Source: Aquificaceae bacterium (GTDB lineage Bacteria > Aquificota > Aquificia > Aquificales > Aquificaceae). From it: a DNA stretch of 64,000 bases. Position 1 is the stretch's first letter, and each line of letters starts with the position of its first letter. A model generated the notes under the pieces. That model made no database searches and was not told the DNA's origin. It saw only the letters and a program-made list of their open reading frames with translations. The stretch spans positions 1-64,000 of the forward strand of contig JBEPZX010000003.1 in the NCBI GenBank assembly GCA_041640635.1, given 5' to 3'. A program made the position numbers and the translations under genes. Shown one piece after another: positions 1 through 64,000 of this stretch.

Positions 1-10
1 GGGTAAAACT

Positions 11-307
11 ATGCCAATATACGTAATGCTAACTACTTTGACGGATGAAGGTATGAAAACGCTAAAGCACAAGCCAGAAAGAATAAAGGAAGTGGATAAG
101 GAAGTTATGGAGCGCTTTGGGGTCAAAATACTAGCCCAGTATATGGTAATGGGACCTTATGACTTTGTAAACATTTTAGAAGCTCCAGATAATGATACTA
201 TAGTTAAGCTAGCAGTAGAATTGGGTTCTAGGGGCACCATAAGAACCCTTACCATGCCGGCTATTGATGTGGATAAAGTGATAGAGGATATTAAGGGGAT
301 TCAATGA
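11..307 (+). CDS. GYD domain-containing protein
   Basis: 98 aa; MPIYVMLTTLTDEG...MGPYDFVNILEAPD...GTIRTLT matches the GYD-family pattern. Confidence 0.8.
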   Translation: MPIYVMLTTLTDEGMKTLKHKPERIKEVDKEVMERFGVKILAQYMVMGPYDFVNILEAPDNDTIVKLAVELGSRGTIRTLTMPAIDVDKVIEDIKGIQ

Positions 308-660
308 AGGAGCTTGAAGAGCTCATAAGGTTATTTAACTACATAACCACCAAATACATGGATTTCCAGTGGTCCAAAAGTAGAGACGACCTGATAAGCA
401 AGACTATAAAGGCTTTACGTGCTTTTAATGAAGGTAAAACCTTGGAAGAAGTAAAAAACAATAAAGAGATATCTTTCCAAATAGAGGACTCACTGGAAAC
501 CCTTAAAAAATTCTCTTCCGAACATCCTAATGTGGTAGAAAAACTCATAAAAGCCCTGAGTATATACCTAAAGTCACCTGCACCTTGCAAAACTAGATTA
601 ATATCTCTGATGGAGGTATTTCTTGAGGATATGGCATCTACTAAGAAGCACTCCTTTTAG
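304..660 (+). CDS. hypothetical protein
   Basis: 118 aa ORF with ATGA overlap to the upstream gene; no motif recognised. Confidence 0.65.
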
Positions 661-1504
661 CGTCTCCTTTGAGTTTTTTCCACCAAAGGATGAAGAAGGA
701 CAAAAACAGTTACTTAACACACTGAATGATCTGACTGAGCTACGTCCTACTTTTGTATCGGTTACTTACGGAGCAGGTGGGTCTACCAGAGAGAGAACGA
801 GAGACCTAGTTTACAAGATACACAAAGATTATAAGCTCACCGTTATGGCACACCTTACATGCATCGCGCACACAAAAGAGGAACTTTTGGAAATAATAGC
901 TCAGTACAGAGAGATGGGTATAGAGAACATATTGGCTCTTCGTGGTGATATGCCAAAAGATATTAGGAAGGATTATCAACCAGCTTGCTCTTATGCATAT
1001 GAACTTGTAAAGCTTATAAGGGACAACTTTGGCGAAAGTTTTAGCATAGGAGTAGCCTCTTATCCAGAGGGACATCCAGAGTCTCCAAATATGGAGTGGG
1101 AACTGAAATTCTTTAAAAAGAAGGTTTTAGCGGGTGCTGATTTTTCTATTACTCAGATGTTCTTTGATAATAGCTACTATTACCAATTTGTGGAACTTTG
1201 CTACAAAGAAGGAATCCATATTCCTATAATACCTGGTATAATGCCCATAACTAACTTTAAGCAGATTACCAAGTTTGCTCAAATGTGCGGTGCTACTATT
1301 CCTCAACACCTGATCGAGAAACTAGAGCCTTACCAAGATTCACCTCAAGACGTGGAAAAGATGGGTATAGAGCTTGCTATAAAGCAGTGTGAGGACCTTA
1401 TATCCAACAACGTTAAAGGTTTACACTTCTACACTTTAAACAAATCAAAAGCTACCATAGAAATATACAAAGCTATAAAAGACCTCATTCCTGCAAAAGT
1501 TTAG
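623..1504 (+). CDS. metF: 5,10-methylenetetrahydrofolate reductase
   Basis: [40 protein letters not shown] and LHFYTLN motifs; TTG start. Confidence 0.96.
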
Positions 1505-1506
1505 TT

Positions 1507-2256
1507 ATGGAATTTTTGCGTCTATTGTTTGCCTTCTTGATTGGAGCCGTTTTAGGAAGTTTTTACAACGTGGTAATACATCGCTTGAAGCTTGGTATGT
1601 CCATAGTGTATCCACCTTCGCACTGCCCTAGTTGCAAAACTCCCATAAGGTGGTACGACAATATTCCTATAATTTCTTACTTTATTCTTCGAGGCAAGTG
1701 TAGATACTGCGGAGCAAAAATTAGTCTAAGGTATCCCGTTGTGGAGATTTTGAGCGCCCTTTTGGCTGTCTTTTGCATACTAAGGTGGGATGTTACCTTT
1801 CAGACTTTCGTTTTTTTTGTGTTTTTTTCCATACTCTTGATACTCTCAGTTATCGATTGGGATACTTTCGAGCTACCGGATAGTTTAACACTAGGTGGTT
1901 TAGCCTTTGGTCTAGCCACGAGCATCTTCAGACAGGATTTTGGTATAAAGGACTCACTAATTGGAGCTTCTGTAGGTGGCATTTTCTTTTTGCTCATATA
2001 CTTGTATTACGTCAGAATAAGAAAATTTGAGGGGCTTGGTTTTGGAGATGTGAAGCTTTTGGCTTTTATCGGTTCAGTCACAGGTGTAAAAGGCGTTTTT
2101 TTTAGCGTATTTGTTGGTTCAGTTATTGGACTTTTGTGGATGTTGCCAATAATTCTAAAAAACAGAAATCTACAGTTTGCTATACCTTACGGTCCCTTTA
2201 TATCTATAGGATGTTTTCTTGGAGTAATATTGAACTTAGATAAGATTTTCTTATAA
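1507..2256 (+). CDS. pilD: type IV prepilin peptidase (A24 family)
   Basis: GSFYNVVIHR, two CxxC pairs (SHCPSC, GKCRYC), IDW, GFGDVKL and PYGPF motifs. Confidence 0.93.
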   Translation: MEFLRLLFAFLIGAVLGSFYNVVIHRLKLGMSIVYPPSHCPSCKTPIRWYDNIPIISYFILRGKCRYCGAKISLRYPVVEILSALLAVFCILRWDVTFQTFVFFVFFSILLILSVIDWDTFELPDSLTLGGLAFGLATSIFRQDFGIKDSLIGASVGGIFFLLIYLYYVRIRKFEGLGFGDVKLLAFIGSVTGVKGVFFSVFVGSVIGLLWMLPIILKNRNLQFAIPYGPFISIGCFLGVILNLDKIFL

Positions 2257-2265
2257 TATGCTTCT

Positions 2266-2631
2266 ATGAAAGTGGATAAGATGGAGAGAAAACTTCAAAC
2301 GCACTACAAAGATGTAAACCCTATAGAGCTAAAAAAATTACTGGAAAGAAAGTTAAGCACGGTCAGTCCTACTATGGAATATGTGAGAAATCTTGTCTTG
2401 GACCTAAAAATGTTTATGAGGATTCTAATAGATGAAGATTTTGACCTAAACGATGAGGCAAGAAAAGATTTTGTGAGCGCCATACTCGCCTTTGTAGAGA
2501 AAAAAAGAGTGATTCCAATAATTGGTTATTGGGATGTGTATAAGCTGGTCTCTTACGTAAAGGGTAAGCACAAATCGGAAATAGACAGATACTTTTCTCA
2601 AGTGAAGCACTACATTGCCAACTACATGTAA
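2266..2631 (+). CDS. hypothetical protein (weak YkvA/DUF1232-like IPIIGYWD motif)
   Basis: 121 aa ORF; TATAAT at 2252-2257 upstream. Confidence 0.6.
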   Translation: MKVDKMERKLQTHYKDVNPIELKKLLERKLSTVSPTMEYVRNLVLDLKMFMRILIDEDFDLNDEARKDFVSAILAFVEKKRVIPIIGYWDVYKLVSYVKGKHKSEIDRYFSQVKHYIANYM

Positions 2632-3602
2632 TGTTTAGATACCTGCTTATAAGAGTCCTTCAAGCCGTTCCTACTCTTTTGGGAGTAACTTTTCTTTCCT
2701 TTTTGATAATAAAGCTTGCTCCCGGTGATTACCTGGACCAATTGCGGCTAAACCCTCAGATATCCCAAGAGACCATAGAAGAGCTAAAGAGACAGTATGG
2801 ACTGGACAAGCCCCTGATAGTTCAGTATTTAAGTTGGTTAAAGTCCGCTCTTTTTTTTGATTTGGGATACTCCTTTCAGTATCAAACCCCTGTAACACAG
2901 CTAATAGGTGAAAGGATTGGTAACACTCTGCTTTTGACTGTTTCGTCCGCCGTTCTGTCGTGGATTTTAGCTTTTATTTTGGGGTTTTTGGCGGGTTACA
3001 AAGAAGATACCCTTTGGGATAGGATTATAAAGGTTTACGCTTACACCTTTATGTCCTTCCCATCCTTCTTTTTGGCTTTCATCCTTTTGCTTTTTGCTTC
3101 TAAGTCTGGTTTGTTGCCTGTTGGTGGGATTCACAGTCCCAACTTTGAGAGCATGAGCTTGGTAGAAAAGATTTGGGATTTGATTAAGCACATGGTCGTT
3201 CCTGTTCTTACCTTAGTTTTGGTTTCTACCGCAAGCCTTACACGGCTTGTGAGAAGTAGCGTGATAGAGGTTCTAAATAGCCCTATGGTTACTATGCTGA
3301 AAGCAAAGGGAGCTACAAACTGGATTATATTTAAACACGTTTTCAAAAATGCTCTAAATCCCTTTGTTACCTTGGTAGGATACGAAATAGCGGGATTGCT
3401 TTCAGGAGCGGCTCTGATAGAGATTATTGTTGATTGGCCAGGGTTGGGGTCTTTGATGCTGGAAGCTGTTTTGGCTCAGGACCTTTTTTTGGTGATGGGA
3501 GGGTTATACATTGGAACCATTATGCTAATTGTGGGGAATTTAATAGCTGATGTTCTGTTGGCTTTAATAGACCCAAGGGTGAGAGAAAAGGAGGTGTTAT
3601 AA
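2631..3602 (+). CDS. peptide/nickel ABC transporter permease (OppB/DppB family)
   Basis: APGD..., YGLDKPLIVQY, DLGYS, AKG, KHVFKNAL and IEIIVDWPGLG motifs. Confidence 0.92.
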   Translation: MFRYLLIRVLQAVPTLLGVTFLSFLIIKLAPGDYLDQLRLNPQISQETIEELKRQYGLDKPLIVQYLSWLKSALFFDLGYSFQYQTPVTQLIGERIGNTLLLTVSSAVLSWILAFILGFLAGYKEDTLWDRIIKVYAYTFMSFPSFFLAFILLLFASKSGLLPVGGIHSPNFESMSLVEKIWDLIKHMVVPVLTLVLVSTASLTRLVRSSVIEVLNSPMVTMLKAKGATNWIIFKHVFKNALNPFVTLVGYEIAGLLSGAALIEIIVDWPGLGSLMLEAVLAQDLFLVMGGLYIGTIMLIVGNLIADVLLALIDPRVREKEVL

Positions 3603-3609
3603 TTTATCC

Positions 3610-4113
3610 ATGGTTTACAGAGGAAGGGTTTGGAAGTTTGGAGACAACGTGGATACGGACCAAATTATACCTGCAAGGTATCTGAACACAACGGATCCTA
3701 ATGAGCTTGCAAGTCATGTTATGGAAGACTCAGAGCACCCTAACTTTGCCAGAGAGCACCAAAGTGGTGATATTATAGTGGCGGGTAGAAACTTTGGTTC
3801 AGGCTCCTCAAGGGAACATGCACCTATAGCCATAAAGTATGCAAACGTGCCTGTTGTTGTAGCCAAATCCTTTGCACGCATATTCTTTAGAAACGCCATA
3901 AACATAGGTCTGCCTATAGTGGAAGCTCCAGATGCTGTGGATGAAATAAACCACGGTGACACAATAGAAGTAGACATAACAGAAGGTGTGATAAGAAACT
4001 TAACCACAGGAAAAGAATACAAAGCTACCAAGTTTCCAGAAACTATTCAAGCCATCCTTAAAGCTGGTGGACTTATGGAGTATGCTAGAGAGAAGCTAAA
4101 AGGGGATGCTTAA
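3610..4113 (+). CDS. leuD: 3-isopropylmalate dehydratase small subunit
   Basis: DNVDTDQIIPARYL, NFGSGSSREHA and SFARIFFRNAINIGL motifs. Confidence 0.95.
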   Translation: MVYRGRVWKFGDNVDTDQIIPARYLNTTDPNELASHVMEDSEHPNFAREHQSGDIIVAGRNFGSGSSREHAPIAIKYANVPVVVAKSFARIFFRNAINIGLPIVEAPDAVDEINHGDTIEVDITEGVIRNLTTGKEYKATKFPETIQAILKAGGLMEYAREKLKGDA

Positions 4114-4648
4114 AGATAAGTTGAGAAAATTAATCAAAGAGAGGTCACTGAAGGTATCCAACGAACCCATATTCAAGCTATCATCGGGAAAACTTAGCAG
4201 GTATTACATAGACCTCAAACAGGTTACCTTAGACCCAGAAGGTAGTTTTTTGGTAGGAAAGTTGATGTATGAACTTATAAAGGACTTTGGTGTGGTGGGA
4301 GCTGGAGGCTTGACCCTTGGCGCTGACCCCATAGCCTACGCCGTATCCTTTATCTCCTACATGGACTCAAACCCAATAAAACCTTTTATAGTGAGAAAGG
4401 AGCCAAAAGGTCACGGAACAGGCAAACAGATAGAGGGACTCTTAAACAAAGGTGAAAAAGTAGCTGTTTTGGAGGATGTGGTGACTACCGCTAGCTCTTC
4501 CTTAAAGGCTGTAAGCGTATGTCAAAGAGAAGGCTTAGAAGTGGTTGGGGTGTTCTGCGTGGTGGACAGAGAGGAAGGTGGAAAGGAAAACATACAGTCC
4601 TTGGGATTGGAGCTTTACTCCCTTTTTAAGCTCTCGGACTTGCTGTGA
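4106..4648 (+). CDS. pyrE: orotate phosphoribosyltransferase
   Basis: FKLSSGKLSRYYID, RKEPKGHG and PRPP motif VLEDVVTT. Confidence 0.95.
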   Translation: MLKDKLRKLIKERSLKVSNEPIFKLSSGKLSRYYIDLKQVTLDPEGSFLVGKLMYELIKDFGVVGAGGLTLGADPIAYAVSFISYMDSNPIKPFIVRKEPKGHGTGKQIEGLLNKGEKVAVLEDVVTTASSSLKAVSVCQREGLEVVGVFCVVDREEGGKENIQSLGLELYSLFKLSDLL

Positions 4649-5364
4649 TTTTCAATGCACTGATTTTGTTTTTGGCTACTGCCATAGGAAGCGCTTTAAT
4701 CCTCTTTTGGAAAAGACCCTTTAGCTACAGAGTTGCCCTTTCCTTTTCCGGTGGAGTTATGCTTGTAGCTTCCTTTTTGAGTTTAATAGTTCCCGCTATA
4801 GAAAGTGGGGGCTTTTTGCTTGCAGCTACGGGCATTTTTTTGGGATTTGTTTTCCTCGGCATTTTAGAAAATCTCTTTCCACACGAGCACATTTTGAAGG
4901 GTTACGAAGGTATATTTTCATTGCACACCATCAAAAAGTTATACCTTATAACCATAGGTGTAGTTATTCACAACATACCAGAGGGCTTAAGTGTAGGCAT
5001 AGCTACAGCTCACTCAAAGGATCTAGGTTTTGACTTAGCGATAGCAATGGGAGTTCAGGACATACCTGAGGGATTGATAGTGAGTTTAACTCTTTACTCT
5101 ATGAAGATGTCTTTAGCAGTACCTATAATCGTAGGTGTATTAAGTGGTTTAGTGGAGTCACTTTCTGCACTTTTTGGGTATATAGCCTTTGAACTAGTGA
5201 AGGATTTAATATCTCTTGGGCTTGGCTTTGGTGGTGGTGCAATGATTTACGTAACTGTAAAAGAAGTCTTTCCTGAGATTTACACTCAATCAAACAATCA
5301 CCTAAAAATAACCCTCGGATTTCTTTTGGGTTTTATGCTTATGCTCTTTTTAGAGACTATGTAA
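4645..5364 (+). CDS. ZIP family metal transporter (GufA-like)
   Basis: GVMLVASF, HNIPEGLSVG, QDIPEG and GAMIYV motifs; multiple TM segments. Confidence 0.9.
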   Translation: MIFNALILFLATAIGSALILFWKRPFSYRVALSFSGGVMLVASFLSLIVPAIESGGFLLAATGIFLGFVFLGILENLFPHEHILKGYEGIFSLHTIKKLYLITIGVVIHNIPEGLSVGIATAHSKDLGFDLAIAMGVQDIPEGLIVSLTLYSMKMSLAVPIIVGVLSGLVESLSALFGYIAFELVKDLISLGLGFGGGAMIYVTVKEVFPEIYTQSNNHLKITLGFLLGFMLMLFLETM

Positions 5365-5479
5365 ACATGTGAAATAGATTAAGCAACTCAAATGTTTTTG
5401 CATAAAAGCAATGGGAGCTCTTAAATAAATATTTCCAAAAACCACTACCAAGCGAATTACGGTGTTAAAATATTTGTCC

Positions 5480-6079
5480 ATGCATTACGATGTAGCAATA
5501 GTAGGTGGAGGCGCAAGTGGTCTATCGTGTGCTTTAACTTTAGCCTCAGCTCAAGGTAGAGGATGGCAATGGGCTGAAGGAAGAAAGTATATCCTCTTTG
5601 ACAAAGACAGCTCAGACCTCAAAAAAGCCTACCTAAGGAATGTGCCTGGAGTAACAGAGACTCAAGGAGAAGAATTGTTGCAAACTATACGTGAGCAAAT
5701 TAACCAGTGGGGTGGTGTAGAATTTGTGGACAAAAAGGTTACCAAAATAGAGAAAACGGAAAGCGGTTACAAAGTTACGTGCGAAGACGGCTCGAGCATA
5801 GAAGCAACTTACGTGGTTCTTGCAACTGGTTTTCACTCCTTTGACATTCAAGGACTCCAGTTGGAAGTGGTGGAAAATCCCAAATCGCCAAAACCTGGAA
5901 GGGTGATGATACTTCACAAAGATTACGAGGCTTTACCAAACTTGTTTGTGGCTGGTACATTGGCAGGTCTTAGCTCTCACTTTACATCCTGTGCTGGCTC
6001 TGGAGTAGAGATAGCCACAGAGATACTTTCACGAATGGTTGGTAAACGCATAGTTATACACGACGTGCCACAATCTTGA
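5480..6079 (+). CDS. FAD-dependent oxidoreductase (short thioredoxin-reductase-like, FAD domain only)
   Basis: DVAIVGGGASG, VLATG and LFVAG motifs; ATG 5480 preferred over GTG 5462 because TGTTAAAAT lies at 5463-5471. Confidence 0.8.
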   Translation: MHYDVAIVGGGASGLSCALTLASAQGRGWQWAEGRKYILFDKDSSDLKKAYLRNVPGVTETQGEELLQTIREQINQWGGVEFVDKKVTKIEKTESGYKVTCEDGSSIEATYVVLATGFHSFDIQGLQLEVVENPKSPKPGRVMILHKDYEALPNLFVAGTLAGLSSHFTSCAGSGVEIATEILSRMVGKRIVIHDVPQS

Positions 6080-6927
6080 AAAGAACTCTAATAGCTTTCT
6101 TATTAACTTTTGTTTTCCTCCTTGCCTTTTTTTTATACGTGCCAATACAGGAGCTAAAAGAGAAGTTTTTTTCACTAAATCCCTTCAACTTGATGCTTGC
6201 CTTTTTTTTGTATACAGCAAGTCAGTTAGTTAGGGCTTTTAGGTGGAAAGTCCTAATACAGAACTTAACACTAAAGGATGCTTTCCTTATAAATAGCGTA
6301 AATATTCTCTTTAACAATGTTCTACCTGCTAGGACAGGAGAGCTAAGTTGGTTTTATTATGCCGGCAAACTAAGAGTCAGCATAAAAGTTTCTCTGTGGT
6401 CTTTCTTTGTGGGAAAGCTTTATGACTTAATCGCTTTGCTCTTTTTTGGCTTGCTAAGTATGTACATAGCTTACAGAAATCCTTACTTCTTAGTTTTTGT
6501 AGTGCTTGCATTGCTTGGTGCATTACTCTTTGGAAAGATGCATGTGTTTATTCCAGAGTGGAAAAGATTAAAAGACTTAAGAGATTTTGTAAAGGAAAAA
6601 GTAAGTTTAACTCTGTCCACGAAGCTCATGCTTTTTTCTTCCTCTTCTGTGCTTTTTAAGTTTTTGGCTATATACATATTGATAGGCGGTGAGTTTGTAA
6701 AAATTTTTTTAGGTTTTAGCGCTGGAGAGTTAAGCAGCATAATGCCAATACATAACTTTATGGGATATGGTACATACGAGGTCAGTTTTTCTTTGCCCCT
6801 AAAAGTTTTTGGAGATTCCATCAAGGATGCTTTAATTGATGCTTTCTTGGTTCATAACTTTCTGTTGCTTTCTTCTTTCATACTGGGCATACCTTCACTC
6901 TTGCTTTTGCACCTGACAAAGCATTAA
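6076..6927 (+). CDS. lysylphosphatidylglycerol-synthase TM / flippase-like membrane protein (UPF0104)
   Basis: RAFRWKVL, NNVLPARTGE and GYGTYE motifs; hydrophobic. Confidence 0.85.
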   Translation: MKRTLIAFLLTFVFLLAFFLYVPIQELKEKFFSLNPFNLMLAFFLYTASQLVRAFRWKVLIQNLTLKDAFLINSVNILFNNVLPARTGELSWFYYAGKLRVSIKVSLWSFFVGKLYDLIALLFFGLLSMYIAYRNPYFLVFVVLALLGALLFGKMHVFIPEWKRLKDLRDFVKEKVSLTLSTKLMLFSSSSVLFKFLAIYILIGGEFVKIFLGFSAGELSSIMPIHNFMGYGTYEVSFSLPLKVFGDSIKDALIDAFLVHNFLLLSSFILGIPSLLLLHLTKH

Positions 6928-6957
6928 GCTATCCTTATATGCTAAGATATTTGTATT

Positions 6958-8175
6958 ATGAAGATAGCTTTCTTAAAAACTGGACAAGAAGAGGGTGTAG
7001 GACGCCATATACTAGCTCTACTTAAAGCTTTCAAGGAACGTGGACACGACGTTTTAGAAGTTGACTTAAGGGAAGGGGATATAAGAAGAAACGTGGAAAG
7101 TCTTTCTAATTTTGGACCACAATTTGTGATGGATATAAACTCCACAGGATTTATAGTAGGGCAGCAAGAGAATGGAGAAAAGGTACCTTTATGCGATGCT
7201 ATGGGCTTTGCCCATGTGAGTATATTTACAGATGAGCCCTTGTTTTATTTTTCATCTATAATCGATGCTACAAGAGCCAACAATTTTCTTCCTATTGTTT
7301 GTGACCTTAAGTATGCAGACACGCTTAGGTTTTTGGGAAACGATAAAGGGTACTTCTACATAACACCTTTTATTGACAAGGCTCAAATGGTACCAACAAC
7401 AAAGGAAAAAGAAATAAACGTAGCTTTTCTTGGACCTGTTATAGATCCGGATATTGTAGCACAGAGCATATTGAGAAGCATTAAAGAGAAGTTTGCGCCT
7501 TTATTTTTCGAAGTAGGGGACTTTTTATTTAGAAACCCAGAAGCCCATCTGCTTTATGCTTTCGATTACATTTTTTCCATGTTCAATCAAACTCTGCAAG
7601 AAGAACTTCTAAAGTGGCGTCAAGAAAACCCTGAGGAGTTTTTGAGGTTTCTAAATGACATATCCGCATATGCTACGGCGAAAAAGAGGTGGTACATCAT
7701 CAACTTTTTGGATGGTTTGGAAGTAAAGATTATTGGAAAGGTAGAGGGTGAGCTGCCAGAAGGACATGAAGAGATCTTGGTAAATAATGTTCAAGATTTG
7801 TTAAATGTGTACAGCAGATCCAGACTTAGTATATTGGTTTATCCACACAATGTACCTACCGGTATAGGATTCTCTCCTTTAGAAGCATGCTATATGGGAA
7901 GTGCAGCTATGGTGGATTACCGTGCTACGCTTCCAGGCTTTTTGTTGCCAGGGCAAGAAATTATAACCTTTTTACCCATAGACAGAGCGGATATTGAAGA
8001 AAAAATTCTCTACTACCTGGACAACACCAAAGAACTTGAGGAGATAGCATCAAACGGACAGCAAAAGGTAATGCAAAGGTACACATATGAAGATAGAGCT
8101 GAGTTTATAATAGGCTTATTTGAAGACATACTGCAACAATCGGTAAATGCCAGTAGGGACAGGAACAGCGGTTAA
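6958..8175 (+). CDS. glycosyltransferase-like protein (CgeB family)
   Basis: C-terminal EACYMG...EKILYYLDN...IASNGQQKV..YTYEDRA GT-B pattern. Confidence 0.7.
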   Translation: MKIAFLKTGQEEGVGRHILALLKAFKERGHDVLEVDLREGDIRRNVESLSNFGPQFVMDINSTGFIVGQQENGEKVPLCDAMGFAHVSIFTDEPLFYFSSIIDATRANNFLPIVCDLKYADTLRFLGNDKGYFYITPFIDKAQMVPTTKEKEINVAFLGPVIDPDIVAQSILRSIKEKFAPLFFEVGDFLFRNPEAHLLYAFDYIFSMFNQTLQEELLKWRQENPEEFLRFLNDISAYATAKKRWYIINFLDGLEVKIIGKVEGELPEGHEEILVNNVQDLLNVYSRSRLSILVYPHNVPTGIGFSPLEACYMGSAAMVDYRATLPGFLLPGQEIITFLPIDRADIEEKILYYLDNTKELEEIASNGQQKVMQRYTYEDRAEFIIGLFEDILQQSVNASRDRNSG

Positions 8176-8800
8176 TTTCATCCTAGTTCTAATAGGGTCT
8201 TACCTTGGTATTAGATTTGGTTCATTCATACCGGATCGTATAAGGGAGGCTATAGTACACTCAATAGCAATCTTTACTATACTTTTGGGGATCCATCTCA
8301 TCATAGACCATAAAGCTCAAATGATAAAGGTTTTCTCTATACTCATTGTAGGAACCTTTTTAGGGTATACGTTAAAAATTCAAGAAAGATTGGAAACTTT
8401 GGTATCTAACAGTAAAAACTTTGTCAGTGCTTTTTTAACAGCCTCTGCCCTCTTTAGCATAGGACCTATGACCCTCATGGGATGCATACTGGAAGCTACA
8501 AAGGGAGATAGCTCTTTACTTATATCAAAAAGTCTAATGGATGGTACTACATCTGTATTTTTAGCATCCTTAATGGGAAAGGGAGTAATGGCTTCCAGCT
8601 TTTTTGTACTTTTTTATCAAGGATTTATAACGGCTCTTGCGTACTTTTTTGGTGATTTTTTAAATCCTAGCTCCCTAAGTAACGCCATGTTTATAGGCGG
8701 TGGTATATTAATAGTTATAGGTTTTCAAATATTAGGTATGCTGAAAGAGGTAAGGACCTTAAATATTTTTCCTACTTTCTTAATTGCTATTTTTGTTTAA
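8147..8800 (+). CDS. DUF554 family membrane protein
   Basis: GTAVN, IGPMTLMG, KSLMDG and YQGFIT motifs. Confidence 0.85.
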   Translation: MPVGTGTAVNFILVLIGSYLGIRFGSFIPDRIREAIVHSIAIFTILLGIHLIIDHKAQMIKVFSILIVGTFLGYTLKIQERLETLVSNSKNFVSAFLTASALFSIGPMTLMGCILEATKGDSSLLISKSLMDGTTSVFLASLMGKGVMASSFFVLFYQGFITALAYFFGDFLNPSSLSNAMFIGGGILIVIGFQILGMLKEVRTLNIFPTFLIAIFV

Positions 8801-8810
8801 AATTTCTCAG

Positions 8811-10112
8811 ATGATTGACCTCTTAATTGTTGGAAGACCTAACGTAGGAAAGTCTACATTTTTTAACAGGATTGTAAAAAAAAGGAAAAGTATCGTTCAC
8901 AATATGCCAGGCGTCACCAGAGATGTGGTTCAAGCGATAGCAGAATGGAAGGGTAAAAAGTTTACAGTTGGGGATACAGGGGGTGTGTTGGAGAGCCAAG
9001 ATCAAATGGCAAAAGCGATAGAGACACACGTAAAAAGGTACTTACAGGATGCCAAAGTTATCATCTTTGTCGTAGATGGCAGAGAAGGTATAACAGCAGC
9101 GGATCTATACATATCTAAGCTTCTTTACCCTTACAAAGATAAGGTTTTTGTTGCTGTTAACAAAATAGATAACAGATCCTTGGAAAAAAACGTGTACGAA
9201 TTTTACTCCCTTGGATTTGACAGGGTGATACCAATTTCGGCACAACACGGTAAAGGAGTAGCCGAACTTTTGGATACCATAGAACCTTTCATAGAAAGTA
9301 CCCAAAAACAGGAGTTGGAAGGCATAAGAATGTGCTTTTTAGGTAGACCCAATGTAGGGAAGTCTTCTCTAGTTAATGCCATTTTGAACGAAGAAAAGGT
9401 TATAGTTTCTCCAGTAGCTGGAACTACCAGAGATGCTATAGAGATACCTTTTGAGTATAACAATCACAACTTTATTTTAGTGGACACGGCAGGTATCAGA
9501 AGGAAATCTCGTGTGGAGTATGGAGTGGAGTTCTTTTCTGTGAACCGTTCGCTAAAGGCTTTGGAAATGGCAGACATTGCTTGTTTGGTTTTGGACATGA
9601 GTGAAGGAATAACCCATCAAGACAAGACCATAGGAAGTTTAATAGCAAGAAGGTACAAAGGCTGTATCATCGTAGCCAACAAGATGGACTTTGTAAAAGT
9701 TAGCTTCAAAGAGGTGGAGAGTTACATAAAAAAGGAACTAAACTTTCTAGATTACGCACCAGTTGTTTACACGGTAGCACCACAAAGAAAAGGTATTCTT
9801 GACATACTAAAGCAGGCTCTAAAGGTCTATAAAGATTACACAAAACAACACAAAACGTCCTTTATTAATAGAGTGTTACAAAAAATAGTGTCTGAAAGCC
9901 CACCACCTAAGCACCAAAGCAAAGAGGTGAAAGTTTACTACTCTATCCAAGAGTCAACTAAACCACCAACTTTTGTTATATTTACCAACTTTGCCGAAGG
10001 CTGGAAAGAAAGCTACAAAAGGTTTCTTACCAAGAAGCTAAGGGAAGCACTCAACATAAAACACGCTCCAATAAAGCTCGTAATAAAGGGAAGAGAGAGG
10101 GAAAAGGTATAG
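8811..10112 (+). CDS. der: ribosome biogenesis GTPase Der (EngA)
   Basis: Two GRPNVGKS P-loops, DTGG/DTAG, NKID/NKMD and KH-like C-terminus; ATG 8811 chosen as start. Confidence 0.97.
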   Translation: MIDLLIVGRPNVGKSTFFNRIVKKRKSIVHNMPGVTRDVVQAIAEWKGKKFTVGDTGGVLESQDQMAKAIETHVKRYLQDAKVIIFVVDGREGITAADLYISKLLYPYKDKVFVAVNKIDNRSLEKNVYEFYSLGFDRVIPISAQHGKGVAELLDTIEPFIESTQKQELEGIRMCFLGRPNVGKSSLVNAILNEEKVIVSPVAGTTRDAIEIPFEYNNHNFILVDTAGIRRKSRVEYGVEFFSVNRSLKALEMADIACLVLDMSEGITHQDKTIGSLIARRYKGCIIVANKMDFVKVSFKEVESYIKKELNFLDYAPVVYTVAPQRKGILDILKQALKVYKDYTKQHKTSFINRVLQKIVSESPPPKHQSKEVKVYYSIQESTKPPTFVIFTNFAEGWKESYKRFLTKKLREALNIKHAPIKLVIKGREREKV

Positions 10113-10113
10113 A

Positions 10114-11412
10114 CTACTTACAAAGTTTAATTACCCTGTGGGCTAATTCGTAAGAGCTTCTGATGCAGTCCGCTACAGAAACGCCGTAAAGGTAATTACC
10201 CGTTAAAAACAAACCCGGACTCTCTTTTTCCATAAGGTTTGCAAGCTCTAAGTATTTGCCATAGCCCATTGTGTACTGAGGTATAGCCTTTTTCCAACGT
10301 GCTATGTTTATAATCTCCACATCTATGTTTAGAATATCCTTTAATTCTTTTTCCACTATGCTGGCTATGGCATCATTTGAATACTCTATAATCTCTGGAT
10401 CTGTGGCACCGCCTATGTATACAGTCAGAAGCTCTTTACCCTGTGGTGATCTGTTTTTGAAAAGCTTTGAAGAAAATAGAGCTCCCAAAATCTTTTTGCC
10501 TTCCACCCTAGGGACCAAAAAGCCAAAACCATCGGGTATAGGTTGATGTGTAGAGACATGAACAACAACTATGGGAGCGTAGTATATACTATCAAACTCC
10601 TGTGCGGCACTCCAGGATATTTCCCTCAAAAGATAACTGGCGGATGTAGCAGGTGCAGCTATAACTACGTTTCTTGCTTCGTATTTCCCCTCTTTTGTAT
10701 CCAAAACAAACCAGTTTTCCTTTTTGCGAATCCTTAAAACAACGTTTTGTCTGCTCAAGTCCAATCTGTCAGCTATATGTTTTACAAGGGTGTGATTTCC
10801 ATTTGAAAAGGATACAAGCTTCCCTTTTGGTCCAAGAGCCTTCAGTTTAATGGCACCTTTTATCAGGGAACCAAATTTTTGCTCAAGTTCGTAAACTCGC
10901 TTTACGGCATACTTGACGGACAGTTCCTTTGGGTCTCCTGCGTAAACACCTGACACGAAGGGAGCTACCACATAATTTAGAAATTCCTCTCCCAGTCTTC
11001 TCTTTACAAATTCTGAAATGCTCTCCTCGGATTTTATGGATTTAGGAGCAAAGGGCTCTAAAAGGACCTTTAACTTCCCACGAAAGGAAAACAAAGGACT
11101 CTTTATAAACTCCACAGGTGACAGGGGCAAAGGTATGAGCTTTCCTTTTTTGAAAATGTATCTGTATTTGGAGCTTGGGGATGCGTACTGGGGAGTAAGA
11201 TCTATTTGCTGCAAAAAGCTCTCTACACTGTCGTCTGCCAGTATGGTTTGTGGTCCAAGCTCTAAGGTGTATCCTTCTTTGTGTAGGGTTTTTATATTTC
11301 CGCCTTCTGTGTCTTCTTTTTCAAAGACTTTTACACTCAGTCCAGCTTCCTTTAGGTGAAAAGCTACAGACAGCCCAGAGATACCGGCACCTACTACGGC
11401 TACATCAATCAT
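10114..11412 (-). CDS. hemY: protoporphyrinogen/coproporphyrinogen oxidase (HemY family)
   Basis: [33 protein letters not shown] and GVSVADCI motifs. Confidence 0.93.
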
Positions 11413-12212
11413 GATTTGTAAGGAACGCCTTTTGTGGGTGAAGAAGGCACTGCGTAAGTTCTCTTAGGCATTCTACCTGCCAAGTAGGAAAGCCTGCCAG
11501 CTATGGTGGCATACTTCATGGCAACAGCCATCTTTATGGGATCCTTTGCTTCAGCCAAAGCCGTGTTTGTTAGTATGGCATCCACACCTAACTCCATAAC
11601 GGGTGGTATATCAGCCGCTGAACCAATACCAGCATCCACTATAACGGGCACGGACACAGCTTCCTTTATGAACATTATGTTGTAGGGATTTTGCAAACCA
11701 AGACCAGAACCTATGGGTGCTGCCAAGGGCATCACAGCTGCACAACCAATATCTTCCAACTTCTTGGCGTATATAAGGTCATCAAATATGTAAGGTAGCA
11801 CTACAAAACCTTCCTTTACCAAAAACTTGGCGGCTTTGTAGGTTTCTTCCATATCGGGCAGTAGAGTCTTTTTGTCTCCAATGACTTCCAGTTTTATCCA
11901 CTCTATTCCCGTAGCCTCTCTGGCTAACATGGCTGTGTTTATGGCTTCTTCGGCGGTGTAACAGCCAGCGGTGTTAGGAAGAATTAGGTATTTCTTTGGG
12001 TCTATGTAGTCAAGAAGGTTCTCCTTGGTAGGATCCGTGATGTTTACACGTCTTACGGCTACTGTGATGATTTCTGCACCAGAAGCTTCTAGGACTTCCT
12101 TGTTTTCCTGAAAGCTTTTGAACTTCCCCGAACCTATTATCAATCTGGACTTAAATCGCCTTCCAGCAATTTCTAAATAGTCTTCTTCCAAGAGCTTTTC
12201 GTAGTCTAACAT
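11409..12212 (-). CDS. thiG: thiazole synthase
   Basis: [32 protein letters not shown] and DAGIG motifs. Confidence 0.97.
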
Positions 12213-12419
12213 TTAACCGCCTCCTACAAGATGAATAATTTCTACCCTATCGTCCTCTTTGACAAGAGTAGATGCGTATTGGGACTTGGGTATAACGTTT
12301 CCATTTATGGATACTGCTAAGCCTACTTCTCTGTACTTAACATCCAAAAACTCTAGGAGTTCCATAATGTTCATGGTACGAGGTAAACTTTTCTGCTCTC
12401 CGTTTATCACCACTTGCAT
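12213..12419 (-). CDS. thiS: sulfur carrier protein ThiS
   Basis: 68 aa, INGE start, C-terminal VGGG, directly upstream of thiG. Confidence 0.95.
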   Translation of the reverse strand: MQVVINGEQKSLPRTMNIMELLEFLDVKYREVGLAVSINGNVIPKSQYASTLVKEDDRVEIIHLVGGG

Positions 12420-12435
12420 AATAAAATAATTGTAA

Positions 12436-13089
12436 GTGAATACAAAAACTTTGGAAGAGATTCAAAAGCAGTGTGCCAAAAAGGTAGTAAGTGTAGATGA
12501 CTTTGGAAGCATTGAGACGGTAGGTGGTATAGACCTTACTTTTGAGGATATAAATGCAAATCCCACAAAGGGATGGGCTTACCTGGTAGTGCTTGATGTG
12601 AAAACTCTTAGAGTTGTATACTCTCACTTTGTAGAGGGGATAGTGGACTTTCCTTACATACCTACCTTTTTGGCTTTTAGGGAGCTTCCTTTGATGCTAA
12701 AGCTATACGAAGAAGCCAAGGTTAAGCCTGATGTTTTTTTGATAGATGGTCAAGGGATGGCTCATCCTAGGCTTTGCGGTATAGCTTCCCACTTTGGTGT
12801 AGAAACGGGCAGTGTATCCATAGGAGTGGCAAAGAGGCTTTTGATTGGAAGGTGTGAGCCTCTGGGGAAAAAACGAGGAAGCATGGCACCCATTGTTTTT
12901 AGAGGCAGGACAGTAGGTATGGCTTTGAGAACAAAGGACAACACGGAACCCGTTTACGTATCTGTGGGACATAGGATAAGTTTGGCTACAAGTGTGGAAC
13001 TGGTTTTGAAGCTTTCCAGGTATCGTATACCAGAGCCTACCAGGCTGGCTCACAACTTCTTGCAGAGATTGAGAAAAGGTGGCTTGTAA
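12436..13089 (+). CDS. nfi: endonuclease V
   Basis: [41 protein letters not shown] and [10 protein letters not shown] motifs. Confidence 0.96.
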
Positions 13090-13651
13090 GTCTAGATTTT
13101 TGGTTCTAAAGAGATTCGTAGTAGGTGATAGTGACCTTTTGGTAAAGCTTTACGGTTACCCTGGAATTACCAACTTGTACGTAAAGGACGGAGCTTTGCC
13201 AAGCAACGAGTATATAGGAGTTTTTGAGCCTTTCAATGTTTTAACCTTAGTTTACAAACAGACGGGGCAGGTAATTGTACCCATGGATGTAATGAATGTA
13301 ATCAGGCTATCTTATTACGCTACCCAATATGAGCGGTATGAGTGGATGTGCCAAATAGGAAGCTTCATACTCAAATTCATAAGATACTTCGATGAAAACC
13401 TATTTAACCTAGTTGTGCAGTACCTAAAAGTGAAACCTACCGACCTGAAAGCCTTTCATATTAGGTTTTACTGCCACGCTCTTTTTACATTAGGTATATA
13501 CAGAGAGGATATATTTACACACAAGGAAAAAAGTATAATCAAGGCTATTATGAACGCAAATACAAAAAGCCTAAATAGGCTTAAGCTAAGCTTTAGAGAT
13601 TACTTGTCAATAAAAGAAAAAATAGAGGCTCACATGGCTCAAGCTATATAG
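13079..13651 (+). CDS. recO: DNA repair protein RecO-like (short form)
   Basis: N-terminal [14 protein letters not shown]...G....V.DG...FEPF resembles the RecO OB-fold; no Cys Zn finger. Confidence 0.6.
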
Positions 13652-14681
13652 TGCTACTTCTTTTCTTTACAAAAGGATAATCTCTTAGCACGCCTTTTAA
13701 TCTCTTTCCTCTAACTTCCAACTCCACAACTGTACCTTCCTTTCTTTTATCTAGCTCTACAAAGCACAAGGCTATTCCTTTTTGTAAGTAATAGGAGTAA
13801 GTTCCGCTGCTTACGTAACCTATTTGCATGCCATCGGAGAAAATTTTGTAACCCTGCCTTGGAATACCTCTCTCCAGAAGCTCCAAACCAAAGAGCATGT
13901 ATTTGACTTCTTTTTTTAGCATGCTATCCTTTCCCAAAAATTCCTTTTCAAAACTCACAAACTTTTTTAAGTTGGCTTCTATAGGTGTTATATCTTGGCT
14001 TAATTCATTTCCGTATAAAGGAAAACCTGCTTCTATTCTCAAAACGTCCCTTGCACCAAGTCCGCAGGGTTTTGCTTCCTTAGTAAGCTCCCTAAAAAGC
14101 TCTATACCCTTATCCACTGGTGCGTAAATCTCAAATCCATCCTCTCCAGTGTAGCCAGTGCGGGAGATTATCACATGATCAAAAACCTTAAAGTGATAAT
14201 ACCTTATATCTTTTACATCAAAAAGCTTAGATAAAATTTCTTGTGCTTTTGGACCTTGGATGGCTATTTGAACCGTATCCCTTGAGATGTCTTGGTTTTG
14301 GGGAATGTAGTTTTTAATGTGGTTTAAGACCTTGTCTTTGTTGGATGCATTAACACAAAGGAGCAACTTTTCTTGGTTTATCATGTAAATGGTTATGTCA
14401 TCAATGATACCGCCCCTTTCATTACTCAAAAGGTTGTACTGAACCCTTCCAGGATAGAGTTTGTTTAAGTTGTTAGTGGTAAGGAAGTTTAGCTTCTGTA
14501 TAACGTCTTTTCCGCTCACCAGAATCCTTCCCATGTGGGATACGTCAAAAACACCGCAAAAATTTCTCACAGATAAGGCTTCTTCTTTTATGGAAGAAAA
14601 CTCCATAGGCATTTGCCATCCGTGAAACTCAAAAAATTTTGCTCCAAGTTCCTTTTGAAGATGGTATAGTGGCGTCTTCAT
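13644..14681 (-). CDS. gcvT: glycine cleavage system aminomethyltransferase T
   Basis: KTPLY, GWQMP, FDVSHMG, SRTGYTGEDGFEI and GLGARDVLRIEAG motifs. Confidence 0.97.
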   Translation of the reverse strand: MKTPLYHLQKELGAKFFEFHGWQMPMEFSSIKEEALSVRNFCGVFDVSHMGRILVSGKDVIQKLNFLTTNNLNKLYPGRVQYNLLSNERGGIIDDITIYMINQEKLLLCVNASNKDKVLNHIKNYIPQNQDISRDTVQIAIQGPKAQEILSKLFDVKDIRYYHFKVFDHVIISRTGYTGEDGFEIYAPVDKGIELFRELTKEAKPCGLGARDVLRIEAGFPLYGNELSQDITPIEANLKKFVSFEKEFLGKDSMLKKEVKYMLFGLELLERGIPRQGYKIFSDGMQIGYVSSGTYSYYLQKGIALCFVELDKRKEGTVVELEVRGKRLKGVLRDYPFVKKRSSTI

Positions 14682-14695
14682 AGTAAAATCTTAAC

Positions 14696-15754
14696 ATGCT
14701 TTACCTTTACGTACTAAAGCACTTTTTAAAAGTATTTATTGTAGTGAACTTTATTTTTCTTGGTGTTGTAGTTTCCTACGCCTTGATAGATGTTTTTACA
14801 GCCTTTAAAGAAAAAAGCTTATCACTTTTGGTAGATTACCTCTATAGCTTATCCCTGTATGCCTTTTTTCATCTGCTGTCTTTGAGCTTCTTTATAAGCT
14901 TGGTTGTGTTTTTTAGAAGGGTATTTGCAAAGAAGCTAGACCTGATAACTCAAAGCTTTGGCATCCCACCTATAAAATTTGTCTTACCAGTTCTTGGTTT
15001 ACTTTTGATATCTACGGCGCTGAACATAGGAATGATTTTTGATGTTTATCCATCCATAAAGAAGCATCTCTTTCAGATAGAAAAAGAATACAAAAAAAAG
15101 CAAGAGTACGAAACATCCATCATAGAAAACTTTTGGATTGCTATGCAGGAAAAGGAAACAAAAAGGTTCATAAACTTTAAGGTTGTGGATATAAAAAATG
15201 AAAGTGTTTATGATGCGTTTGTTGTGGATGTAAGAGATAAAGAGATAGTTAAGGTTATTACAGCTAACAAGGGACAGTGGCAAAAGGATAGGGTTTTTTT
15301 GGAGAGTGCCACCATTGAAGACCTCTTAGAAGGAAAGAGAGAAACAACCAACGTGGATTTGAAAATTGTTGAGATAGACAGCATTAAGGATTTTGGAGAA
15401 AAGATAGACCATCTTAGTGTAGCATCTTTGATTCTTTTGTATATAACCACAAAGGGTATAGGACTTAATGAGTACCTTTATTTGTATGAGATAGTAATTA
15501 GGCTAACCATCGCACTCTCACCTTTGCTTTCTACGCTGATAGCTCTTAACTTTCTGGTAAAGCATAGAGAATTTAAGGCGGCTTTCGTTTCTTTTTTGAC
15601 TCTTGTATTTTACTTGCTTTTGGTGGTTTCCGTGCAAAAGCTCATGGCGGAGAGGTTGGGTGTCAATCCCTTCTACAGCGTAGTTTTTGCTGTGCCTTTG
15701 GTGGTCTTTTCATTAAAAAGCCTTTACAATCTGAGCAAAGGATTCAGGGTCTAA
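14696..15754 (+). CDS. LptF/LptG family LPS export permease
   Basis: 3 TM + beta-jellyroll-like periplasmic region (ITANKGQW) + 3 TM topology; SFGIP motif. Confidence 0.75.
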   Translation: MLYLYVLKHFLKVFIVVNFIFLGVVVSYALIDVFTAFKEKSLSLLVDYLYSLSLYAFFHLLSLSFFISLVVFFRRVFAKKLDLITQSFGIPPIKFVLPVLGLLLISTALNIGMIFDVYPSIKKHLFQIEKEYKKKQEYETSIIENFWIAMQEKETKRFINFKVVDIKNESVYDAFVVDVRDKEIVKVITANKGQWQKDRVFLESATIEDLLEGKRETTNVDLKIVEIDSIKDFGEKIDHLSVASLILLYITTKGIGLNEYLYLYEIVIRLTIALSPLLSTLIALNFLVKHREFKAAFVSFLTLVFYLLLVVSVQKLMAERLGVNPFYSVVFAVPLVVFSLKSLYNLSKGFRV

Positions 15755-16453
15755 GCTGGCACCACCTACAAGCAAACCATCCACGTCAGGCTTGCTCAAA
15801 AACTGTGCTGCATTGTCCCTGTTTACGCTTCCGCCATAGAGAACTCTCGTTTTGCCTTCCCCAGAAGGATTTAAGCTTTGGAGCAGGTCCTTTATAAACT
15901 TGTGAACCACTTGGGCATCCTCAGGCGTAGCCGGGTTTCCGCTACCTATAGCCCATACAGGCTCATACGCGATATCGAGTATGTCTGTGATGCTTTCTAC
16001 ACCGGAAAGTGCAAGCCTAATCTGGGTTTCTATGACTTTAAAGGTAAGTCCTGCTTCTTTTTCCTCTATCTTTTCACCTACACAAAGTATGGGTCTTACG
16101 CCTTTGGAAAGGCAAGCAATGACCTTTTTGTTAATGAGCTCGTCAGACTCTCCAAATACCCACCTTCTTTCTGAGTGCCCAAGTATCACGTAAGACACTC
16201 CCAGATCCTTAAGCATACCTATGGATATCTCCCCGGTGAAAGCCCCCTTCTCTTCGTAGTAGCAGTTTTGGGCACCAAGTTTTAGATGTGTAGACTTTAT
16301 CAGCTCACTTGCCACACAAAGGGATGTAAAGGGTGGGCAGATAAGTATCTCCCTGTCTTTGACATCCTCTACCGAAGGAATGAACTTTTCGAGATAGTCC
16401 CTTGTTTCTTGAAGGGTTTTGTGCATCTTCCAGTTAGCGGCTATAAGTTTCAT
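15713..16453 (-). CDS. tpiA: triosephosphate isomerase
   Basis: AANWKMH, GAFTGE, GHSERR, AYEPVWAIG, YGGSV and LVGGASL motifs. Confidence 0.98.
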   Translation of the reverse strand: MKLIAANWKMHKTLQETRDYLEKFIPSVEDVKDREILICPPFTSLCVASELIKSTHLKLGAQNCYYEEKGAFTGEISIGMLKDLGVSYVILGHSERRWVFGESDELINKKVIACLSKGVRPILCVGEKIEEKEAGLTFKVIETQIRLALSGVESITDILDIAYEPVWAIGSGNPATPEDAQVVHKFIKDLLQSLNPSGEGKTRVLYGGSVNRDNAAQFLSKPDVDGLLVGGASLDPESFAQIVKAF

Positions 16454-16467
16454 AGAGATTATTGTAG

Positions 16468-16473
16468 TATAAT
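16468..16473 (+). promoter_or_regulatory. -10 element (TATAAT) for the SRP RNA / trpE transcript
   Basis: Perfect TATAAT 8 nt before the SRP stem; a divergent TACAAT on the - strand at 16461-16466 serves tpiA. Confidence 0.65.
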
Positions 16474-16481
16474 TTTAGATA

Positions 16482-16558
16482 CCCTTGCAACGGGACAGGG
16501 TGAACCCCGCCAGGCCCGAAAGGGAGCAACGGTAAGCCTGCCGTCTCGGGTGCAAGGG
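16482..16558 (+). ncRNA. ffs: small bacterial SRP RNA (4.5S)
   Basis: Terminal stem CCCTTGCA (16482-16489) / TGCAAGGG (16551-16558); helix-8 core CCAGGCCCGAAAGGGAGCAACGG with GAAA tetraloop and CAGG/AGCA internal loop; GC-rich island in AT-rich DNA. Confidence 0.92.
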
Positions 16559-16567
16559 CCAAAAGAA

Positions 16568-18055
16568 ATGATAAACTTGAACCTAAGTTTAGAAGAGCTT
16601 AAAAAACTCTCCAACCATTACAACGTAATCCCACTTTACGCTGAAGTACTGGTGGACACGGAAACGCCTCTTTCTCTGTTCCTAAAGCTTTACCAAAAGG
16701 GAAAGGTGAATATACTCTTGGAAAGTGCTGAAAGCCAGCTCAATTGGGGGAGATACTCCTTCATTGTTCAGTCACATTCTCACCATATAAAGTATAGAAA
16801 GGGTTACTGTGAAGTTTTCAGGAACGGAAAGGTTGAACTCTTTCAAACCTACGACCCCTTCGGGGTCATAAAAGAAGAGCTAAAGCACTTTAGACCTTAC
16901 CAAGATGAAAACCTTCCCCGCTTTTGGGGAGGTTTTGTGGGATACGTATCCTACGATGTTATAAAGTTGTATGAGCCCATAGAGGACCAAAAGCCCGATT
17001 CCCTTTCCCTTTACGATATATACCTTGTGTTAACAGACCTTGTGGTCATCCATGACAACCTCAGTGGCAAGATCAAGGTGGTTGTTCCCATCTTTACAGA
17101 CAGAGACCTCGAAAGAGAATACCAAAGAGCCAAAGACTCCATCTACCAAACGCTCAAAACCATATTCGCATCTCAGGTAAGCCCCAAGCACTTCCAAGAA
17201 AGGGAAGCAGAACTCCATATGTGGCAATCCAACTTCAAAAAAGAGGACTTCCAAAGAGCTGTCCTAAAAGCCAAGGACTACATATACGCAGGTGACATTA
17301 TACAGGTGGTTCTCTCTCAGAGATTCAGAAAAGACTTTAAAGGAAGTGCTCAGGATCTCTACAGAGCTTTAAGGTGTATAAATCCCTCTCCTTATATGTA
17401 CTACTTGGATTACGGTTTCTTTCAAGTGGTGGGCTCTTCGCCAGAGGTTTTGGTTCGCTTAGAAGACGGTATCATAGAGACAAGACCCATAGCAGGCACA
17501 CGTAAGAGAGGAAAAACGGAAGAGGAGGACAAGAAACTGAGGGAAGAACTCCTGTCCGATGAAAAGGAAAAGGCTGAGCACTTGATGCTTGTGGATCTGG
17601 CAAGGAACGACATAGGCAAAGTGTCTCAACCTGGAAGTGTGCAAGTCAAGGAGTTTATGGTGGTGGAAAACTACTCTCATGTGATGCACATAGTGAGTCA
17701 CGTGGTGGGCAGGTTAAAAGAAGGTTTTAGTCACGTGGATGTTTTGAAGGCTACCTTTCCAGCGGGCACTGTGTCTGGAGCTCCCAAGATAAGAGCCATG
17801 CAGATCATAGAAGAACTCGAACCCCACAGGCGTGGCATATACGCCGGAAGCGTTGGGTATCTGTCCTTTCAAGGCAACATGGACATGGCTATAACCATAA
17901 GGACCGCTGTGGTGGTAAACCAGGAAGTTTACGTGCAGGCAGGTGCTGGGATAGTGGCAGACTCAGACCCAGAAAAGGAATGGCTGGAAACGGTAAACAA
18001 AGCAAAAGCCATAATGAAAGCGGTTCACATGGCGGAAAACCCACAGAGCTTTTAG
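16568..18055 (+). CDS. trpE: anthranilate synthase component I
   Basis: [42 protein letters not shown] and [11 protein letters not shown] motifs; true start ATG 16568, because the 16286 extension overlaps tpiA and ffs. Confidence 0.94.
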
Positions 18056-18073
18056 TGTAAAATACTATCTTTA

Positions 18074-19672
18074 ATGAAAAAAATCCTGATTCTCGGAAGC
18101 GGTCCCAACAGAATAGGTCAGGGCATAGAGTTTGATTACGCATGCGTCCATGCCATCTTGGCTCTAAGGAAGGAAGGCTACCAAACTATAATGGTCAACT
18201 GTAACCCAGAGACCGTATCTACCGATTACGATATAGCCGACAGGCTTTACTTTGAACCCATCGTTTTGGAAAACATCCTAAACATAATAGAGCGTGAAAA
18301 GGTAGATGGTGTGTTTTTGCAGTTTGGAGGACAAACACCCCTTAAGCTTTCCTTACCTTTACAGGAAGCAGGAGTTAAGATACTTGGCACGCAACCAAAA
18401 AGCATAGACATTGCCGAAGACAGAGAACTCTTTAGCAAGTTGGCAAGGGATTTGGGACTAAAGCAACCACCAAACGCCACCGCAAGGTCAAAGGAGGAAG
18501 CCATAGCTCTGGCAAGAGAAATAGGCTATCCCGTTCTGGTTAGACCTTCCTACGTGTTAGGTGGTAGAGCTATGAGAATCATATACGAAGAGGAAGAACT
18601 GAGGAAATACTTGGACGAAGCCATAAGGGTGAGCTTTGAAAGACCCCTTCTCATAGATAAATACCTTGCGGATAGCATGGAGGTGGATGTGGACGCCATA
18701 GGCGATGGAGAAGATTACCTCATAGGTGCCGTTATGGAGCACATAGAAGAGGCTGGCGTTCATTCAGGCGATAGCGCAGCATGTATCCCACCTTACACGT
18801 TAAGTCAGGATGTGGTGGAAGAGATAAAGAAACAATCTGTAAAGATAGCCAAAGCTTTGGATGTAAGAGGTTTGATAAACCTTCAGTTTGCTGTGCAAGG
18901 AAAGGATGTGTATATTTTGGAAGTAAACCCAAGGGCTTCAAGAACTGTTCCCTTTGTAAGCAAAGCCATAGGCTATGCGTTGGCTAAGTTGGCAGCTCTT
19001 ATAGGCGTAGGAAAGAAGTTGAGGGAGCTAGTTCCAGAGGTTTTCGAAAGAATAAGTAAAGGACAAAACCACCTTGCCAGTGACTTTCTACCAAAGGACA
19101 AAAATATTTACGCCATCAAAGAGGTAGTCTTTCCTTGGGACAGGTTTCCAGAGGTGGATCCTATTTTGGGACCCGAGATGAAGAGCACAGGCGAAGTTAT
19201 GGGAATAGATAAGGACTTTGGACTGGCTTACTACAAAGCTCAGCTGGCAAGTGGCATGAAGCTCCCTACATCCGGAACTGTCTTTGTAAGCGTTGCCGAC
19301 AAGGACAAGGAAAAAATTCTTCCTTTGGTTGAAGGCTTTATAAAGCTAGGCTTTAGCGTAGTTGCCACCACTGGAACTTATAACTACCTAAAAAGTAAAG
19401 GTTTAGAAGTAAAGCATGTGCTGAAAGTGTCAGAAGGCAGACCTAACGTGGTGGACATGATAAAAAATGGTGAAATACACCTTATCGTGAACACACCCAC
19501 AGGCAAGAGAGCAAGGAGCGACGCCTACTACATAAGAAGGTCAGCGGTAAACTACAAGATACCTTACACCACCACGCTAAGGGGAGCTTATGCCATGCTT
19601 ATGGCTATAGAGTCTTACATAAAGCACAACAAGGACTACACAGTTTACGCCTTGCAGGATCTCTTTGCATGA
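18074..19672 (+). CDS. carB: carbamoyl-phosphate synthase large chain, C-terminal half (split CarB)
   Basis: Begins at GSGPNRIGQGIEFDY, one ATP-grasp domain, GPEMKSTGEVMG and MGS domain; only 532 aa. Confidence 0.93.
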   Translation: MKKILILGSGPNRIGQGIEFDYACVHAILALRKEGYQTIMVNCNPETVSTDYDIADRLYFEPIVLENILNIIEREKVDGVFLQFGGQTPLKLSLPLQEAGVKILGTQPKSIDIAEDRELFSKLARDLGLKQPPNATARSKEEAIALAREIGYPVLVRPSYVLGGRAMRIIYEEEELRKYLDEAIRVSFERPLLIDKYLADSMEVDVDAIGDGEDYLIGAVMEHIEEAGVHSGDSAACIPPYTLSQDVVEEIKKQSVKIAKALDVRGLINLQFAVQGKDVYILEVNPRASRTVPFVSKAIGYALAKLAALIGVGKKLRELVPEVFERISKGQNHLASDFLPKDKNIYAIKEVVFPWDRFPEVDPILGPEMKSTGEVMGIDKDFGLAYYKAQLASGMKLPTSGTVFVSVADKDKEKILPLVEGFIKLGFSVVATTGTYNYLKSKGLEVKHVLKVSEGRPNVVDMIKNGEIHLIVNTPTGKRARSDAYYIRRSAVNYKIPYTTTLRGAYAMLMAIESYIKHNKDYTVYALQDLFA

Positions 19673-20202
19673 AGATACTCATAACAGGTGAACCAGGAAT
19701 AGGTAAAACCACACTCATAAAAGCTATAGTCAAAAAGCTAGGTAACAAATGCATTGGCTTTTGGACAGAGGAAGTAAGGGACAAAGAAACTCACAAAAGG
19801 GTAGGCTTTAAGGTGGTTTCCAATGAAGGTAAATCTTCCCTCTTTGCCCACAAAACTTTTTACTCCAAGCATCTTGTGGGTTCTTACGGTGTAAATGTGA
19901 AACGCTTTGAAGAGGTAGTTCTGCCCCTTCTCGAAAAGTGCTTAAATGAAAGGGACAAGATCATAGTAATGGATGAGCTTGGAAAGATGGAGTTTTTCTC
20001 AAAAGCCTTCGTGGAGATGGTAAGGCATATAATTTTCAATCCCGCATACAAAGTCATAGCAACCCTTCCTATAAGGGACTTTCACCCTTTCGTAAGGCAA
20101 ATAAGAAAACTCCCGGGCTCTATTTACATAGAGCTCACCAAAGAGAACAGAGAGCATATGTTGGAAGATATAATGGGTATGGTAAACGGTTTTAGAGCTT
20201 AG
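19669..20202 (+). CDS. nucleoside-triphosphatase, THEP1 family
   Basis: ITGEPGIGKTT, GFWTEEVR, VGSYGV and DELGKME motifs. Confidence 0.93.
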   Translation: MKILITGEPGIGKTTLIKAIVKKLGNKCIGFWTEEVRDKETHKRVGFKVVSNEGKSSLFAHKTFYSKHLVGSYGVNVKRFEEVVLPLLEKCLNERDKIIVMDELGKMEFFSKAFVEMVRHIIFNPAYKVIATLPIRDFHPFVRQIRKLPGSIYIELTKENREHMLEDIMGMVNGFRA

Positions 20203-20429
20203 ATATCTGCTGTATCTATAGGTGTGACTTGTATAAACGATCCTTTATAGTTAAATGTTAGTGAGAAACTTTATATTTTCTGAGTTCATGTTTTTTTAAT
20301 ACAAATGCCAATTTTACATAATTTATCTCTTTAGAAGTTTTGAGTTCTACTCCTTTTTTAGCAATGCTTACTGAGTAGTTTATGACGTCTTAAAAAGTCA
20401 AACAAGCTTGGATTCTCAGTTGAGTAAAT

Positions 20430-21269
20430 TTAAGTCTGTGAAATTTTTGTGAAATTGTGTATACTCTCCATGTATAGGAATTTCATATATGGGAACCTTT
20501 TCTCGTTGGTGATCCTCTTCATCAACTCTTTGTCAACGCTATTTGGTGTTTGGTAAACGTTGATTCTAAAGGGATAGTCAACGGCTATCTTGATCTTGTG
20601 TGTAAAGTAAAACCTTTTAATGAGTTTTTCTGTAATACCTTTGACGTAACAATCGTGTGATTCAACAATCATATCCACATACCTGAGATTTGGCACCTTA
20701 ACAGGGTCCAAAAGTGTATCTTCGGCTCCCTCTATATCGCAAAACACCAACGTATTAGGTTTGGCTTTTGAGTTTAGCTCTTCGTGTGTGCACTCCGCTT
20801 TAATTACAACGTTGTTTAGGTTGTTTATCTCTTTCAGTTGATTTGCCTTCTTACGAGCTTCTGGGTCTATATCGTAAGCGTAAACGGTGGTATCTGGCAA
20901 TTTCCAAGCAAAACCACATGCATAATAACCTTCAGCACAGCCTATTACCAAAATACTTTCATACTTCTTTTCTTCTATCACCTGGTTTACCCACTCCTGA
21001 ATAGGCTCTTCGTAAGAACCTAATATTTTGGGTAGCAGAGCGCTTCCTGAAGCGCTCCTAATGTAATTCATACCCTTAAAGGGTCCGTTGTGCACCATGT
21101 AGTTACCTTTAAAGACTGTGTTTATTATGCTCTCTTCTTCCATTTGTAGCCGTTTTCTCTTTTTCTCCTTTTTGGCTTTGTAGTAGTAGCTAAGGGGAGG
21201 TATCTTGGTTTCAATGCCCTTTAGGAGCTTATAGAGTTTAAGCGTTTTTGTCACAAGATCTCCTATCAT
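20430..21269 (-). CDS. class I SAM-dependent methyltransferase (FkbM-like)
   Basis: LGSYE, IGCAEGYYA, AYDID and CDIEGAE motifs; start may be 21269 (ATG) or 21299. Confidence 0.8.
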   Translation of the reverse strand: MIGDLVTKTLKLYKLLKGIETKIPPLSYYYKAKKEKKRKRLQMEEESIINTVFKGNYMVHNGPFKGMNYIRSASGSALLPKILGSYEEPIQEWVNQVIEEKKYESILVIGCAEGYYACGFAWKLPDTTVYAYDIDPEARKKANQLKEINNLNNVVIKAECTHEELNSKAKPNTLVFCDIEGAEDTLLDPVKVPNLRYVDMIVESHDCYVKGITEKLIKRFYFTHKIKIAVDYPFRINVYQTPNSVDKELMKRITNEKRFPYMKFLYMESIHNFTKISQT

Positions 21270-21347
21270 GTTTATTCTTATTTTATATCTTAAACGCACA
21301 AGGCAGTATTAAGAAATACACCGATATAATGTTAGGAGGAGTAAAAA

Positions 21348-22463
21348 GTGTCAGAAAGGATCAGAGTTCTTCACATCATTTATAGTTTTGCCAGCGGTGG
21401 TGCCGAACGCTTTGTGTTGGACTTGATGCAAGCCATGGATAAAGAAAAATTCGAGGTTGCTGCTGTTAGTCTTAGACCAGATTTAGGTAGACCCTTTGAA
21501 AAGGAGATAAGAGAAAAGAAACTAAAGGTATACTTTCTCAACAAACGCCGTGGCTTGGACCCGCGAGTGTTTTTTAGGCTATACGGTGTGTTTAAAAAGT
21601 ATGCTCCGCATGTAGTTCATACTCATCTACACGTGTTGCGCTACACTTTACTGCCTACGATCCTGTGTGGTATTCCTGTCAGAATTCACACCGTCCACGA
21701 CATAGCTCAAAGGGATGCACCGATAGCGAAACTGTTTAACTCAATAGCCTTCCGTTTTGGAAATGTAGTTCCTGTTAGCATTTCAAATGCGGTAGCAGAT
21801 ACGGTAAGAGAAGTTTATGGTCAAAACCTTTACACACCTGTCATTTATAACGGATTACCTACAGATCGTTTTCTTCAACACTCTAACAAACCAAAAGAAA
21901 ACAGTAAGCAAAACATAGTGTTGATGAACATTGCCAGATTTTGGCCACAGAAGAACCATAAGCTTTTGATAGAGGGCTTTAGCATAGCTGTTAAGGAGTA
22001 CTCCAACATGGAGCTCTGGCTTGTAGGCGATGGTCCTTTGCGCCCAGAAGTTGAAAAGATAGTCAAAGAAAAAGGACTAAGCCAAAAGGTAACCTTTTTG
22101 GGTATTCAAAGCAACATCGCCGAACTTCTCTCTGAGTCAGACATTTTTGTACTCACATCCTCTTGGGAAGCTTTTGGATTAGTCAACGTGGAAGCTATGG
22201 CTCTAAGAAAGCCAGTTATCGCCACCGCTGTAGGTGGCATTCCCGAGATTGTGGAAGATGGCAAAACGGGAATATTGGTTCCTGCAAATGATCCAAAGGC
22301 ATTGGCTCAAGCTATTGTTAAATTGGCAAAAAATCCAGCGCTTCGCGAAAGTATGGGAGAAGAGGGACAAAGTAGAGCCGTAGAATACTTTGACATAAAA
22401 CAAACAGCGCGCCAATATGAGGAGTTGTATTTGAGGTTATTAAATGGATTAAGGATCCAGTAA
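21348..22463 (+). CDS. glycosyltransferase family 4
   Basis: GGAER, QKNH, VGDGP, EAFGLVNVEAMA and VGGIPE motifs; AGGAGG SD upstream. Confidence 0.92.
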   Translation: MSERIRVLHIIYSFASGGAERFVLDLMQAMDKEKFEVAAVSLRPDLGRPFEKEIREKKLKVYFLNKRRGLDPRVFFRLYGVFKKYAPHVVHTHLHVLRYTLLPTILCGIPVRIHTVHDIAQRDAPIAKLFNSIAFRFGNVVPVSISNAVADTVREVYGQNLYTPVIYNGLPTDRFLQHSNKPKENSKQNIVLMNIARFWPQKNHKLLIEGFSIAVKEYSNMELWLVGDGPLRPEVEKIVKEKGLSQKVTFLGIQSNIAELLSESDIFVLTSSWEAFGLVNVEAMALRKPVIATAVGGIPEIVEDGKTGILVPANDPKALAQAIVKLAKNPALRESMGEEGQSRAVEYFDIKQTARQYEELYLRLLNGLRIQ

Positions 22464-22517
22464 AAGATTCTCAAAAACAAAACATTAGTTTATATAAAAT
22501 TGACCAAAGCTTATTTT

Positions 22518-23717
22518 TTAGACCTTCCTCTGTCTAAATGTCATATAGCTTTTTATAGCTTCAATACGTTCTCTGTTTTCTGGACTTCTAGATGCGTTCT
22601 GAATGTATTCTATGAAGAAAGCAAGAAGGACGGAAGTAAAAAAGCCAGTGAGTGTAGCCACTGCTACCATGAGTTTTCTCTTTGGTTTTACTCTCTTTTC
22701 AGGTGGTATGGCTTTATCGATAACCTGTATCAATACAGCATCTTTTGATTCATCGAGCCTAGCTATTTCATACTGTTTAGATAAGAGTTCATAAAGAGTT
22801 TCATAGTATTTAAGCTCTCTTAGTTTCCTGGCATATTCCGTGCTTACCTTTGGTACTTTCCCTGTGGGTATGAGAGGATCGGGACTGTTTGCACCACTTG
22901 CTTCAAGTTTGCTAAGTTCAGCCCTTAATGCTTTCAATTCCTCTTCGGCTTTCTTCAGCTCAGGGTTGTTTGGTGTTAGGTAGGTTCTCATAACTTTGAG
23001 TTGAACCTCTTTTGCAGCAATCTGTGCTCTCAAATTAGCTATGCTTTCTATAACTGCCTTTGCTTGTTCTTTTACTTCTAAGGCACCTGTTCTTTCTTGA
23101 AAGCTTCTAAAATCCTCTTCTGCCTTTGCGAGAGCCTCTCTTACTTCTTTTAGCTGTTCCTCAAAGAATAGCCTTCTTTGGCTCGCTTCTGTTATAGCAA
23201 GCCCTTTGGTGAGATTCTTTAGCTCTTCAACGAACGCGTTTGCCATCTCTGCAGCTCTTTTGGGATCTTTATCCTCTATACCGATAGTTATTATGCCACT
23301 CTTTTTGTCGGTTGAAACTTTAAGAGCGCTACCAAGGATATTTCTTGCATCTTCACGAGATTCTGTATCGTAAAGTTTCATGAGATCAAATCTATCTATG
23401 ATTCTATCAGCTATCGTCCTACTTTTTAGCATGCCGATATAAAGATCCTCTGTAGTTTTTATGCCAAGAGCACCAAAACTAAGATCTGACATACCAGATA
23501 TCTGACTGAGTAGCCCAATAGCACTCGAACCCCCTAATTTGGAAGGTAGTATCCTGGTTTCCGCTCTGTATACAGGTGGGATAACCAAACTTATCAATGC
23601 TGTAATAGACGCTGCAGCCAACGTGATGCCTAGGATAAGTTTTTTTCGTTTCAAAATCACTACAATTAGATCTAGCAGATTGATCTCATCCGTGTCTTTT
23701 GTATCTTTTTCGTTCAT
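22518..23717 (-). CDS. polysaccharide chain-length determinant / co-polymerase (Wzz/GumC-like, no kinase domain)
   Basis: DEINLLDL N-terminus, TM1, LKSR, long coiled coil, IDKAIPPEKRVKPKR and TM2; AGGAG SD. Confidence 0.88.
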   Translation of the reverse strand: MNEKDTKDTDEINLLDLIVVILKRKKLILGITLAAASITALISLVIPPVYRAETRILPSKLGGSSAIGLLSQISGMSDLSFGALGIKTTEDLYIGMLKSRTIADRIIDRFDLMKLYDTESREDARNILGSALKVSTDKKSGIITIGIEDKDPKRAAEMANAFVEELKNLTKGLAITEASQRRLFFEEQLKEVREALAKAEEDFRSFQERTGALEVKEQAKAVIESIANLRAQIAAKEVQLKVMRTYLTPNNPELKKAEEELKALRAELSKLEASGANSPDPLIPTGKVPKVSTEYARKLRELKYYETLYELLSKQYEIARLDESKDAVLIQVIDKAIPPEKRVKPKRKLMVAVATLTGFFTSVLLAFFIEYIQNASRSPENRERIEAIKSYMTFRQRKV

Positions 23718-23768
23718 TTTTTTGTCTCCTGAGTTTTCAATACATTATAAAGTGAAATAATGTTATTT

Positions 23769-24257
23769 TTACTTTCTAGTCCAAAAGGTTTCAACGAGTC
23801 CTACTTTCCACTGCTCTCCTTCTTTGAACATTTTGAGAACAGCTGGTCTATCAGATTTCCTATAGGTAATTGATATAGTTGCGTAGTTTTTTTCTACTTT
23901 TCCTATTTCCCATTTACTTTGCTCTAAAGCTATCTCAGGATCAAACCTACTTAGAAAACCATCCCAGTAAGCTTTTGCAATAACTCCTCCCACATTGAAG
24001 TCGTGCTTTATTTGTTCTTCTGAGTATTCGGAGCCTCCTTTAATTACTGCTCTGTGCACTTCCTTTACGATGGTTTCCTTCGATTTTTCGCTCAAAAGCT
24101 CCCATATAGATTTGTAGTCCCTTTGCTTCATGCTTTTGAATAAAGACTCTGCAGATTGTAAAACTTTATCAACTTCATCTGCCCAGACAACTTTAGTGTA
24201 AGCGATTGTTATTAGACACATTAACAAGAGAAACTTCCAGCCGAAGGATAAAGCCAC
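23769..24257 (-). CDS. hypothetical exported protein
   Basis: Signal-peptide-like KFLLLMCLITIAYTKVVWA, then a soluble domain ending KMFKEGEQWKV; start uncertain (GTG 24257, ATG 24221 or 24299). Confidence 0.65.
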   Translation of the reverse strand: MALSFGWKFLLLMCLITIAYTKVVWADEVDKVLQSAESLFKSMKQRDYKSIWELLSEKSKETIVKEVHRAVIKGGSEYSEEQIKHDFNVGGVIAKAYWDGFLSRFDPEIALEQSKWEIGKVEKNYATISITYRKSDRPAVLKMFKEGEQWKVGLVETFWTRK

Positions 24258-24267
24258 CTTCGGCTGG
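24237..24267 (-). terminator. perfect 11-bp stem-loop just downstream of the yjbE-like gene (partial terminator or mRNA stabiliser)
   Basis: CCAGCCGAAGG-N9-CCTTCGGCTGG; followed on the - strand by AAGTTTCTCTTGTT; 9 nt after the stop codon. Confidence 0.65.
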
Positions 24268-24276
24268 TTGCGTGTG

Positions 24277-24540
24277 TCAGTGGTGCGTTGTTGTAGCATG
24301 AGTTTGCGTGCTATCCCCTCCAGTAGAAGCTGCGATGGCTGCTATAACAACAGCTGCAATTGCAACCCCTGCTGCTATAACACCTGCAGTCAATCCTCCA
24401 GCTACTGTTGCTCCTGCTGAGGCACCGGCTGCTGCGGCTCCTGTCGTCTCACCCGGTGTTTGAGCGTAAGAAGAAGAAACAATGCCACCCATCATAAACA
24501 CAAGACTGGCTAAAACTACAACTAATTTAAGGCTTTTCAT
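24277..24540 (-). CDS. small secreted Ala/Gly/Thr-rich protein, YjbE/GfcA-like
   Basis: Signal peptide (SYA cleavage), Ala/Gly-rich hydrophobic core, TGGDSTQTHATTTHH tail; SD AAGGAGGTGA; adjacent to a YjbH-like gene. Confidence 0.72.
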   Translation of the reverse strand: MKSLKLVVVLASLVFMMGGIVSSSYAQTPGETTGAAAAGASAGATVAGGLTAGVIAAGVAIAAVVIAAIAASTGGDSTQTHATTTHH

Positions 24541-24581
24541 GATATCACCTCCTTATATATTATTATTTATTATTATCTAGA

Positions 24582-26714
24582 TTAATATTTCCCAAAGTCT
24601 TTGTCAAGATAAATTTTTGTATTTCTACTGATGAAATCAAAGAGGTTTGTGTGATGCTCTATGTCTTGGGCTACGTCTCTGGTCCACGGAGATAAAGCAT
24701 AACTGTAAGTTGTTCTTGAATCGCTTCCTCTGAATAGTCTTATTGGTATTGTAACAGCTATACCTTTGTCGTGGTAACCACGATTGAATTCATCCCTGAA
24801 TACTGATGTATTTGTAAAACTGTACCATGCTGATATGATTACTCCGTTTATGAACTTGGATACTGTGATTCTTACACCTTTATCTCCACCAAGGAACCTT
24901 CCTGTCTTTAAGTCAATGGCTACTTCTTGTTCTGGGAAGTGGATACGAGTATTTACAAATGCTGTTTTGTAAATTTGGTCACTTTTAAACTCGAAGGGGT
25001 CATTTGGATCTCTTTTTTTGACTACACTCCCACTAAGTCCTATAAGAACCCTACCATCAAACAAAGGTTTTGCTATCTCTACATCTATACCAGCATACTG
25101 AACCTCAAGTAAACCTACAGCACCACGCAGGTAGATCTCTTTTGGCATTTTGTAAATTTGCTCCAACATAAGCTTGCTGAGTGATACTTTTTTATTTTTG
25201 TAATCCGCAATGTCACTCCTAACAGGTATGGAGAGAGGTTTATTTACAGATGATATATTATTTATAGGATATGTTTCCACTGCAGTAACTAAAGATGTTC
25301 CATCCCACAAGTTATAACTAAGCCAAGCGGAAACACCAAATCTGTATTTGAAGAAACCTGAAGGATCGTTCAAGAAAGTTTGCAAAGACGGTTTTATTCC
25401 GTATCTGAAGGCCTTTACGTAGCTTTTTGGTGTATCTAAGGTTTGAGTAACATCTGTTGTTATGGTGGACAAATACAGAAATTCCTTAACCGTTAGTTTT
25501 TCTCTCAAGAAGTCTATTGCATCCTCTCTTGTAGTTGTGAACCTAAATAGTGGGATACCTCTTTCGGTTAATGTGATGTTAATGGTGTGGATCTTTTCGT
25601 CTAAAATAGGAACGATGTTCCTTAGTATCACATCTATCGCTTTTGTGTTGTAGTAGTATTTGGTATTTTCCGCTTCTATCCACAATTGATTTTCTTTGAT
25701 ATCAATATTTATGTTGATGAAACCTAAGTTATATAAAGCAAGAGCTAATCTTTCGTAAGTTGGTAAGTTTTTAGCTTCCTGACTTTCTACGTAAGGAGGG
25801 TCATAAATGGGGATTAATGGTCTTCCTATGTTGAAGTTCATAGATAAGTTCAAGCCAATTTGCTTTCCTCTTTGGTAGCTAACGTCTAACTCCAGCCATT
25901 TGTAAGGCTTTAACCTAAGGCCGAAGTTGTAAGGAGAAGGTACAGGATCTCTAAAGTGTTTAGCTTGTGCAGGATCGTTGGTTTGTTTATGATACTTGAT
26001 GGGACTATACTCAAACATCAAACTAAACTTTTCCGAAGGAGCAAATTCTACGCCCCAAAAAAACTGAGAATCTTTGAGCCACTGTTTCGTCTCTTGAAGC
26101 ATTTCTATTTTTACTCCTTCTCCCTGGGGTGGAAGAGGTCTTTTTCCAAATCTACCGTTACCGAATCCAACGGTAAAATCAAAAGGCCATATTTGCTTGC
26201 TTGCAACTACGTATTGAGAAGGATAAAGTCTCGTTCCATGAGGGTCCATAATGCCAATCGCCAAAGCAGGTATGTATTTACCTTCTGGCAATATCTGAAC
26301 TTTAAAGTTTATAACCTTATCCTTGTAGTTACCGTAGCCGCTCCATCCAGGAGATCTCATTTTAAGATCCAGTATTTCTGTTACACCTCCGTATATCTCA
26401 GTTCCTTTAAATGGACTTATATTTACGTAGTAGCGTCTATATGGGTATACTTGACTTACACCAAATCTATAAGAGTTTTCCTTTATTACCCTCGCTGTGG
26501 GTATTTCCATAAGACCTGTGCCACCTGTATTGGAAGCTCCGGTAAAAGGTTCATCACTTGCCAATAGTGGAAAAGGAAATAAAATAAAGAAGATTGATGA
26601 ATTAATCAATTTTAAAACGGAGTGTATATGAATTTTTCTGCTTTTTGCTGTATTAGACTTGGAGGGTGTTTCTTTGTCGGAAATATGGTCAGCTTCTCTT
26701 CCAAGTTTTTCCAT
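24582..26714 (-). CDS. YjbH/GfcD (WbfB)-family outer-membrane beta-barrel protein
   Basis: GGTGLMEIPTARV, YKDK, DFTVGFGNG, GRFLGGDKG, DKGIAVTIP and PWTRDVAQ motifs; start uncertain (may be downstream of 26714). Confidence 0.85.
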   Translation of the reverse strand: MEKLGREADHISDKETPSKSNTAKSRKIHIHSVLKLINSSIFFILFPFPLLASDEPFTGASNTGGTGLMEIPTARVIKENSYRFGVSQVYPYRRYYVNISPFKGTEIYGGVTEILDLKMRSPGWSGYGNYKDKVINFKVQILPEGKYIPALAIGIMDPHGTRLYPSQYVVASKQIWPFDFTVGFGNGRFGKRPLPPQGEGVKIEMLQETKQWLKDSQFFWGVEFAPSEKFSLMFEYSPIKYHKQTNDPAQAKHFRDPVPSPYNFGLRLKPYKWLELDVSYQRGKQIGLNLSMNFNIGRPLIPIYDPPYVESQEAKNLPTYERLALALYNLGFININIDIKENQLWIEAENTKYYYNTKAIDVILRNIVPILDEKIHTINITLTERGIPLFRFTTTREDAIDFLREKLTVKEFLYLSTITTDVTQTLDTPKSYVKAFRYGIKPSLQTFLNDPSGFFKYRFGVSAWLSYNLWDGTSLVTAVETYPINNISSVNKPLSIPVRSDIADYKNKKVSLSKLMLEQIYKMPKEIYLRGAVGLLEVQYAGIDVEIAKPLFDGRVLIGLSGSVVKKRDPNDPFEFKSDQIYKTAFVNTRIHFPEQEVAIDLKTGRFLGGDKGVRITVSKFINGVIISAWYSFTNTSVFRDEFNRGYHDKGIAVTIPIRLFRGSDSRTTYSYALSPWTRDVAQDIEHHTNLFDFISRNTKIYLDKDFGKY

Positions 26715-26799
26715 ATTCTTTTTTAGTTTTTAGGTGAAAGCTATGGAATCTATAATCAGCTTCTAGCTTAACCGTAAAAACCCTCATGTTAACTAATCC

Positions 26800-28980
26800 C
26801 TAAAAGAGTTTTATAACAACTCCCGCGGTTACAGCCATTTGCATCAAGATTTGAGTAATGTCTTTTATGTTTCTTAGCCATGCAATGCGATCGAGTTTTT
26901 CAGGAACAACGATAGTATCGCCGGGTTCTATCTCTTTTATCTCCTCCCCAAAAGCTGTCATTTCCCATCTTGATTTGGCAAAGTTCCATCTTATTGAACC
27001 TTTGCTAAGTTTTCTTGCCGAACCATCAACTTTGAGGACGTAAATATTATCCGCATCCGCAAACCTGGAAAGTCCACCTGCCAATTCTATGTAATCTTTG
27101 TAATTGAGCTTTTCAGAATATACCAATGTAGTAGGTGACATTACGGCACCCACAACGTTTACGACGCTAGTTTTAGGTGGTATGTATAGGCTGTCTCCAT
27201 CTTCTAGTTCTATATCAAACTCACTGCCTTTTAGTAATCGGATATGAGCAAGCCTGATGGTCATCCTACCCGTAGCTTTGAGCTTTCTTAGAGCTTCTAT
27301 GAATTTTTGTTTACTTTCTAATTCCACCTTTTTAGCCTGAACTTCCTCAGGTGACAGAGCAGCAGATACCTGAACTGAGGATTCCGCTAATAGCTCCCTC
27401 TCCATCCTCATAATCACCTCTTTTAAACTTTTTTGTTGCAGCTCTCTGACACTTTGTCTCGTGAAAACCGCTCCTCTCAGATAAGCATTATCCGTAAAGC
27501 CTCCAGCCCTTTCTATTAAAGAAGAGAGTCTCTCTCCTTTCTTGATGGTGTATGTCCCAGGATACTTGACCTCGCCTGAAATGGTAACTGTTTTGTAAAG
27601 GTCCCATTCGGGAACGGTCCTAACAAAAAGATAGTCATTTATCTCCAACAAAACGTTATGCTGTGGGTCATCCGCCATAGCTTTGGAAAGGTCTATGGTT
27701 ATCCTTTCCACTTTGGGTCCAGCTTGAGTGGGCTTTACCCTTGTGATTTCGGCGTAGTTGGATGCATAATAGAGTAATCCGCCAGCCAAGGAAATGACAT
27801 CTTTGACTCTTGTTAATCCCGGTGTAATTCCGTATTCACCCGGGTTTGCTACGGCTCCAGAGATCAGCATAGTTGTTTTTAGATCAACAACGGAGTAGAT
27901 CTTTACCAAGTCTCCATCTTTGAGAGTAAAGTTTTTGGTGCTATCCTTCTCTATGTCCACAAGATCGCTTTCGAAAATGGTTCTAAACTGCTGATCCTCT
28001 ATTCTAAAAACTTGCAATCTTCCTTTAAAGGCACTGCTAGTTAACCCTCCAGCCATTTGTATTAAATCCAAGAGCTTAGTCTCGCCTTTTAGTTCGTATA
28101 TGGCTGGTCTTTTTACGTTACCTGCTATACCCACCAGGGGACCTACCGGTGGGATGAATATGACGTCTTCTGGCATAAGCCTTACGTCTTTGGTTTTGTC
28201 TCCTTTGAGAAGGAAATCATATATATCAAAGTGGACGATGGTTTTTCCATTCCTCTTGAGTTGTATATCTCTCATTGTACCCGTTTTGGACGGACCGCCG
28301 GCTTCAAATAGTGCATTCACAAGTGTCGAAAGTGAAGAGACCGTGTAAGCTCCGGGTCTTTGCGCATTTCCCACGACGTAAACCCTTATCGTCCTCAAAG
28401 CTCCCATGGTAACGTTCATTTCAAAGCCTTTGTAGTACTTTGAAAACTCTCTGTATAGCAATTCTTTCAGTTCATTGAAAGTAAGACCTGTAACGCCAAT
28501 TGTCCCAATTCTTGGAAGGCTAATTTTGCCATCCCTATCAACTACTACACTCCAGCTTCCTTCTATATTTCCCCATACGGATATCTTTATTTCATCCCCA
28601 GGACCTATAACGTAATCGGGACCTACTGGGACATTATCTACAGGAGCAAAGGTAGACGGGGGTTTTCTGAAAAGGTCATAGCCGAACTGCTTGAGATTTG
28701 TGGATATAGTTTCAGGCTTTTTACCTGAGATGAACAGTTCAGTTTCTGACATTTCCTCTACATGGGATGGTGGTTTTGCAGGCTGAGTCTCGGGTGCTGT
28801 GGTTTCCGTTTTTACAGGTTGGGTTTGCTGAGCGGGTTGCACTTCTTGAGTGGTGGATTGTTGTCCCTGAGTGGCAGATCCTACAGGGCTTACGGGAACT
28901 ATCTGAATTTGCTGAGCAAATACACTATATGAGTGAAATAAGATTATCCATATGACAAGCAGAACTCTTTTTTTGTCCAT
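26800..28980 (-). CDS. polysaccharide export protein with multiple SLBB domains (KpsD/OtnA/WbfF-like)
   Basis: Signal peptide, LKQFGYDLF, DYVIGPGD, repeated G.V..PG.Y SLBB motifs and PGDTIVVP; ATG 28980 has a GGGGAG SD. Confidence 0.9.
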   Translation of the reverse strand: MDKKRVLLVIWIILFHSYSVFAQQIQIVPVSPVGSATQGQQSTTQEVQPAQQTQPVKTETTAPETQPAKPPSHVEEMSETELFISGKKPETISTNLKQFGYDLFRKPPSTFAPVDNVPVGPDYVIGPGDEIKISVWGNIEGSWSVVVDRDGKISLPRIGTIGVTGLTFNELKELLYREFSKYYKGFEMNVTMGALRTIRVYVVGNAQRPGAYTVSSLSTLVNALFEAGGPSKTGTMRDIQLKRNGKTIVHFDIYDFLLKGDKTKDVRLMPEDVIFIPPVGPLVGIAGNVKRPAIYELKGETKLLDLIQMAGGLTSSAFKGRLQVFRIEDQQFRTIFESDLVDIEKDSTKNFTLKDGDLVKIYSVVDLKTTMLISGAVANPGEYGITPGLTRVKDVISLAGGLLYYASNYAEITRVKPTQAGPKVERITIDLSKAMADDPQHNVLLEINDYLFVRTVPEWDLYKTVTISGEVKYPGTYTIKKGERLSSLIERAGGFTDNAYLRGAVFTRQSVRELQQKSLKEVIMRMERELLAESSVQVSAALSPEEVQAKKVELESKQKFIEALRKLKATGRMTIRLAHIRLLKGSEFDIELEDGDSLYIPPKTSVVNVVGAVMSPTTLVYSEKLNYKDYIELAGGLSRFADADNIYVLKVDGSARKLSKGSIRWNFAKSRWEMTAFGEEIKEIEPGDTIVVPEKLDRIAWLRNIKDITQILMQMAVTAGVVIKLF

Positions 28981-29034
28981 GCTTCTCCCCTTTCTCAAGG
29001 AAATTATATCATAAAAGTGTGACATTCTTTACAT

Positions 29035-30042
29035 ATGAAACCGCGTTATAATATTCATCCAGAAAAAACCATGATATGTTTAGACAAAAGATACAGCACT
29101 ACAAGGTGTGTAACCACAGAAAAACCAGAAATCATTAAGAAACCTCAGGACAAATTCGAAACCTTGTTATTCTTGCCACCTGCTGAAAGTAGGAAAGGCG
29201 AAGGAGGTCTGCGCACACGTGGATACTTTAAAAGGTCATACCCAAATAAACCATTAATTTCCGTTATAACGGTTGTTCTAAATGGAGAGAAGTATCTTGA
29301 AGAAACAATTCTCAGTGTACTTAATCAGACATACGACAATGTTGAGTATATTATCATAGATGGTGGTAGTACTGATGGCACGTTGGACATAATAAAAAAG
29401 TACGAGCATGCTATAGATTATTGGGTGAGTGAAAAGGATAGAGGGATTTATGATGCTATGAATAAAGGGATTATCCTCTCTACCGGGGAAATTGTAGGGA
29501 TTGTGAATTCTGATGACTATATTTACAAGGACACTTTATCTGAAGTCGCACACCTATTGTATAATACGGGTGCAGATTATACATACGGTTCTGTGGACTT
29601 GCTCAATAAAGATGGAATTGTGTATGGAACATTTAACTCTTTGAATGAGAATGAAATCCATTATAGAAAATACGAGACTATGCCGTATCCACATCAGACG
29701 TTGTATGTAAAATTACAGGTTTACAAAACCCTGGGATTATATAACACAAAATACAAATTAAGCTCTGACTATGATTTTGTCTTAAAACTCATTGAGAATA
29801 AGCACAGAGGAGCTAAACTACAAAAGCCTGTAGGTTGTTTTAGAGATGGTGGACGTAGTGGAGGGTACAAAACTTTTCTTGAAAACGCTGAAATTGTTAG
29901 GAGCCGAGGTGTATCTAAAATGAGAAGTTATAAAACAGCAATTTCTTCTTTAATCAAGGTGTTTTTAGCGAAACACTTACCGTTTAAAGTCTACAAATTC
30001 CTAAAGAAATTTAGAAAACATTCAAAGATTAGTTTGAAATGA
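29035..30042 (+). CDS. glycosyltransferase family 2
   Basis: PLISVITVVLN, IIDGGSTDGT, GIYDAMNKG, NSDD, PHQ and SDYD motifs; start may be ATG 29071. Confidence 0.92.
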   Translation: MKPRYNIHPEKTMICLDKRYSTTRCVTTEKPEIIKKPQDKFETLLFLPPAESRKGEGGLRTRGYFKRSYPNKPLISVITVVLNGEKYLEETILSVLNQTYDNVEYIIIDGGSTDGTLDIIKKYEHAIDYWVSEKDRGIYDAMNKGIILSTGEIVGIVNSDDYIYKDTLSEVAHLLYNTGADYTYGSVDLLNKDGIVYGTFNSLNENEIHYRKYETMPYPHQTLYVKLQVYKTLGLYNTKYKLSSDYDFVLKLIENKHRGAKLQKPVGCFRDGGRSGGYKTFLENAEIVRSRGVSKMRSYKTAISSLIKVFLAKHLPFKVYKFLKKFRKHSKISLK

Positions 30043-31118
30043 GGGTTAGTAATCAATTTAAATATTGGTTCGTTTATTTTTGTATAAAAATATTTTACAT
30101 GTTTTTTGCTATCTTCGTTTATTCTAAACTTACAACTTTGGGTGATACAGATAGATGGATGGATAGGTATATACCTGAGGGTTTAAACGTATTTGGAATA
30201 ATCACGAATTCAACGGCTGTGATGGAGTTTTTTGGTGGGCTTAGTTCTCTTGTTCTGGGATCTATATTGGGTAACTTACCTTTTGTAGTATTAGCTTTTT
30301 ATGGTATATATTACTCTGTTTCAAGACTTAATCTCAGTAACAGACAGTTATTTTGGATATTAGTTTTGCTGTCTTTCCCATCTTTTGGAATTTGGAGTTC
30401 AGTAGCTGGTAAAGAAGCTATTGGTGTATTCTGCATGGGAATCATAGGTGGATATTTAATTGATTTATTAGACGGAAAAAGAAAAAAGCCGAGAATCATT
30501 GAAATATTGAGTTTTTATCTACTGATAGTCTTTAAAAAGCAATACTTAGTTGCTATAGGATCAATGATTATTTTTATAATTCTTTCCCAAAAATTACGTC
30601 TAAGAGCTTATGGAAAACTTTTGTTGTTTATGCTTTATATATTTATGTCAGGAAGCGTGTTATACACTTTTAGAGATATTATAAATGAGCTGAGTTTTAT
30701 GATGGTACCTCATTTTTCCATAGAAGCTGGCTCTACAAGAGAAAATACAATTTGGGTGGAAGATTACGATGTATTTTTCAATGCTCCTTATGGTATGTTT
30801 ATAGCTTTTTGGGGTCCTACTTTAGGTGAGATTTTAGAAAAACCAATTCAATCATTTGTATTTGTTGAAAGTTTTATAATTTTTTCCTTTTTTGTATACT
30901 TTCTGCTGAAAATGTATATAAATACATTGAAAACATTTAGGTTTAACGTTTACATATTTTCATTATTAACTATAGCAATTTTTTGGCTTCTTTTTGTTCA
31001 TTATCCATTTGGTGTATTAAATCCTGGCAGTGCTCTAAGATACAGGACAAACATTTATGGTTTTCTTGTAGTTCTTATATACTATTTTAACGCTAGATAC
31101 TTTAATCAAAGGGCATGA
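30039..31118 (+). CDS. wzy: putative O-antigen/capsule polymerase (Wzy-like)
   Basis: About 10 TM segments, very AT-rich, GKE and C-terminal NPGSALRYR motif, located between glycosyltransferases. Confidence 0.6.
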   Translation: MRVSNQFKYWFVYFCIKIFYMFFAIFVYSKLTTLGDTDRWMDRYIPEGLNVFGIITNSTAVMEFFGGLSSLVLGSILGNLPFVVLAFYGIYYSVSRLNLSNRQLFWILVLLSFPSFGIWSSVAGKEAIGVFCMGIIGGYLIDLLDGKRKKPRIIEILSFYLLIVFKKQYLVAIGSMIIFIILSQKLRLRAYGKLLLFMLYIFMSGSVLYTFRDIINELSFMMVPHFSIEAGSTRENTIWVEDYDVFFNAPYGMFIAFWGPTLGEILEKPIQSFVFVESFIIFSFFVYFLLKMYINTLKTFRFNVYIFSLLTIAIFWLLFVHYPFGVLNPGSALRYRTNIYGFLVVLIYYFNARYFNQRA

Positions 31119-31137
31119 GTAAATTAAGGTATTAGAG

Positions 31138-32262
31138 ATGAAAAGGATAGCTTTTGTATCCAATACAGCGTGGAGTTTATACAACTTTAGATTGGGTGTT
31201 ATGATAGCTTTAAAGGAATCAGGTTACGAAGTTATAGCCATAGCGCCAAGGGATAGATACGCTGAAAGATTAATTCAAAATGGTATTGAATATTATGATG
31301 TATTCATAGATAGGAGTGGTAAAAATCCAATAAAAGATATGAGAACTACTATAGAATTATATAGGCTGTTTAAAAATTTAAAAATCGATCTGGTTTTTAA
31401 CTTTACAATAAAGCCTTGTATATATGGTTCATTAGCTGCAAGGATTGCTGGTACAAAATCAATTTCAGTAATAACAGGACTTGGGTATACCTTTACTAAA
31501 AAGGGTCTATTGCAAGAAATAGTTAAGATCTTATATAGAACAGCCCTGTCTTTTAGCTCTAAAGTATGGTTCCTTAACAAAGAAGATAAAGAATATTTCG
31601 AAAAGTTAAAACTTGTAGATAGTAACAAAGCCCATATTTTGGAAGGTAGTGGTGTAAATACTGAAAAATTTAAACCAGTTAGGAATAATATGAACAATAA
31701 CAACTTTAGGTTCTTGCTTATTGCAAGGATGCTTTGGGATAAAGGTGTTGGTGAATATGTTGAGGCTGCAAGAATAATAAAACAAAAATATTCAAATGTT
31801 TCATTTTTATTGCTGGGCTCTTTAGATTTTAGCAATCCATCTGCTATTCCTATAGATAGAATACAAAGCTGGGTAGAGGATGGTATAGTAGAATACTTAG
31901 GAGAAAGTGATAAAGTTCAGGACATTATAGCTAACGCTGATTGTATTGTGCTGCCATCTTACTATAGGGAAGGTATTCCTAGAGTATTGTTGGAAGCTGC
32001 TAGTATGGAAAAGCCTATCATTGCTACCGATAATGTAGGATGCCGTGAGGTTGTTGAGGATGGAGTAAATGGATTTCTATGTAAAATTAAAGATCCAAAA
32101 GATTTGGCAGATAAAATGGAAAAAATGATAAATCTTGGAGAAGAAGAAAGGTTAAAAATGGGGAAAAAAGGTAGAGAAAAAATGATAAAAGAGTTCGATG
32201 AAAGTATTATTATTGCTAAATTTTTGACAACTATAAAGGAACTTGAATTGGAGAGTTCTTAA
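31138..32262 (+). CDS. glycosyltransferase family 4 (PglA/CapM-like)
   Basis: NTAWSLYNFR, TIKPCIYG, ITGLG, GSGVN, ARMLWDKG and YREGIPRVLLEA motifs. Confidence 0.92.
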   Translation: MKRIAFVSNTAWSLYNFRLGVMIALKESGYEVIAIAPRDRYAERLIQNGIEYYDVFIDRSGKNPIKDMRTTIELYRLFKNLKIDLVFNFTIKPCIYGSLAARIAGTKSISVITGLGYTFTKKGLLQEIVKILYRTALSFSSKVWFLNKEDKEYFEKLKLVDSNKAHILEGSGVNTEKFKPVRNNMNNNNFRFLLIARMLWDKGVGEYVEAARIIKQKYSNVSFLLLGSLDFSNPSAIPIDRIQSWVEDGIVEYLGESDKVQDIIANADCIVLPSYYREGIPRVLLEAASMEKPIIATDNVGCREVVEDGVNGFLCKIKDPKDLADKMEKMINLGEEERLKMGKKGREKMIKEFDESIIIAKFLTTIKELELESS

Positions 32263-32272
32263 ATTTTCTTAT

Positions 32273-34174
32273 TTATTCTATCCATCTTTCATACCACATT
32301 GCGAAAACTAATAATAACCATATCTTATATATATTACTCTTTCTTGTTTCCCATATCTTTTTTATTTTTTCTAGCTCGTCCATATTGAAAACACCTATCC
32401 TTTTTATTATCGACGAATCTAAATAATACATCACGTATTCCTTTAGTTCATTACTTAACCAATCTCCAAGTGGTATACCGAATCCCATTTTAGGTCTTTC
32501 CATTATTTCTTTAGGGATGTAGCTATGAACAATTTGTTTCAAGAGATACTTTTTGTTCCCATTTTTAATCTTGAAATCTCCAGGTAGTCCACTTACAAAT
32601 TCGATAATTCTATGATCTAGTAAAGGTTCTCTGCCTTCCAAACTTGTACTCATAGTAGCTCTATCGACTTTTGCAAGTATATCATCAACCAAATAAGTTT
32701 TGTAATCAATAGCAAGCATTTTATTAATTTCATCGTTGTGTTCGTTTATAGAAAACTCATTCTCAAAATAACCTTTAGAATTTATGTCCATCGATATTAT
32801 TTTGTTTATTTCATTAGGCATAAAGTAAGAACTTAGGTAAGCCATTACGGATGCCAGATCGTTTACATTTGAGGATTTTAGTATGTTTTTTATTTTTTCA
32901 TACCTAATTTCGAAGTTGTATGTTCTATTTATACCTATCAAATACTTTGGATTAACCTTCTCAAGTACTGCTGCAAGTATGCGAGAAAACCATTTGCTAT
33001 AAAAAACTTTCTTTAATTTAGGTATAGCAGTATATTTATCATACCCACCAAATATCTCATCACCACCGTCAGCGCTGAGACTCACCTTTACCTTTTGGCG
33101 TGCTAAACGACTCACTAAAGTTGTAGGAATAGTCGATGGATCTCCAAAAGGCTCATCCCATATTTCACATATGAGTGGCAAAAGTTCTTTCGCTTCTTTT
33201 TGAGTGCAGTAATACTCAGTATGGTCTGTACCTAAATATTCCGCAACCTTTCTTGCATGATGCGCTTCGTTGTACTTCTCTTCATAGAAGCCTATACTAA
33301 AGGTTTTGAGTTTTTCACTTCTGTCTTTTTGTAGGATCGCAGTTACAGCGCTGCTATCATACCCGCCACTCAAAAATACTCCTACAGGTACATCTGAGAT
33401 CATTCTATATTCACATGCAGATTTTAAAAGTTTTTCCGTTTCTTCTTTTGCCTCTTCGAAGCTAATCTTTAATTTTGGTTTGTTGTAGCAATCGATTACG
33501 TCCCAATACTTGTAAATTTTGAACTCTTTGGTAACTAAGTTTAGCTCTGCATAATGACCAGCTGGAAGTTTATGCACATTATTGAAAATACTGTAAGGTT
33601 GTGGGATGTATCCAAATTGGAAAAAGAGAGCTAACGCATCTATGTTTATATCTTTGCTAAACTCTGGATGTTTGTGAAAGCTCTTTAGTTCACTGGCAAA
33701 CAAAAATAAGCCATCTTTAAAGTAATAATACAAGGGTTTTACACCGGCTCTATCTCTGATAAGTACCAATTTCTTTGCCTGCTTATCGTAAATTACAATG
33801 GCAAACATTCCTATAAATTTGTGAACGGCTTGTATACTCCATTGGTCATACGCCTTTAAAATGACTTCTGTGTCGCTATGAGATTCAAACTTGTAGCCAT
33901 ACTTTTCGAGTTTCTTTGCTATTTCGGAAAAGTTGTATACTTCACCGTTATACACAATTTCCAAGTTTTGAAAGCTCATTGGTTGATGTCCACGAGATGT
34001 AAGGTCAAGGATAGAAAGTCTTCTGTGTCCTAATCCTACAGTTGCAAACTCCGTCTCGTAATAGCTATATCCACTATCATCGGGACCTCTGTGATAGAGA
34101 ACATCGGTCATTTCTATCAGTGTATCTTTTTTGGTTCTTTTTCTAAAGTCACAAAATCCTGCTATTCCGCACAT
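32273..34174 (-). CDS. asnB: asparagine synthase-like glutamine amidotransferase
   Basis: MCGIAG, HRGPD, HRRLSILD, NGEVYN, LSGGYDSS, DGGDE, KVDRATM and KMGF motifs. Confidence 0.94.
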   Translation of the reverse strand: MCGIAGFCDFRKRTKKDTLIEMTDVLYHRGPDDSGYSYYETEFATVGLGHRRLSILDLTSRGHQPMSFQNLEIVYNGEVYNFSEIAKKLEKYGYKFESHSDTEVILKAYDQWSIQAVHKFIGMFAIVIYDKQAKKLVLIRDRAGVKPLYYYFKDGLFLFASELKSFHKHPEFSKDINIDALALFFQFGYIPQPYSIFNNVHKLPAGHYAELNLVTKEFKIYKYWDVIDCYNKPKLKISFEEAKEETEKLLKSACEYRMISDVPVGVFLSGGYDSSAVTAILQKDRSEKLKTFSIGFYEEKYNEAHHARKVAEYLGTDHTEYYCTQKEAKELLPLICEIWDEPFGDPSTIPTTLVSRLARQKVKVSLSADGGDEIFGGYDKYTAIPKLKKVFYSKWFSRILAAVLEKVNPKYLIGINRTYNFEIRYEKIKNILKSSNVNDLASVMAYLSSYFMPNEINKIISMDINSKGYFENEFSINEHNDEINKMLAIDYKTYLVDDILAKVDRATMSTSLEGREPLLDHRIIEFVSGLPGDFKIKNGNKKYLLKQIVHSYIPKEIMERPKMGFGIPLGDWLSNELKEYVMYYLDSSIIKRIGVFNMDELEKIKKIWETRKSNIYKIWLLLVFAMWYERWIE

Positions 34175-34495
34175 TTATACATCATAGTCTATCTTTTTAA
34201 ACATGATGGCTTTTTTATTATCATAATAGTGATGATCCCTTATACCTTATAGTTAAGATATTTTATCATATACAAAATTTATAACGGAAAGTCCATAAAA
34301 TATATGAGTTATTCTAATTGAATGTTAAAAATCCAAGAGATTATAAGAGATTATAAACTTAATTAGATTATGATTTAACTGAATTCCTGATCAAACTTGA
34401 CTAAAGAAGATTTTGTCAACAAACTTAATTGAGGATGAGTATGTATTCCAAAGGATTTTCAAAATTATGCGATAATAAATTATAATAAGTAACAA

Positions 34496-35620
34496 ATGAA
34501 TAAAAGAATTAAAGTTTTATACATCATTCCGCGTTTTGTAACTGGCGGGGCAGAAAGACGTGTGTTGAATTTGATGCAACATATCGATAAAGACATATTT
34601 GAAACTGTAGCATTAAGCTTTTATCCAAAATGCGAACTAGTATATGAAAAAGAAATTAAGGAAAAGGGTTTTAAAGTTTTTTTCCTAAATATGCGTTCTC
34701 GTTTAGATGTTAAAGTTGTTTTGGGTATTCATAGAGTTTTAAAGGAATATAGACCAGATATAGTTCATACTAGTTTATACGCACTATTTTACAGCATAGC
34801 ACCTATCGTTCTAAACAAGGTTCCAGTTAGAGTTCATACAATTTCGAATATAGCTAAGGGAGATGCACCACACCCCCTCGTAAAGATATCCAATTGGCTA
34901 AGTTTCCGTTTTTTTGGTGTTGTACCAGTTAGCATATCCAAGAGTGTAGCTCAAAGTGTAAAAGAGTTTTATGGCTCAAACATACAAACACCAATTATTT
35001 ACAATGGAGTTTCGATAGAACGGTTTATAGAATACTCAAAAAAACCAAAAACAATTACAAAAAACTTGGTATTAATTTGTATAGCCAGATTAGCTCCGGA
35101 AAAAAATCATAAGGTTTTAATAGAAAGTTTCCATATGGCTCTTAAAGAGTATGCTGATATGGAACTTTGGCTTGTGGGAGATGGTCCACTGCGCTCAGAA
35201 ATTGAAAAGCTGGTCAAAGAAAAAGGCTTGGAAAGTAAGGTTATTTTTTGGGGAGAGAGATCTGACATTCCTTGGCTTCTTTCTCAATCAGACATCTTTG
35301 TGTTGTCTTCAGATTATGAAGGTGTATCAAACGCTATTTTGGAAGCCATGGCAACAGCTAAACCAATTGTGGCAACTGCTGTAGGAGGCACCCCAGAAGT
35401 TGTGGAATGTAGTAAAACAGGTGTATTAGTTCCTCCGAGTGATCCAAAGGCATTATCTCAAGCCATTCTTAAGTTAGCAAAAGATCCTGAGCTTAGAAAA
35501 AGGATGGGAGAAGAAGGACAAAGAAGAGCAATAGAACACTTTGACATAAAACAAATGGTTCGTCAATATGAAGAACTTTATTTAAGTCTCTTAAAGAAGG
35601 CAGAAAAATCTAACCTATAA
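34496..35620 (+). CDS. glycosyltransferase family 4 (paralog of 21348-22463)
   Basis: GGAER, EKNH, VGDGP and EGVSNAILEAMA motifs. Confidence 0.92.
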   Translation: MNKRIKVLYIIPRFVTGGAERRVLNLMQHIDKDIFETVALSFYPKCELVYEKEIKEKGFKVFFLNMRSRLDVKVVLGIHRVLKEYRPDIVHTSLYALFYSIAPIVLNKVPVRVHTISNIAKGDAPHPLVKISNWLSFRFFGVVPVSISKSVAQSVKEFYGSNIQTPIIYNGVSIERFIEYSKKPKTITKNLVLICIARLAPEKNHKVLIESFHMALKEYADMELWLVGDGPLRSEIEKLVKEKGLESKVIFWGERSDIPWLLSQSDIFVLSSDYEGVSNAILEAMATAKPIVATAVGGTPEVVECSKTGVLVPPSDPKALSQAILKLAKDPELRKRMGEEGQRRAIEHFDIKQMVRQYEELYLSLLKKAEKSNL

Positions 35621-36731
35621 CCAACCACTTAGGAAACTTAAAGCGAACAATTCTCCAGTATAGCCAAACATAAAGAGCACTAAAGCACAGAAAACAAAGA
35701 ACTAGCATAAGCGTGTTCTTATAAAACACTATAGCAGGTAATGCACTCAAAAGACTTAAAAACCAAAAGTAGGGAGCAACTAATGAGTTTCGGCTTATAG
35801 TAAAATACTTGGTTTCTATTGGTTTTTTTATTAGCCTTCTGTAAATCAATGTATGAAAGTGTATATTATCAGGTAGTCCAGGTGAAATTCCACGTAAAAA
35901 TTTCCTTCTGTATATGGAAAATAGAGTTTCGATAATGGGATAAGATGCAAGTGTTAGAGGAAACCATGCGGAAACCTCAGGATTTCTAACAACTAAGAGA
36001 ATGGAAAATTCAGCTATCAAAAAACCAAGCAGGTAAGCACCACCATCTCCAAGGAATATCTTTCCCCAAGGGTAGTTCCACACAAAAAACCCAAAAATAG
36101 CACCACACACTGCCGTGCACATAGCTACTAAAAAGTAGTCCTCTGTAAGGTAGGACACAAAGCCCAAAGATGCGAAAATAATCAAAGAAACGGAGCTAGC
36201 CAAGCCGTTAAAGCCGTCTATTATGTTTATAGCATTTGCAATACCACCTACAGCAAACACGGTAAAGAAGAAAGCAAACAAGAAGGAAATAAAGGAAATA
36301 GCGTAAGTACCAAAAGACACATCATCCGCATTTCTAAAATACTCACTCAAAGACAAAAAGTCGTCCAAAAAAGGTATGTTCACACGGGTTATTAAAGCAT
36401 CTAAAAGAAACACACCTAAGGCTCCAGAGAGCATGGTCATAAGGAGTCTGAAAGTAACACCTGCTTTTTTTGTTAGGTCTTCTATCAAACCACCGGCAAA
36501 AGCTGGTATGGCAGAGATAAGTAGTAGCAAGTAATTAGAGTTCATAAAAGCACCTGCCATTAAAAGCCCCAGAGCTACAGCCACTCCCCCCACACGAGGC
36601 ACAGGTTTCTCATGAAACTTTTGAGGTCCTGCTTCAACAGGGTCATGTGTAATATTACAGAAGCGAGAAACTTGAATCAAGAGAAAACAAACAACTGCTG
36701 AAGTTAAAAAAGAAGCAATAAAAACCCCCAT
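35610..36731 (-). CDS. undecaprenyl-phosphate sugar-1-phosphate transferase (WecA/WbpL, MraY-like family)
   Basis: PRVGG, NAINIIDGFNG, FLGDGG and PDNIHFH motifs; about 11 TM segments. Confidence 0.9.
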   Translation of the reverse strand: MGVFIASFLTSAVVCFLLIQVSRFCNITHDPVEAGPQKFHEKPVPRVGGVAVALGLLMAGAFMNSNYLLLLISAIPAFAGGLIEDLTKKAGVTFRLLMTMLSGALGVFLLDALITRVNIPFLDDFLSLSEYFRNADDVSFGTYAISFISFLFAFFFTVFAVGGIANAINIIDGFNGLASSVSLIIFASLGFVSYLTEDYFLVAMCTAVCGAIFGFFVWNYPWGKIFLGDGGAYLLGFLIAEFSILLVVRNPEVSAWFPLTLASYPIIETLFSIYRRKFLRGISPGLPDNIHFHTLIYRRLIKKPIETKYFTISRNSLVAPYFWFLSLLSALPAIVFYKNTLMLVLCFLCFSALYVWLYWRIVRFKFPKWLVIG

Positions 36732-36764
36732 TTATGTAAAATTTTAACTTATAATACTTCAAAC

Positions 36765-37814
36765 ATGAAGGTATTCATCTTAGCAGGAGGGAGCGGAACA
36801 AGGCTTTGGCCACTTTCTAAGCCTGACTTCCCTAAGCAGTTTTTAAGAATATGTGAAGACAGATCTTTTTTCCAAAAAACCCTACTAAGGGTTCTAAAGG
36901 TTACCTCTCCGGAAAATATTGTGGTCATAACCAGTAAAAACTATGAATCACTTATTATAAAGGATATGCAGGAGTTAGGTATACAAGAGTCATTTTGTAA
37001 CCTGGTGTTTGAACCTGTAGGTAAAAACACGGCGCCAGCTATAGCTCTTGGCATAAAGTATTGTATGGACAAACTAAAGTGCTCCCATGATGAAGTGATA
37101 ATAAGTATGCCCTCTGACCATGTCATAGAGCCTTCTGATGTATTTGCCAATTACTTGAAACAAGCTGAACAAGTAGCCAAAGAGGGTTTTATAGTCACCT
37201 TTGGTGTAAAGCCTACAAGACCTGAAACGGGATACGGGTATATAAAGGTAAGTTCCAAAGATGGCATTTATCGGGACTTTGCTGTCTTTGATGTAGAGCG
37301 GTTTGTGGAAAAGCCAGATCTTGAGACAGCTAAAAAGTTTTTACAGGAAGGTAATTATTACTGGAACTCGGGGATATTTGCCTTCAATATAGGAAAAATA
37401 GTGGAAGAACTGAAAAAACACGCTCCCGAGATAGCTTCATGTTTGGATAAAAATTTTGAAGAGTTTTTGGACAGTTTTTCCCAAATGCCTTTTATCTCCA
37501 TAGATTACGCTGTAATGGAAAAGGCAAAGGACATAAAGATGATTCCAATGGATATTTACTGGAACGATGTAGGTTCTTGGAAATCTCTGTTGGATATTTT
37601 GGAAAAGGACGAGTATGGAAATTCAGTAATTGGCAATGCGATGACTTTGGACACAAGAAGGTCTGTGGTTATAGGCAAAGAAAAGCTGGTTGTAACTGTG
37701 GGCTTGGATGATGTTTTGGTTGTTGAAAGCGATAATGTGGTGGTGGTTTTGAAAAAGGATAGATTGCATGAGATAATGGATGTTGGAAATAAAATTCAAA
37801 GAAGGCATGAATAA
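36765..37814 (+). CDS. manC: mannose-1-phosphate guanylyltransferase (no C-terminal isomerase domain)
   Basis: ILAGGSGTRLWPLS, PKQF, NTAPA, PSDH, ETGYGYI, FVEKP, SIDYAVMEK and WNDVGSW motifs. Confidence 0.92.
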   Translation: MKVFILAGGSGTRLWPLSKPDFPKQFLRICEDRSFFQKTLLRVLKVTSPENIVVITSKNYESLIIKDMQELGIQESFCNLVFEPVGKNTAPAIALGIKYCMDKLKCSHDEVIISMPSDHVIEPSDVFANYLKQAEQVAKEGFIVTFGVKPTRPETGYGYIKVSSKDGIYRDFAVFDVERFVEKPDLETAKKFLQEGNYYWNSGIFAFNIGKIVEELKKHAPEIASCLDKNFEEFLDSFSQMPFISIDYAVMEKAKDIKMIPMDIYWNDVGSWKSLLDILEKDEYGNSVIGNAMTLDTRRSVVIGKEKLVVTVGLDDVLVVESDNVVVVLKKDRLHEIMDVGNKIQRRHE

Positions 37815-37823
37815 ATTAGTATT

Positions 37824-39020
37824 TTATCCTAATACTTTCTCTATCTTTTCTTTCACCATATCTGGTGTTATGTCGTTTATATTTAAAATGCTTGAGTATC
37901 CGTAAATACTCACCAGTTTATCAAATTTATCTAAGTTTTTTTCTATTTCTGGATGATAGATAACGTGATAGTTTGGAGCGATTTCTTTGGGATAAGGTGT
38001 AAATCTACCAAAATGGTTACCATTGGAAACAACAAATACATATTTATCTGAATCACATGCAATGGCAAGATGGGGAGCTGAAGTTTCATTTGATACAATA
38101 ATTTCAGCACCTGAGAGAACATACAACAAATCGACTAAGTTGGTTTTTCCAACTAAGTTGATAAAGTTATAGCCGAAGTAATTAGCAAATTGTAAACTAT
38201 CTTCTGCATCTTTTAAACCTCCACATAAGACTATTTCAAATCCATATTTCTTTTTGAGAAACTTTGCAACGTTAGCAAAGTTGTTTATACTCCACTTTCT
38301 AAATTTTGCACCACCACCTATAAAAAGAACTGCGTATTTTTTTGGTAACTGGAAAGAAAGCTTTTTAGATTTTAACTTAATTTGCGGTTTCTCTATTTGA
38401 ATACTTTCCTCCAATAAGTTCTCAAAAAATTCCTTGTTCCTATAAAACTCGAAAATAATCTCATTCTTTGCAGGAATTAGCTTCGTGTAGTATTTATCAC
38501 TGATTCTTTTTTGCCACCTTTGTATATTGGATAAGTCTCCAACGCTTCCAATTTTTTCTTTTGCGTTGATTAACTTGACAATAAAGTCTCCATAGAAAAA
38601 TTCTCTACTATAGACTGGGTGTATAACTACTTCGTAACCGTGAGAAGTTATTTCTTGAAGTTTCTTATACCTGTATGTGAGGTCTCTATTGAATTTTATT
38701 CTATCAAGCCAAATGAACCTGTCTACATAGTCCTTATCAAGTTCTTCACTTAAGCTTTTCCAAGCGATGTTTCCTAACAAAGTAATAGAGTAGTCTCTAT
38801 ATTTTTTGCTTGTTTTTAAAATCTCGATAAAGTTTCTAAAAAGCACATAATCACCTATTGCATCGAGCCTTATAAGTAGGAGGGATTTTGGTTGTATATT
38901 TTGGGAAGGTTGAACTAGTAAATTGATAGTTTCGTAAAGGGTTGTTTTCAATATATCTTTGGCTAATTTGGTAGTTTTAGATTTTATAGATTGTAGCAAA
39001 GTTCCTGCAATTAAGCACAT
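37824..39020 (-). CDS. glycosyltransferase family 9 (heptosyltransferase-like)
   Basis: IRLDAIGD, RKW, NLVGKTNL and SNETSAPHLA motifs. Confidence 0.85.
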   Translation of the reverse strand: MCLIAGTLLQSIKSKTTKLAKDILKTTLYETINLLVQPSQNIQPKSLLLIRLDAIGDYVLFRNFIEILKTSKKYRDYSITLLGNIAWKSLSEELDKDYVDRFIWLDRIKFNRDLTYRYKKLQEITSHGYEVVIHPVYSREFFYGDFIVKLINAKEKIGSVGDLSNIQRWQKRISDKYYTKLIPAKNEIIFEFYRNKEFFENLLEESIQIEKPQIKLKSKKLSFQLPKKYAVLFIGGGAKFRKWSINNFANVAKFLKKKYGFEIVLCGGLKDAEDSLQFANYFGYNFINLVGKTNLVDLLYVLSGAEIIVSNETSAPHLAIACDSDKYVFVVSNGNHFGRFTPYPKEIAPNYHVIYHPEIEKNLDKFDKLVSIYGYSSILNINDITPDMVKEKIEKVLG

Positions 39021-39787
39021 CTAACTTTATTACATAATAATACCATATCATCCCAAGTTCTACTTTTGAGACGTAATTGTAAAACTTTATGAAATCCAAC
39101 TTTTGCTAATTTAAGGACTTTAAGCTTGAAATTTGAAATTTTCTTTTCTGTTAGCAGATGTAAATTCCTTAGATTTGCATAATGCAAATTATACTTCCTT
39201 GCTATAAAATAAAAGGTTTTTTTACTATAAAAGGAGATATGTTGTCCATGGTTTAGTCCATAATACCACCAATCTTGAGGGTTGGGGACGGGATTTGGTA
39301 ATAGCTCGGTAGTAAGTATAATGTTTCTAGACATTTTTAATAAGAATTCTATTTCATCAATAGGATTAACGAAATGTTCAAAACACTCAAAAGCAGTTAT
39401 AGCTTCGTATTTATTAGAATCCTTGTGCTCGAAACCTTTGGCAAAAATGTTGGGAGTGTATTTATCATACCAATAAAAGTCAAATCCTATATCTCTCATT
39501 AACCGCACAAATACACCGTATCCTCCTCCATAATCTAAGAACTTTGCATCTTTATTAAAAAACAAACTTAGTAAAATTGTAACAATTTTGGATAGGTAAA
39601 TATTTCTCTGTAAATATCCGGTGTCTGAAATATTTATGGGCTCACTGTATGCTTCTTCTAGCCAATAAGGTTCTTCTGTTTGTAGAAAACCGCAGTAATC
39701 ACAATAAAAATATCTTATTGTATACTTACCAAGTACTCTTCCCGTAAAAATTTCTTTTGTAGATTGCTTGCATACTTTGCATTTCAA
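39011..39787 (-). CDS. class I SAM-dependent methyltransferase with N-terminal Cys motifs
   Basis: CKVC...CDYC, LDYGGGYG, FECFEH and QHISFY motifs. Confidence 0.88.
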   Translation of the reverse strand: MKCKVCKQSTKEIFTGRVLGKYTIRYFYCDYCGFLQTEEPYWLEEAYSEPINISDTGYLQRNIYLSKIVTILLSLFFNKDAKFLDYGGGYGVFVRLMRDIGFDFYWYDKYTPNIFAKGFEHKDSNKYEAITAFECFEHFVNPIDEIEFLLKMSRNIILTTELLPNPVPNPQDWWYYGLNHGQHISFYSKKTFYFIARKYNLHYANLRNLHLLTEKKISNFKLKVLKLAKVGFHKVLQLRLKSRTWDDMVLLCNKVRCA

Positions 39788-41244
39788 GCAAAAAGCCTCC
39801 TTACTTTATTTAAAACTCTTTCGTAAATTGATGGTAGATAAAACATTTTTCTACTCGTATACTCATCAGCTTCTATGTCTTTTGTTACTTCGCTAGGGTG
39901 TTGGGTTAATTTTATAGGATAATAGAGAGAGGAAAAAAATAATCTGAAATTTTCTCTTGTGGATTTGTGATGCAACATAGAAAATATACTAACATAAGCG
40001 TAAGAAATCACCGTAGATATTGCCGCGCCTTTAGTTCCATATAAGGGTATTAGTATGATATTAAGAACTACATTGATAATAGCACCAACTAATCCTCTTA
40101 AGAATATTAAATTTTGGAGTCCTTTAGCCAAATACCATTGATGAGTCATTCCTCCGATGAAAGCAAAAATGTTGCTAAAGACGTGGATCTTAAATATGGG
40201 AATACTATCTTCATAGTCCTTGCCAAAAGATAGAAGAACTATGGAAGGAGAAAACACATACAATAAAATGGAGTATAAAAGGCAACTATAAAAAATTACG
40301 CTGTAATAAAGTTGCATGTACTTTTCCTGTTTTGCTTTATCAAAATCTTCACGGTATAATCTAAAAACTGCAGGTGCAAGAGAATTGATAATAACGGGAA
40401 ACAAGAAAAAAAGTGTCTCACTTATTCGCACTGCTGCTGCATACTGACCCACCGCCTCAGCCCCCAGCATTTCCTTTATCATCACCTGGTCGATGCGCAT
40501 ATATATCATTATAACAAGTCCACTCAAAACCAATGGCCAAGAATCCTTCAAAAGGGACTTTGCCGTCTGCAATCTAAAGGTGAACAGCTTTACACTTTTT
40601 AAACCATTTCTACGCCAGTAAAAATAAACATAGCCCATTGCTAATACAAAACTCTCAAAAACCACTACAAAAGCAAAAGCAACGAGGGGAGCATTTATAA
40701 AAATGAGACACACTTTTACAATGCTACCCAAAAACAGAGACAGAGAGTTGGCATAGGCAATAAACTTTCCCAAAACCTTTGCTTGAAAATACATATCTAT
40801 CACATTAAAAGCCTGAAAAATAGTAGAGCTTGCAATTATAAAGATGAGTATATTGGTGTATAGGTCATTTGAAGTGAAGTTGACGGCAATAGCAAGTACC
40901 GTAAGAGTCAGAAAAGCACCTATGAGCTTTAGAACAAAAGCCGTTCCCAGAAGCTCACCCTCTTTTTCTGGATGCTTTACAAGCTCCCTCACCACAATGC
41001 CATCAAGTCCCAATGTAGCAAAAGCGCTAAAAAGTCCTACAAAACTCTGGGCATAGCTCAAGAGTCCAAATTTTTCTGGTCCCAGATACCTTGCCACCCA
41101 TACACCTACAAAAAGCCCAACAAACATTCTGAGAACTTTTTCGGCAAAGAGCCAAGAAGTGTTGGCAAAGTAGCGCCGAAAACCCGGAGAAGAGCTAAGG
41201 TTTGCAGCTTTGGAGATAATGTTCTTAGCAATGTGAATTGCCAT
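39784..41244 (-). CDS. wzx: O-antigen/polysaccharide flippase
   Basis: NTSWLFAEK, ARYLGPEKFG, IYMRIDQVM and LIPLYGTKGAA motifs; about 12 TM segments. Confidence 0.9.
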   Translation of the reverse strand: MAIHIAKNIISKAANLSSSPGFRRYFANTSWLFAEKVLRMFVGLFVGVWVARYLGPEKFGLLSYAQSFVGLFSAFATLGLDGIVVRELVKHPEKEGELLGTAFVLKLIGAFLTLTVLAIAVNFTSNDLYTNILIFIIASSTIFQAFNVIDMYFQAKVLGKFIAYANSLSLFLGSIVKVCLIFINAPLVAFAFVVVFESFVLAMGYVYFYWRRNGLKSVKLFTFRLQTAKSLLKDSWPLVLSGLVIMIYMRIDQVMIKEMLGAEAVGQYAAAVRISETLFFLFPVIINSLAPAVFRLYREDFDKAKQEKYMQLYYSVIFYSCLLYSILLYVFSPSIVLLSFGKDYEDSIPIFKIHVFSNIFAFIGGMTHQWYLAKGLQNLIFLRGLVGAIINVVLNIILIPLYGTKGAAISTVISYAYVSIFSMLHHKSTRENFRLFFSSLYYPIKLTQHPSEVTKDIEADEYTSRKMFYLPSIYERVLNKVRRLFA

Positions 41245-41281
41245 TTTTTATTATTATAAACCTCTTGTGGTTATTTCCATT

Positions 41282-41491
41282 TTAGTAGTTTCCAAAGGTG
41301 TTGTGTTTGTCTTGCTCTTTTATAGATCCATATAGAATTGTGTCTTTTAGTTTATTGAATTCCTTAAAGTAGTCCTTAAGGACTTTTATCAATCTCTTAA
41401 AAGTTACAAGCCTTTCTTGTTCCCTTTGCTTATATTCATTCTCTATTTTCCTTTCCCACAAACTTGCGTCAAAGCTGGAAAAGTCTTTCAT
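41282..41491 (-). pseudogene. truncated minimal nucleotidyltransferase (MNT antitoxin-like) remnant
   Basis: 69 aa starting just after the fcl stop; helical N-terminus, then ILYGS, then stop before any DxD motif. Confidence 0.45.
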
Positions 41492-41492
41492 T

Positions 41493-42575
41493 TTATGTAG
41501 AAATAACCTTGAGTACCCTCTCAATACCTTCCTTCAGTTCCACTTTGGGTCTCCATCCAAGGGAAAAGAGCTTGGAAACGTCCAAAAGCTTTCGAGGTGT
41601 CCCATCGGGTTTTGTTCTGTCAAACTTAATATCACCCTCAAAGCCTACAATCTCCTTTATAAGTATCGCCAAGTCCTTTATCTTTATGTCTTCTCCACAC
41701 CCTACGTTGATAAAGTAATCAAATAGAGAAAGCCTTAAAAAGTCCTTTGCATCTAAGTTCTCCATCACAAACAAACTGGCATCAGCCATATCGTCCACAT
41801 GCAAAAACTCCCTGTATACTTCACCCGTTCCCCAAAGGTATACGTAATCTTTTGTAACTCCTACGTAAGAGAGAACCTTTTGGATGGATTCTTTGTCTTG
41901 CAAATCCACCTTTTCATCCAGTCCAAAACCTATCTTATACTTTTGTATATTTTGGACTACCTTTTCCCAATTACCTTTCCTCAGCAGTTTGGCAAGGTAA
42001 AACTTCCTTATAAGAGCCGGTAGAACGTGGGATGTTTCAAAGTTGAAGTTGTCCCTCTCTCCGTAAAGATTGGTGGGCATCACGGATACGAAGTTGGTTC
42101 CATACTGTTCGTTGTAGTATCTACACAGTTTTATGGCAGATATCTTTGCTATGGCATAGGGTTCGTTTGTCGGTTCAAGGGTAGAGGTGAGGAGATACTC
42201 TTCCTTCATAGGTTGTGGGCTGTGTTTGGGGTATATGCACGATGAGCCAAGGTTTAAAAGCTTCTTAACACCATACTTGTAAGCTGAGTGTATAACATTT
42301 AAGGCGATAGCCATATTGTCGTATATGAACTCCGCTTTGTAGGTGTTGTTTGCCAATATGCCTCCCACCTTTGCGGCACACAAGAAAACCCAATCAGGTC
42401 TTTCCTTTTCGAAAAACTCTTCCACACCCTTTTGTCTTCTCAAATCAAGCTCTTTGCTGGTGCGTGTGACTATGTTTGTGTAGCCTCTCTCTTTGAGCAG
42501 CTTCAGGATTGTTGAACCTACAAGCCCCGTGTGTCCTGCAACGTAAATTTTTAGAGAGTTTTTATCAACCATCAC
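41493..42575 (-). CDS. fcl: GDP-L-fucose synthase
   Basis: [49 protein letters not shown] and KPDGTPRK motifs. Confidence 0.95.
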
Positions 42576-43717
42576 TCTGTCCTCGATACAAAGGTGTATT
42601 GGTGTTCAGTATAACAAAAGCCCTTTTCTGTGCACACCTGTATGCCTTTACCAACTGGCTCAAGCCCCGCAAGTTTTAGATCATAATCCACCATTATCAT
42701 CACAAGCTCTTCAAAACTTACCCTTGGTTCCCATCCAAGTTTCTTCTTAGCCTTTGAAGCATCCGCCAAAAGGTGTTCTACCTCTGTAGGTCTAAAGTAT
42801 CTTGGGTCTATCTCTATCACAACATCACCTACTTTTAAGTCCGTGTTCCAGCGACTGTCTATGCTTTTTACGATGGCTACTTCTTCTAAGCCTTCTCCTC
42901 TCCACTCAAGTTCTATTCCAGCGTAGTTGAAGGCTAAATTGACAAACTCCTTTACGGAGTGGCTTTCACCTGTGCCTATTACGTAATCGTCTGGCTTGTC
43001 CTGTTGAAGCATCAACCACTGGCATTCCACATACTCAGGTGCAAAGCCCCAGTCCCTTTTGGCGTAAAGGTTACCAAGGTATAGTTTCTTTTGCTTGCCT
43101 GCTAATATATTGGCTATAGCTCTGCTCACTTTACGTGTTACAAAGGTCTCTCCTCTACGAGGTGACTCGTGATTAAAGAGGATGCCGTTACACGCAAACA
43201 AGCCATAAGCTTGTCTGTAATTTACTGTCATCCAGTAAGCGTAAACCTTTGCTGCCGCATACGGGCTTTGAGGTCTAAAGGGTGTGTTTTCGTTTTGGGG
43301 TGGTGGGGATGCACCAAACATTTCGGAAGAGGAAGCTTGATAAAACTTTGTTTTTATACCGCTTCTTCTTATAGCTTCTAAGATTCTCGTGGTTCCAAGT
43401 CCCGTTATGTCTCCAGTATACTCTGGCATATCGAAGCTTACACGCACGTGACTTTGAGCTCCAAGGTGGTATATTTCATCAGGTTGTATGTTGTATATAA
43501 GGTTTGTAAGCGTTCCAGAATCGGACAGATCACCGTAATGCAAAAACAACCTAGCACCGGGTGTGTGAGGGTCTGTGTAGATATGGTCTATCCTTCCTGT
43601 GTTGAAAGTGCTTGCCCTTCTTATGAGACCGTGAACTTGGTAACCTTTGGAGAGCAAAAACTCCGCAAGGTAAGAACCATCCTGGCCAGTAATGCCTGTT
43701 ATAAGCGCTCGTTTCAT
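42572..43717 (-). CDS. gmd: GDP-mannose 4,6-dehydratase
   Basis: [43 protein letters not shown] and RPTEV motifs. Confidence 0.97.
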
Positions 43718-43742
43718 CAGTAATTAATGTATCATATTTCCA

Positions 43743-43910
43743 ATGGAAGACATAAAAATTTCAGTAATCACTGCAACATACAACGCGCAAAAATATTTGC
43801 CTAGGCTAATAGAATCTCTGGAGAACCAAACGGACAAGGACTTTGAGTGGGTGGTAGCAGATGGTTCATACATTGTGATACATAAGTGTGGTTGGAAAGA
43901 TAATTTATGA
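43743..43910 (+). pseudogene. truncated glycosyltransferase family 2 (N-terminal fragment)
   Basis: Not in the ORF track; translates MEDIKISVITATYNAQKYLPRLIESLENQTDKDFEWVVADGS, then unrelated sequence and a stop (55 aa). Confidence 0.8.
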
Positions 43911-43999
43911 TGTATAATTTTAACACTTTTGATGGAGTATAGTCTTAAGAAAACAAAGGAAGCTATAACCTTTAAATCTAAAGACAAAAGGAGTTGCAC

Positions 44000-45301
44000 A
44001 TGGATATCCTTGAAAAAATAAGATCGCGTCAAGCAAAGGTTGGCATCATTGGTCTTGGATATGTAGGATTGCCTTTGGTGATCGAGTTTAGCAGAGCGGG
44101 CTTTAGTGTAACGGGTTTTGACATTGACCAAGAAAAGGTAAACACTCTAAGAAGTGGGAAAAGCTACATAAAGCACATTCCTTCTGAGGTAATTAGAGAT
44201 CTCAAAAACTTCACTCCAACCACTGACTTTTCCAAGCTAAGCGATATGGATTGTATAATTATATGCGTCCCTACCCCACTTAACGAGCACAGAGAGCCTG
44301 ACATGTCCTACGTTTTCAATACAGCCAGAACCATCGCAAGGTATCTTCGCAAAGGTCAATTGGTGGTCTTAGAGTCTACCACTTACCCCGGCACCACCGA
44401 CGAAGATTTGAGAGCTATCCTCGAAGAATCGGGGCTCAAAGCTGGTGTTGACTTTTACCTTGCATACTCTCCTGAACGAGAGGACCCCGGAAACAAAGAT
44501 TTCACAACTAGAAAAATTCCAAAGGTTGTGGGAGGGTTTACACCAAAATGTCTGGAGATAGCAAACACGCTTTACAGTCAGATTGTGGAAAAAACAGTTC
44601 CCGTCTCTTCGACCAAGGTGGCAGAGGCTACGAAGCTTTTGGAGAACATATACAGAGCGGTTAATATAGCCTTGGTTAACGAGCTTAAGATGCTCTTTGA
44701 TAGGATGGGTATAGATATATGGGAGGTTATAGAAGCCGCCAAGACCAAGCCCTTTGGTTTTCAAGCTTTCTATCCAGGTCCAGGTTTAGGTGGGCATTGC
44801 ATACCCGTGGATCCTTTTTATCTGACATGGAAGGCAAGGGAATATGACTTTTCTACGAAGTTTATCGAGCTTGCCGGAGAGATAAACACATACATGCCTT
44901 ACTATGTGGTGCAAAAAACCATAGAGGCTCTAAATCAAAGGGGTAAAGGCATCGTAGGTTCCAAAGTTCTCATTTTAGGTTTAGCTTACAAAAGGGATGT
45001 GGACGATGTAAGGGAATCGCCGTCTTTTAAACTTATGGAGATTTTGGAGAAAAAAGGTGCTCATGTGGACTACAACGACCCTTACTTCCCAACCTTTCCA
45101 AAAACTCGAAGGTATAAGTTCCACAAAGTTTCTGTGCCGTTGACGGCGGAAAATCTAAAAGCGTACGACTGTGTAATTGTTTCAACGGACCATTCCCTAT
45201 ACGATCCAGACTTTATCGTTCAAAACGCTCAGCTCGTTGTGGACACAAGAAACCTAATTAAGAATGCATCCAACTATCCTGATAAGGTAGTAAAGGCATG
45301 A
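44000..45301 (+). CDS. UDP-N-acetylglucosamine 6-dehydrogenase (WbpA-like nucleotide-sugar dehydrogenase)
   Basis: [38 protein letters not shown] and DVRESP motifs; AGGAG SD before ATG 44000. Confidence 0.92.
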
Positions 45302-46875
45302 AAGGAGCAAGCAAGAGGTTTGTTGGTCTGGTTGGTATTGGATACTGGGGCAAAAACATACTTCGCAACCTATATGAGTTGGGGGTAATTCATACCGCCT
45401 GCGATTTCAACGAAAACACTATAGCCCAATACAAAACATCCTATTCAGATATACACTATACAACCTCTTTTGACCACCTGCTAGACACGCCGGAGATTAC
45501 CGCAATAGTAATCGCAACGCCTGCAGCTACTCATTACGAACTTGCGAAGAAGGCTTTGCTTAAGGATAAAGACGTATTTGTAGAAAAACCACTCGCCTTA
45601 AACGTCAAAGAAGGACAGGAGCTTGTCCAAATTGCAAGAGAAAAAGGCAGAGTTTTAATGGTTGGTCACATACTTCAGTATCACCCTGCTGTAATAAAGC
45701 TCAAGGAGCTTATAGACAGCGGAGAACTTGGAAAGATACAGTACATCTACTCAAACAGGTTAAACATAGGTAAGCTAAGAACTGAGGAGAATATACTCTG
45801 GAGCTTTGCACCTCACGATATTTCTGTGATCCTCATGCTTGTTGGTGAAGAGCCTGTAAAGGTCAATGCCTTTGGTGGAGACTACTTAAACAATGGCATC
45901 CACGATATAACGATAACTACCCTGGAGTTCAAAAACAACGTAAAAGCTCACATCTTTGTCAGCTGGTTACATCCCTACAAAGAACAAAAACTGGTGGTGG
46001 TAGGTAACAAAGCGATGGCTGTTTTTGATGATGTGAGCAAGGAAAAACTCTTTATCTACCCTCACAGAATCGAATGGAAAAAGGGAAAAATTCCTGTTGC
46101 GCATAAAGCTGAGCATTACGTGGTTCCAGTCGAAGACAAGGAGCCCCTTAAAGAAGAACTAAAGCATTTCTTAGAGTGTGTAGAGAAGAGAAAAGAGCCC
46201 AAAACCAGCGGTGAAGAAGGGTTAAGAGTTCTAAGAATTCTAGAAACTGCGGAAGGTGTGATAAAGAAAGAAACCTTCTCAAAAGGATCGTTGGATAAAT
46301 CGTATTTTGTCCACGAGAGCTCCTATGTCGATGAAAACGTGGAAATTGGAGAAGGAACTAAAGTATGGCACTTTAGTCACATACTGAGTAACACAATAAT
46401 TGGGAAAAACTGCATAATTGGTCAGAATGTTATGATAGGACCCGATGTTACCATAGGGGACAGGTGCAAGATCCAAAACAATGTCTCCCTTTACAAAGGA
46501 GTGACGTTGGAGGATGATGTTTTTGTAGGTCCTTCTGCGGTTTTCACCAACGTTTACAACCCACGTGCCTTTATAGAAAGGAAAAAGGAGTTTTTGCCTA
46601 CAGTTGTTAAAAAGGGAGCAACCATAGGAGCAAACGCAACCATCGTATGCGGCGTAACCATCGGAAGGTATGCTCTGGTGGGTGCTGGTGCTGTTGTGAA
46701 AAGAGATGTTCCCGATTACGCCATAGTTGCTGGTGTGCCCGCAAGACAGATTGGTTGGGCATGCAAATGCGGTGTTACATTGAAGTTCAAAGACAACAAA
46801 GCTGTTTGTAGCTACTGCGGAAGTGAATATATGTTACAGGAGGGTAAAATAAAAGTTATTAAGGAGACATTATGA
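45298..46875 (+). CDS. fused Gfo/Idh/MocA dehydrogenase (WbpB-like) and hexapeptide N-acetyltransferase (WbpD-like)
   Basis: N-terminal GIGYWG, EKP and SFAPHD; C-terminal [29 protein letters not shown] and CKC...CSYC. Confidence 0.88.
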
Positions 46876-47126
46876 AGGTTAAAGCTACTATCAAGGGTGA
46901 TAGGATTAGTTTTTCTCAAATCGTAGTGTTCAAAAAGCCAGAGATTGAGGTGGAAATAGAGCTACCCGATGAAGATGTACTCTTATACTCTGAACAGGAT
47001 ATGGAAAGCATGCCCCTTATTCAACTTGCACACCTTATATGGGACAACTTGGAAGCTGGCGGAGAGCGAAGCAACAGAAACTACGGAGAGATACTAACGG
47101 ATATTCTCATGGAGAAAAGCACATGA
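46872..47126 (+). CDS. small acidic antitoxin-like protein
   Basis: 84 aa; AAGGAG SD at 46861-46866; ATGA overlaps on both sides; beta-rich N-terminus ([10 protein letters not shown]...EVEIEL) and helical C-terminus ([12 protein letters not shown]); directly upstream of a PIN domain. Confidence 0.6.
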
Positions 47127-48709
47127 ACATACTGCTTGATTTGAACGTTGTCATAGACTTTTTAATACCAAAACGTAAAGGACACGAGCTATCAAAAAAG
47201 GTGCACCATATTATAATAGAACAAGGCTTTACATTGTGGATGTCAGCATCGAGTGTGAGTAATATTTGGTATATGCTTGCGGAAGAAGCAAGAAAATACG
47301 GAGCAAATCTTGATTACGTTAACCTCGAGTTTAAAAGATACGTACAGGATGTAAAGATCTTTTCCGTTACTGGATCAAGCGTTCGTGAAGCCATAAACTC
47401 CAATGTTAAGGATTTCGAAAACCACATCATCTACACCAACTTTAAAAGGATTGCACCTGATGGGCTGATAGTAAGCAACGACAAAAACTTTGGAAATTAC
47501 GACCATGTGTTAACACCACAGGAGTTTATAGATAGTTATGGAAGTTTGAGAAAAAGTACAGCCATTCCTCTGCTTGATCTAAAACAAGAGTACCGTTACA
47601 TGCTCGAGGATATAGATAATGCTCTTTTGAAAAACATAGCTGATGCCAAATACATCCTGGGACCAGAAGTAAGGGAATTGGAGCAAAAAATAGCCGAGTA
47701 TCTAGGAGTAAAACACTGCATAGGCTGTTCCTCTGGAACAGAGGCGTTGGTGCTGTCTCTGAGGGCTTTGGCTATAAAAACAAAGGGCAAGGAGTATTTT
47801 GATAGGACGGATAAAATCATAACCACACCTTTTACCTTTACAGCCACAGGGGATGCTATACTCAGAGCAGGAGCAACACCTGTTTTTGTGGACATAGACC
47901 CAAAGAGCTTTAACATAGATCCAGATAAGATAAGAAAGTATCTATCTATGCATTATAGATCCAACGGTTCCCGTGTGGTTGGCATAGTTCCCGTTCATCT
48001 CTATGGTCACCCGTGTCATATGGACCAGATAATGGAAATCGCCAGAGAGTACGATCTTTTTGTGGTTGAGGATGTGGCTCAGGCTTTCGGTGGTATGTGG
48101 AAAGGTCAAAAGCTTGGGTCCATCGGTCACACAGGAGCCTTTAGTTTCTTCCCATCTAAGAACTTAGGTGGCTTTGGTGACGGAGGCATGGTTGCAACCA
48201 AAGACGAGGAAATAGCAGAGCTTGTGAGAATGCTTATAAAGCACGGTGGTAAGGACAAATACAACGTAGAACACATAGGCTACAATGCGCGGCTTGACAC
48301 CATCCAGGCAGCTATACTTTTGGCAAAGCTAAAGCATATAGACGAGTTTAACCAAAGAAGAAGAAAGATAGCGCAAATCTACAACCAAAAGCTTGAAGGT
48401 CTAAATGTTGGCTTGCCCATCGTTGAAGACAGCAATGTATACCATGTGTATCACCAATACACCATAAGAGTCCCAGCTGATAAGAGGGATAAACTCCAAG
48501 GATACCTAAAGGCAAACAACGTAAGCACCATGGTTTATTACCCTGTGCCACTCCACAAGATGAAAGTGTTTGAGGGTAGGTGTGAGGCTATAGACATAAT
48601 TGAAGCGGAAGTCGCACCTAAGGAAGTTTTGAGCCTACCAATAGAGCCTTTGCTTACAGAAGAGGAAATTGACTTTGTGTGCACTGCCATAAGGGAGTTT
48701 GAATGGTAA
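47123..48709 (+). CDS. PIN (VapC-like) domain fused to a DegT/WbpE-type PLP aminotransferase
   Basis: GGAG SD at 47111-47114, ATG 47123; aa 1-137 carry ILLDLNVVIDFL, SASS, KDFEN, IVSND and VLTPQEF (PIN); from aa 148 IPLLDLKQEY, SSGTEAL, VHLYG, EDVAQ, SFFPSKNLG and YNARLD; 528 aa with no internal stop. Confidence 0.85.
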   Translation: MNILLDLNVVIDFLIPKRKGHELSKKVHHIIIEQGFTLWMSASSVSNIWYMLAEEARKYGANLDYVNLEFKRYVQDVKIFSVTGSSVREAINSNVKDFENHIIYTNFKRIAPDGLIVSNDKNFGNYDHVLTPQEFIDSYGSLRKSTAIPLLDLKQEYRYMLEDIDNALLKNIADAKYILGPEVRELEQKIAEYLGVKHCIGCSSGTEALVLSLRALAIKTKGKEYFDRTDKIITTPFTFTATGDAILRAGATPVFVDIDPKSFNIDPDKIRKYLSMHYRSNGSRVVGIVPVHLYGHPCHMDQIMEIAREYDLFVVEDVAQAFGGMWKGQKLGSIGHTGAFSFFPSKNLGGFGDGGMVATKDEEIAELVRMLIKHGGKDKYNVEHIGYNARLDTIQAAILLAKLKHIDEFNQRRRKIAQIYNQKLEGLNVGLPIVEDSNVYHVYHQYTIRVPADKRDKLQGYLKANNVSTMVYYPVPLHKMKVFEGRCEAIDIIEAEVAPKEVLSLPIEPLLTEEEIDFVCTAIREFEW

Positions 48710-49809
48710 AGGTTGCAAGTGTAGTTGGAGCAAGACCGCAATTTGTAAAGTTAAAACCCGTTGCCGATACGCTAGAAAGCACCGAAGTGGAGCACGTAAT
48801 TATCCACACAGGTCAACATTACGATTACGAGATGTCAAAGGTTTTCTTTCAAGAACTGAGCCTTCCGGAGCCAAAGTATAATTTAGACGTAGGTTCTGCC
48901 ACACATGGGAAGCAAACGGGAGAGATGCTACAGAGGATAGAAAAAGTTCTACTGGAAGAAAAACCAGACATAGTTTTGGTTTACGGGGACACGAACTCTA
49001 CTTTGGCAGGAGCTTTGGCAGCTGCCAAGATACACATACCTGTGGCTCATATCGAGGCAGGTCTCAGAAGCTACAACAAACGCATGCCGGAGGAGATCAA
49101 CAGAGTCCTCACAGACCACATTTCGGATATACTCTTTTGCCCCACACATAGAGCTGTGGAGAATCTAAAGAAAGAAGGCATAGAGAAAGGTGTGTATTTT
49201 GTGGGTGATGTTATGTACGATGCGGTGCTCCAATTTGGTGAAGTTGCCCAAAGAAAATCCCAGATACTCTTAAGATTGAATCTTGAACCAAAAGCTTACG
49301 CCTTGGCTACCGTGCACCGTGCGGAGAACACCGATGATTTAGGACGTCTCGAAAGGATATTTCTGGGACTGTCCAGACTTGCCCAAGAAGGACTAAAGGT
49401 GGTTGTACCTCTCCATCCAAGAACTCGAAAGGTGCTTTCATCTCTCAGTATATCTGGCACTTTTCACACAAACCCTTTGATCATTGAACCTGTATCTTAC
49501 TTGGATATGCTCATGCTTGAAAAAAACGCACGAGTTATTTTAACGGATTCGGGTGGTGTCCAAAAGGAAGCATACTTTTTCAGGGTTCCCTGTATCACTT
49601 TAAGGGAAGAAACCGAATGGGTAGAGACTGTGGAAACAGGCTGGAATGTTCTGGTGGGAGCTGACTCAGTTAGGATCATAAATGCGGCTCTGAATGCAAA
49701 ACCTGGCACAGAGTCTGAATTTCCATATGGAGATGGAAAGGTGGGGGAGAAGGTGGAGGGGGTTATAGTAAACACAAATTATAAGTTTCTGAGAGAGGTT
49801 TATCGATGA
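48703..49809 (+). CDS. wecB: UDP-N-acetylglucosamine 2-epimerase, non-hydrolysing (WecB/WbpI-like)
   Basis: GARPQFVK, HTGQHYD, GDTNST, HIEAGLRS, MPEEINR and TDSGGVQKEA motifs. Confidence 0.93.
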   Translation: MVKVASVVGARPQFVKLKPVADTLESTEVEHVIIHTGQHYDYEMSKVFFQELSLPEPKYNLDVGSATHGKQTGEMLQRIEKVLLEEKPDIVLVYGDTNSTLAGALAAAKIHIPVAHIEAGLRSYNKRMPEEINRVLTDHISDILFCPTHRAVENLKKEGIEKGVYFVGDVMYDAVLQFGEVAQRKSQILLRLNLEPKAYALATVHRAENTDDLGRLERIFLGLSRLAQEGLKVVVPLHPRTRKVLSSLSISGTFHTNPLIIEPVSYLDMLMLEKNARVILTDSGGVQKEAYFFRVPCITLREETEWVETVETGWNVLVGADSVRIINAALNAKPGTESEFPYGDGKVGEKVEGVIVNTNYKFLREVYR

Positions 49810-50774
49810 TAAAAGGGAAAAAATTTTTTATAACTGGTGGTGCAGGCTTTATTGGAAGCAATTTGATTAAGCGTTTAATTGATTACAACAAAATTGTTGT
49901 TTATGATCGCCTTTCTCGCAATGCCCTTGTAAATACAGATTTACTAACACATCCCAATTTAACTGTAATACGTGGAGATGTAATGGATTATGAATTTTTG
50001 AAAGAAAACGTGCCAAAGGATGTAGATGTAATTTTACACATGGCGGCGATTGCCGGTATAGATACAGTAATCAAGAATCCAGTGAATACAATGGAAGTTA
50101 ATATGATTGGAACTTACTTTATCTTAAAAGCTATCCAAGAACTGAACCTCACTGAAAAGATTGAGAGATTTGTTAACTTTTCGACAAGCGAAGTGTTTGG
50201 AATTAGTGCATTTCGAGTTGATGAAAAAACACCTACAAATCTGCAACCTGTTGGTGAAGCTCGCTGGACTTATGCTGTTAGTAAACTTGCAGGCGAGCAC
50301 TTAGTACATAGTTATCATAAACACTTTGGTCTTAGGAGTGTTAATATCCGCCCTTTCAATGTTTATGGTCCAGGACAGGTAGGTGAAGGGGCAATTCATC
50401 ATTTTGTCATACGTGCAATTAAGAATGAGCCTTTGATTATTCATGGAGATGGGGACCAGATTCGATCTTGGTGTTATATTGATGACATGGTAGATGGTAT
50501 TTTTCTTTGCTTAGAAAAAGAAGAAGCTATAGGCGAAGTATTCAATATAGGTAACCCTAAAGGAACCATTACAATTTTGGGATTGGCGGAGAAGATTATT
50601 CAATTGTGCAATTCATCTTCTCAAATCATCCACGTTCCTAAGAATTACGTAGACGTAGAACTTCGCATCCCAAGTATTGAGAAAGCCAAAAAGATATTAG
50701 GTTTTGAGCCAAAAATAGATCTCAACGAAGGCATTAAGAGGACAATACAATGGTACAGAAGCAAAATGTTGTAA
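49806..50774 (+). CDS. NAD-dependent epimerase/dehydratase/decarboxylase (extended SDR)
   Basis: TGGAGFIG, STSEVFG, RWTYAVSK, FNVYGP and GDGDQIRSWCY motifs. Confidence 0.9.
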   Translation: MIKGKKFFITGGAGFIGSNLIKRLIDYNKIVVYDRLSRNALVNTDLLTHPNLTVIRGDVMDYEFLKENVPKDVDVILHMAAIAGIDTVIKNPVNTMEVNMIGTYFILKAIQELNLTEKIERFVNFSTSEVFGISAFRVDEKTPTNLQPVGEARWTYAVSKLAGEHLVHSYHKHFGLRSVNIRPFNVYGPGQVGEGAIHHFVIRAIKNEPLIIHGDGDQIRSWCYIDDMVDGIFLCLEKEEAIGEVFNIGNPKGTITILGLAEKIIQLCNSSSQIIHVPKNYVDVELRIPSIEKAKKILGFEPKIDLNEGIKRTIQWYRSKML

Positions 50775-51877
50775 GATTATCTAAACCTTACTTTGGTAAC
50801 AAGCAAAAGTTGGTCGCTATGATTGAGGATATATTGGAAAGCGGGATTTTTGTTCAAGGCAAGTATGTTTCATATTTTGAAAAAATGGTAGCGGAGTATC
50901 TCGGGATTAAAAATGCCATAGCGGTTAGCTCAGGTACTGCGGCTTTGCATATTTCTCTTGTAGCACTTGGTATAGGTCCAGGGGATGAAGTAATCGTACC
51001 TGCTTACACTTTCCCTGCTACTGCAAATGTAGTTGAGCTGGTAGGAGCAAAACCTGTTTTTGTAGATGTAGATAAGGATACTTATAATATCTCCATAGAA
51101 CAAATAGAAAGATCAATTACGAAAAGGACGAAGGCTATTATTCCAGTTCATCTTTTTGGAAATCCTGCAGATATGGATCCAATTATGGAAATTGCAAAAA
51201 GTTATAATCTGTATGTTATTGAAGATGCAGCTGGTGCCCTAGGTTCAACTTACAAGGGTAAGAAGTGTGGTACAATTGGAGATTTGGGATGTTTCAGCTT
51301 TCATCCGCGGAAGATTGTAACTACCGGAGAAGGAGGGATGGTAGTAACTAACGATGATAATTTAGCAAATAAGGTGCGTATATTGAGAAACCATGGTATG
51401 GAGATCAGAGGCTCTAAAATTGATTTTATAGATGCTGGTTTTAACTACAGAATGAATGAACTTGAAGCAATCTTGGGTATAGTCCAGATGGAAATTATTG
51501 AGGAAATTGTTGAGGAAAGACAAAATCTTGCAAACTTGTATATGGATGCGTTAAGGGATATTTCAGGTATTTCTTTTCAAAAAGTCTTATCAAACTGCAC
51601 AACATCTTGGCAAGCTTTTGTTATCCGGCTTGATGTAAATGATAATACTTCTATTTTAAAGCTTTTACGAGAAGCAAACATTGAGGTTAATATTGGTACT
51701 TATGCCTTACACCTTTTGCACTTTTATTTCAACAAATATGGTTATAAACCCTTAGATTATCCAAATGCAGCGGCGCTTTTTGCCAAAAGCTTGGCTCTGC
51801 CTTTCTACAACGGTATATCTACTACAGATATTTTTAAGGTAGTTGAAACCTGTAGGAGGATTGTTAATGAAAATTAA
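50750..51877 (+). CDS. DegT/DnrJ/EryC1/StrS aminotransferase
   Basis: SSGTAALH, VHLFG, EDAA, SFHPRKIVTTGEGG and GFNYRM motifs. Confidence 0.93.
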   Translation: MVQKQNVVRLSKPYFGNKQKLVAMIEDILESGIFVQGKYVSYFEKMVAEYLGIKNAIAVSSGTAALHISLVALGIGPGDEVIVPAYTFPATANVVELVGAKPVFVDVDKDTYNISIEQIERSITKRTKAIIPVHLFGNPADMDPIMEIAKSYNLYVIEDAAGALGSTYKGKKCGTIGDLGCFSFHPRKIVTTGEGGMVVTNDDNLANKVRILRNHGMEIRGSKIDFIDAGFNYRMNELEAILGIVQMEIIEEIVEERQNLANLYMDALRDISGISFQKVLSNCTTSWQAFVIRLDVNDNTSILKLLREANIEVNIGTYALHLLHFYFNKYGYKPLDYPNAAALFAKSLALPFYNGISTTDIFKVVETCRRIVNEN

Positions 51878-52397
51878 ACCACCCAAAATAAATAAAAGTC
51901 ATGGAACTGGGGATTTTAAATTAGAAGACTTTAGACGACTTGGTAAAAATGTAGTATTTGAGAAAGGGGTATTAGTTTTTCATCCTGAGAATATTGAGAT
52001 AGGGGATAATGTTTACATAGGACATTACACAATTCTAAAAGGCTACTATAAAAATCTTATGGTAATTGGTGATTACACTTGGATTGGGCAACAGTGTTTT
52101 CTTCACAGTGCAGGAGGATTAAAGATTGGAAAAGCTGTAGGAATAGGTCCAAGAGTTACAATATTGACATCGCAACACGAAGCTTCAGATCTTGATCTGC
52201 CAGTTTATTTTACTCCACTAAAGTTTGCTGAAGTCGTATTAGAGGATGGATGTGATATTGGAGCAGGAGCTATTATTCTTCCCGGCGTTAGAATTGGTAA
52301 AGGGGCAATTGTTGGGGCAGGTGCGGTGGTAACCTGCGATGTTCCACCTTATGAAGTTTGGGCTGGTGCCCCAGCAAGGAAAATCAGGGAAAGATAA
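51867..52397 (+). CDS. hexapeptide-repeat acyltransferase
   Basis: Left-handed beta-helix repeats, IGKGAIVGAGAVV and GAPAR; AGGAGG SD before ATG 51867. Confidence 0.9.
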   Translation: MKIKPPKINKSHGTGDFKLEDFRRLGKNVVFEKGVLVFHPENIEIGDNVYIGHYTILKGYYKNLMVIGDYTWIGQQCFLHSAGGLKIGKAVGIGPRVTILTSQHEASDLDLPVYFTPLKFAEVVLEDGCDIGAGAIILPGVRIGKGAIVGAGAVVTCDVPPYEVWAGAPARKIRER

Positions 52398-52414
52398 AAA
52401 CAGGAGATATTGGT

Positions 52415-53464
52415 ATGCGAGTATTACATTTACCTGTGAATATAGCATCCATCCCATCACATACTGTTCGCGGCTTAAGGCAGATAGGAATAGATGCCTA
52501 TGGACTTATGCATGGAAGTGCGATTGTACAATCTTTTGATGGGTTAAAGTTAATTGATATAGGATCTCGGCATAAACCTCGCGTTTTTGGAACCTTGTCC
52601 TGGTCCTATAATTTTTTCAAATGGGTTGCCTGGGCAGATGTTATTCATTGGTATTTTGGAACTCCTTCTTTACCTTTTGGTCTGGATTTAGCTTATGTTA
52701 GAATTTTGGGCAAGCCGGGCGTTGTTGAGTGGTTAGGTTCCGATATTCGAATTCCAGAAATCGAGTTTGAAGATAATCCGTATTACAAAACTGTATTTCA
52801 AAATGGTTATGAATATCAATCTGAGAGCTACGAACGTTCTAGACGAGTGCAAGAGAAATTTACAAAAGCAGGGTTTGCTACAATAGTACCAATTTGCATG
52901 TTAGATTATGTTCAAACAGATATTTGTTCTAAGGTTTATGTTGTTCCTCAGCGTATAATGCTTTCAGATTTTCGTGTTGCCTATCCAGACCCTAAGATTA
53001 AAAAACCTTTGATTGTTCATGCTCCAACAGCACCTATTGCAAAAGGTACTTCTGCTGTGCTTAAAGCGATCGAACAATTAAAGAGAACTCACAATTTTGA
53101 ATTTCGCCTCATTCAAGGAATGCCTCGCAAAGAAGCCCTTGAATTAATTCAAAAGGCAGATATTTTTCTAGATCAATTTGTACTAGGTTCTTATGGTATG
53201 GCTTCTTTGGAAGCTATGGCGTTTGGTAAACCAGTCGTGTGTTATATAAAGCCATCTATGGTTAATAAATATCCTCCTGATCTTCCAATTGTTAATGCTA
53301 ACCAAGATAATCTCGCTGAGGTCCTCAAGCCGTTGATAGAAGATGGTAAGCTTAGGTATGAATTTGGTAGACAGAGCAGAGCATACGTTGAGAAATATCA
53401 TGATGCAGCAAAATTAGCTCACCAGCTTGTTGGTATTTATGAAGAATTAATTAAGAATAGATAA
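52415..53464 (+). CDS. glycosyltransferase (GT-B, family 4-like)
   Basis: HAPT...KGT, DQFVLGSYGMASLEAMAFGKP and RAYVEKYHD motifs; AGGAG SD before ATG 52415. Confidence 0.88.
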   Translation: MRVLHLPVNIASIPSHTVRGLRQIGIDAYGLMHGSAIVQSFDGLKLIDIGSRHKPRVFGTLSWSYNFFKWVAWADVIHWYFGTPSLPFGLDLAYVRILGKPGVVEWLGSDIRIPEIEFEDNPYYKTVFQNGYEYQSESYERSRRVQEKFTKAGFATIVPICMLDYVQTDICSKVYVVPQRIMLSDFRVAYPDPKIKKPLIVHAPTAPIAKGTSAVLKAIEQLKRTHNFEFRLIQGMPRKEALELIQKADIFLDQFVLGSYGMASLEAMAFGKPVVCYIKPSMVNKYPPDLPIVNANQDNLAEVLKPLIEDGKLRYEFGRQSRAYVEKYHDAAKLAHQLVGIYEELIKNR

Positions 53465-54891
53465 TGCTAAGGTATATAAAACAACTTGCATTTGAAAGCA
53501 TCGTTTATGGACTTTCAAATATAATTGCACGCTTTTCATATATTTTTCTTATTCCTATATATACGCGGTTTCTTACTCCTGAAGAGTATGGTGTATTTAG
53601 TTTAATAAGCGTTACAATTACTTTGATTTCCATTTTCTCTGCACTAGGTTTAGACAATGCTGCGCACCGTTGGTATTGGGATACAGAGATTGTTGAAGAA
53701 CGTAAGGTAACTTTAGCTTCTTGGGCTTGGTGCCAAATTGCGATATCCTTATTTTTTACAATACTCCTTTTTGTTTTTGGTGATTTGATAGGATATGTAA
53801 TTATTCATCGAGGCAATACAGGGATTTACTTTCAGTTAGCAGCAATGGCATTTCTTTTCAGCGTGCTTAGCAACGTGTTTACAAATTGGCTAAGGATGCA
53901 ACGACGTCCTTTTACTACAATGCTTTTTTCTGTAGCAACTAGTTTGTCCAGTATTTTATTGAATATCCTATTTGTAGCTACCTTACACCTAGGACTTACT
54001 GGAATTTATATAGCACAATTGTTAACAGCCATAGTGGGAATGCTAATTGCAAGTGTTGTATTAAAGGATTGGGTAAGTCCTGCTAAGTTTAGATGGGTTC
54101 ATCTTAAAAAGATGCTTAAATTTAGTTATCCCATGATACCTGCGGCGGTATTTTACTGGATACTGAATATGTCTGATAGATATTTTATTCAGTTTTTTTC
54201 TTCTACTTCGGAAGTTGGTCTATATCAGGTAGGTTGGAGCATTTCCTTTATAGTTGCTTTAATAACAGGTGCTTTTCAATTGGCATGGGGACCTTTTGCT
54301 TTGTCAATTCATAAGCAGCCTGAGGCTAAAGTAGTATATTCTAGAGTTTTGCTTTTTTATTTATGGATAAGTTGTTTGATATCTACAGCTTTAGGAATAT
54401 TTGCACCTGAACTTCTTCGTTTCTTGTCTACAAAAGATTATACAGACGCTAGTTCAGTAGTCGGTCCTTTGGCATTTAGCCATGTGTTCGCAGGTTTGAC
54501 GTATATCGCTGTTATCGGTTCTACTATAGTTAAAACAACAGCTCCTTATGGAATTGCTGTTAGTATCTCTTCAGGACTTACAGTCGTCTTGTATTTCTTT
54601 TTAGTTCCACAATTTGGTAAGGAGGGAGCTGCTTTTGCCAACTTGATAGGTCAAGCATTTATTCCTGCATATGTTTTTTATCGTTCACAGAAGCTATATC
54701 CTATTCCTTATCCATTTGCTCCTGCCTTTGGAATCTTAGTGTTATCACTCATATTAATGTTTTTAGGTCAACATATATTATCAGAAAGTATATTTGCACG
54801 CATAGCAATAGTAGTTATGCAGTTGTTTTTAACTTTACTAATTTCTTTCAACTCGTTTATGATTAATCTTAGGCAAAGCATTTATAAATAA
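53464..54891 (+). CDS. wzx: second polysaccharide flippase
   Basis: IPIYTRFLTPEEYG, SDRYFI, VGLYQVG and FGKEGAA motifs; about 12-14 TM segments. Confidence 0.88.
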   Translation: MLRYIKQLAFESIVYGLSNIIARFSYIFLIPIYTRFLTPEEYGVFSLISVTITLISIFSALGLDNAAHRWYWDTEIVEERKVTLASWAWCQIAISLFFTILLFVFGDLIGYVIIHRGNTGIYFQLAAMAFLFSVLSNVFTNWLRMQRRPFTTMLFSVATSLSSILLNILFVATLHLGLTGIYIAQLLTAIVGMLIASVVLKDWVSPAKFRWVHLKKMLKFSYPMIPAAVFYWILNMSDRYFIQFFSSTSEVGLYQVGWSISFIVALITGAFQLAWGPFALSIHKQPEAKVVYSRVLLFYLWISCLISTALGIFAPELLRFLSTKDYTDASSVVGPLAFSHVFAGLTYIAVIGSTIVKTTAPYGIAVSISSGLTVVLYFFLVPQFGKEGAAFANLIGQAFIPAYVFYRSQKLYPIPYPFAPAFGILVLSLILMFLGQHILSESIFARIAIVVMQLFLTLLISFNSFMINLRQSIYK

Positions 54892-54958
54892 GTTGAAGTT
54901 TTAGATAGTTTTTATTGAAGTGAAAAATAGGTATAAATAGGTATATTTGGATTTAAAT

Positions 54959-55373
54959 ATGAAGCCAAACTTATCAATCCAACAAATCCTTTTCAGCATT
55001 TTACTATCACCTACAGTGCATGACGCAAGGGGAGTCTGCTGAATACGTTTTCTGCTAAAACATTAAAATTCGATTGTTGTAGTGTATAGGCAACGACTAG
55101 AATATCTGAAAATCATATATAAAGTGGATCATAATTTCCATTTTTGAATGCTATAAAAATTATTTACCAAAACCTTTATAACCTTTGGTGGCTTAAGCTA
55201 GATGTCCTTATTTGATGAACAACTATACCATTGGCTACGGTATAATGAAAATCTAGACAATGCACCATAATGCACGCATCGCAGCAAGAGAAGTCAACGC
55301 TTTCAATGGAATGAAAAAAGTCGTAGAACTCTTTGATTCACTGATTAACTCCAGAAACGTTGTATCGACGTGA
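54959..55373 (+). pseudogene. heavily degraded, internally deleted glycosyltransferase remnant
   Basis: 5' part reads SPTVHDARGVC*IRFLLKH*NSIVVVY (GT4-like 'SP...D.RV..QI.FL...Y.V.V.GY', stops at 55040 and 55064); 3' part 55260-55373 reads MHHNARIAAREVNAFNGMKKVVELFDSLI (GT C-terminal helix) and ends 6 nt before the next ATG. Confidence 0.5.
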
Positions 55374-55379
55374 AATTAC

Positions 55380-57175
55380 ATGTGTGGGATAGCTGGCATA
55401 ATCACAAAAGGCAGGATTGAGAAAGGTATTATAGAGGCTATGACTGAAGCAATTGCACATCGAGGTCCAGATGGACATGGATACTACTACTGTAAGAATT
55501 TCGTATTTGGACACCGAAGGCTCGCTATTATAGATCTTAGCGAAGCGGGACATCAGCCAATGGAGTATATGAACAGATACGTTATTACCTACAACGGCGA
55601 GATCTATAATTATCTTGAGCTTCGTAAAGAGCTGGAACAAGTTGGATACAGATTCCAAACCCATACAGACACAGAGGTAATAATGGCAAGTTACGATTAT
55701 TGGGGAGTAGAGTGTTTAAATAAGTTCAACGGGATGTGGGCTTTTGTAATTTATGATAAGCAGAAGGATACATACTTTATGTCGAGGGACAGATTGGGAA
55801 AAAAGCCCTTTTATTACTATAAGAACCATGACACATTCGTATTTGCTTCAGAGATAAAAGCCTTGTTAGCCCATCCACTGATAAAACGAGAGCCAAACAC
55901 GGATTTTTTGTGCGATTATCTAAGAAAGGGTTGTAGAGAGTATGTAAGAGAAACAGCTTTCAGAGGTATTTATAGACTTGACCCAGCTTCTTACTTTGAA
56001 GGTGGAATTGATGACTTGCTTTATAACTTCAAACCGGTTAAGTTTTGGCAAATTAATCCAAACTTAGAGCACGAGGAGTTCGACGAAAAAAAACAAGAGA
56101 GTATGCAAGACAGTATTACGAACTGTTAAAAGACGCTGTAAGGCTTAGACTTAGGGCTGATGTAAAAATTGGCATTACATTATCCGGCGGTTTAGATAGT
56201 AGCTTTGTTGCTTACCTTGTCCACGAGCTACCTAAAGAGCATGGTCGACAAGAATTAATGGAAACCTTTTCGAGCGTCTATCCAAGTCAAGAGACGAAAT
56301 ACTGCGACGAAAGCTACTTTATAGACATTCTTGCAAAGAAGTTAGGCTTACACTCAAACAAAATTGAACCTAAGGAGGAAGACATTTCCAGAGAATTGGA
56401 AAGGGTGATCTGGCATATGGAAAATCCCCCAGAGAATACATTGATGTCCTGTTGGCATACCTTCAAACTTGTAGAATCAACGGATGTAAAAGTCATAGTT
56501 GATGGATAAGGAGCCGATGAACAGTTAGCGGGCTATTTGCCGTATATCATACACTACATTTATTCTTTACCCAAGCTTTTTGAAGCAATAAAAGAATCTA
56601 AGGCATTAATGGACATACCTAGCGCTAAAAAATACATAGCTGTAGGGATATTTCTTAGAATAGCTAAAAGCATTTTGGGAAATAGGTTACTAAGGTTTTT
56701 CTTGCAGGGACTTTTTAAGAAAGATTTAGTTGCAAATCTGAATGAAAAGTTAGCTAAGGATACTGTAACGAGTTTGAATACGCTTCTACATTATGCTGAT
56801 CATACATCCATGGCATACGGAGTTGAAGTTAGAAATCCTTTTTTAGACTACAGATTGGTTGAGTTTTTGGCTTCTGTCCCAGCCTGCTATAAAATAAGAA
56901 ATGGATGGACCAAGTATATTGCAAGACTGGCATTCGATGGTAAACTTCCTGATGAAATCGTTTGGAGGCGTGATAAGATGGGTTGACTCGTACCTAAAGA
57001 CAGCTAACTTAGAGAGTGGGCTGAGAAAGAAATTGGTAATCATGAAATAGCATCTAACGTCCTTCTGTATAAAGAAGTCATTGAAGGCACCAACTGTCGT
57101 ATTTGTGTGGATCTGTTGAATCTTTCAGAAATTGCTAGAGCGTCGAGTATTTGTTTACACATTCCAAGAAAGTGA
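55380..57175 (+). pseudogene. asnB: asparagine-synthase-like amidotransferase pseudogene
   Basis: MCGIAG start; -1 frameshift at the A8 run 56086-56093 (continues ...LRADVKIGITLSGGLDSS); in-frame stops at 56507 (DG*GADE), 56984 (KMG*) and 57005. Confidence 0.9.
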
Positions 57176-57289
57176 GAAAAATAGGAGGGAATAGAAGAAA
57201 AGCTATAATAGAAGAGTATAATTGGAATTCGGAAAACAAAAAGCTGTTTGATCATTTATGATAAACTCAGAGCAAAAGGAAATTAGCAT

Positions 57290-59158
57290 ATGTGTGGAAT
57301 TTTTGTAGCAGTAAACCTAAATGGTTTTTTTGATATAAGTGACTATAAAAAATTCGTTTCTTTAACGGACATGGTCCGATATAGGGGCCCTGATGCATCA
57401 GGATACAAAACTTTTAATATAAAGGAGTCCTCTTCCCCAAATAACACCTTTGATGTTTTTCTAGGTCATCGTAGATTATCTATAATAGATCGTTCAGATA
57501 CTGGAAATCAACCTTTCGACGACGGAAGTGGTTGTTGGATTGTATTCAACGGTGAAATATATAACTACGTTGAGTTGAGAGAAGAATTAATTAACAAAGG
57601 ATACGATTTCAAATCCAAGACAGACACTGAAGTGATCTTAAAGATATACCGAGCTTATGGGGAAAAGGGATTTTCAAAATTGAATGGTATGTGGGCATTT
57701 GCAATTGTTGACTTCCCACAAAAAAAAATAATTTTAAGTAGAGACTATTTCTCAATAAAGCCCCTTTACTATCTCGTTACATCCAAAAATGAGATTTACT
57801 TTTCCAGTGAAATAAAGCAATTACTTCCAATGTTACACAAGAAAGAAGTGAATAAGAACACTATGTATAAATTTTTGCAGCAGGGGTTGCTAGATTACAA
57901 CGAAGAGACTTTCTTTGAAGGTATATTGAAGGTAAAACCAAAGACAAACTTAATAATCAAAATGGATAAGAAGACAATTGAAAATATTAAGTACTGGGAA
58001 TATAAGATCGAGGAAATGAACGAAGAGAGTGCGCTAGAAAAATTTAGGGAGATTTTTTTCGACAGTGTTAGAATAAGATTAAGGAGCGATGTAAAAGTAG
58101 GTGCTTTATTAAGCGGAGGGCTCGATTCATCAAGCATAGTTGTAGCTACTGATCTTTTTCAGAAAGGTATTGAAACCTTTTCTGTGGTAGCAAAGGATAA
58201 AAGATATAGTGAAGAGAAATTTATTGATATCTTAGTAGAGAGAAAACAAATAAAAAATCACAAACTCTACTTTGAACCAGAAATGGTTCTCAAAAACATC
58301 TATAAAGTAGTTTATCATCAAGATGAACCATTTGGAGGGTTAAGCGTAGTAGCTCAATATAGTATATTAAAAGAAATAAAAGAAATTTCCGATGTGATTG
58401 TAATTCTGAGCGGCCAAGGAGGGGATGAAATTTTGATGGGATACTTAAAATATTTTTTCTTTAATATAAAAGAACTGATAAAACAAAAAAAGTTTGGTGA
58501 TGTACTGATTCAATTGATGCATTCCATTTTAAAAAGAACTATTTTATGGCAGTTTAATATTCGCTTGGCAAAAAGATATATTCCTATTCTTAACAAAAGC
58601 CTAAATTACATCAAAATAAATGGTGAGGTTGAACCTATTTGGAAATACAACACTTTAACAGAAAGACAAATGCTTGACATAGACAGATATTCAGTACCGG
58701 CTTTAACACACTACGAGGATAGGAACTCTATGGCCCATTCGTTAGAAATAAGATTGCCTTTTTTAGATCCTCGATTAGTTAATTTGTTACTTAGCGTTTC
58801 AACAACTTTAAAACTTAAAAATGGATGGACCAAATACATCATAAGAAAGTCTTTAATAGAGTTGCCTGATGAAATCCGTTGGAGAAAGGATAAACAAGGT
58901 TTTATAATACCAGAAGAGAGATGGTTAAAGGAAGATCTACGAGGAGTTATTGCAAGCCATTTCAAAACAAGTGTATTGAATGAAATGGGAATTATAGACA
59001 GTAAACTCTTCCTTGAAGCATATAATAATTTTCAGATAAACAAAGGACTCTATAGCTATAAAGATGTTTCCAGAGTATTCATAGCGGAATTATGGGCAAA
59101 AAGGTTTTTCAACTTTAAATGTGGAGACTATACGAATGAAAATAATCAATTTAGGTAA
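57290..59158 (+). CDS. asnB: asparagine synthase-like glutamine amidotransferase
   Basis: MCGI, RGPD, HRRLSIID, LSGGLDSS, GQGGDE, EDRNSMAHSLEIRLPFLD and KQGF motifs. Confidence 0.93.
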   Translation: MCGIFVAVNLNGFFDISDYKKFVSLTDMVRYRGPDASGYKTFNIKESSSPNNTFDVFLGHRRLSIIDRSDTGNQPFDDGSGCWIVFNGEIYNYVELREELINKGYDFKSKTDTEVILKIYRAYGEKGFSKLNGMWAFAIVDFPQKKIILSRDYFSIKPLYYLVTSKNEIYFSSEIKQLLPMLHKKEVNKNTMYKFLQQGLLDYNEETFFEGILKVKPKTNLIIKMDKKTIENIKYWEYKIEEMNEESALEKFREIFFDSVRIRLRSDVKVGALLSGGLDSSSIVVATDLFQKGIETFSVVAKDKRYSEEKFIDILVERKQIKNHKLYFEPEMVLKNIYKVVYHQDEPFGGLSVVAQYSILKEIKEISDVIVILSGQGGDEILMGYLKYFFFNIKELIKQKKFGDVLIQLMHSILKRTILWQFNIRLAKRYIPILNKSLNYIKINGEVEPIWKYNTLTERQMLDIDRYSVPALTHYEDRNSMAHSLEIRLPFLDPRLVNLLLSVSTTLKLKNGWTKYIIRKSLIELPDEIRWRKDKQGFIIPEERWLKEDLRGVIASHFKTSVLNEMGIIDSKLFLEAYNNFQINKGLYSYKDVSRVFIAELWAKRFFNFKCGDYTNENNQFR

Positions 59159-59237
59159 GCTATTTTTACTATTACTATTAGGTAATGTAGAGCCTTAATA
59201 GACTGTAACTCTAGAATTTGTTTTAGATGGAGGTGTC

Positions 59238-60482
59238 ATGAACATCTGGATCTTCAACCATTATGCTATTACACCAGATCTTCCTGGCGGGACGAGGCAC
59301 TATGATCTCGGTAAAGAGTTGGTAAAGCAAGGGCATCATGTAGTCATCTTTGCTACGAGTTTCCACCACACTCTACATCGGGAAACACGTCTGCAGCTTG
59401 GGGAAAATTGGAAGATTGAAGATGTGGATGGTGTAAAGTTTGTCTGGCTTAGGACACCTCCGTATTGGCGTAACGATTGGCGGAGGGTACGCAACATGGT
59501 AGTTTATATGTTTAGGGCATGGTGGTTAGGTAGGAAGTTGCCTAAACTCTCTTCTGAAATTAAAAAACCTGATATTTTATTAGGTTCTTCGGTACATCTG
59601 CTGGCAGTTCTTGCAGCTTATTGGTTATCAAAGTATTACAATGTGCCTTTTGTCATGGAAGTGCGGGATTTGTGGCCTCAAACTCTTATTGACATGGGCA
59701 AATTAAGTCCGCAACATCCTATTACAAAAGCTTTGCAAATACTTGAAAAATTTCTATATAATCAAGCAAAAAGGATTATAACACCATTACCTAATGCTCA
59801 CGAATACATTATTAGTTGTGGTATCCCTCGTGAAAAGGTGGTATGGATTCCGAATGGTGTTGATCTCTCACGATTTAATAATAATGTCTATCCAGAAAGA
59901 AGTAACAATGACTTTAATGTAATGTATGTTGGAGCACACGGACTAGCAAACGGTTTGGATACACTTATTCAAGCTGCTAAGATCGTTCAAGATAGTGGTT
60001 ATCAAAAAATCCATTTTATTTTGGTTGGTGATGGTCCAGAAAAACCCAGACTTATAGCTTTGGCAAAGGATTTAAATCTTTATAACATAGAATTCCATAA
60101 GTCGATGCCTAAAAACCAAGTACCATCTATTTTGAATAAAGCAGATGCTACCGTTTTTCTTTTGCATAACATACCTCTTTATAAATATGGTATTAGCTTA
60201 AATAAGCTATTCGATTACCTGGCAACTGGTAAGCCTTTAATCTTGGCAGGAAGTCCAGTAAATAACCCCGTCCAAGAAGCTCAGTGTGGACTTACAGTTC
60301 CACCAGGTGATCCTAGAGCACTAGCCGAAGCCATTATTAAGTTATATCAAATGCCACCAGAAGAACGCAAAGCTATGGGGAAACGCGCTCGAGAGTATGT
60401 GGAAAAATATTACGATATACGAAAACTTGCAGACCGTTTAGAAACAGTCTTAAATAATACACTTACACAAAGCAGTGATTGA
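59238..60482 (+). CDS. glycosyltransferase family 4 (WbuB-like)
   Basis: NHYA...GGTRH, EVRDLWP, YVGAHGLANGL and NKLFDYLATGKP motifs; GGAGG SD. Confidence 0.92.
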   Translation: MNIWIFNHYAITPDLPGGTRHYDLGKELVKQGHHVVIFATSFHHTLHRETRLQLGENWKIEDVDGVKFVWLRTPPYWRNDWRRVRNMVVYMFRAWWLGRKLPKLSSEIKKPDILLGSSVHLLAVLAAYWLSKYYNVPFVMEVRDLWPQTLIDMGKLSPQHPITKALQILEKFLYNQAKRIITPLPNAHEYIISCGIPREKVVWIPNGVDLSRFNNNVYPERSNNDFNVMYVGAHGLANGLDTLIQAAKIVQDSGYQKIHFILVGDGPEKPRLIALAKDLNLYNIEFHKSMPKNQVPSILNKADATVFLLHNIPLYKYGISLNKLFDYLATGKPLILAGSPVNNPVQEAQCGLTVPPGDPRALAEAIIKLYQMPPEERKAMGKRAREYVEKYYDIRKLADRLETVLNNTLTQSSD

Positions 60483-60545
60483 AATGCAACACACGAACTA
60501 AAAGGGGCGTAAAGGTATGGCAAGTTTGTTGCTAGGAGTGAAATT

Positions 60546-61736
60546 ATGATGGATGTTCTAATAACATATGGTTGGAACAGAGTTGCTTACAATGTGTTGA
60601 GAAGCTTAGGGAAAAAGGGTCTGAAGGTATGTGTTGGTGATACTAGCAAGCTTTGCATGTCCTTTTGGTCCAGATACGCTGCTGAGAAGTTTTTGTATAG
60701 ATCCTTTTATGCCAATCCACATGAGTTTATAGCATCTCTCAAAGAAGCTTTTGTTAAGTATAAACCAAAAGTTTACATTCCTATTCATGAAGAGACATTT
60801 GTTGTAGCTAAATACATAGATGAACTAAAAGATACAAAAGTAGCAATTCCCATCAGCGATTTTGATACCTTAAAAACACTTCACATGAAGAACTCACTTA
60901 TAAACTTAGCTTCTAGGTTAGAAATACCTGTTCCCAAAAGTATACAACCAAAGGATTTATCGGATGTGAGAGAGTTTAGCAAAGAGGTAGGTTTCCCAGT
61001 AGTTATAAAGATGATCAACACCAATAGTGCCAAGGGAGTGTTTTACGCTTACTCTCAAAGTGAATTATTGGACATATACAGTAAGCTTATACAAAACCTA
61101 GACACGGATCAGTTCCCTATACTTCAGGAGTATGTAAGAGGTAGCGGATATGGTGTCTCTCTTCTGCTAAACAGGGGAAACGTAAGGGCTCTGTTTACTC
61201 ACAAAAGACTCAGAGAAAAAATAGCTTCTGGAGGCACTAGCACCAAAAGAGTAAGCACAAAAAACAATGTTTTGGAAGAATACGCCATTAGACTACTTTC
61301 TGAGGTGAAATACCACGGCGTGGCTATGGTGGAGTTTAAGTATGATGAAAATAATAAAAAGGGGTGGCTTATAGAGGTAAATCCTAGATTTTGGGGGTCT
61401 TTGGCGTTGGCTATTCATGCTGGTGTGGATTTTCCATACCTTTTGTATAGGATGGCTTTGGATGGTGATGTAGAGCCAGTATTTAATTATGAAGATGGAG
61501 TTGTGGTTAGATGGATTTTGGGAGATATGCTGGCAACTCTCAGTTACATCAAGTCTCAGAAAAGACTAAAACCTTTGTTTGATTTTTTCAACTTTAAAGG
61601 GGAAAGGTTTGACGATTTTTATCTAGATGATCCTGTTCCGTTCTTTGCGGAGTGCGCTTACTACTTGGCTAAGTTCCTAAGGACAAAAAGCACCAATCCA
61701 ACATATGAAGCGATGATAGAAGTAAATAAAATATAG
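60546..61736 (+). CDS. ATP-grasp carboxylate-amine ligase
   Basis: GFPVVIK...SAKGV, LQEYV.G, AMVEFK and IEVNPRFWGS motifs; AGGAG SD. Confidence 0.88.
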   Translation: MMDVLITYGWNRVAYNVLRSLGKKGLKVCVGDTSKLCMSFWSRYAAEKFLYRSFYANPHEFIASLKEAFVKYKPKVYIPIHEETFVVAKYIDELKDTKVAIPISDFDTLKTLHMKNSLINLASRLEIPVPKSIQPKDLSDVREFSKEVGFPVVIKMINTNSAKGVFYAYSQSELLDIYSKLIQNLDTDQFPILQEYVRGSGYGVSLLLNRGNVRALFTHKRLREKIASGGTSTKRVSTKNNVLEEYAIRLLSEVKYHGVAMVEFKYDENNKKGWLIEVNPRFWGSLALAIHAGVDFPYLLYRMALDGDVEPVFNYEDGVVVRWILGDMLATLSYIKSQKRLKPLFDFFNFKGERFDDFYLDDPVPFFAECAYYLAKFLRTKSTNPTYEAMIEVNKI

Positions 61737-61879
61737 CTATAAATAATCATGGAGAGGACGTTATGCTTTTGAATATACAAAATATGTGGGGAACTATATT
61801 TTCACAGAGTCATTTGATTCAAAAAAATATTTTGCTTTCTCAAGGGAACCTATCATCCAACGCTGAATGGACTCCTGAA

Positions 61880-62449
61880 GTGAGTGTAGTTTTCTTTGAT
61901 TTTGACAAAACTTTAACTACTCGAGACACCTTACTGCCATTTGCCTTTCATGTATGCAGAAAGACAAAAAGATTAGCTTCCTTCTTAACACTGATTTTTT
62001 GTTACATGTTACTTAGACTTAAATTGATCTCTAATAAAGATTTCAAAAGCCTGTTTTTAAGGTTTGTTATAAACGGTATCACCCAAGAAGATTTAAAAGA
62101 TATTGTATCGGAGTTTGAAAATTCCTTTATAAAAAACCATCTGAATAGACCCGTTTTTGACAAGTTTAGGGAGTATATCGAAAGTGGTTGCAAGGTAGTA
62201 ATCGTATCTTCCAATTTTGACATATTGCTGGAAAACTTATCTATGATTAACAAAGCGCTCATAATATCAACACAAACTGATTACAAGGATAAAAGGTACT
62301 ACATTAAAGGAGATGTGTGCGCAGGCGAAGAAAAACTCAAAAAGATAGAAGCTATTTTTGGAAAAAGAATATTCGAAGAAGCAATATTTTACGGTGACAA
62401 GGAAGATAAAATTTTACTAAGAGCTTTCAAGACGAGCATAGAAGTATGA
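61880..62449 (+). CDS. HAD-superfamily hydrolase (IB-like)
   Basis: FFDFDKTLT motif I, IVSS motif II, GEEK and YGD..D; start uncertain (GTG 61880 or ATG 61763). Confidence 0.8.
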   Translation: MSVVFFDFDKTLTTRDTLLPFAFHVCRKTKRLASFLTLIFCYMLLRLKLISNKDFKSLFLRFVINGITQEDLKDIVSEFENSFIKNHLNRPVFDKFREYIESGCKVVIVSSNFDILLENLSMINKALIISTQTDYKDKRYYIKGDVCAGEEKLKKIEAIFGKRIFEEAIFYGDKEDKILLRAFKTSIEV

Positions 62450-63558
62450 TGGTATTTGAGGGGTTTTTCTTCTTTAGAGGTCGTGTGGCTCTGTATGCCA
62501 TCTTAAAAGCCATGGGTGTAGGACCAGGTGATGAGGTTATACTCCCAGGCTTTACGTGTGTAGTTGTGCCTAACGCAATTGTTTATCTTGGCGCAAAGCC
62601 GGTCTATGTGGATATAGACCCACAAACTTACAACATAGACCCAGACAAAATAAAGGATAAGATTACGAATAAAACCAAAGCGATTATAGCTCAGCACACC
62701 TTTGGAATCCCCGCACACATGGATCAAATACAGAGCATCGCCAGAGAGTATAATCTTTATGTCATCGAAGACTCTTGTCACACCTTAGGTTCTAAATACA
62801 AAGGGAAAGAAGTAGGAAGCTTATCCGATGCGGCTTTTTTCTCTTCCCAGTGGTCAAAACCCGTAACCACTGGCTTGGGTGGCTGGGCTGTGGTGAACAA
62901 CCAGGAAGTAAGGGAAAACTTGAGCCGAATTTACAATCAGTTCTTAGAACCTAGCTTTCTAGAAGTTGCGCTTTTGAGACTTGAGTATTTAGTTTATTCA
63001 AAGTTTCTAAGTCCAGATATATTTTGGTTTGCCATAGACTTATACAGAAAGCTTTCTTCAAAGAAGATCTTAGTTGGTTCCTCCGAGAGCTGTGAGCTAA
63101 AGAGCGTAAAACCTAAAGGTTACGAAAAGAAGATGTCAGCTTGGCAAAGGCAAACGCTCGAGAGACAACTCAAAAGCCTTCAGCAGATAATAAACCACAG
63201 AAAATGGGTCACATCACAGTACGAAAAACACCTAAAAGATATGGGCATACAGACCCTAAGGCTTCCTGATTATATGGAGCCAGTTTTGCTAAGGTATCCT
63301 ATACTTGTAAAGGACAAAGAAAGAGTAATACAGATGGCAAGAAGGGAGAGGATAGAACTAGGCGACTGGTTTTTGTCTCCAGTTCATCCGAACCTTGAAG
63401 GGTGGGAACAGGTATTTTACTATAAAGGAATGTGTCCCATTTCCGAAGACATCTGCCAGCGTATAGTAAACCTTCCCACCCACACCAAGATAAAAGAAAA
63501 AGAAATAGAAAAGACGATGGAGTTTTTAGCGAAACTCAAAAAAGAGGGACTCCTATGA
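62446..63558 (+). CDS. DegT/DnrJ/EryC1/StrS family PLP-dependent protein
   Basis: GRVAL, FTCVVV, QHTFG, EDSCH, SSQWSKP (PLP Lys) and NLPTH motifs. Confidence 0.88.
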
Positions 63559-64000
63559 AGGACTTCTTACCTTTTTATGTGCCAGACATAGGACAAGAGG
63601 AGATAGACGAGGTTATAGATACCCTGCGCTCTGGGTGGATCACCACAGGTCCAAAAACTAAGCAGTTTGAAGAGGAGTTTGCCCAGTTTTTAGGTGGCAA
63701 TGTAGAAGCCATAGCTGTTAACTCCGCCACGGCGGGTTTGCACTTGGCACTGGAAGCCATCGGCATAGGTCCGGGCGATGAGGTTATAACCACAACTTAC
63801 ACCTTTACGGCAACCGCCGAAGTGGTTCGCTACCTTGGAGCCGATCCTGTATTTGTAGACGTAGATCCAAACACCTTAAACATAGATCCTCTTCAGATAG
63901 AAAAAGCCATCACACCAAGAACCAAAGCGATAGTGGTGGTTCACTTTGCAGGTCTGTCCTGTGAGATGGACAGCATCCTCAAAATAGCCAAAAAGCACAA
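63555..64000 (+). CDS. DegT/ArnB-like aminotransferase, partial (runs off the window end)
   Basis: ATGA overlap; [39 protein letters not shown]...[11 protein letters not shown]...VVHFAG. Confidence 0.9.

Follow-up and report, generated by a model that had tools for sequence, protein, structure and literature searches.

Introduction

Type II toxins are normally free small proteins, which a host can lose by one nonsense mutation. In bacterial genomes, no loci are known to be exchanged more often than surface-glycan clusters. A vapBC toxin is a stand-alone PIN protein of about 130-150 aa with conserved active-site acids (S1 Asp, H4 carboxylate), encoded in a two-gene operon. It inhibits growth by cleaving RNA, and an antitoxin that binds it directly, made of a DNA-binding front and an acidic tail particular to its toxin, rescues the cell and represses the operon. 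The vapBC cluster nearest to the locus described here is PIN_3.1 (Matelska et al., 2017, PMC5499597). Small AbrB-related genes adjoin PIN genes and are classed as COG2880/DUF104/AF2212 antitoxins by Makarova et al. (2009, PMC2701414). A toxin-type PIN can also be the N-terminal domain of a larger protein, as in PhoH2 (PIN-PhoH; PMC5499597, Table 1), whose other part, an RNA helicase/ATPase, works on the same substrate as the PIN. The UDP-ManNAc3NAcA pathway (WbpA-B-E-D-I; PMC10622841) includes the 3-aminotransferase WbpE/WlbC.

The locus described here lies in a 64,000-nucleotide stretch of an Aquificaceae assembly (the window). It resembles vapBC in having a PIN_3 domain with a VapC fold and a small overlapping upstream gene with an acidic tail, and T-x-Y-Y/DFED-type motifs are common to stand-alone vapBC-like pairs and fused PINs. 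In contrast to vapBC, the PIN is fused to a 381-aa enzyme in a longer operon, and the window copy has Asn at the presumed position of the H4 aspartate. Throughout the fused family, the toxin forms the N-terminal part of a biosynthetic enzyme of 500-550 aa within a glycan operon, and no promoter of its own is evident. The small gene beside the PIN recalls the COG2880/DUF104/AF2212 group, although the window protein itself has no PF01954 match. Gene set and order, wbpA-wbpB/D-wbpE-wbpI, are like those of the WbpE/WlbC pathway, but the window enzyme has a 147-aa PIN extension and a clade-specific insertion (SLRALAIK..EYFD). Whereas PhoH2 pairs its PIN with an RNA helicase/ATPase, the PIN here is joined to a PLP sugar enzyme for which no link to RNA is known.

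Results

A PIN domain and an aminotransferase in one reading frame

ORF translation and Pfam searches revealed a single open frame of 528 aa at 47123..48709 (+), comprising an N-terminal PIN_3 domain and a complete WbpE-type aminotransferase, as the first-pass annotation had proposed; all coordinates given there, including the Ile148 codon at 47564, held on re-examination. The assignment of the first ~137 aa to a PIN domain was borne out when aa 1-146 were searched alone (PF13470 at aa 3-101, E 2e-7, 32.3 bits against a cut-off of 27), and the VapC fold was recovered by Foldseek, with PAE0151 (E 3e-4) and VapC20 (E 5e-4) as best matches. A longer frame of 556 aa is available from ATG 47039, but close relatives all start at the MNILL/MDILL position, and 47123 is therefore the start.

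Table 1. Operon features in the window.
Feature	Position	Strand	Evidence
WbpA-type UDP-GlcNAc 6-dehydrogenase	43994..45301	+	Pfam UDPG_MGDP_dh N/central/C
WbpB-type 3-dehydrogenase fused to WbpD-type hexapeptide acetyltransferase	45298..46875	+	Pfam GFO_IDH_MocA + Hexapep
84-aa putative antitoxin	46872..47126	+	Family profile, PIN-subtype co-variation, predicted complex
PIN_3 (VapC-type) domain and linker, aa 1-147	47123..47563	+	PF13470
Aminotransferase first 32 residues, fused type	47564..47659	+	Identity to fused relatives
WbpE-type PLP aminotransferase body	47660..48709	+	Pfam DegT, cofactor residues
WbpI-type UDP-sugar 2-epimerase	48703..49809	+	Pfam Epimerase_2, E 3e-111

The enzyme half contains a DegT domain (PF01041, aa 164-524, E 3e-113), and D317, Q320 and the PLP lysine K346 (FSFFPSKN) align with the cofactor residues of WbpE. 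It matched Pseudomonas aeruginosa WbpE with E 3e-79 and structure 3nu8 with a TM score of 0.95, and these results, together with the wbpA-wbpB/D-wbpI flanks, support the WbpE-type assignment. Since the best match in both sequence and fold was the archaeal sugar transaminase 7b0d, the substrate was assigned by gene context, which points to a putative WbpE-type enzyme aminating UDP-3-keto-GlcNAcA.

A separate aminotransferase made from an internal start was rejected. The only in-frame alternative in the 16 codons upstream of the LLDL motif is TTG 47546, which has no SD at 4-12 nt and is as weak as had been suggested. Across 17 loci, no internal start was conserved: SD-linked in-frame starts occur in this stretch in three loci, at three differing positions, and two loci have no start codon there whatever. 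Contigs of one public run cover the junction bin at a depth of 243, and no indel is recorded there; the junction is not bridged by any of the 8 pieces displayed, and the run may be the window's own source sample, so independent homologs are the stronger proof of the frame. It is open in dozens of them, which rules out a sequencing error or a one-off read-through, and recurrence across many genomes likewise refutes the one-off accident that had been considered at first. The predicted fold of the fusion (pTM 0.91) hints at a fixed PIN-enzyme interface, and thus at a structural role.

The wbpB-wbpD gene lies immediately upstream in two examined sets of fused loci and in L168, but not throughout a further set. 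Near the 84-aa gene, promoter-like sites were not in excess (14, versus 10.0 +/- 3.1 in shuffled sequences), and a search for a terminator of the module's own found nothing above shuffles. In the glycan loci of relatives, many small mobile-looking gene pairs lie nearby.

Distribution of the fusion

A search for the PIN+DegT architecture found it in several bacterial groups. The full-length fusion is present in 11 of 178 genomes of the window's phylum; a second phylum yielded it in 17 rows from 16 of 301 genomes, and 33 of the 150 listed 50%-identity representatives also carry it. All 35 long proteins matched by a PIN-only profile contain DegT, though the loci hold many other enzymes. Junction position and enzyme family are constant across fused loci, while at least three partner families and differing PIN subtypes fill the one slot, always in frame. 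The extensions of P0019, P0022 and P0040 were excluded from the counts, their scores with the PIN profile being below 15 bits, and seven further extensions proved to be different domains. The PIN part had no match in phage or plasmid collections.

Hundreds of proteins annotated simply as aminotransferases, in Atlas clusters of 236, 95, 77 and 58 members, probably carry a hidden nuclease domain. The architecture is already in the literature: Supplementary Table S1 of Matelska et al. (2017, PMC5499597) lists 8 PIN_3.1 proteins also bearing DegT, and its named cultured carriers include Acidovorax sp. JS42, Geobacter lovleyi SZ and Sulfurihydrogenibium azorense. Since "DegT" has 0 occurrences in the main text of that paper, the architecture was catalogued there and not discussed. 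The fusion is otherwise not previously discussed in the literature found; our search returned no paper on it, and passages of 10.1101/771931 and PMC3874152 held nothing pertinent.

A likely antitoxin gene upstream of the fusion

Re-reading the coordinates confirmed that the 84-aa gene has its own SD (AGGAG, 5 nt upstream of the ATG) and ATGA overlaps at both ends, with the wbpB-wbpD stop and with the fusion start. The protein has a beta-rich, AF2212/DUF104-like front (about aa 1-35) and an acidic tail, with a net charge of -9; in the window this tail has drifted. Direct family assignment was abandoned, since no match was obtained in Pfam, NCBIfam, a PF01954 genome search or a PDB sequence search. 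Atlas matches were all below 0.9, the nearest Pfam-bearing cluster being AF2212-like (0.83, a lead only). The 84-aa family profile matches genes that themselves bear weak AF2212-like hits, and partner genes at two fused loci match PF01954 weakly (E 0.02-0.03) and align with the front of the 84-aa family (hhalign 79%, E 2e-5). Elsewhere, fused loci have unrelated fronts, a DUF6364-like tail (E 0.03), or a 162-aa gene. The profile gave 12 matches in 178 genomes, every one at a fused locus, and the gene is present in all 6 close metagenome loci.

Over 12 non-independent pairs, similarity of the tail followed that of the PIN (Mantel r 0.94) more closely than similarity of the front did (r 0.44), a relation that linkage alone could produce, since tail and PIN are adjacent in the DNA. 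In the G009/G106 pair, similarity was 0.89 for the front, 0.05 for the tail and 0.18 for the PIN, while in G009/G170 the values were 0.00, 0.65 and 0.69. The predicted complex of small protein and PIN scored 0.57, versus 0.01 for the best control. The mark applied to such scores is passed by 116 of 157 solved pairs and by 2 of 215 mismatched ones, but 18 of the solved pairs and both mismatches do so at 0.60 or less. The runs share at least 61% of contacts, with partner pLDDT of at least 68, and the model lends weak support to binding of the PIN by the small protein. The VapBC-like layout recognized in the first-pass annotation is supported by the overlap, by the co-variation of tail and PIN, and by the nearest stand-alone PINs, which belong to ordinary small-gene and PIN pairs. 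The 84-aa gene likely behaves like a type II antitoxin.

Decay of the acidic triad and loss of the partner

The window PIN retains D6, D12, D97 and E99, but D100 is replaced by N. At this position, which was set by alignment and helix start and not by superposition, Asp is found in 18/18 stand-alone relatives, in 5/5 readable close fused loci, and in 19/19 other partner-bearing loci. Because Asn replaces an otherwise conserved residue, the window PIN may have lost some or all of its toxicity, although E99, next to N100 at the same helix start, might compensate.

In a table of 30 loci, which omits L155 (PIN truncated where the contig ends) and counts L170 as partner-less despite a doubtful 74-aa frame overlapping its start, the D6/E99/D100 triad is intact in 19 of the 20 partner-bearing loci and in 0 of the 10 partner-less ones, a pattern that reduces to 3 independent contrasts (starred branches of the PIN tree), all in one direction (sign test p 0.25). 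The sole partner-bearing locus without an intact triad is the window copy. The triad is also kept in all 18 stand-alone PINs and in 42 of 77 fused ones, a contrast inflated by the stand-alone PINs coming from one phylum and the fused from many. The S4 aspartate was left out of these counts because alignment columns 118-123 are shifted between the groups.

Decayed PINs are retained at full length across whole clades. The dN/dS values, 0.11-0.29 for the PIN, near that of the enzyme, and 0.22-0.26 for the 84-aa gene, indicate that both are under purifying selection. Within the close group, the PIN is most conserved in the helix that follows the triad (IIYTNFKRIAPDG).

An unfused paralog and the borders of the cassette

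Another wbpA-wbpB/D-wbpE-wbpI operon lies on contig C23 of the same assembly. Its aminotransferase is unfused, 384 aa long, and shares 96% identity with the window enzyme over the body; this copy may be a true paralog, or come from a co-binned strain. The earlier suggestion that glycan synthesis requires the PIN is therefore not borne out in this assembly. Unfused enzymes of the same clade are also found in the same gene order; L108-L113 and L119 were rejected as members of this group, since they comprise a fragment at the end of a contig and representatives of other DegT subfamilies.

Upstream, the cassette border is the 3' end of wbpB-wbpD, where nucleotide identity to C23 is 70-90% up to the stop. 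The right border lies near ILGPEV, with a step in nucleotide identity near 47640: the enzyme's first 32 residues are 69-84% identical to 7 fused relatives and 59% to the C23 paralog, whereas the following 190 aa are 96% identical to the paralog. PIN and enzyme trees conflict. AU tests, run on groups picked after the first trees had been seen, rejected monophyly of the fused enzyme halves (p 2e-32); they also rejected it for the enzymes joined to the PINs of one 99/96 clade (p 4e-75). The PIN tree shows two label changes and does not reject a single fusion origin (p 0.08). The shared enzyme body, the unshared first helix and the conflicting trees indicate that the cassette moves by recombination. 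In G147 and G150, orphan older partner genes lie upstream of a new partner and a new PIN.

Discussion

We propose that the locus is probably a type II vapBC-like module whose toxin has permanently become the N-terminal domain of a WbpE-type aminotransferase, an addictive passenger that is retired by missense decay. We observed the fusion and how widely it occurs, the modularity of its partner gene, its mosaic borders and the partner/triad pattern; the mechanism set out below, including toxicity, RNase activity, binding and addiction of a chromosomal glycan locus, is inferred. The cassette would consist of the antitoxin, the PIN and the first enzyme helix, placed at the wbpD/wbpE junction and read from the glycan operon via translational coupling. 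It would spread by recombination, with an upstream crossover in wbpD and a downstream one roughly 30 codons into the aminotransferase, so that each recombinant would automatically be in frame. In the active stage, the antitoxin tail would keep the PIN silent, and loss of the locus would become costly. Because a stop or frameshift against the toxin would also lose the downstream enzyme, retirement would proceed by missense change, after which the antitoxin gene would be lost and the dead PIN would stay as a folded passenger; alternatively, the 5' end would be exchanged for an unfused version. The window copy, with D100N, a drifted tail and an unfused paralog, looks like an early stage of this retirement. 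Among the roles first put forward, addiction or a retained TA insertion is favored over required regulation or scaffolding, since a PIN that is dispensable across the family (many enzymes unfused, many PINs decayed) fits selfish carriage better than a required regulator or scaffold. The stress or phage coupling also put forward there found neither support nor contradiction in these observations.

Functional coupling, in which an active RNase is tied to the state of the enzyme for the benefit of the host, as a checkpoint or abortive-infection switch linking surface glycan to growth arrest, seems unlikely to us. Its trigger could be dimerization, the binding of PLP or of a UDP-sugar, or a pathway-targeting phage protein. 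Exclusive fusion to DegT, a PIN dN/dS near that of the enzyme, and the variety of PIN subtypes and partner families in one in-frame slot would all fit coupling, and the predicted fold, together with a first helix of the fused type, suggests that the two domains are docked, but about half of the fused PINs are without the triad, unfused enzymes of the same clade occupy the same gene order, no phage or plasmid match was found, and recombination at the 5' end yields in-frame products without selection for coupling. It is similarly improbable that PIN-DegT proteins form an undescribed class of enzyme-gated toxins, in which the dimer would position and control the RNase, the state of surface-sugar synthesis or a phage attack on it would switch translation arrest, and toxin-antitoxin specificities would be swapped by recombination on an unchanging enzyme chassis.

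Domestication, whereby the PIN and small protein would now regulate or scaffold the enzyme or operon without catalysis, with the small protein as a DNA-binding repressor and the PIN docking it on the enzyme, is quite doubtful: full-length dead PINs persist in several lineages, the D100N window copy still has its partner gene and the post-triad helix is highly conserved, but triad-less loci are those without a partner, the opposite of what domestication predicts, and promoter-like sites show no excess. Repeated neutral accident, in which glycan loci gather TA pairs and a few of these insertions, once without the PIN stop codon, were tolerated without selection, is very improbable and largely refuted, since dN/dS is far under 1 for both PIN and small gene, junction and enzyme family never vary and the triad is intact in nearly all partner-bearing loci, even though relatives' glycan loci are crowded with mobile-looking pairs and the PIN tree permits more than one origin.

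Under the addictive-passenger reading, the covalent tie to a biosynthetic enzyme would give a selfish module an escape from deletion, and the fusion would give it a built-in route of spread through surface-glycan clusters. The family displays what would be a full life cycle: active with a partner, partner swapped, toxin decayed, partner lost, and unfused. With these stages and named cultured carriers available, the stabilizing or policing of glycan loci by toxin-antitoxin modules becomes directly testable.

Organization of the fused locus

The operon layout described in the first-pass annotation (coordinates, Shine-Dalgarno sequence, overlaps and a single frame) matches the sequence, with the small gene lying between the wbpB-wbpD fusion and the 528-aa frame, and with neighbours that are WbpA-, WbpB/D- and WbpI-like by Pfam. 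As proposed there, the front of the frame is a PIN domain, with an above-cut-off Pfam match to PIN_3 at aa 3-101 (E 2e-7 when aa 1-146 are the query). The remainder is an aminotransferase (Pfam DegT, aa 164-524), in which the PLP lysine K346, together with D317 and Q320, has aligned counterparts in WbpE. An AlphaFold2 model of the fusion, built from 37 fused sequences, reached pLDDT 94.5 and pTM 0.91, and its best fold matches were sugar transaminases, WbpE among them (TM 0.95). The expected PIN fold was recovered when the PIN part was folded alone (pLDDT 89.7), which matched PAE0151 and VapC toxins (best E 3e-4). The enzyme half was said to have no Met of its own and only a weak TTG as alternative start, and the TTG is indeed the sole in-frame alternative near the linker; no conserved internal start was found across 17 fused loci. 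Contigs of one hot-spring run, which may be the source sample, cover the junction, and no indel is listed there.

Coordinates of features in the window and in compared loci
Feature	Location	Size	Remarks
Small gene	46872-47126	84 aa	SD AGGAG; ATGA overlaps on both sides
PIN::DegT frame	47123-48709	528 aa	ATGA overlap with small gene
Alternative TTG	47546		no SD
Amidotransferase, asparagine-synthetase type, broken	55380-56986	249, 83, 149 aa	three frames; just upstream of intact copy
Amidotransferase, intact	57290-59158	622 aa	
Second wbpA-wbpB/D-wbpE-wbpI operon	L013 (G000:C23) 1990-7125		unfused aminotransferase; same assembly as window
Gene directly before fusion, G147 and G168	L106 1016-1504 (reversed); L107 1013-1501	162 aa	no Pfam match
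Small gene pairs in relatives' glycan loci	L015 13372-17858; L016 59-1808; L020 2998-3665; L153 3-338		

Distribution of the fusion

The fusion is not a one-off accident, since the architecture recurs across genomes of more than one phylum. In the window's phylum, 11 of 178 genomes have a full-length fusion (two further copies are truncated at contig ends), and a second sample (301 genomes, phylum of a Syntrophaceae genome) gave at least 17 full-length rows from at least 16 genomes among the 150 matches listed, beyond which lie 80 more rows; 11 of these 17 loci were inspected. Methylomicrobium sp. wino1, whose genome is complete, carries wbpB-wbpD-small gene-PIN::DegT. Among the best 150 representatives at 50% identity, 43 had N-terminal extensions longer than 60 aa: 33 PIN-like (leave-one-out profile, at least 25 bits, rounded), 3 doubtful and 7 other domains. 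The last (P0114, P0134, P0146, P0038, P0057, P0070, P0100) include DUF309, FdtA cupin and HAD by Pfam, and, by eye, a hexapeptide domain and an LpxC-like one, and this variety indicates that fusions at the DegT N-terminus are generally tolerated. When a PIN-only profile was run against long proteins (8000 candidates scored), 35/35 matches carried DegT, with Hydrogenothermus and Sulfurihydrogenibium among the source names, which hint that the window's phylum may be Aquificota. Atlas clusters with proteins 502-545 aa long, four in number (236, 77, 95 and 58 members), score 0.97-0.98 and may carry the PIN as well. One close fused relative, P0004, has an in-frame tandem repeat insertion (SHEPT/SP units) in the C-terminal third of its aminotransferase.

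The small upstream gene

The vapBC-like layout suggested earlier agrees with the nearest stand-alone PINs (25-28% identity), which sit in ordinary small-gene and PIN pairs away from glycan genes. The 84-aa protein itself gave no family match in Pfam and PF01954 searches, and a counterpart 44-46% identical occupies the same place in all six close metagenome loci (L152, 45%). Its profile (three sequences) had 12 matches across the 178 genomes, each of them at a PIN-DegT locus. Partner genes of two distant loci align with the front of this family and have weak AF2212-like/DUF104 matches; DUF104 is predicted, according to PMC2701414, to be an AbrB-related antitoxin that acts on PIN toxins.

Similarity over the partner's last 42 aa, acidic in all cases compared, tracks PIN similarity (Mantel r 0.94, 12 pairs), versus r 0.44 for the first 30 aa. 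G009 and G106 share a front but differ in tail and PIN, whereas in G009 and G170 it is the front that differs and the tail and PIN that are shared. These comparisons suggest a modular partner, and are no more than suggestive, because the pairs are kin and the tail adjoins the PIN. Complex prediction of the small protein with the PIN scored 0.57 against 0.01 for the best of three controls (contact agreement at least 61%, partner pLDDT at least 68), which lends weak support to binding; the mark was reached by 116/157 solved and 2/215 mismatched pairs, with 18 solved pairs and both mismatches at or below 0.60. The PINs of G147 and G168 make up a separate subtype with an intact triad, and the 162-aa gene in front of them is possibly an unrecognised antitoxin type. 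L175 holds, roughly 1 kb upstream of the partner and fusion, a second PIN-like gene that stands alone, is broken into two frames and has a small gene of its own.

Catalytic residues of the PIN domain

Matelska et al. (PMC5499597) describe the S1 aspartate as essential and the carboxylate that opens helix H4 as exceptional. D6/E99/D100 is present in 18/18 stand-alone relatives versus 42/77 fused copies (24/46 dereplicated). Among 30 loci with readable context, the triad was kept in 19/20 with a dedicated upstream gene and 0/10 without. This clean pattern is not statistically established, as it comes down to three independent contrasts; they agree in direction on the PIN tree, for which a sign test gives p 0.25.

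The window copy (D-E-N) is the only one of these 20 partner-bearing loci without the full triad, and its partner tail is the most drifted of its group (0.22-0.27 versus 0.48-0.68). Fold matches of the PIN part include, by title, a Shigella VapC D98N structure. A substitution of this kind inactivates VapC; in the window copy, E99 may compensate for N100. For pairs with measurable dS, dN/dS was 0.11-0.29 (PIN), 0.22-0.26 (small gene) and 0.08-0.16 (enzyme body), with one close pair at 0.88; every pair including the window was saturated. In a whole clade (L173, L174, L177, L178, L180) the PIN is retained at full length with neither the triad nor a partner gene; one of these loci, L174, lies outside a wbp context, behind a gene that is PilZ-like by eye.

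Mosaicism of the operon

On contig C23, which carries the second operon of the window's assembly, the wbpD stop overlaps the ATG of an unfused 384-aa enzyme, and this junction is the empty site of the cassette. The C23 copy could be either a paralogue or the product of a co-binned strain (assembly contamination 3.25%). Nucleotide identity to the window operon is 79-90% overall and patchy (52-69% in parts, 90-99% in others), which looks like repeated gene conversion or, again, co-binning. Enzyme residues 1-32 of the window are 69-84% identical to seven fused relatives and 59% to C23, whose own first 32 residues match 7/8 other unfused enzymes at 62-78%; the next 190 residues of the window's enzyme are 96% identical to C23. 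This switch therefore places a recombination border near ILGPEV.

In the enzyme tree, fused halves are spread over several clades that also hold unfused enzymes. AU tests, on groups picked after the first trees (30-31 rows each), rejected a single clade for the fused enzyme halves (p 2e-32), for the enzymes attached to a well-supported PIN group (p 4e-75) and for the PINs carried by the enzyme clade of the window (p 1e-4). They did not reject one common origin for the fused PINs as a whole (p 0.08). In G147 and G150, the new gene and new PIN are preceded by an orphan partner whose tail is that of a different PIN subtype, which points to serial replacement. Relatives' glycan loci are crowded with small gene pairs, which, by eye from translations, resemble nucleotidyltransferase/HEPN pairs and Uma2-like genes.

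Interpretation

These observations are probably best explained by a vapBC-like cassette, reaching from the end of wbpD into the first helix of the enzyme, that would have spread by recombination with products always in frame. While active it would be toxic and addictive; only missense changes could disarm it, since a stop codon would cost the cell its enzyme, and the antitoxin would then be lost or the 5' end replaced. The anatomy, the spread, the mosaicism and the co-variation are observed, and toxicity, binding, addiction and the sequence of steps are inferred from them. A toxin or defence switch gated by the enzyme is unlikely, and a domesticated regulator somewhat less likely still; a neutral accident is highly improbable.

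The component parts are already known. Supplementary Table S1 of PMC5499597 holds at least eight PIN_3.1 + DegT proteins (hosts Thioalkalivibrio, Nitrospina, Nitrococcus, Geobacter, Thauera, Beggiatoa, Sulfurihydrogenibium and Acidovorax), and 'DegT' is absent from the main text. A search of the open-access literature, extending to few subscription journals, found no discussion of or experiment on the fusion. We conclude that PIN-DegT is a real, widespread and uncharacterised variant of type II toxin-antitoxin systems.
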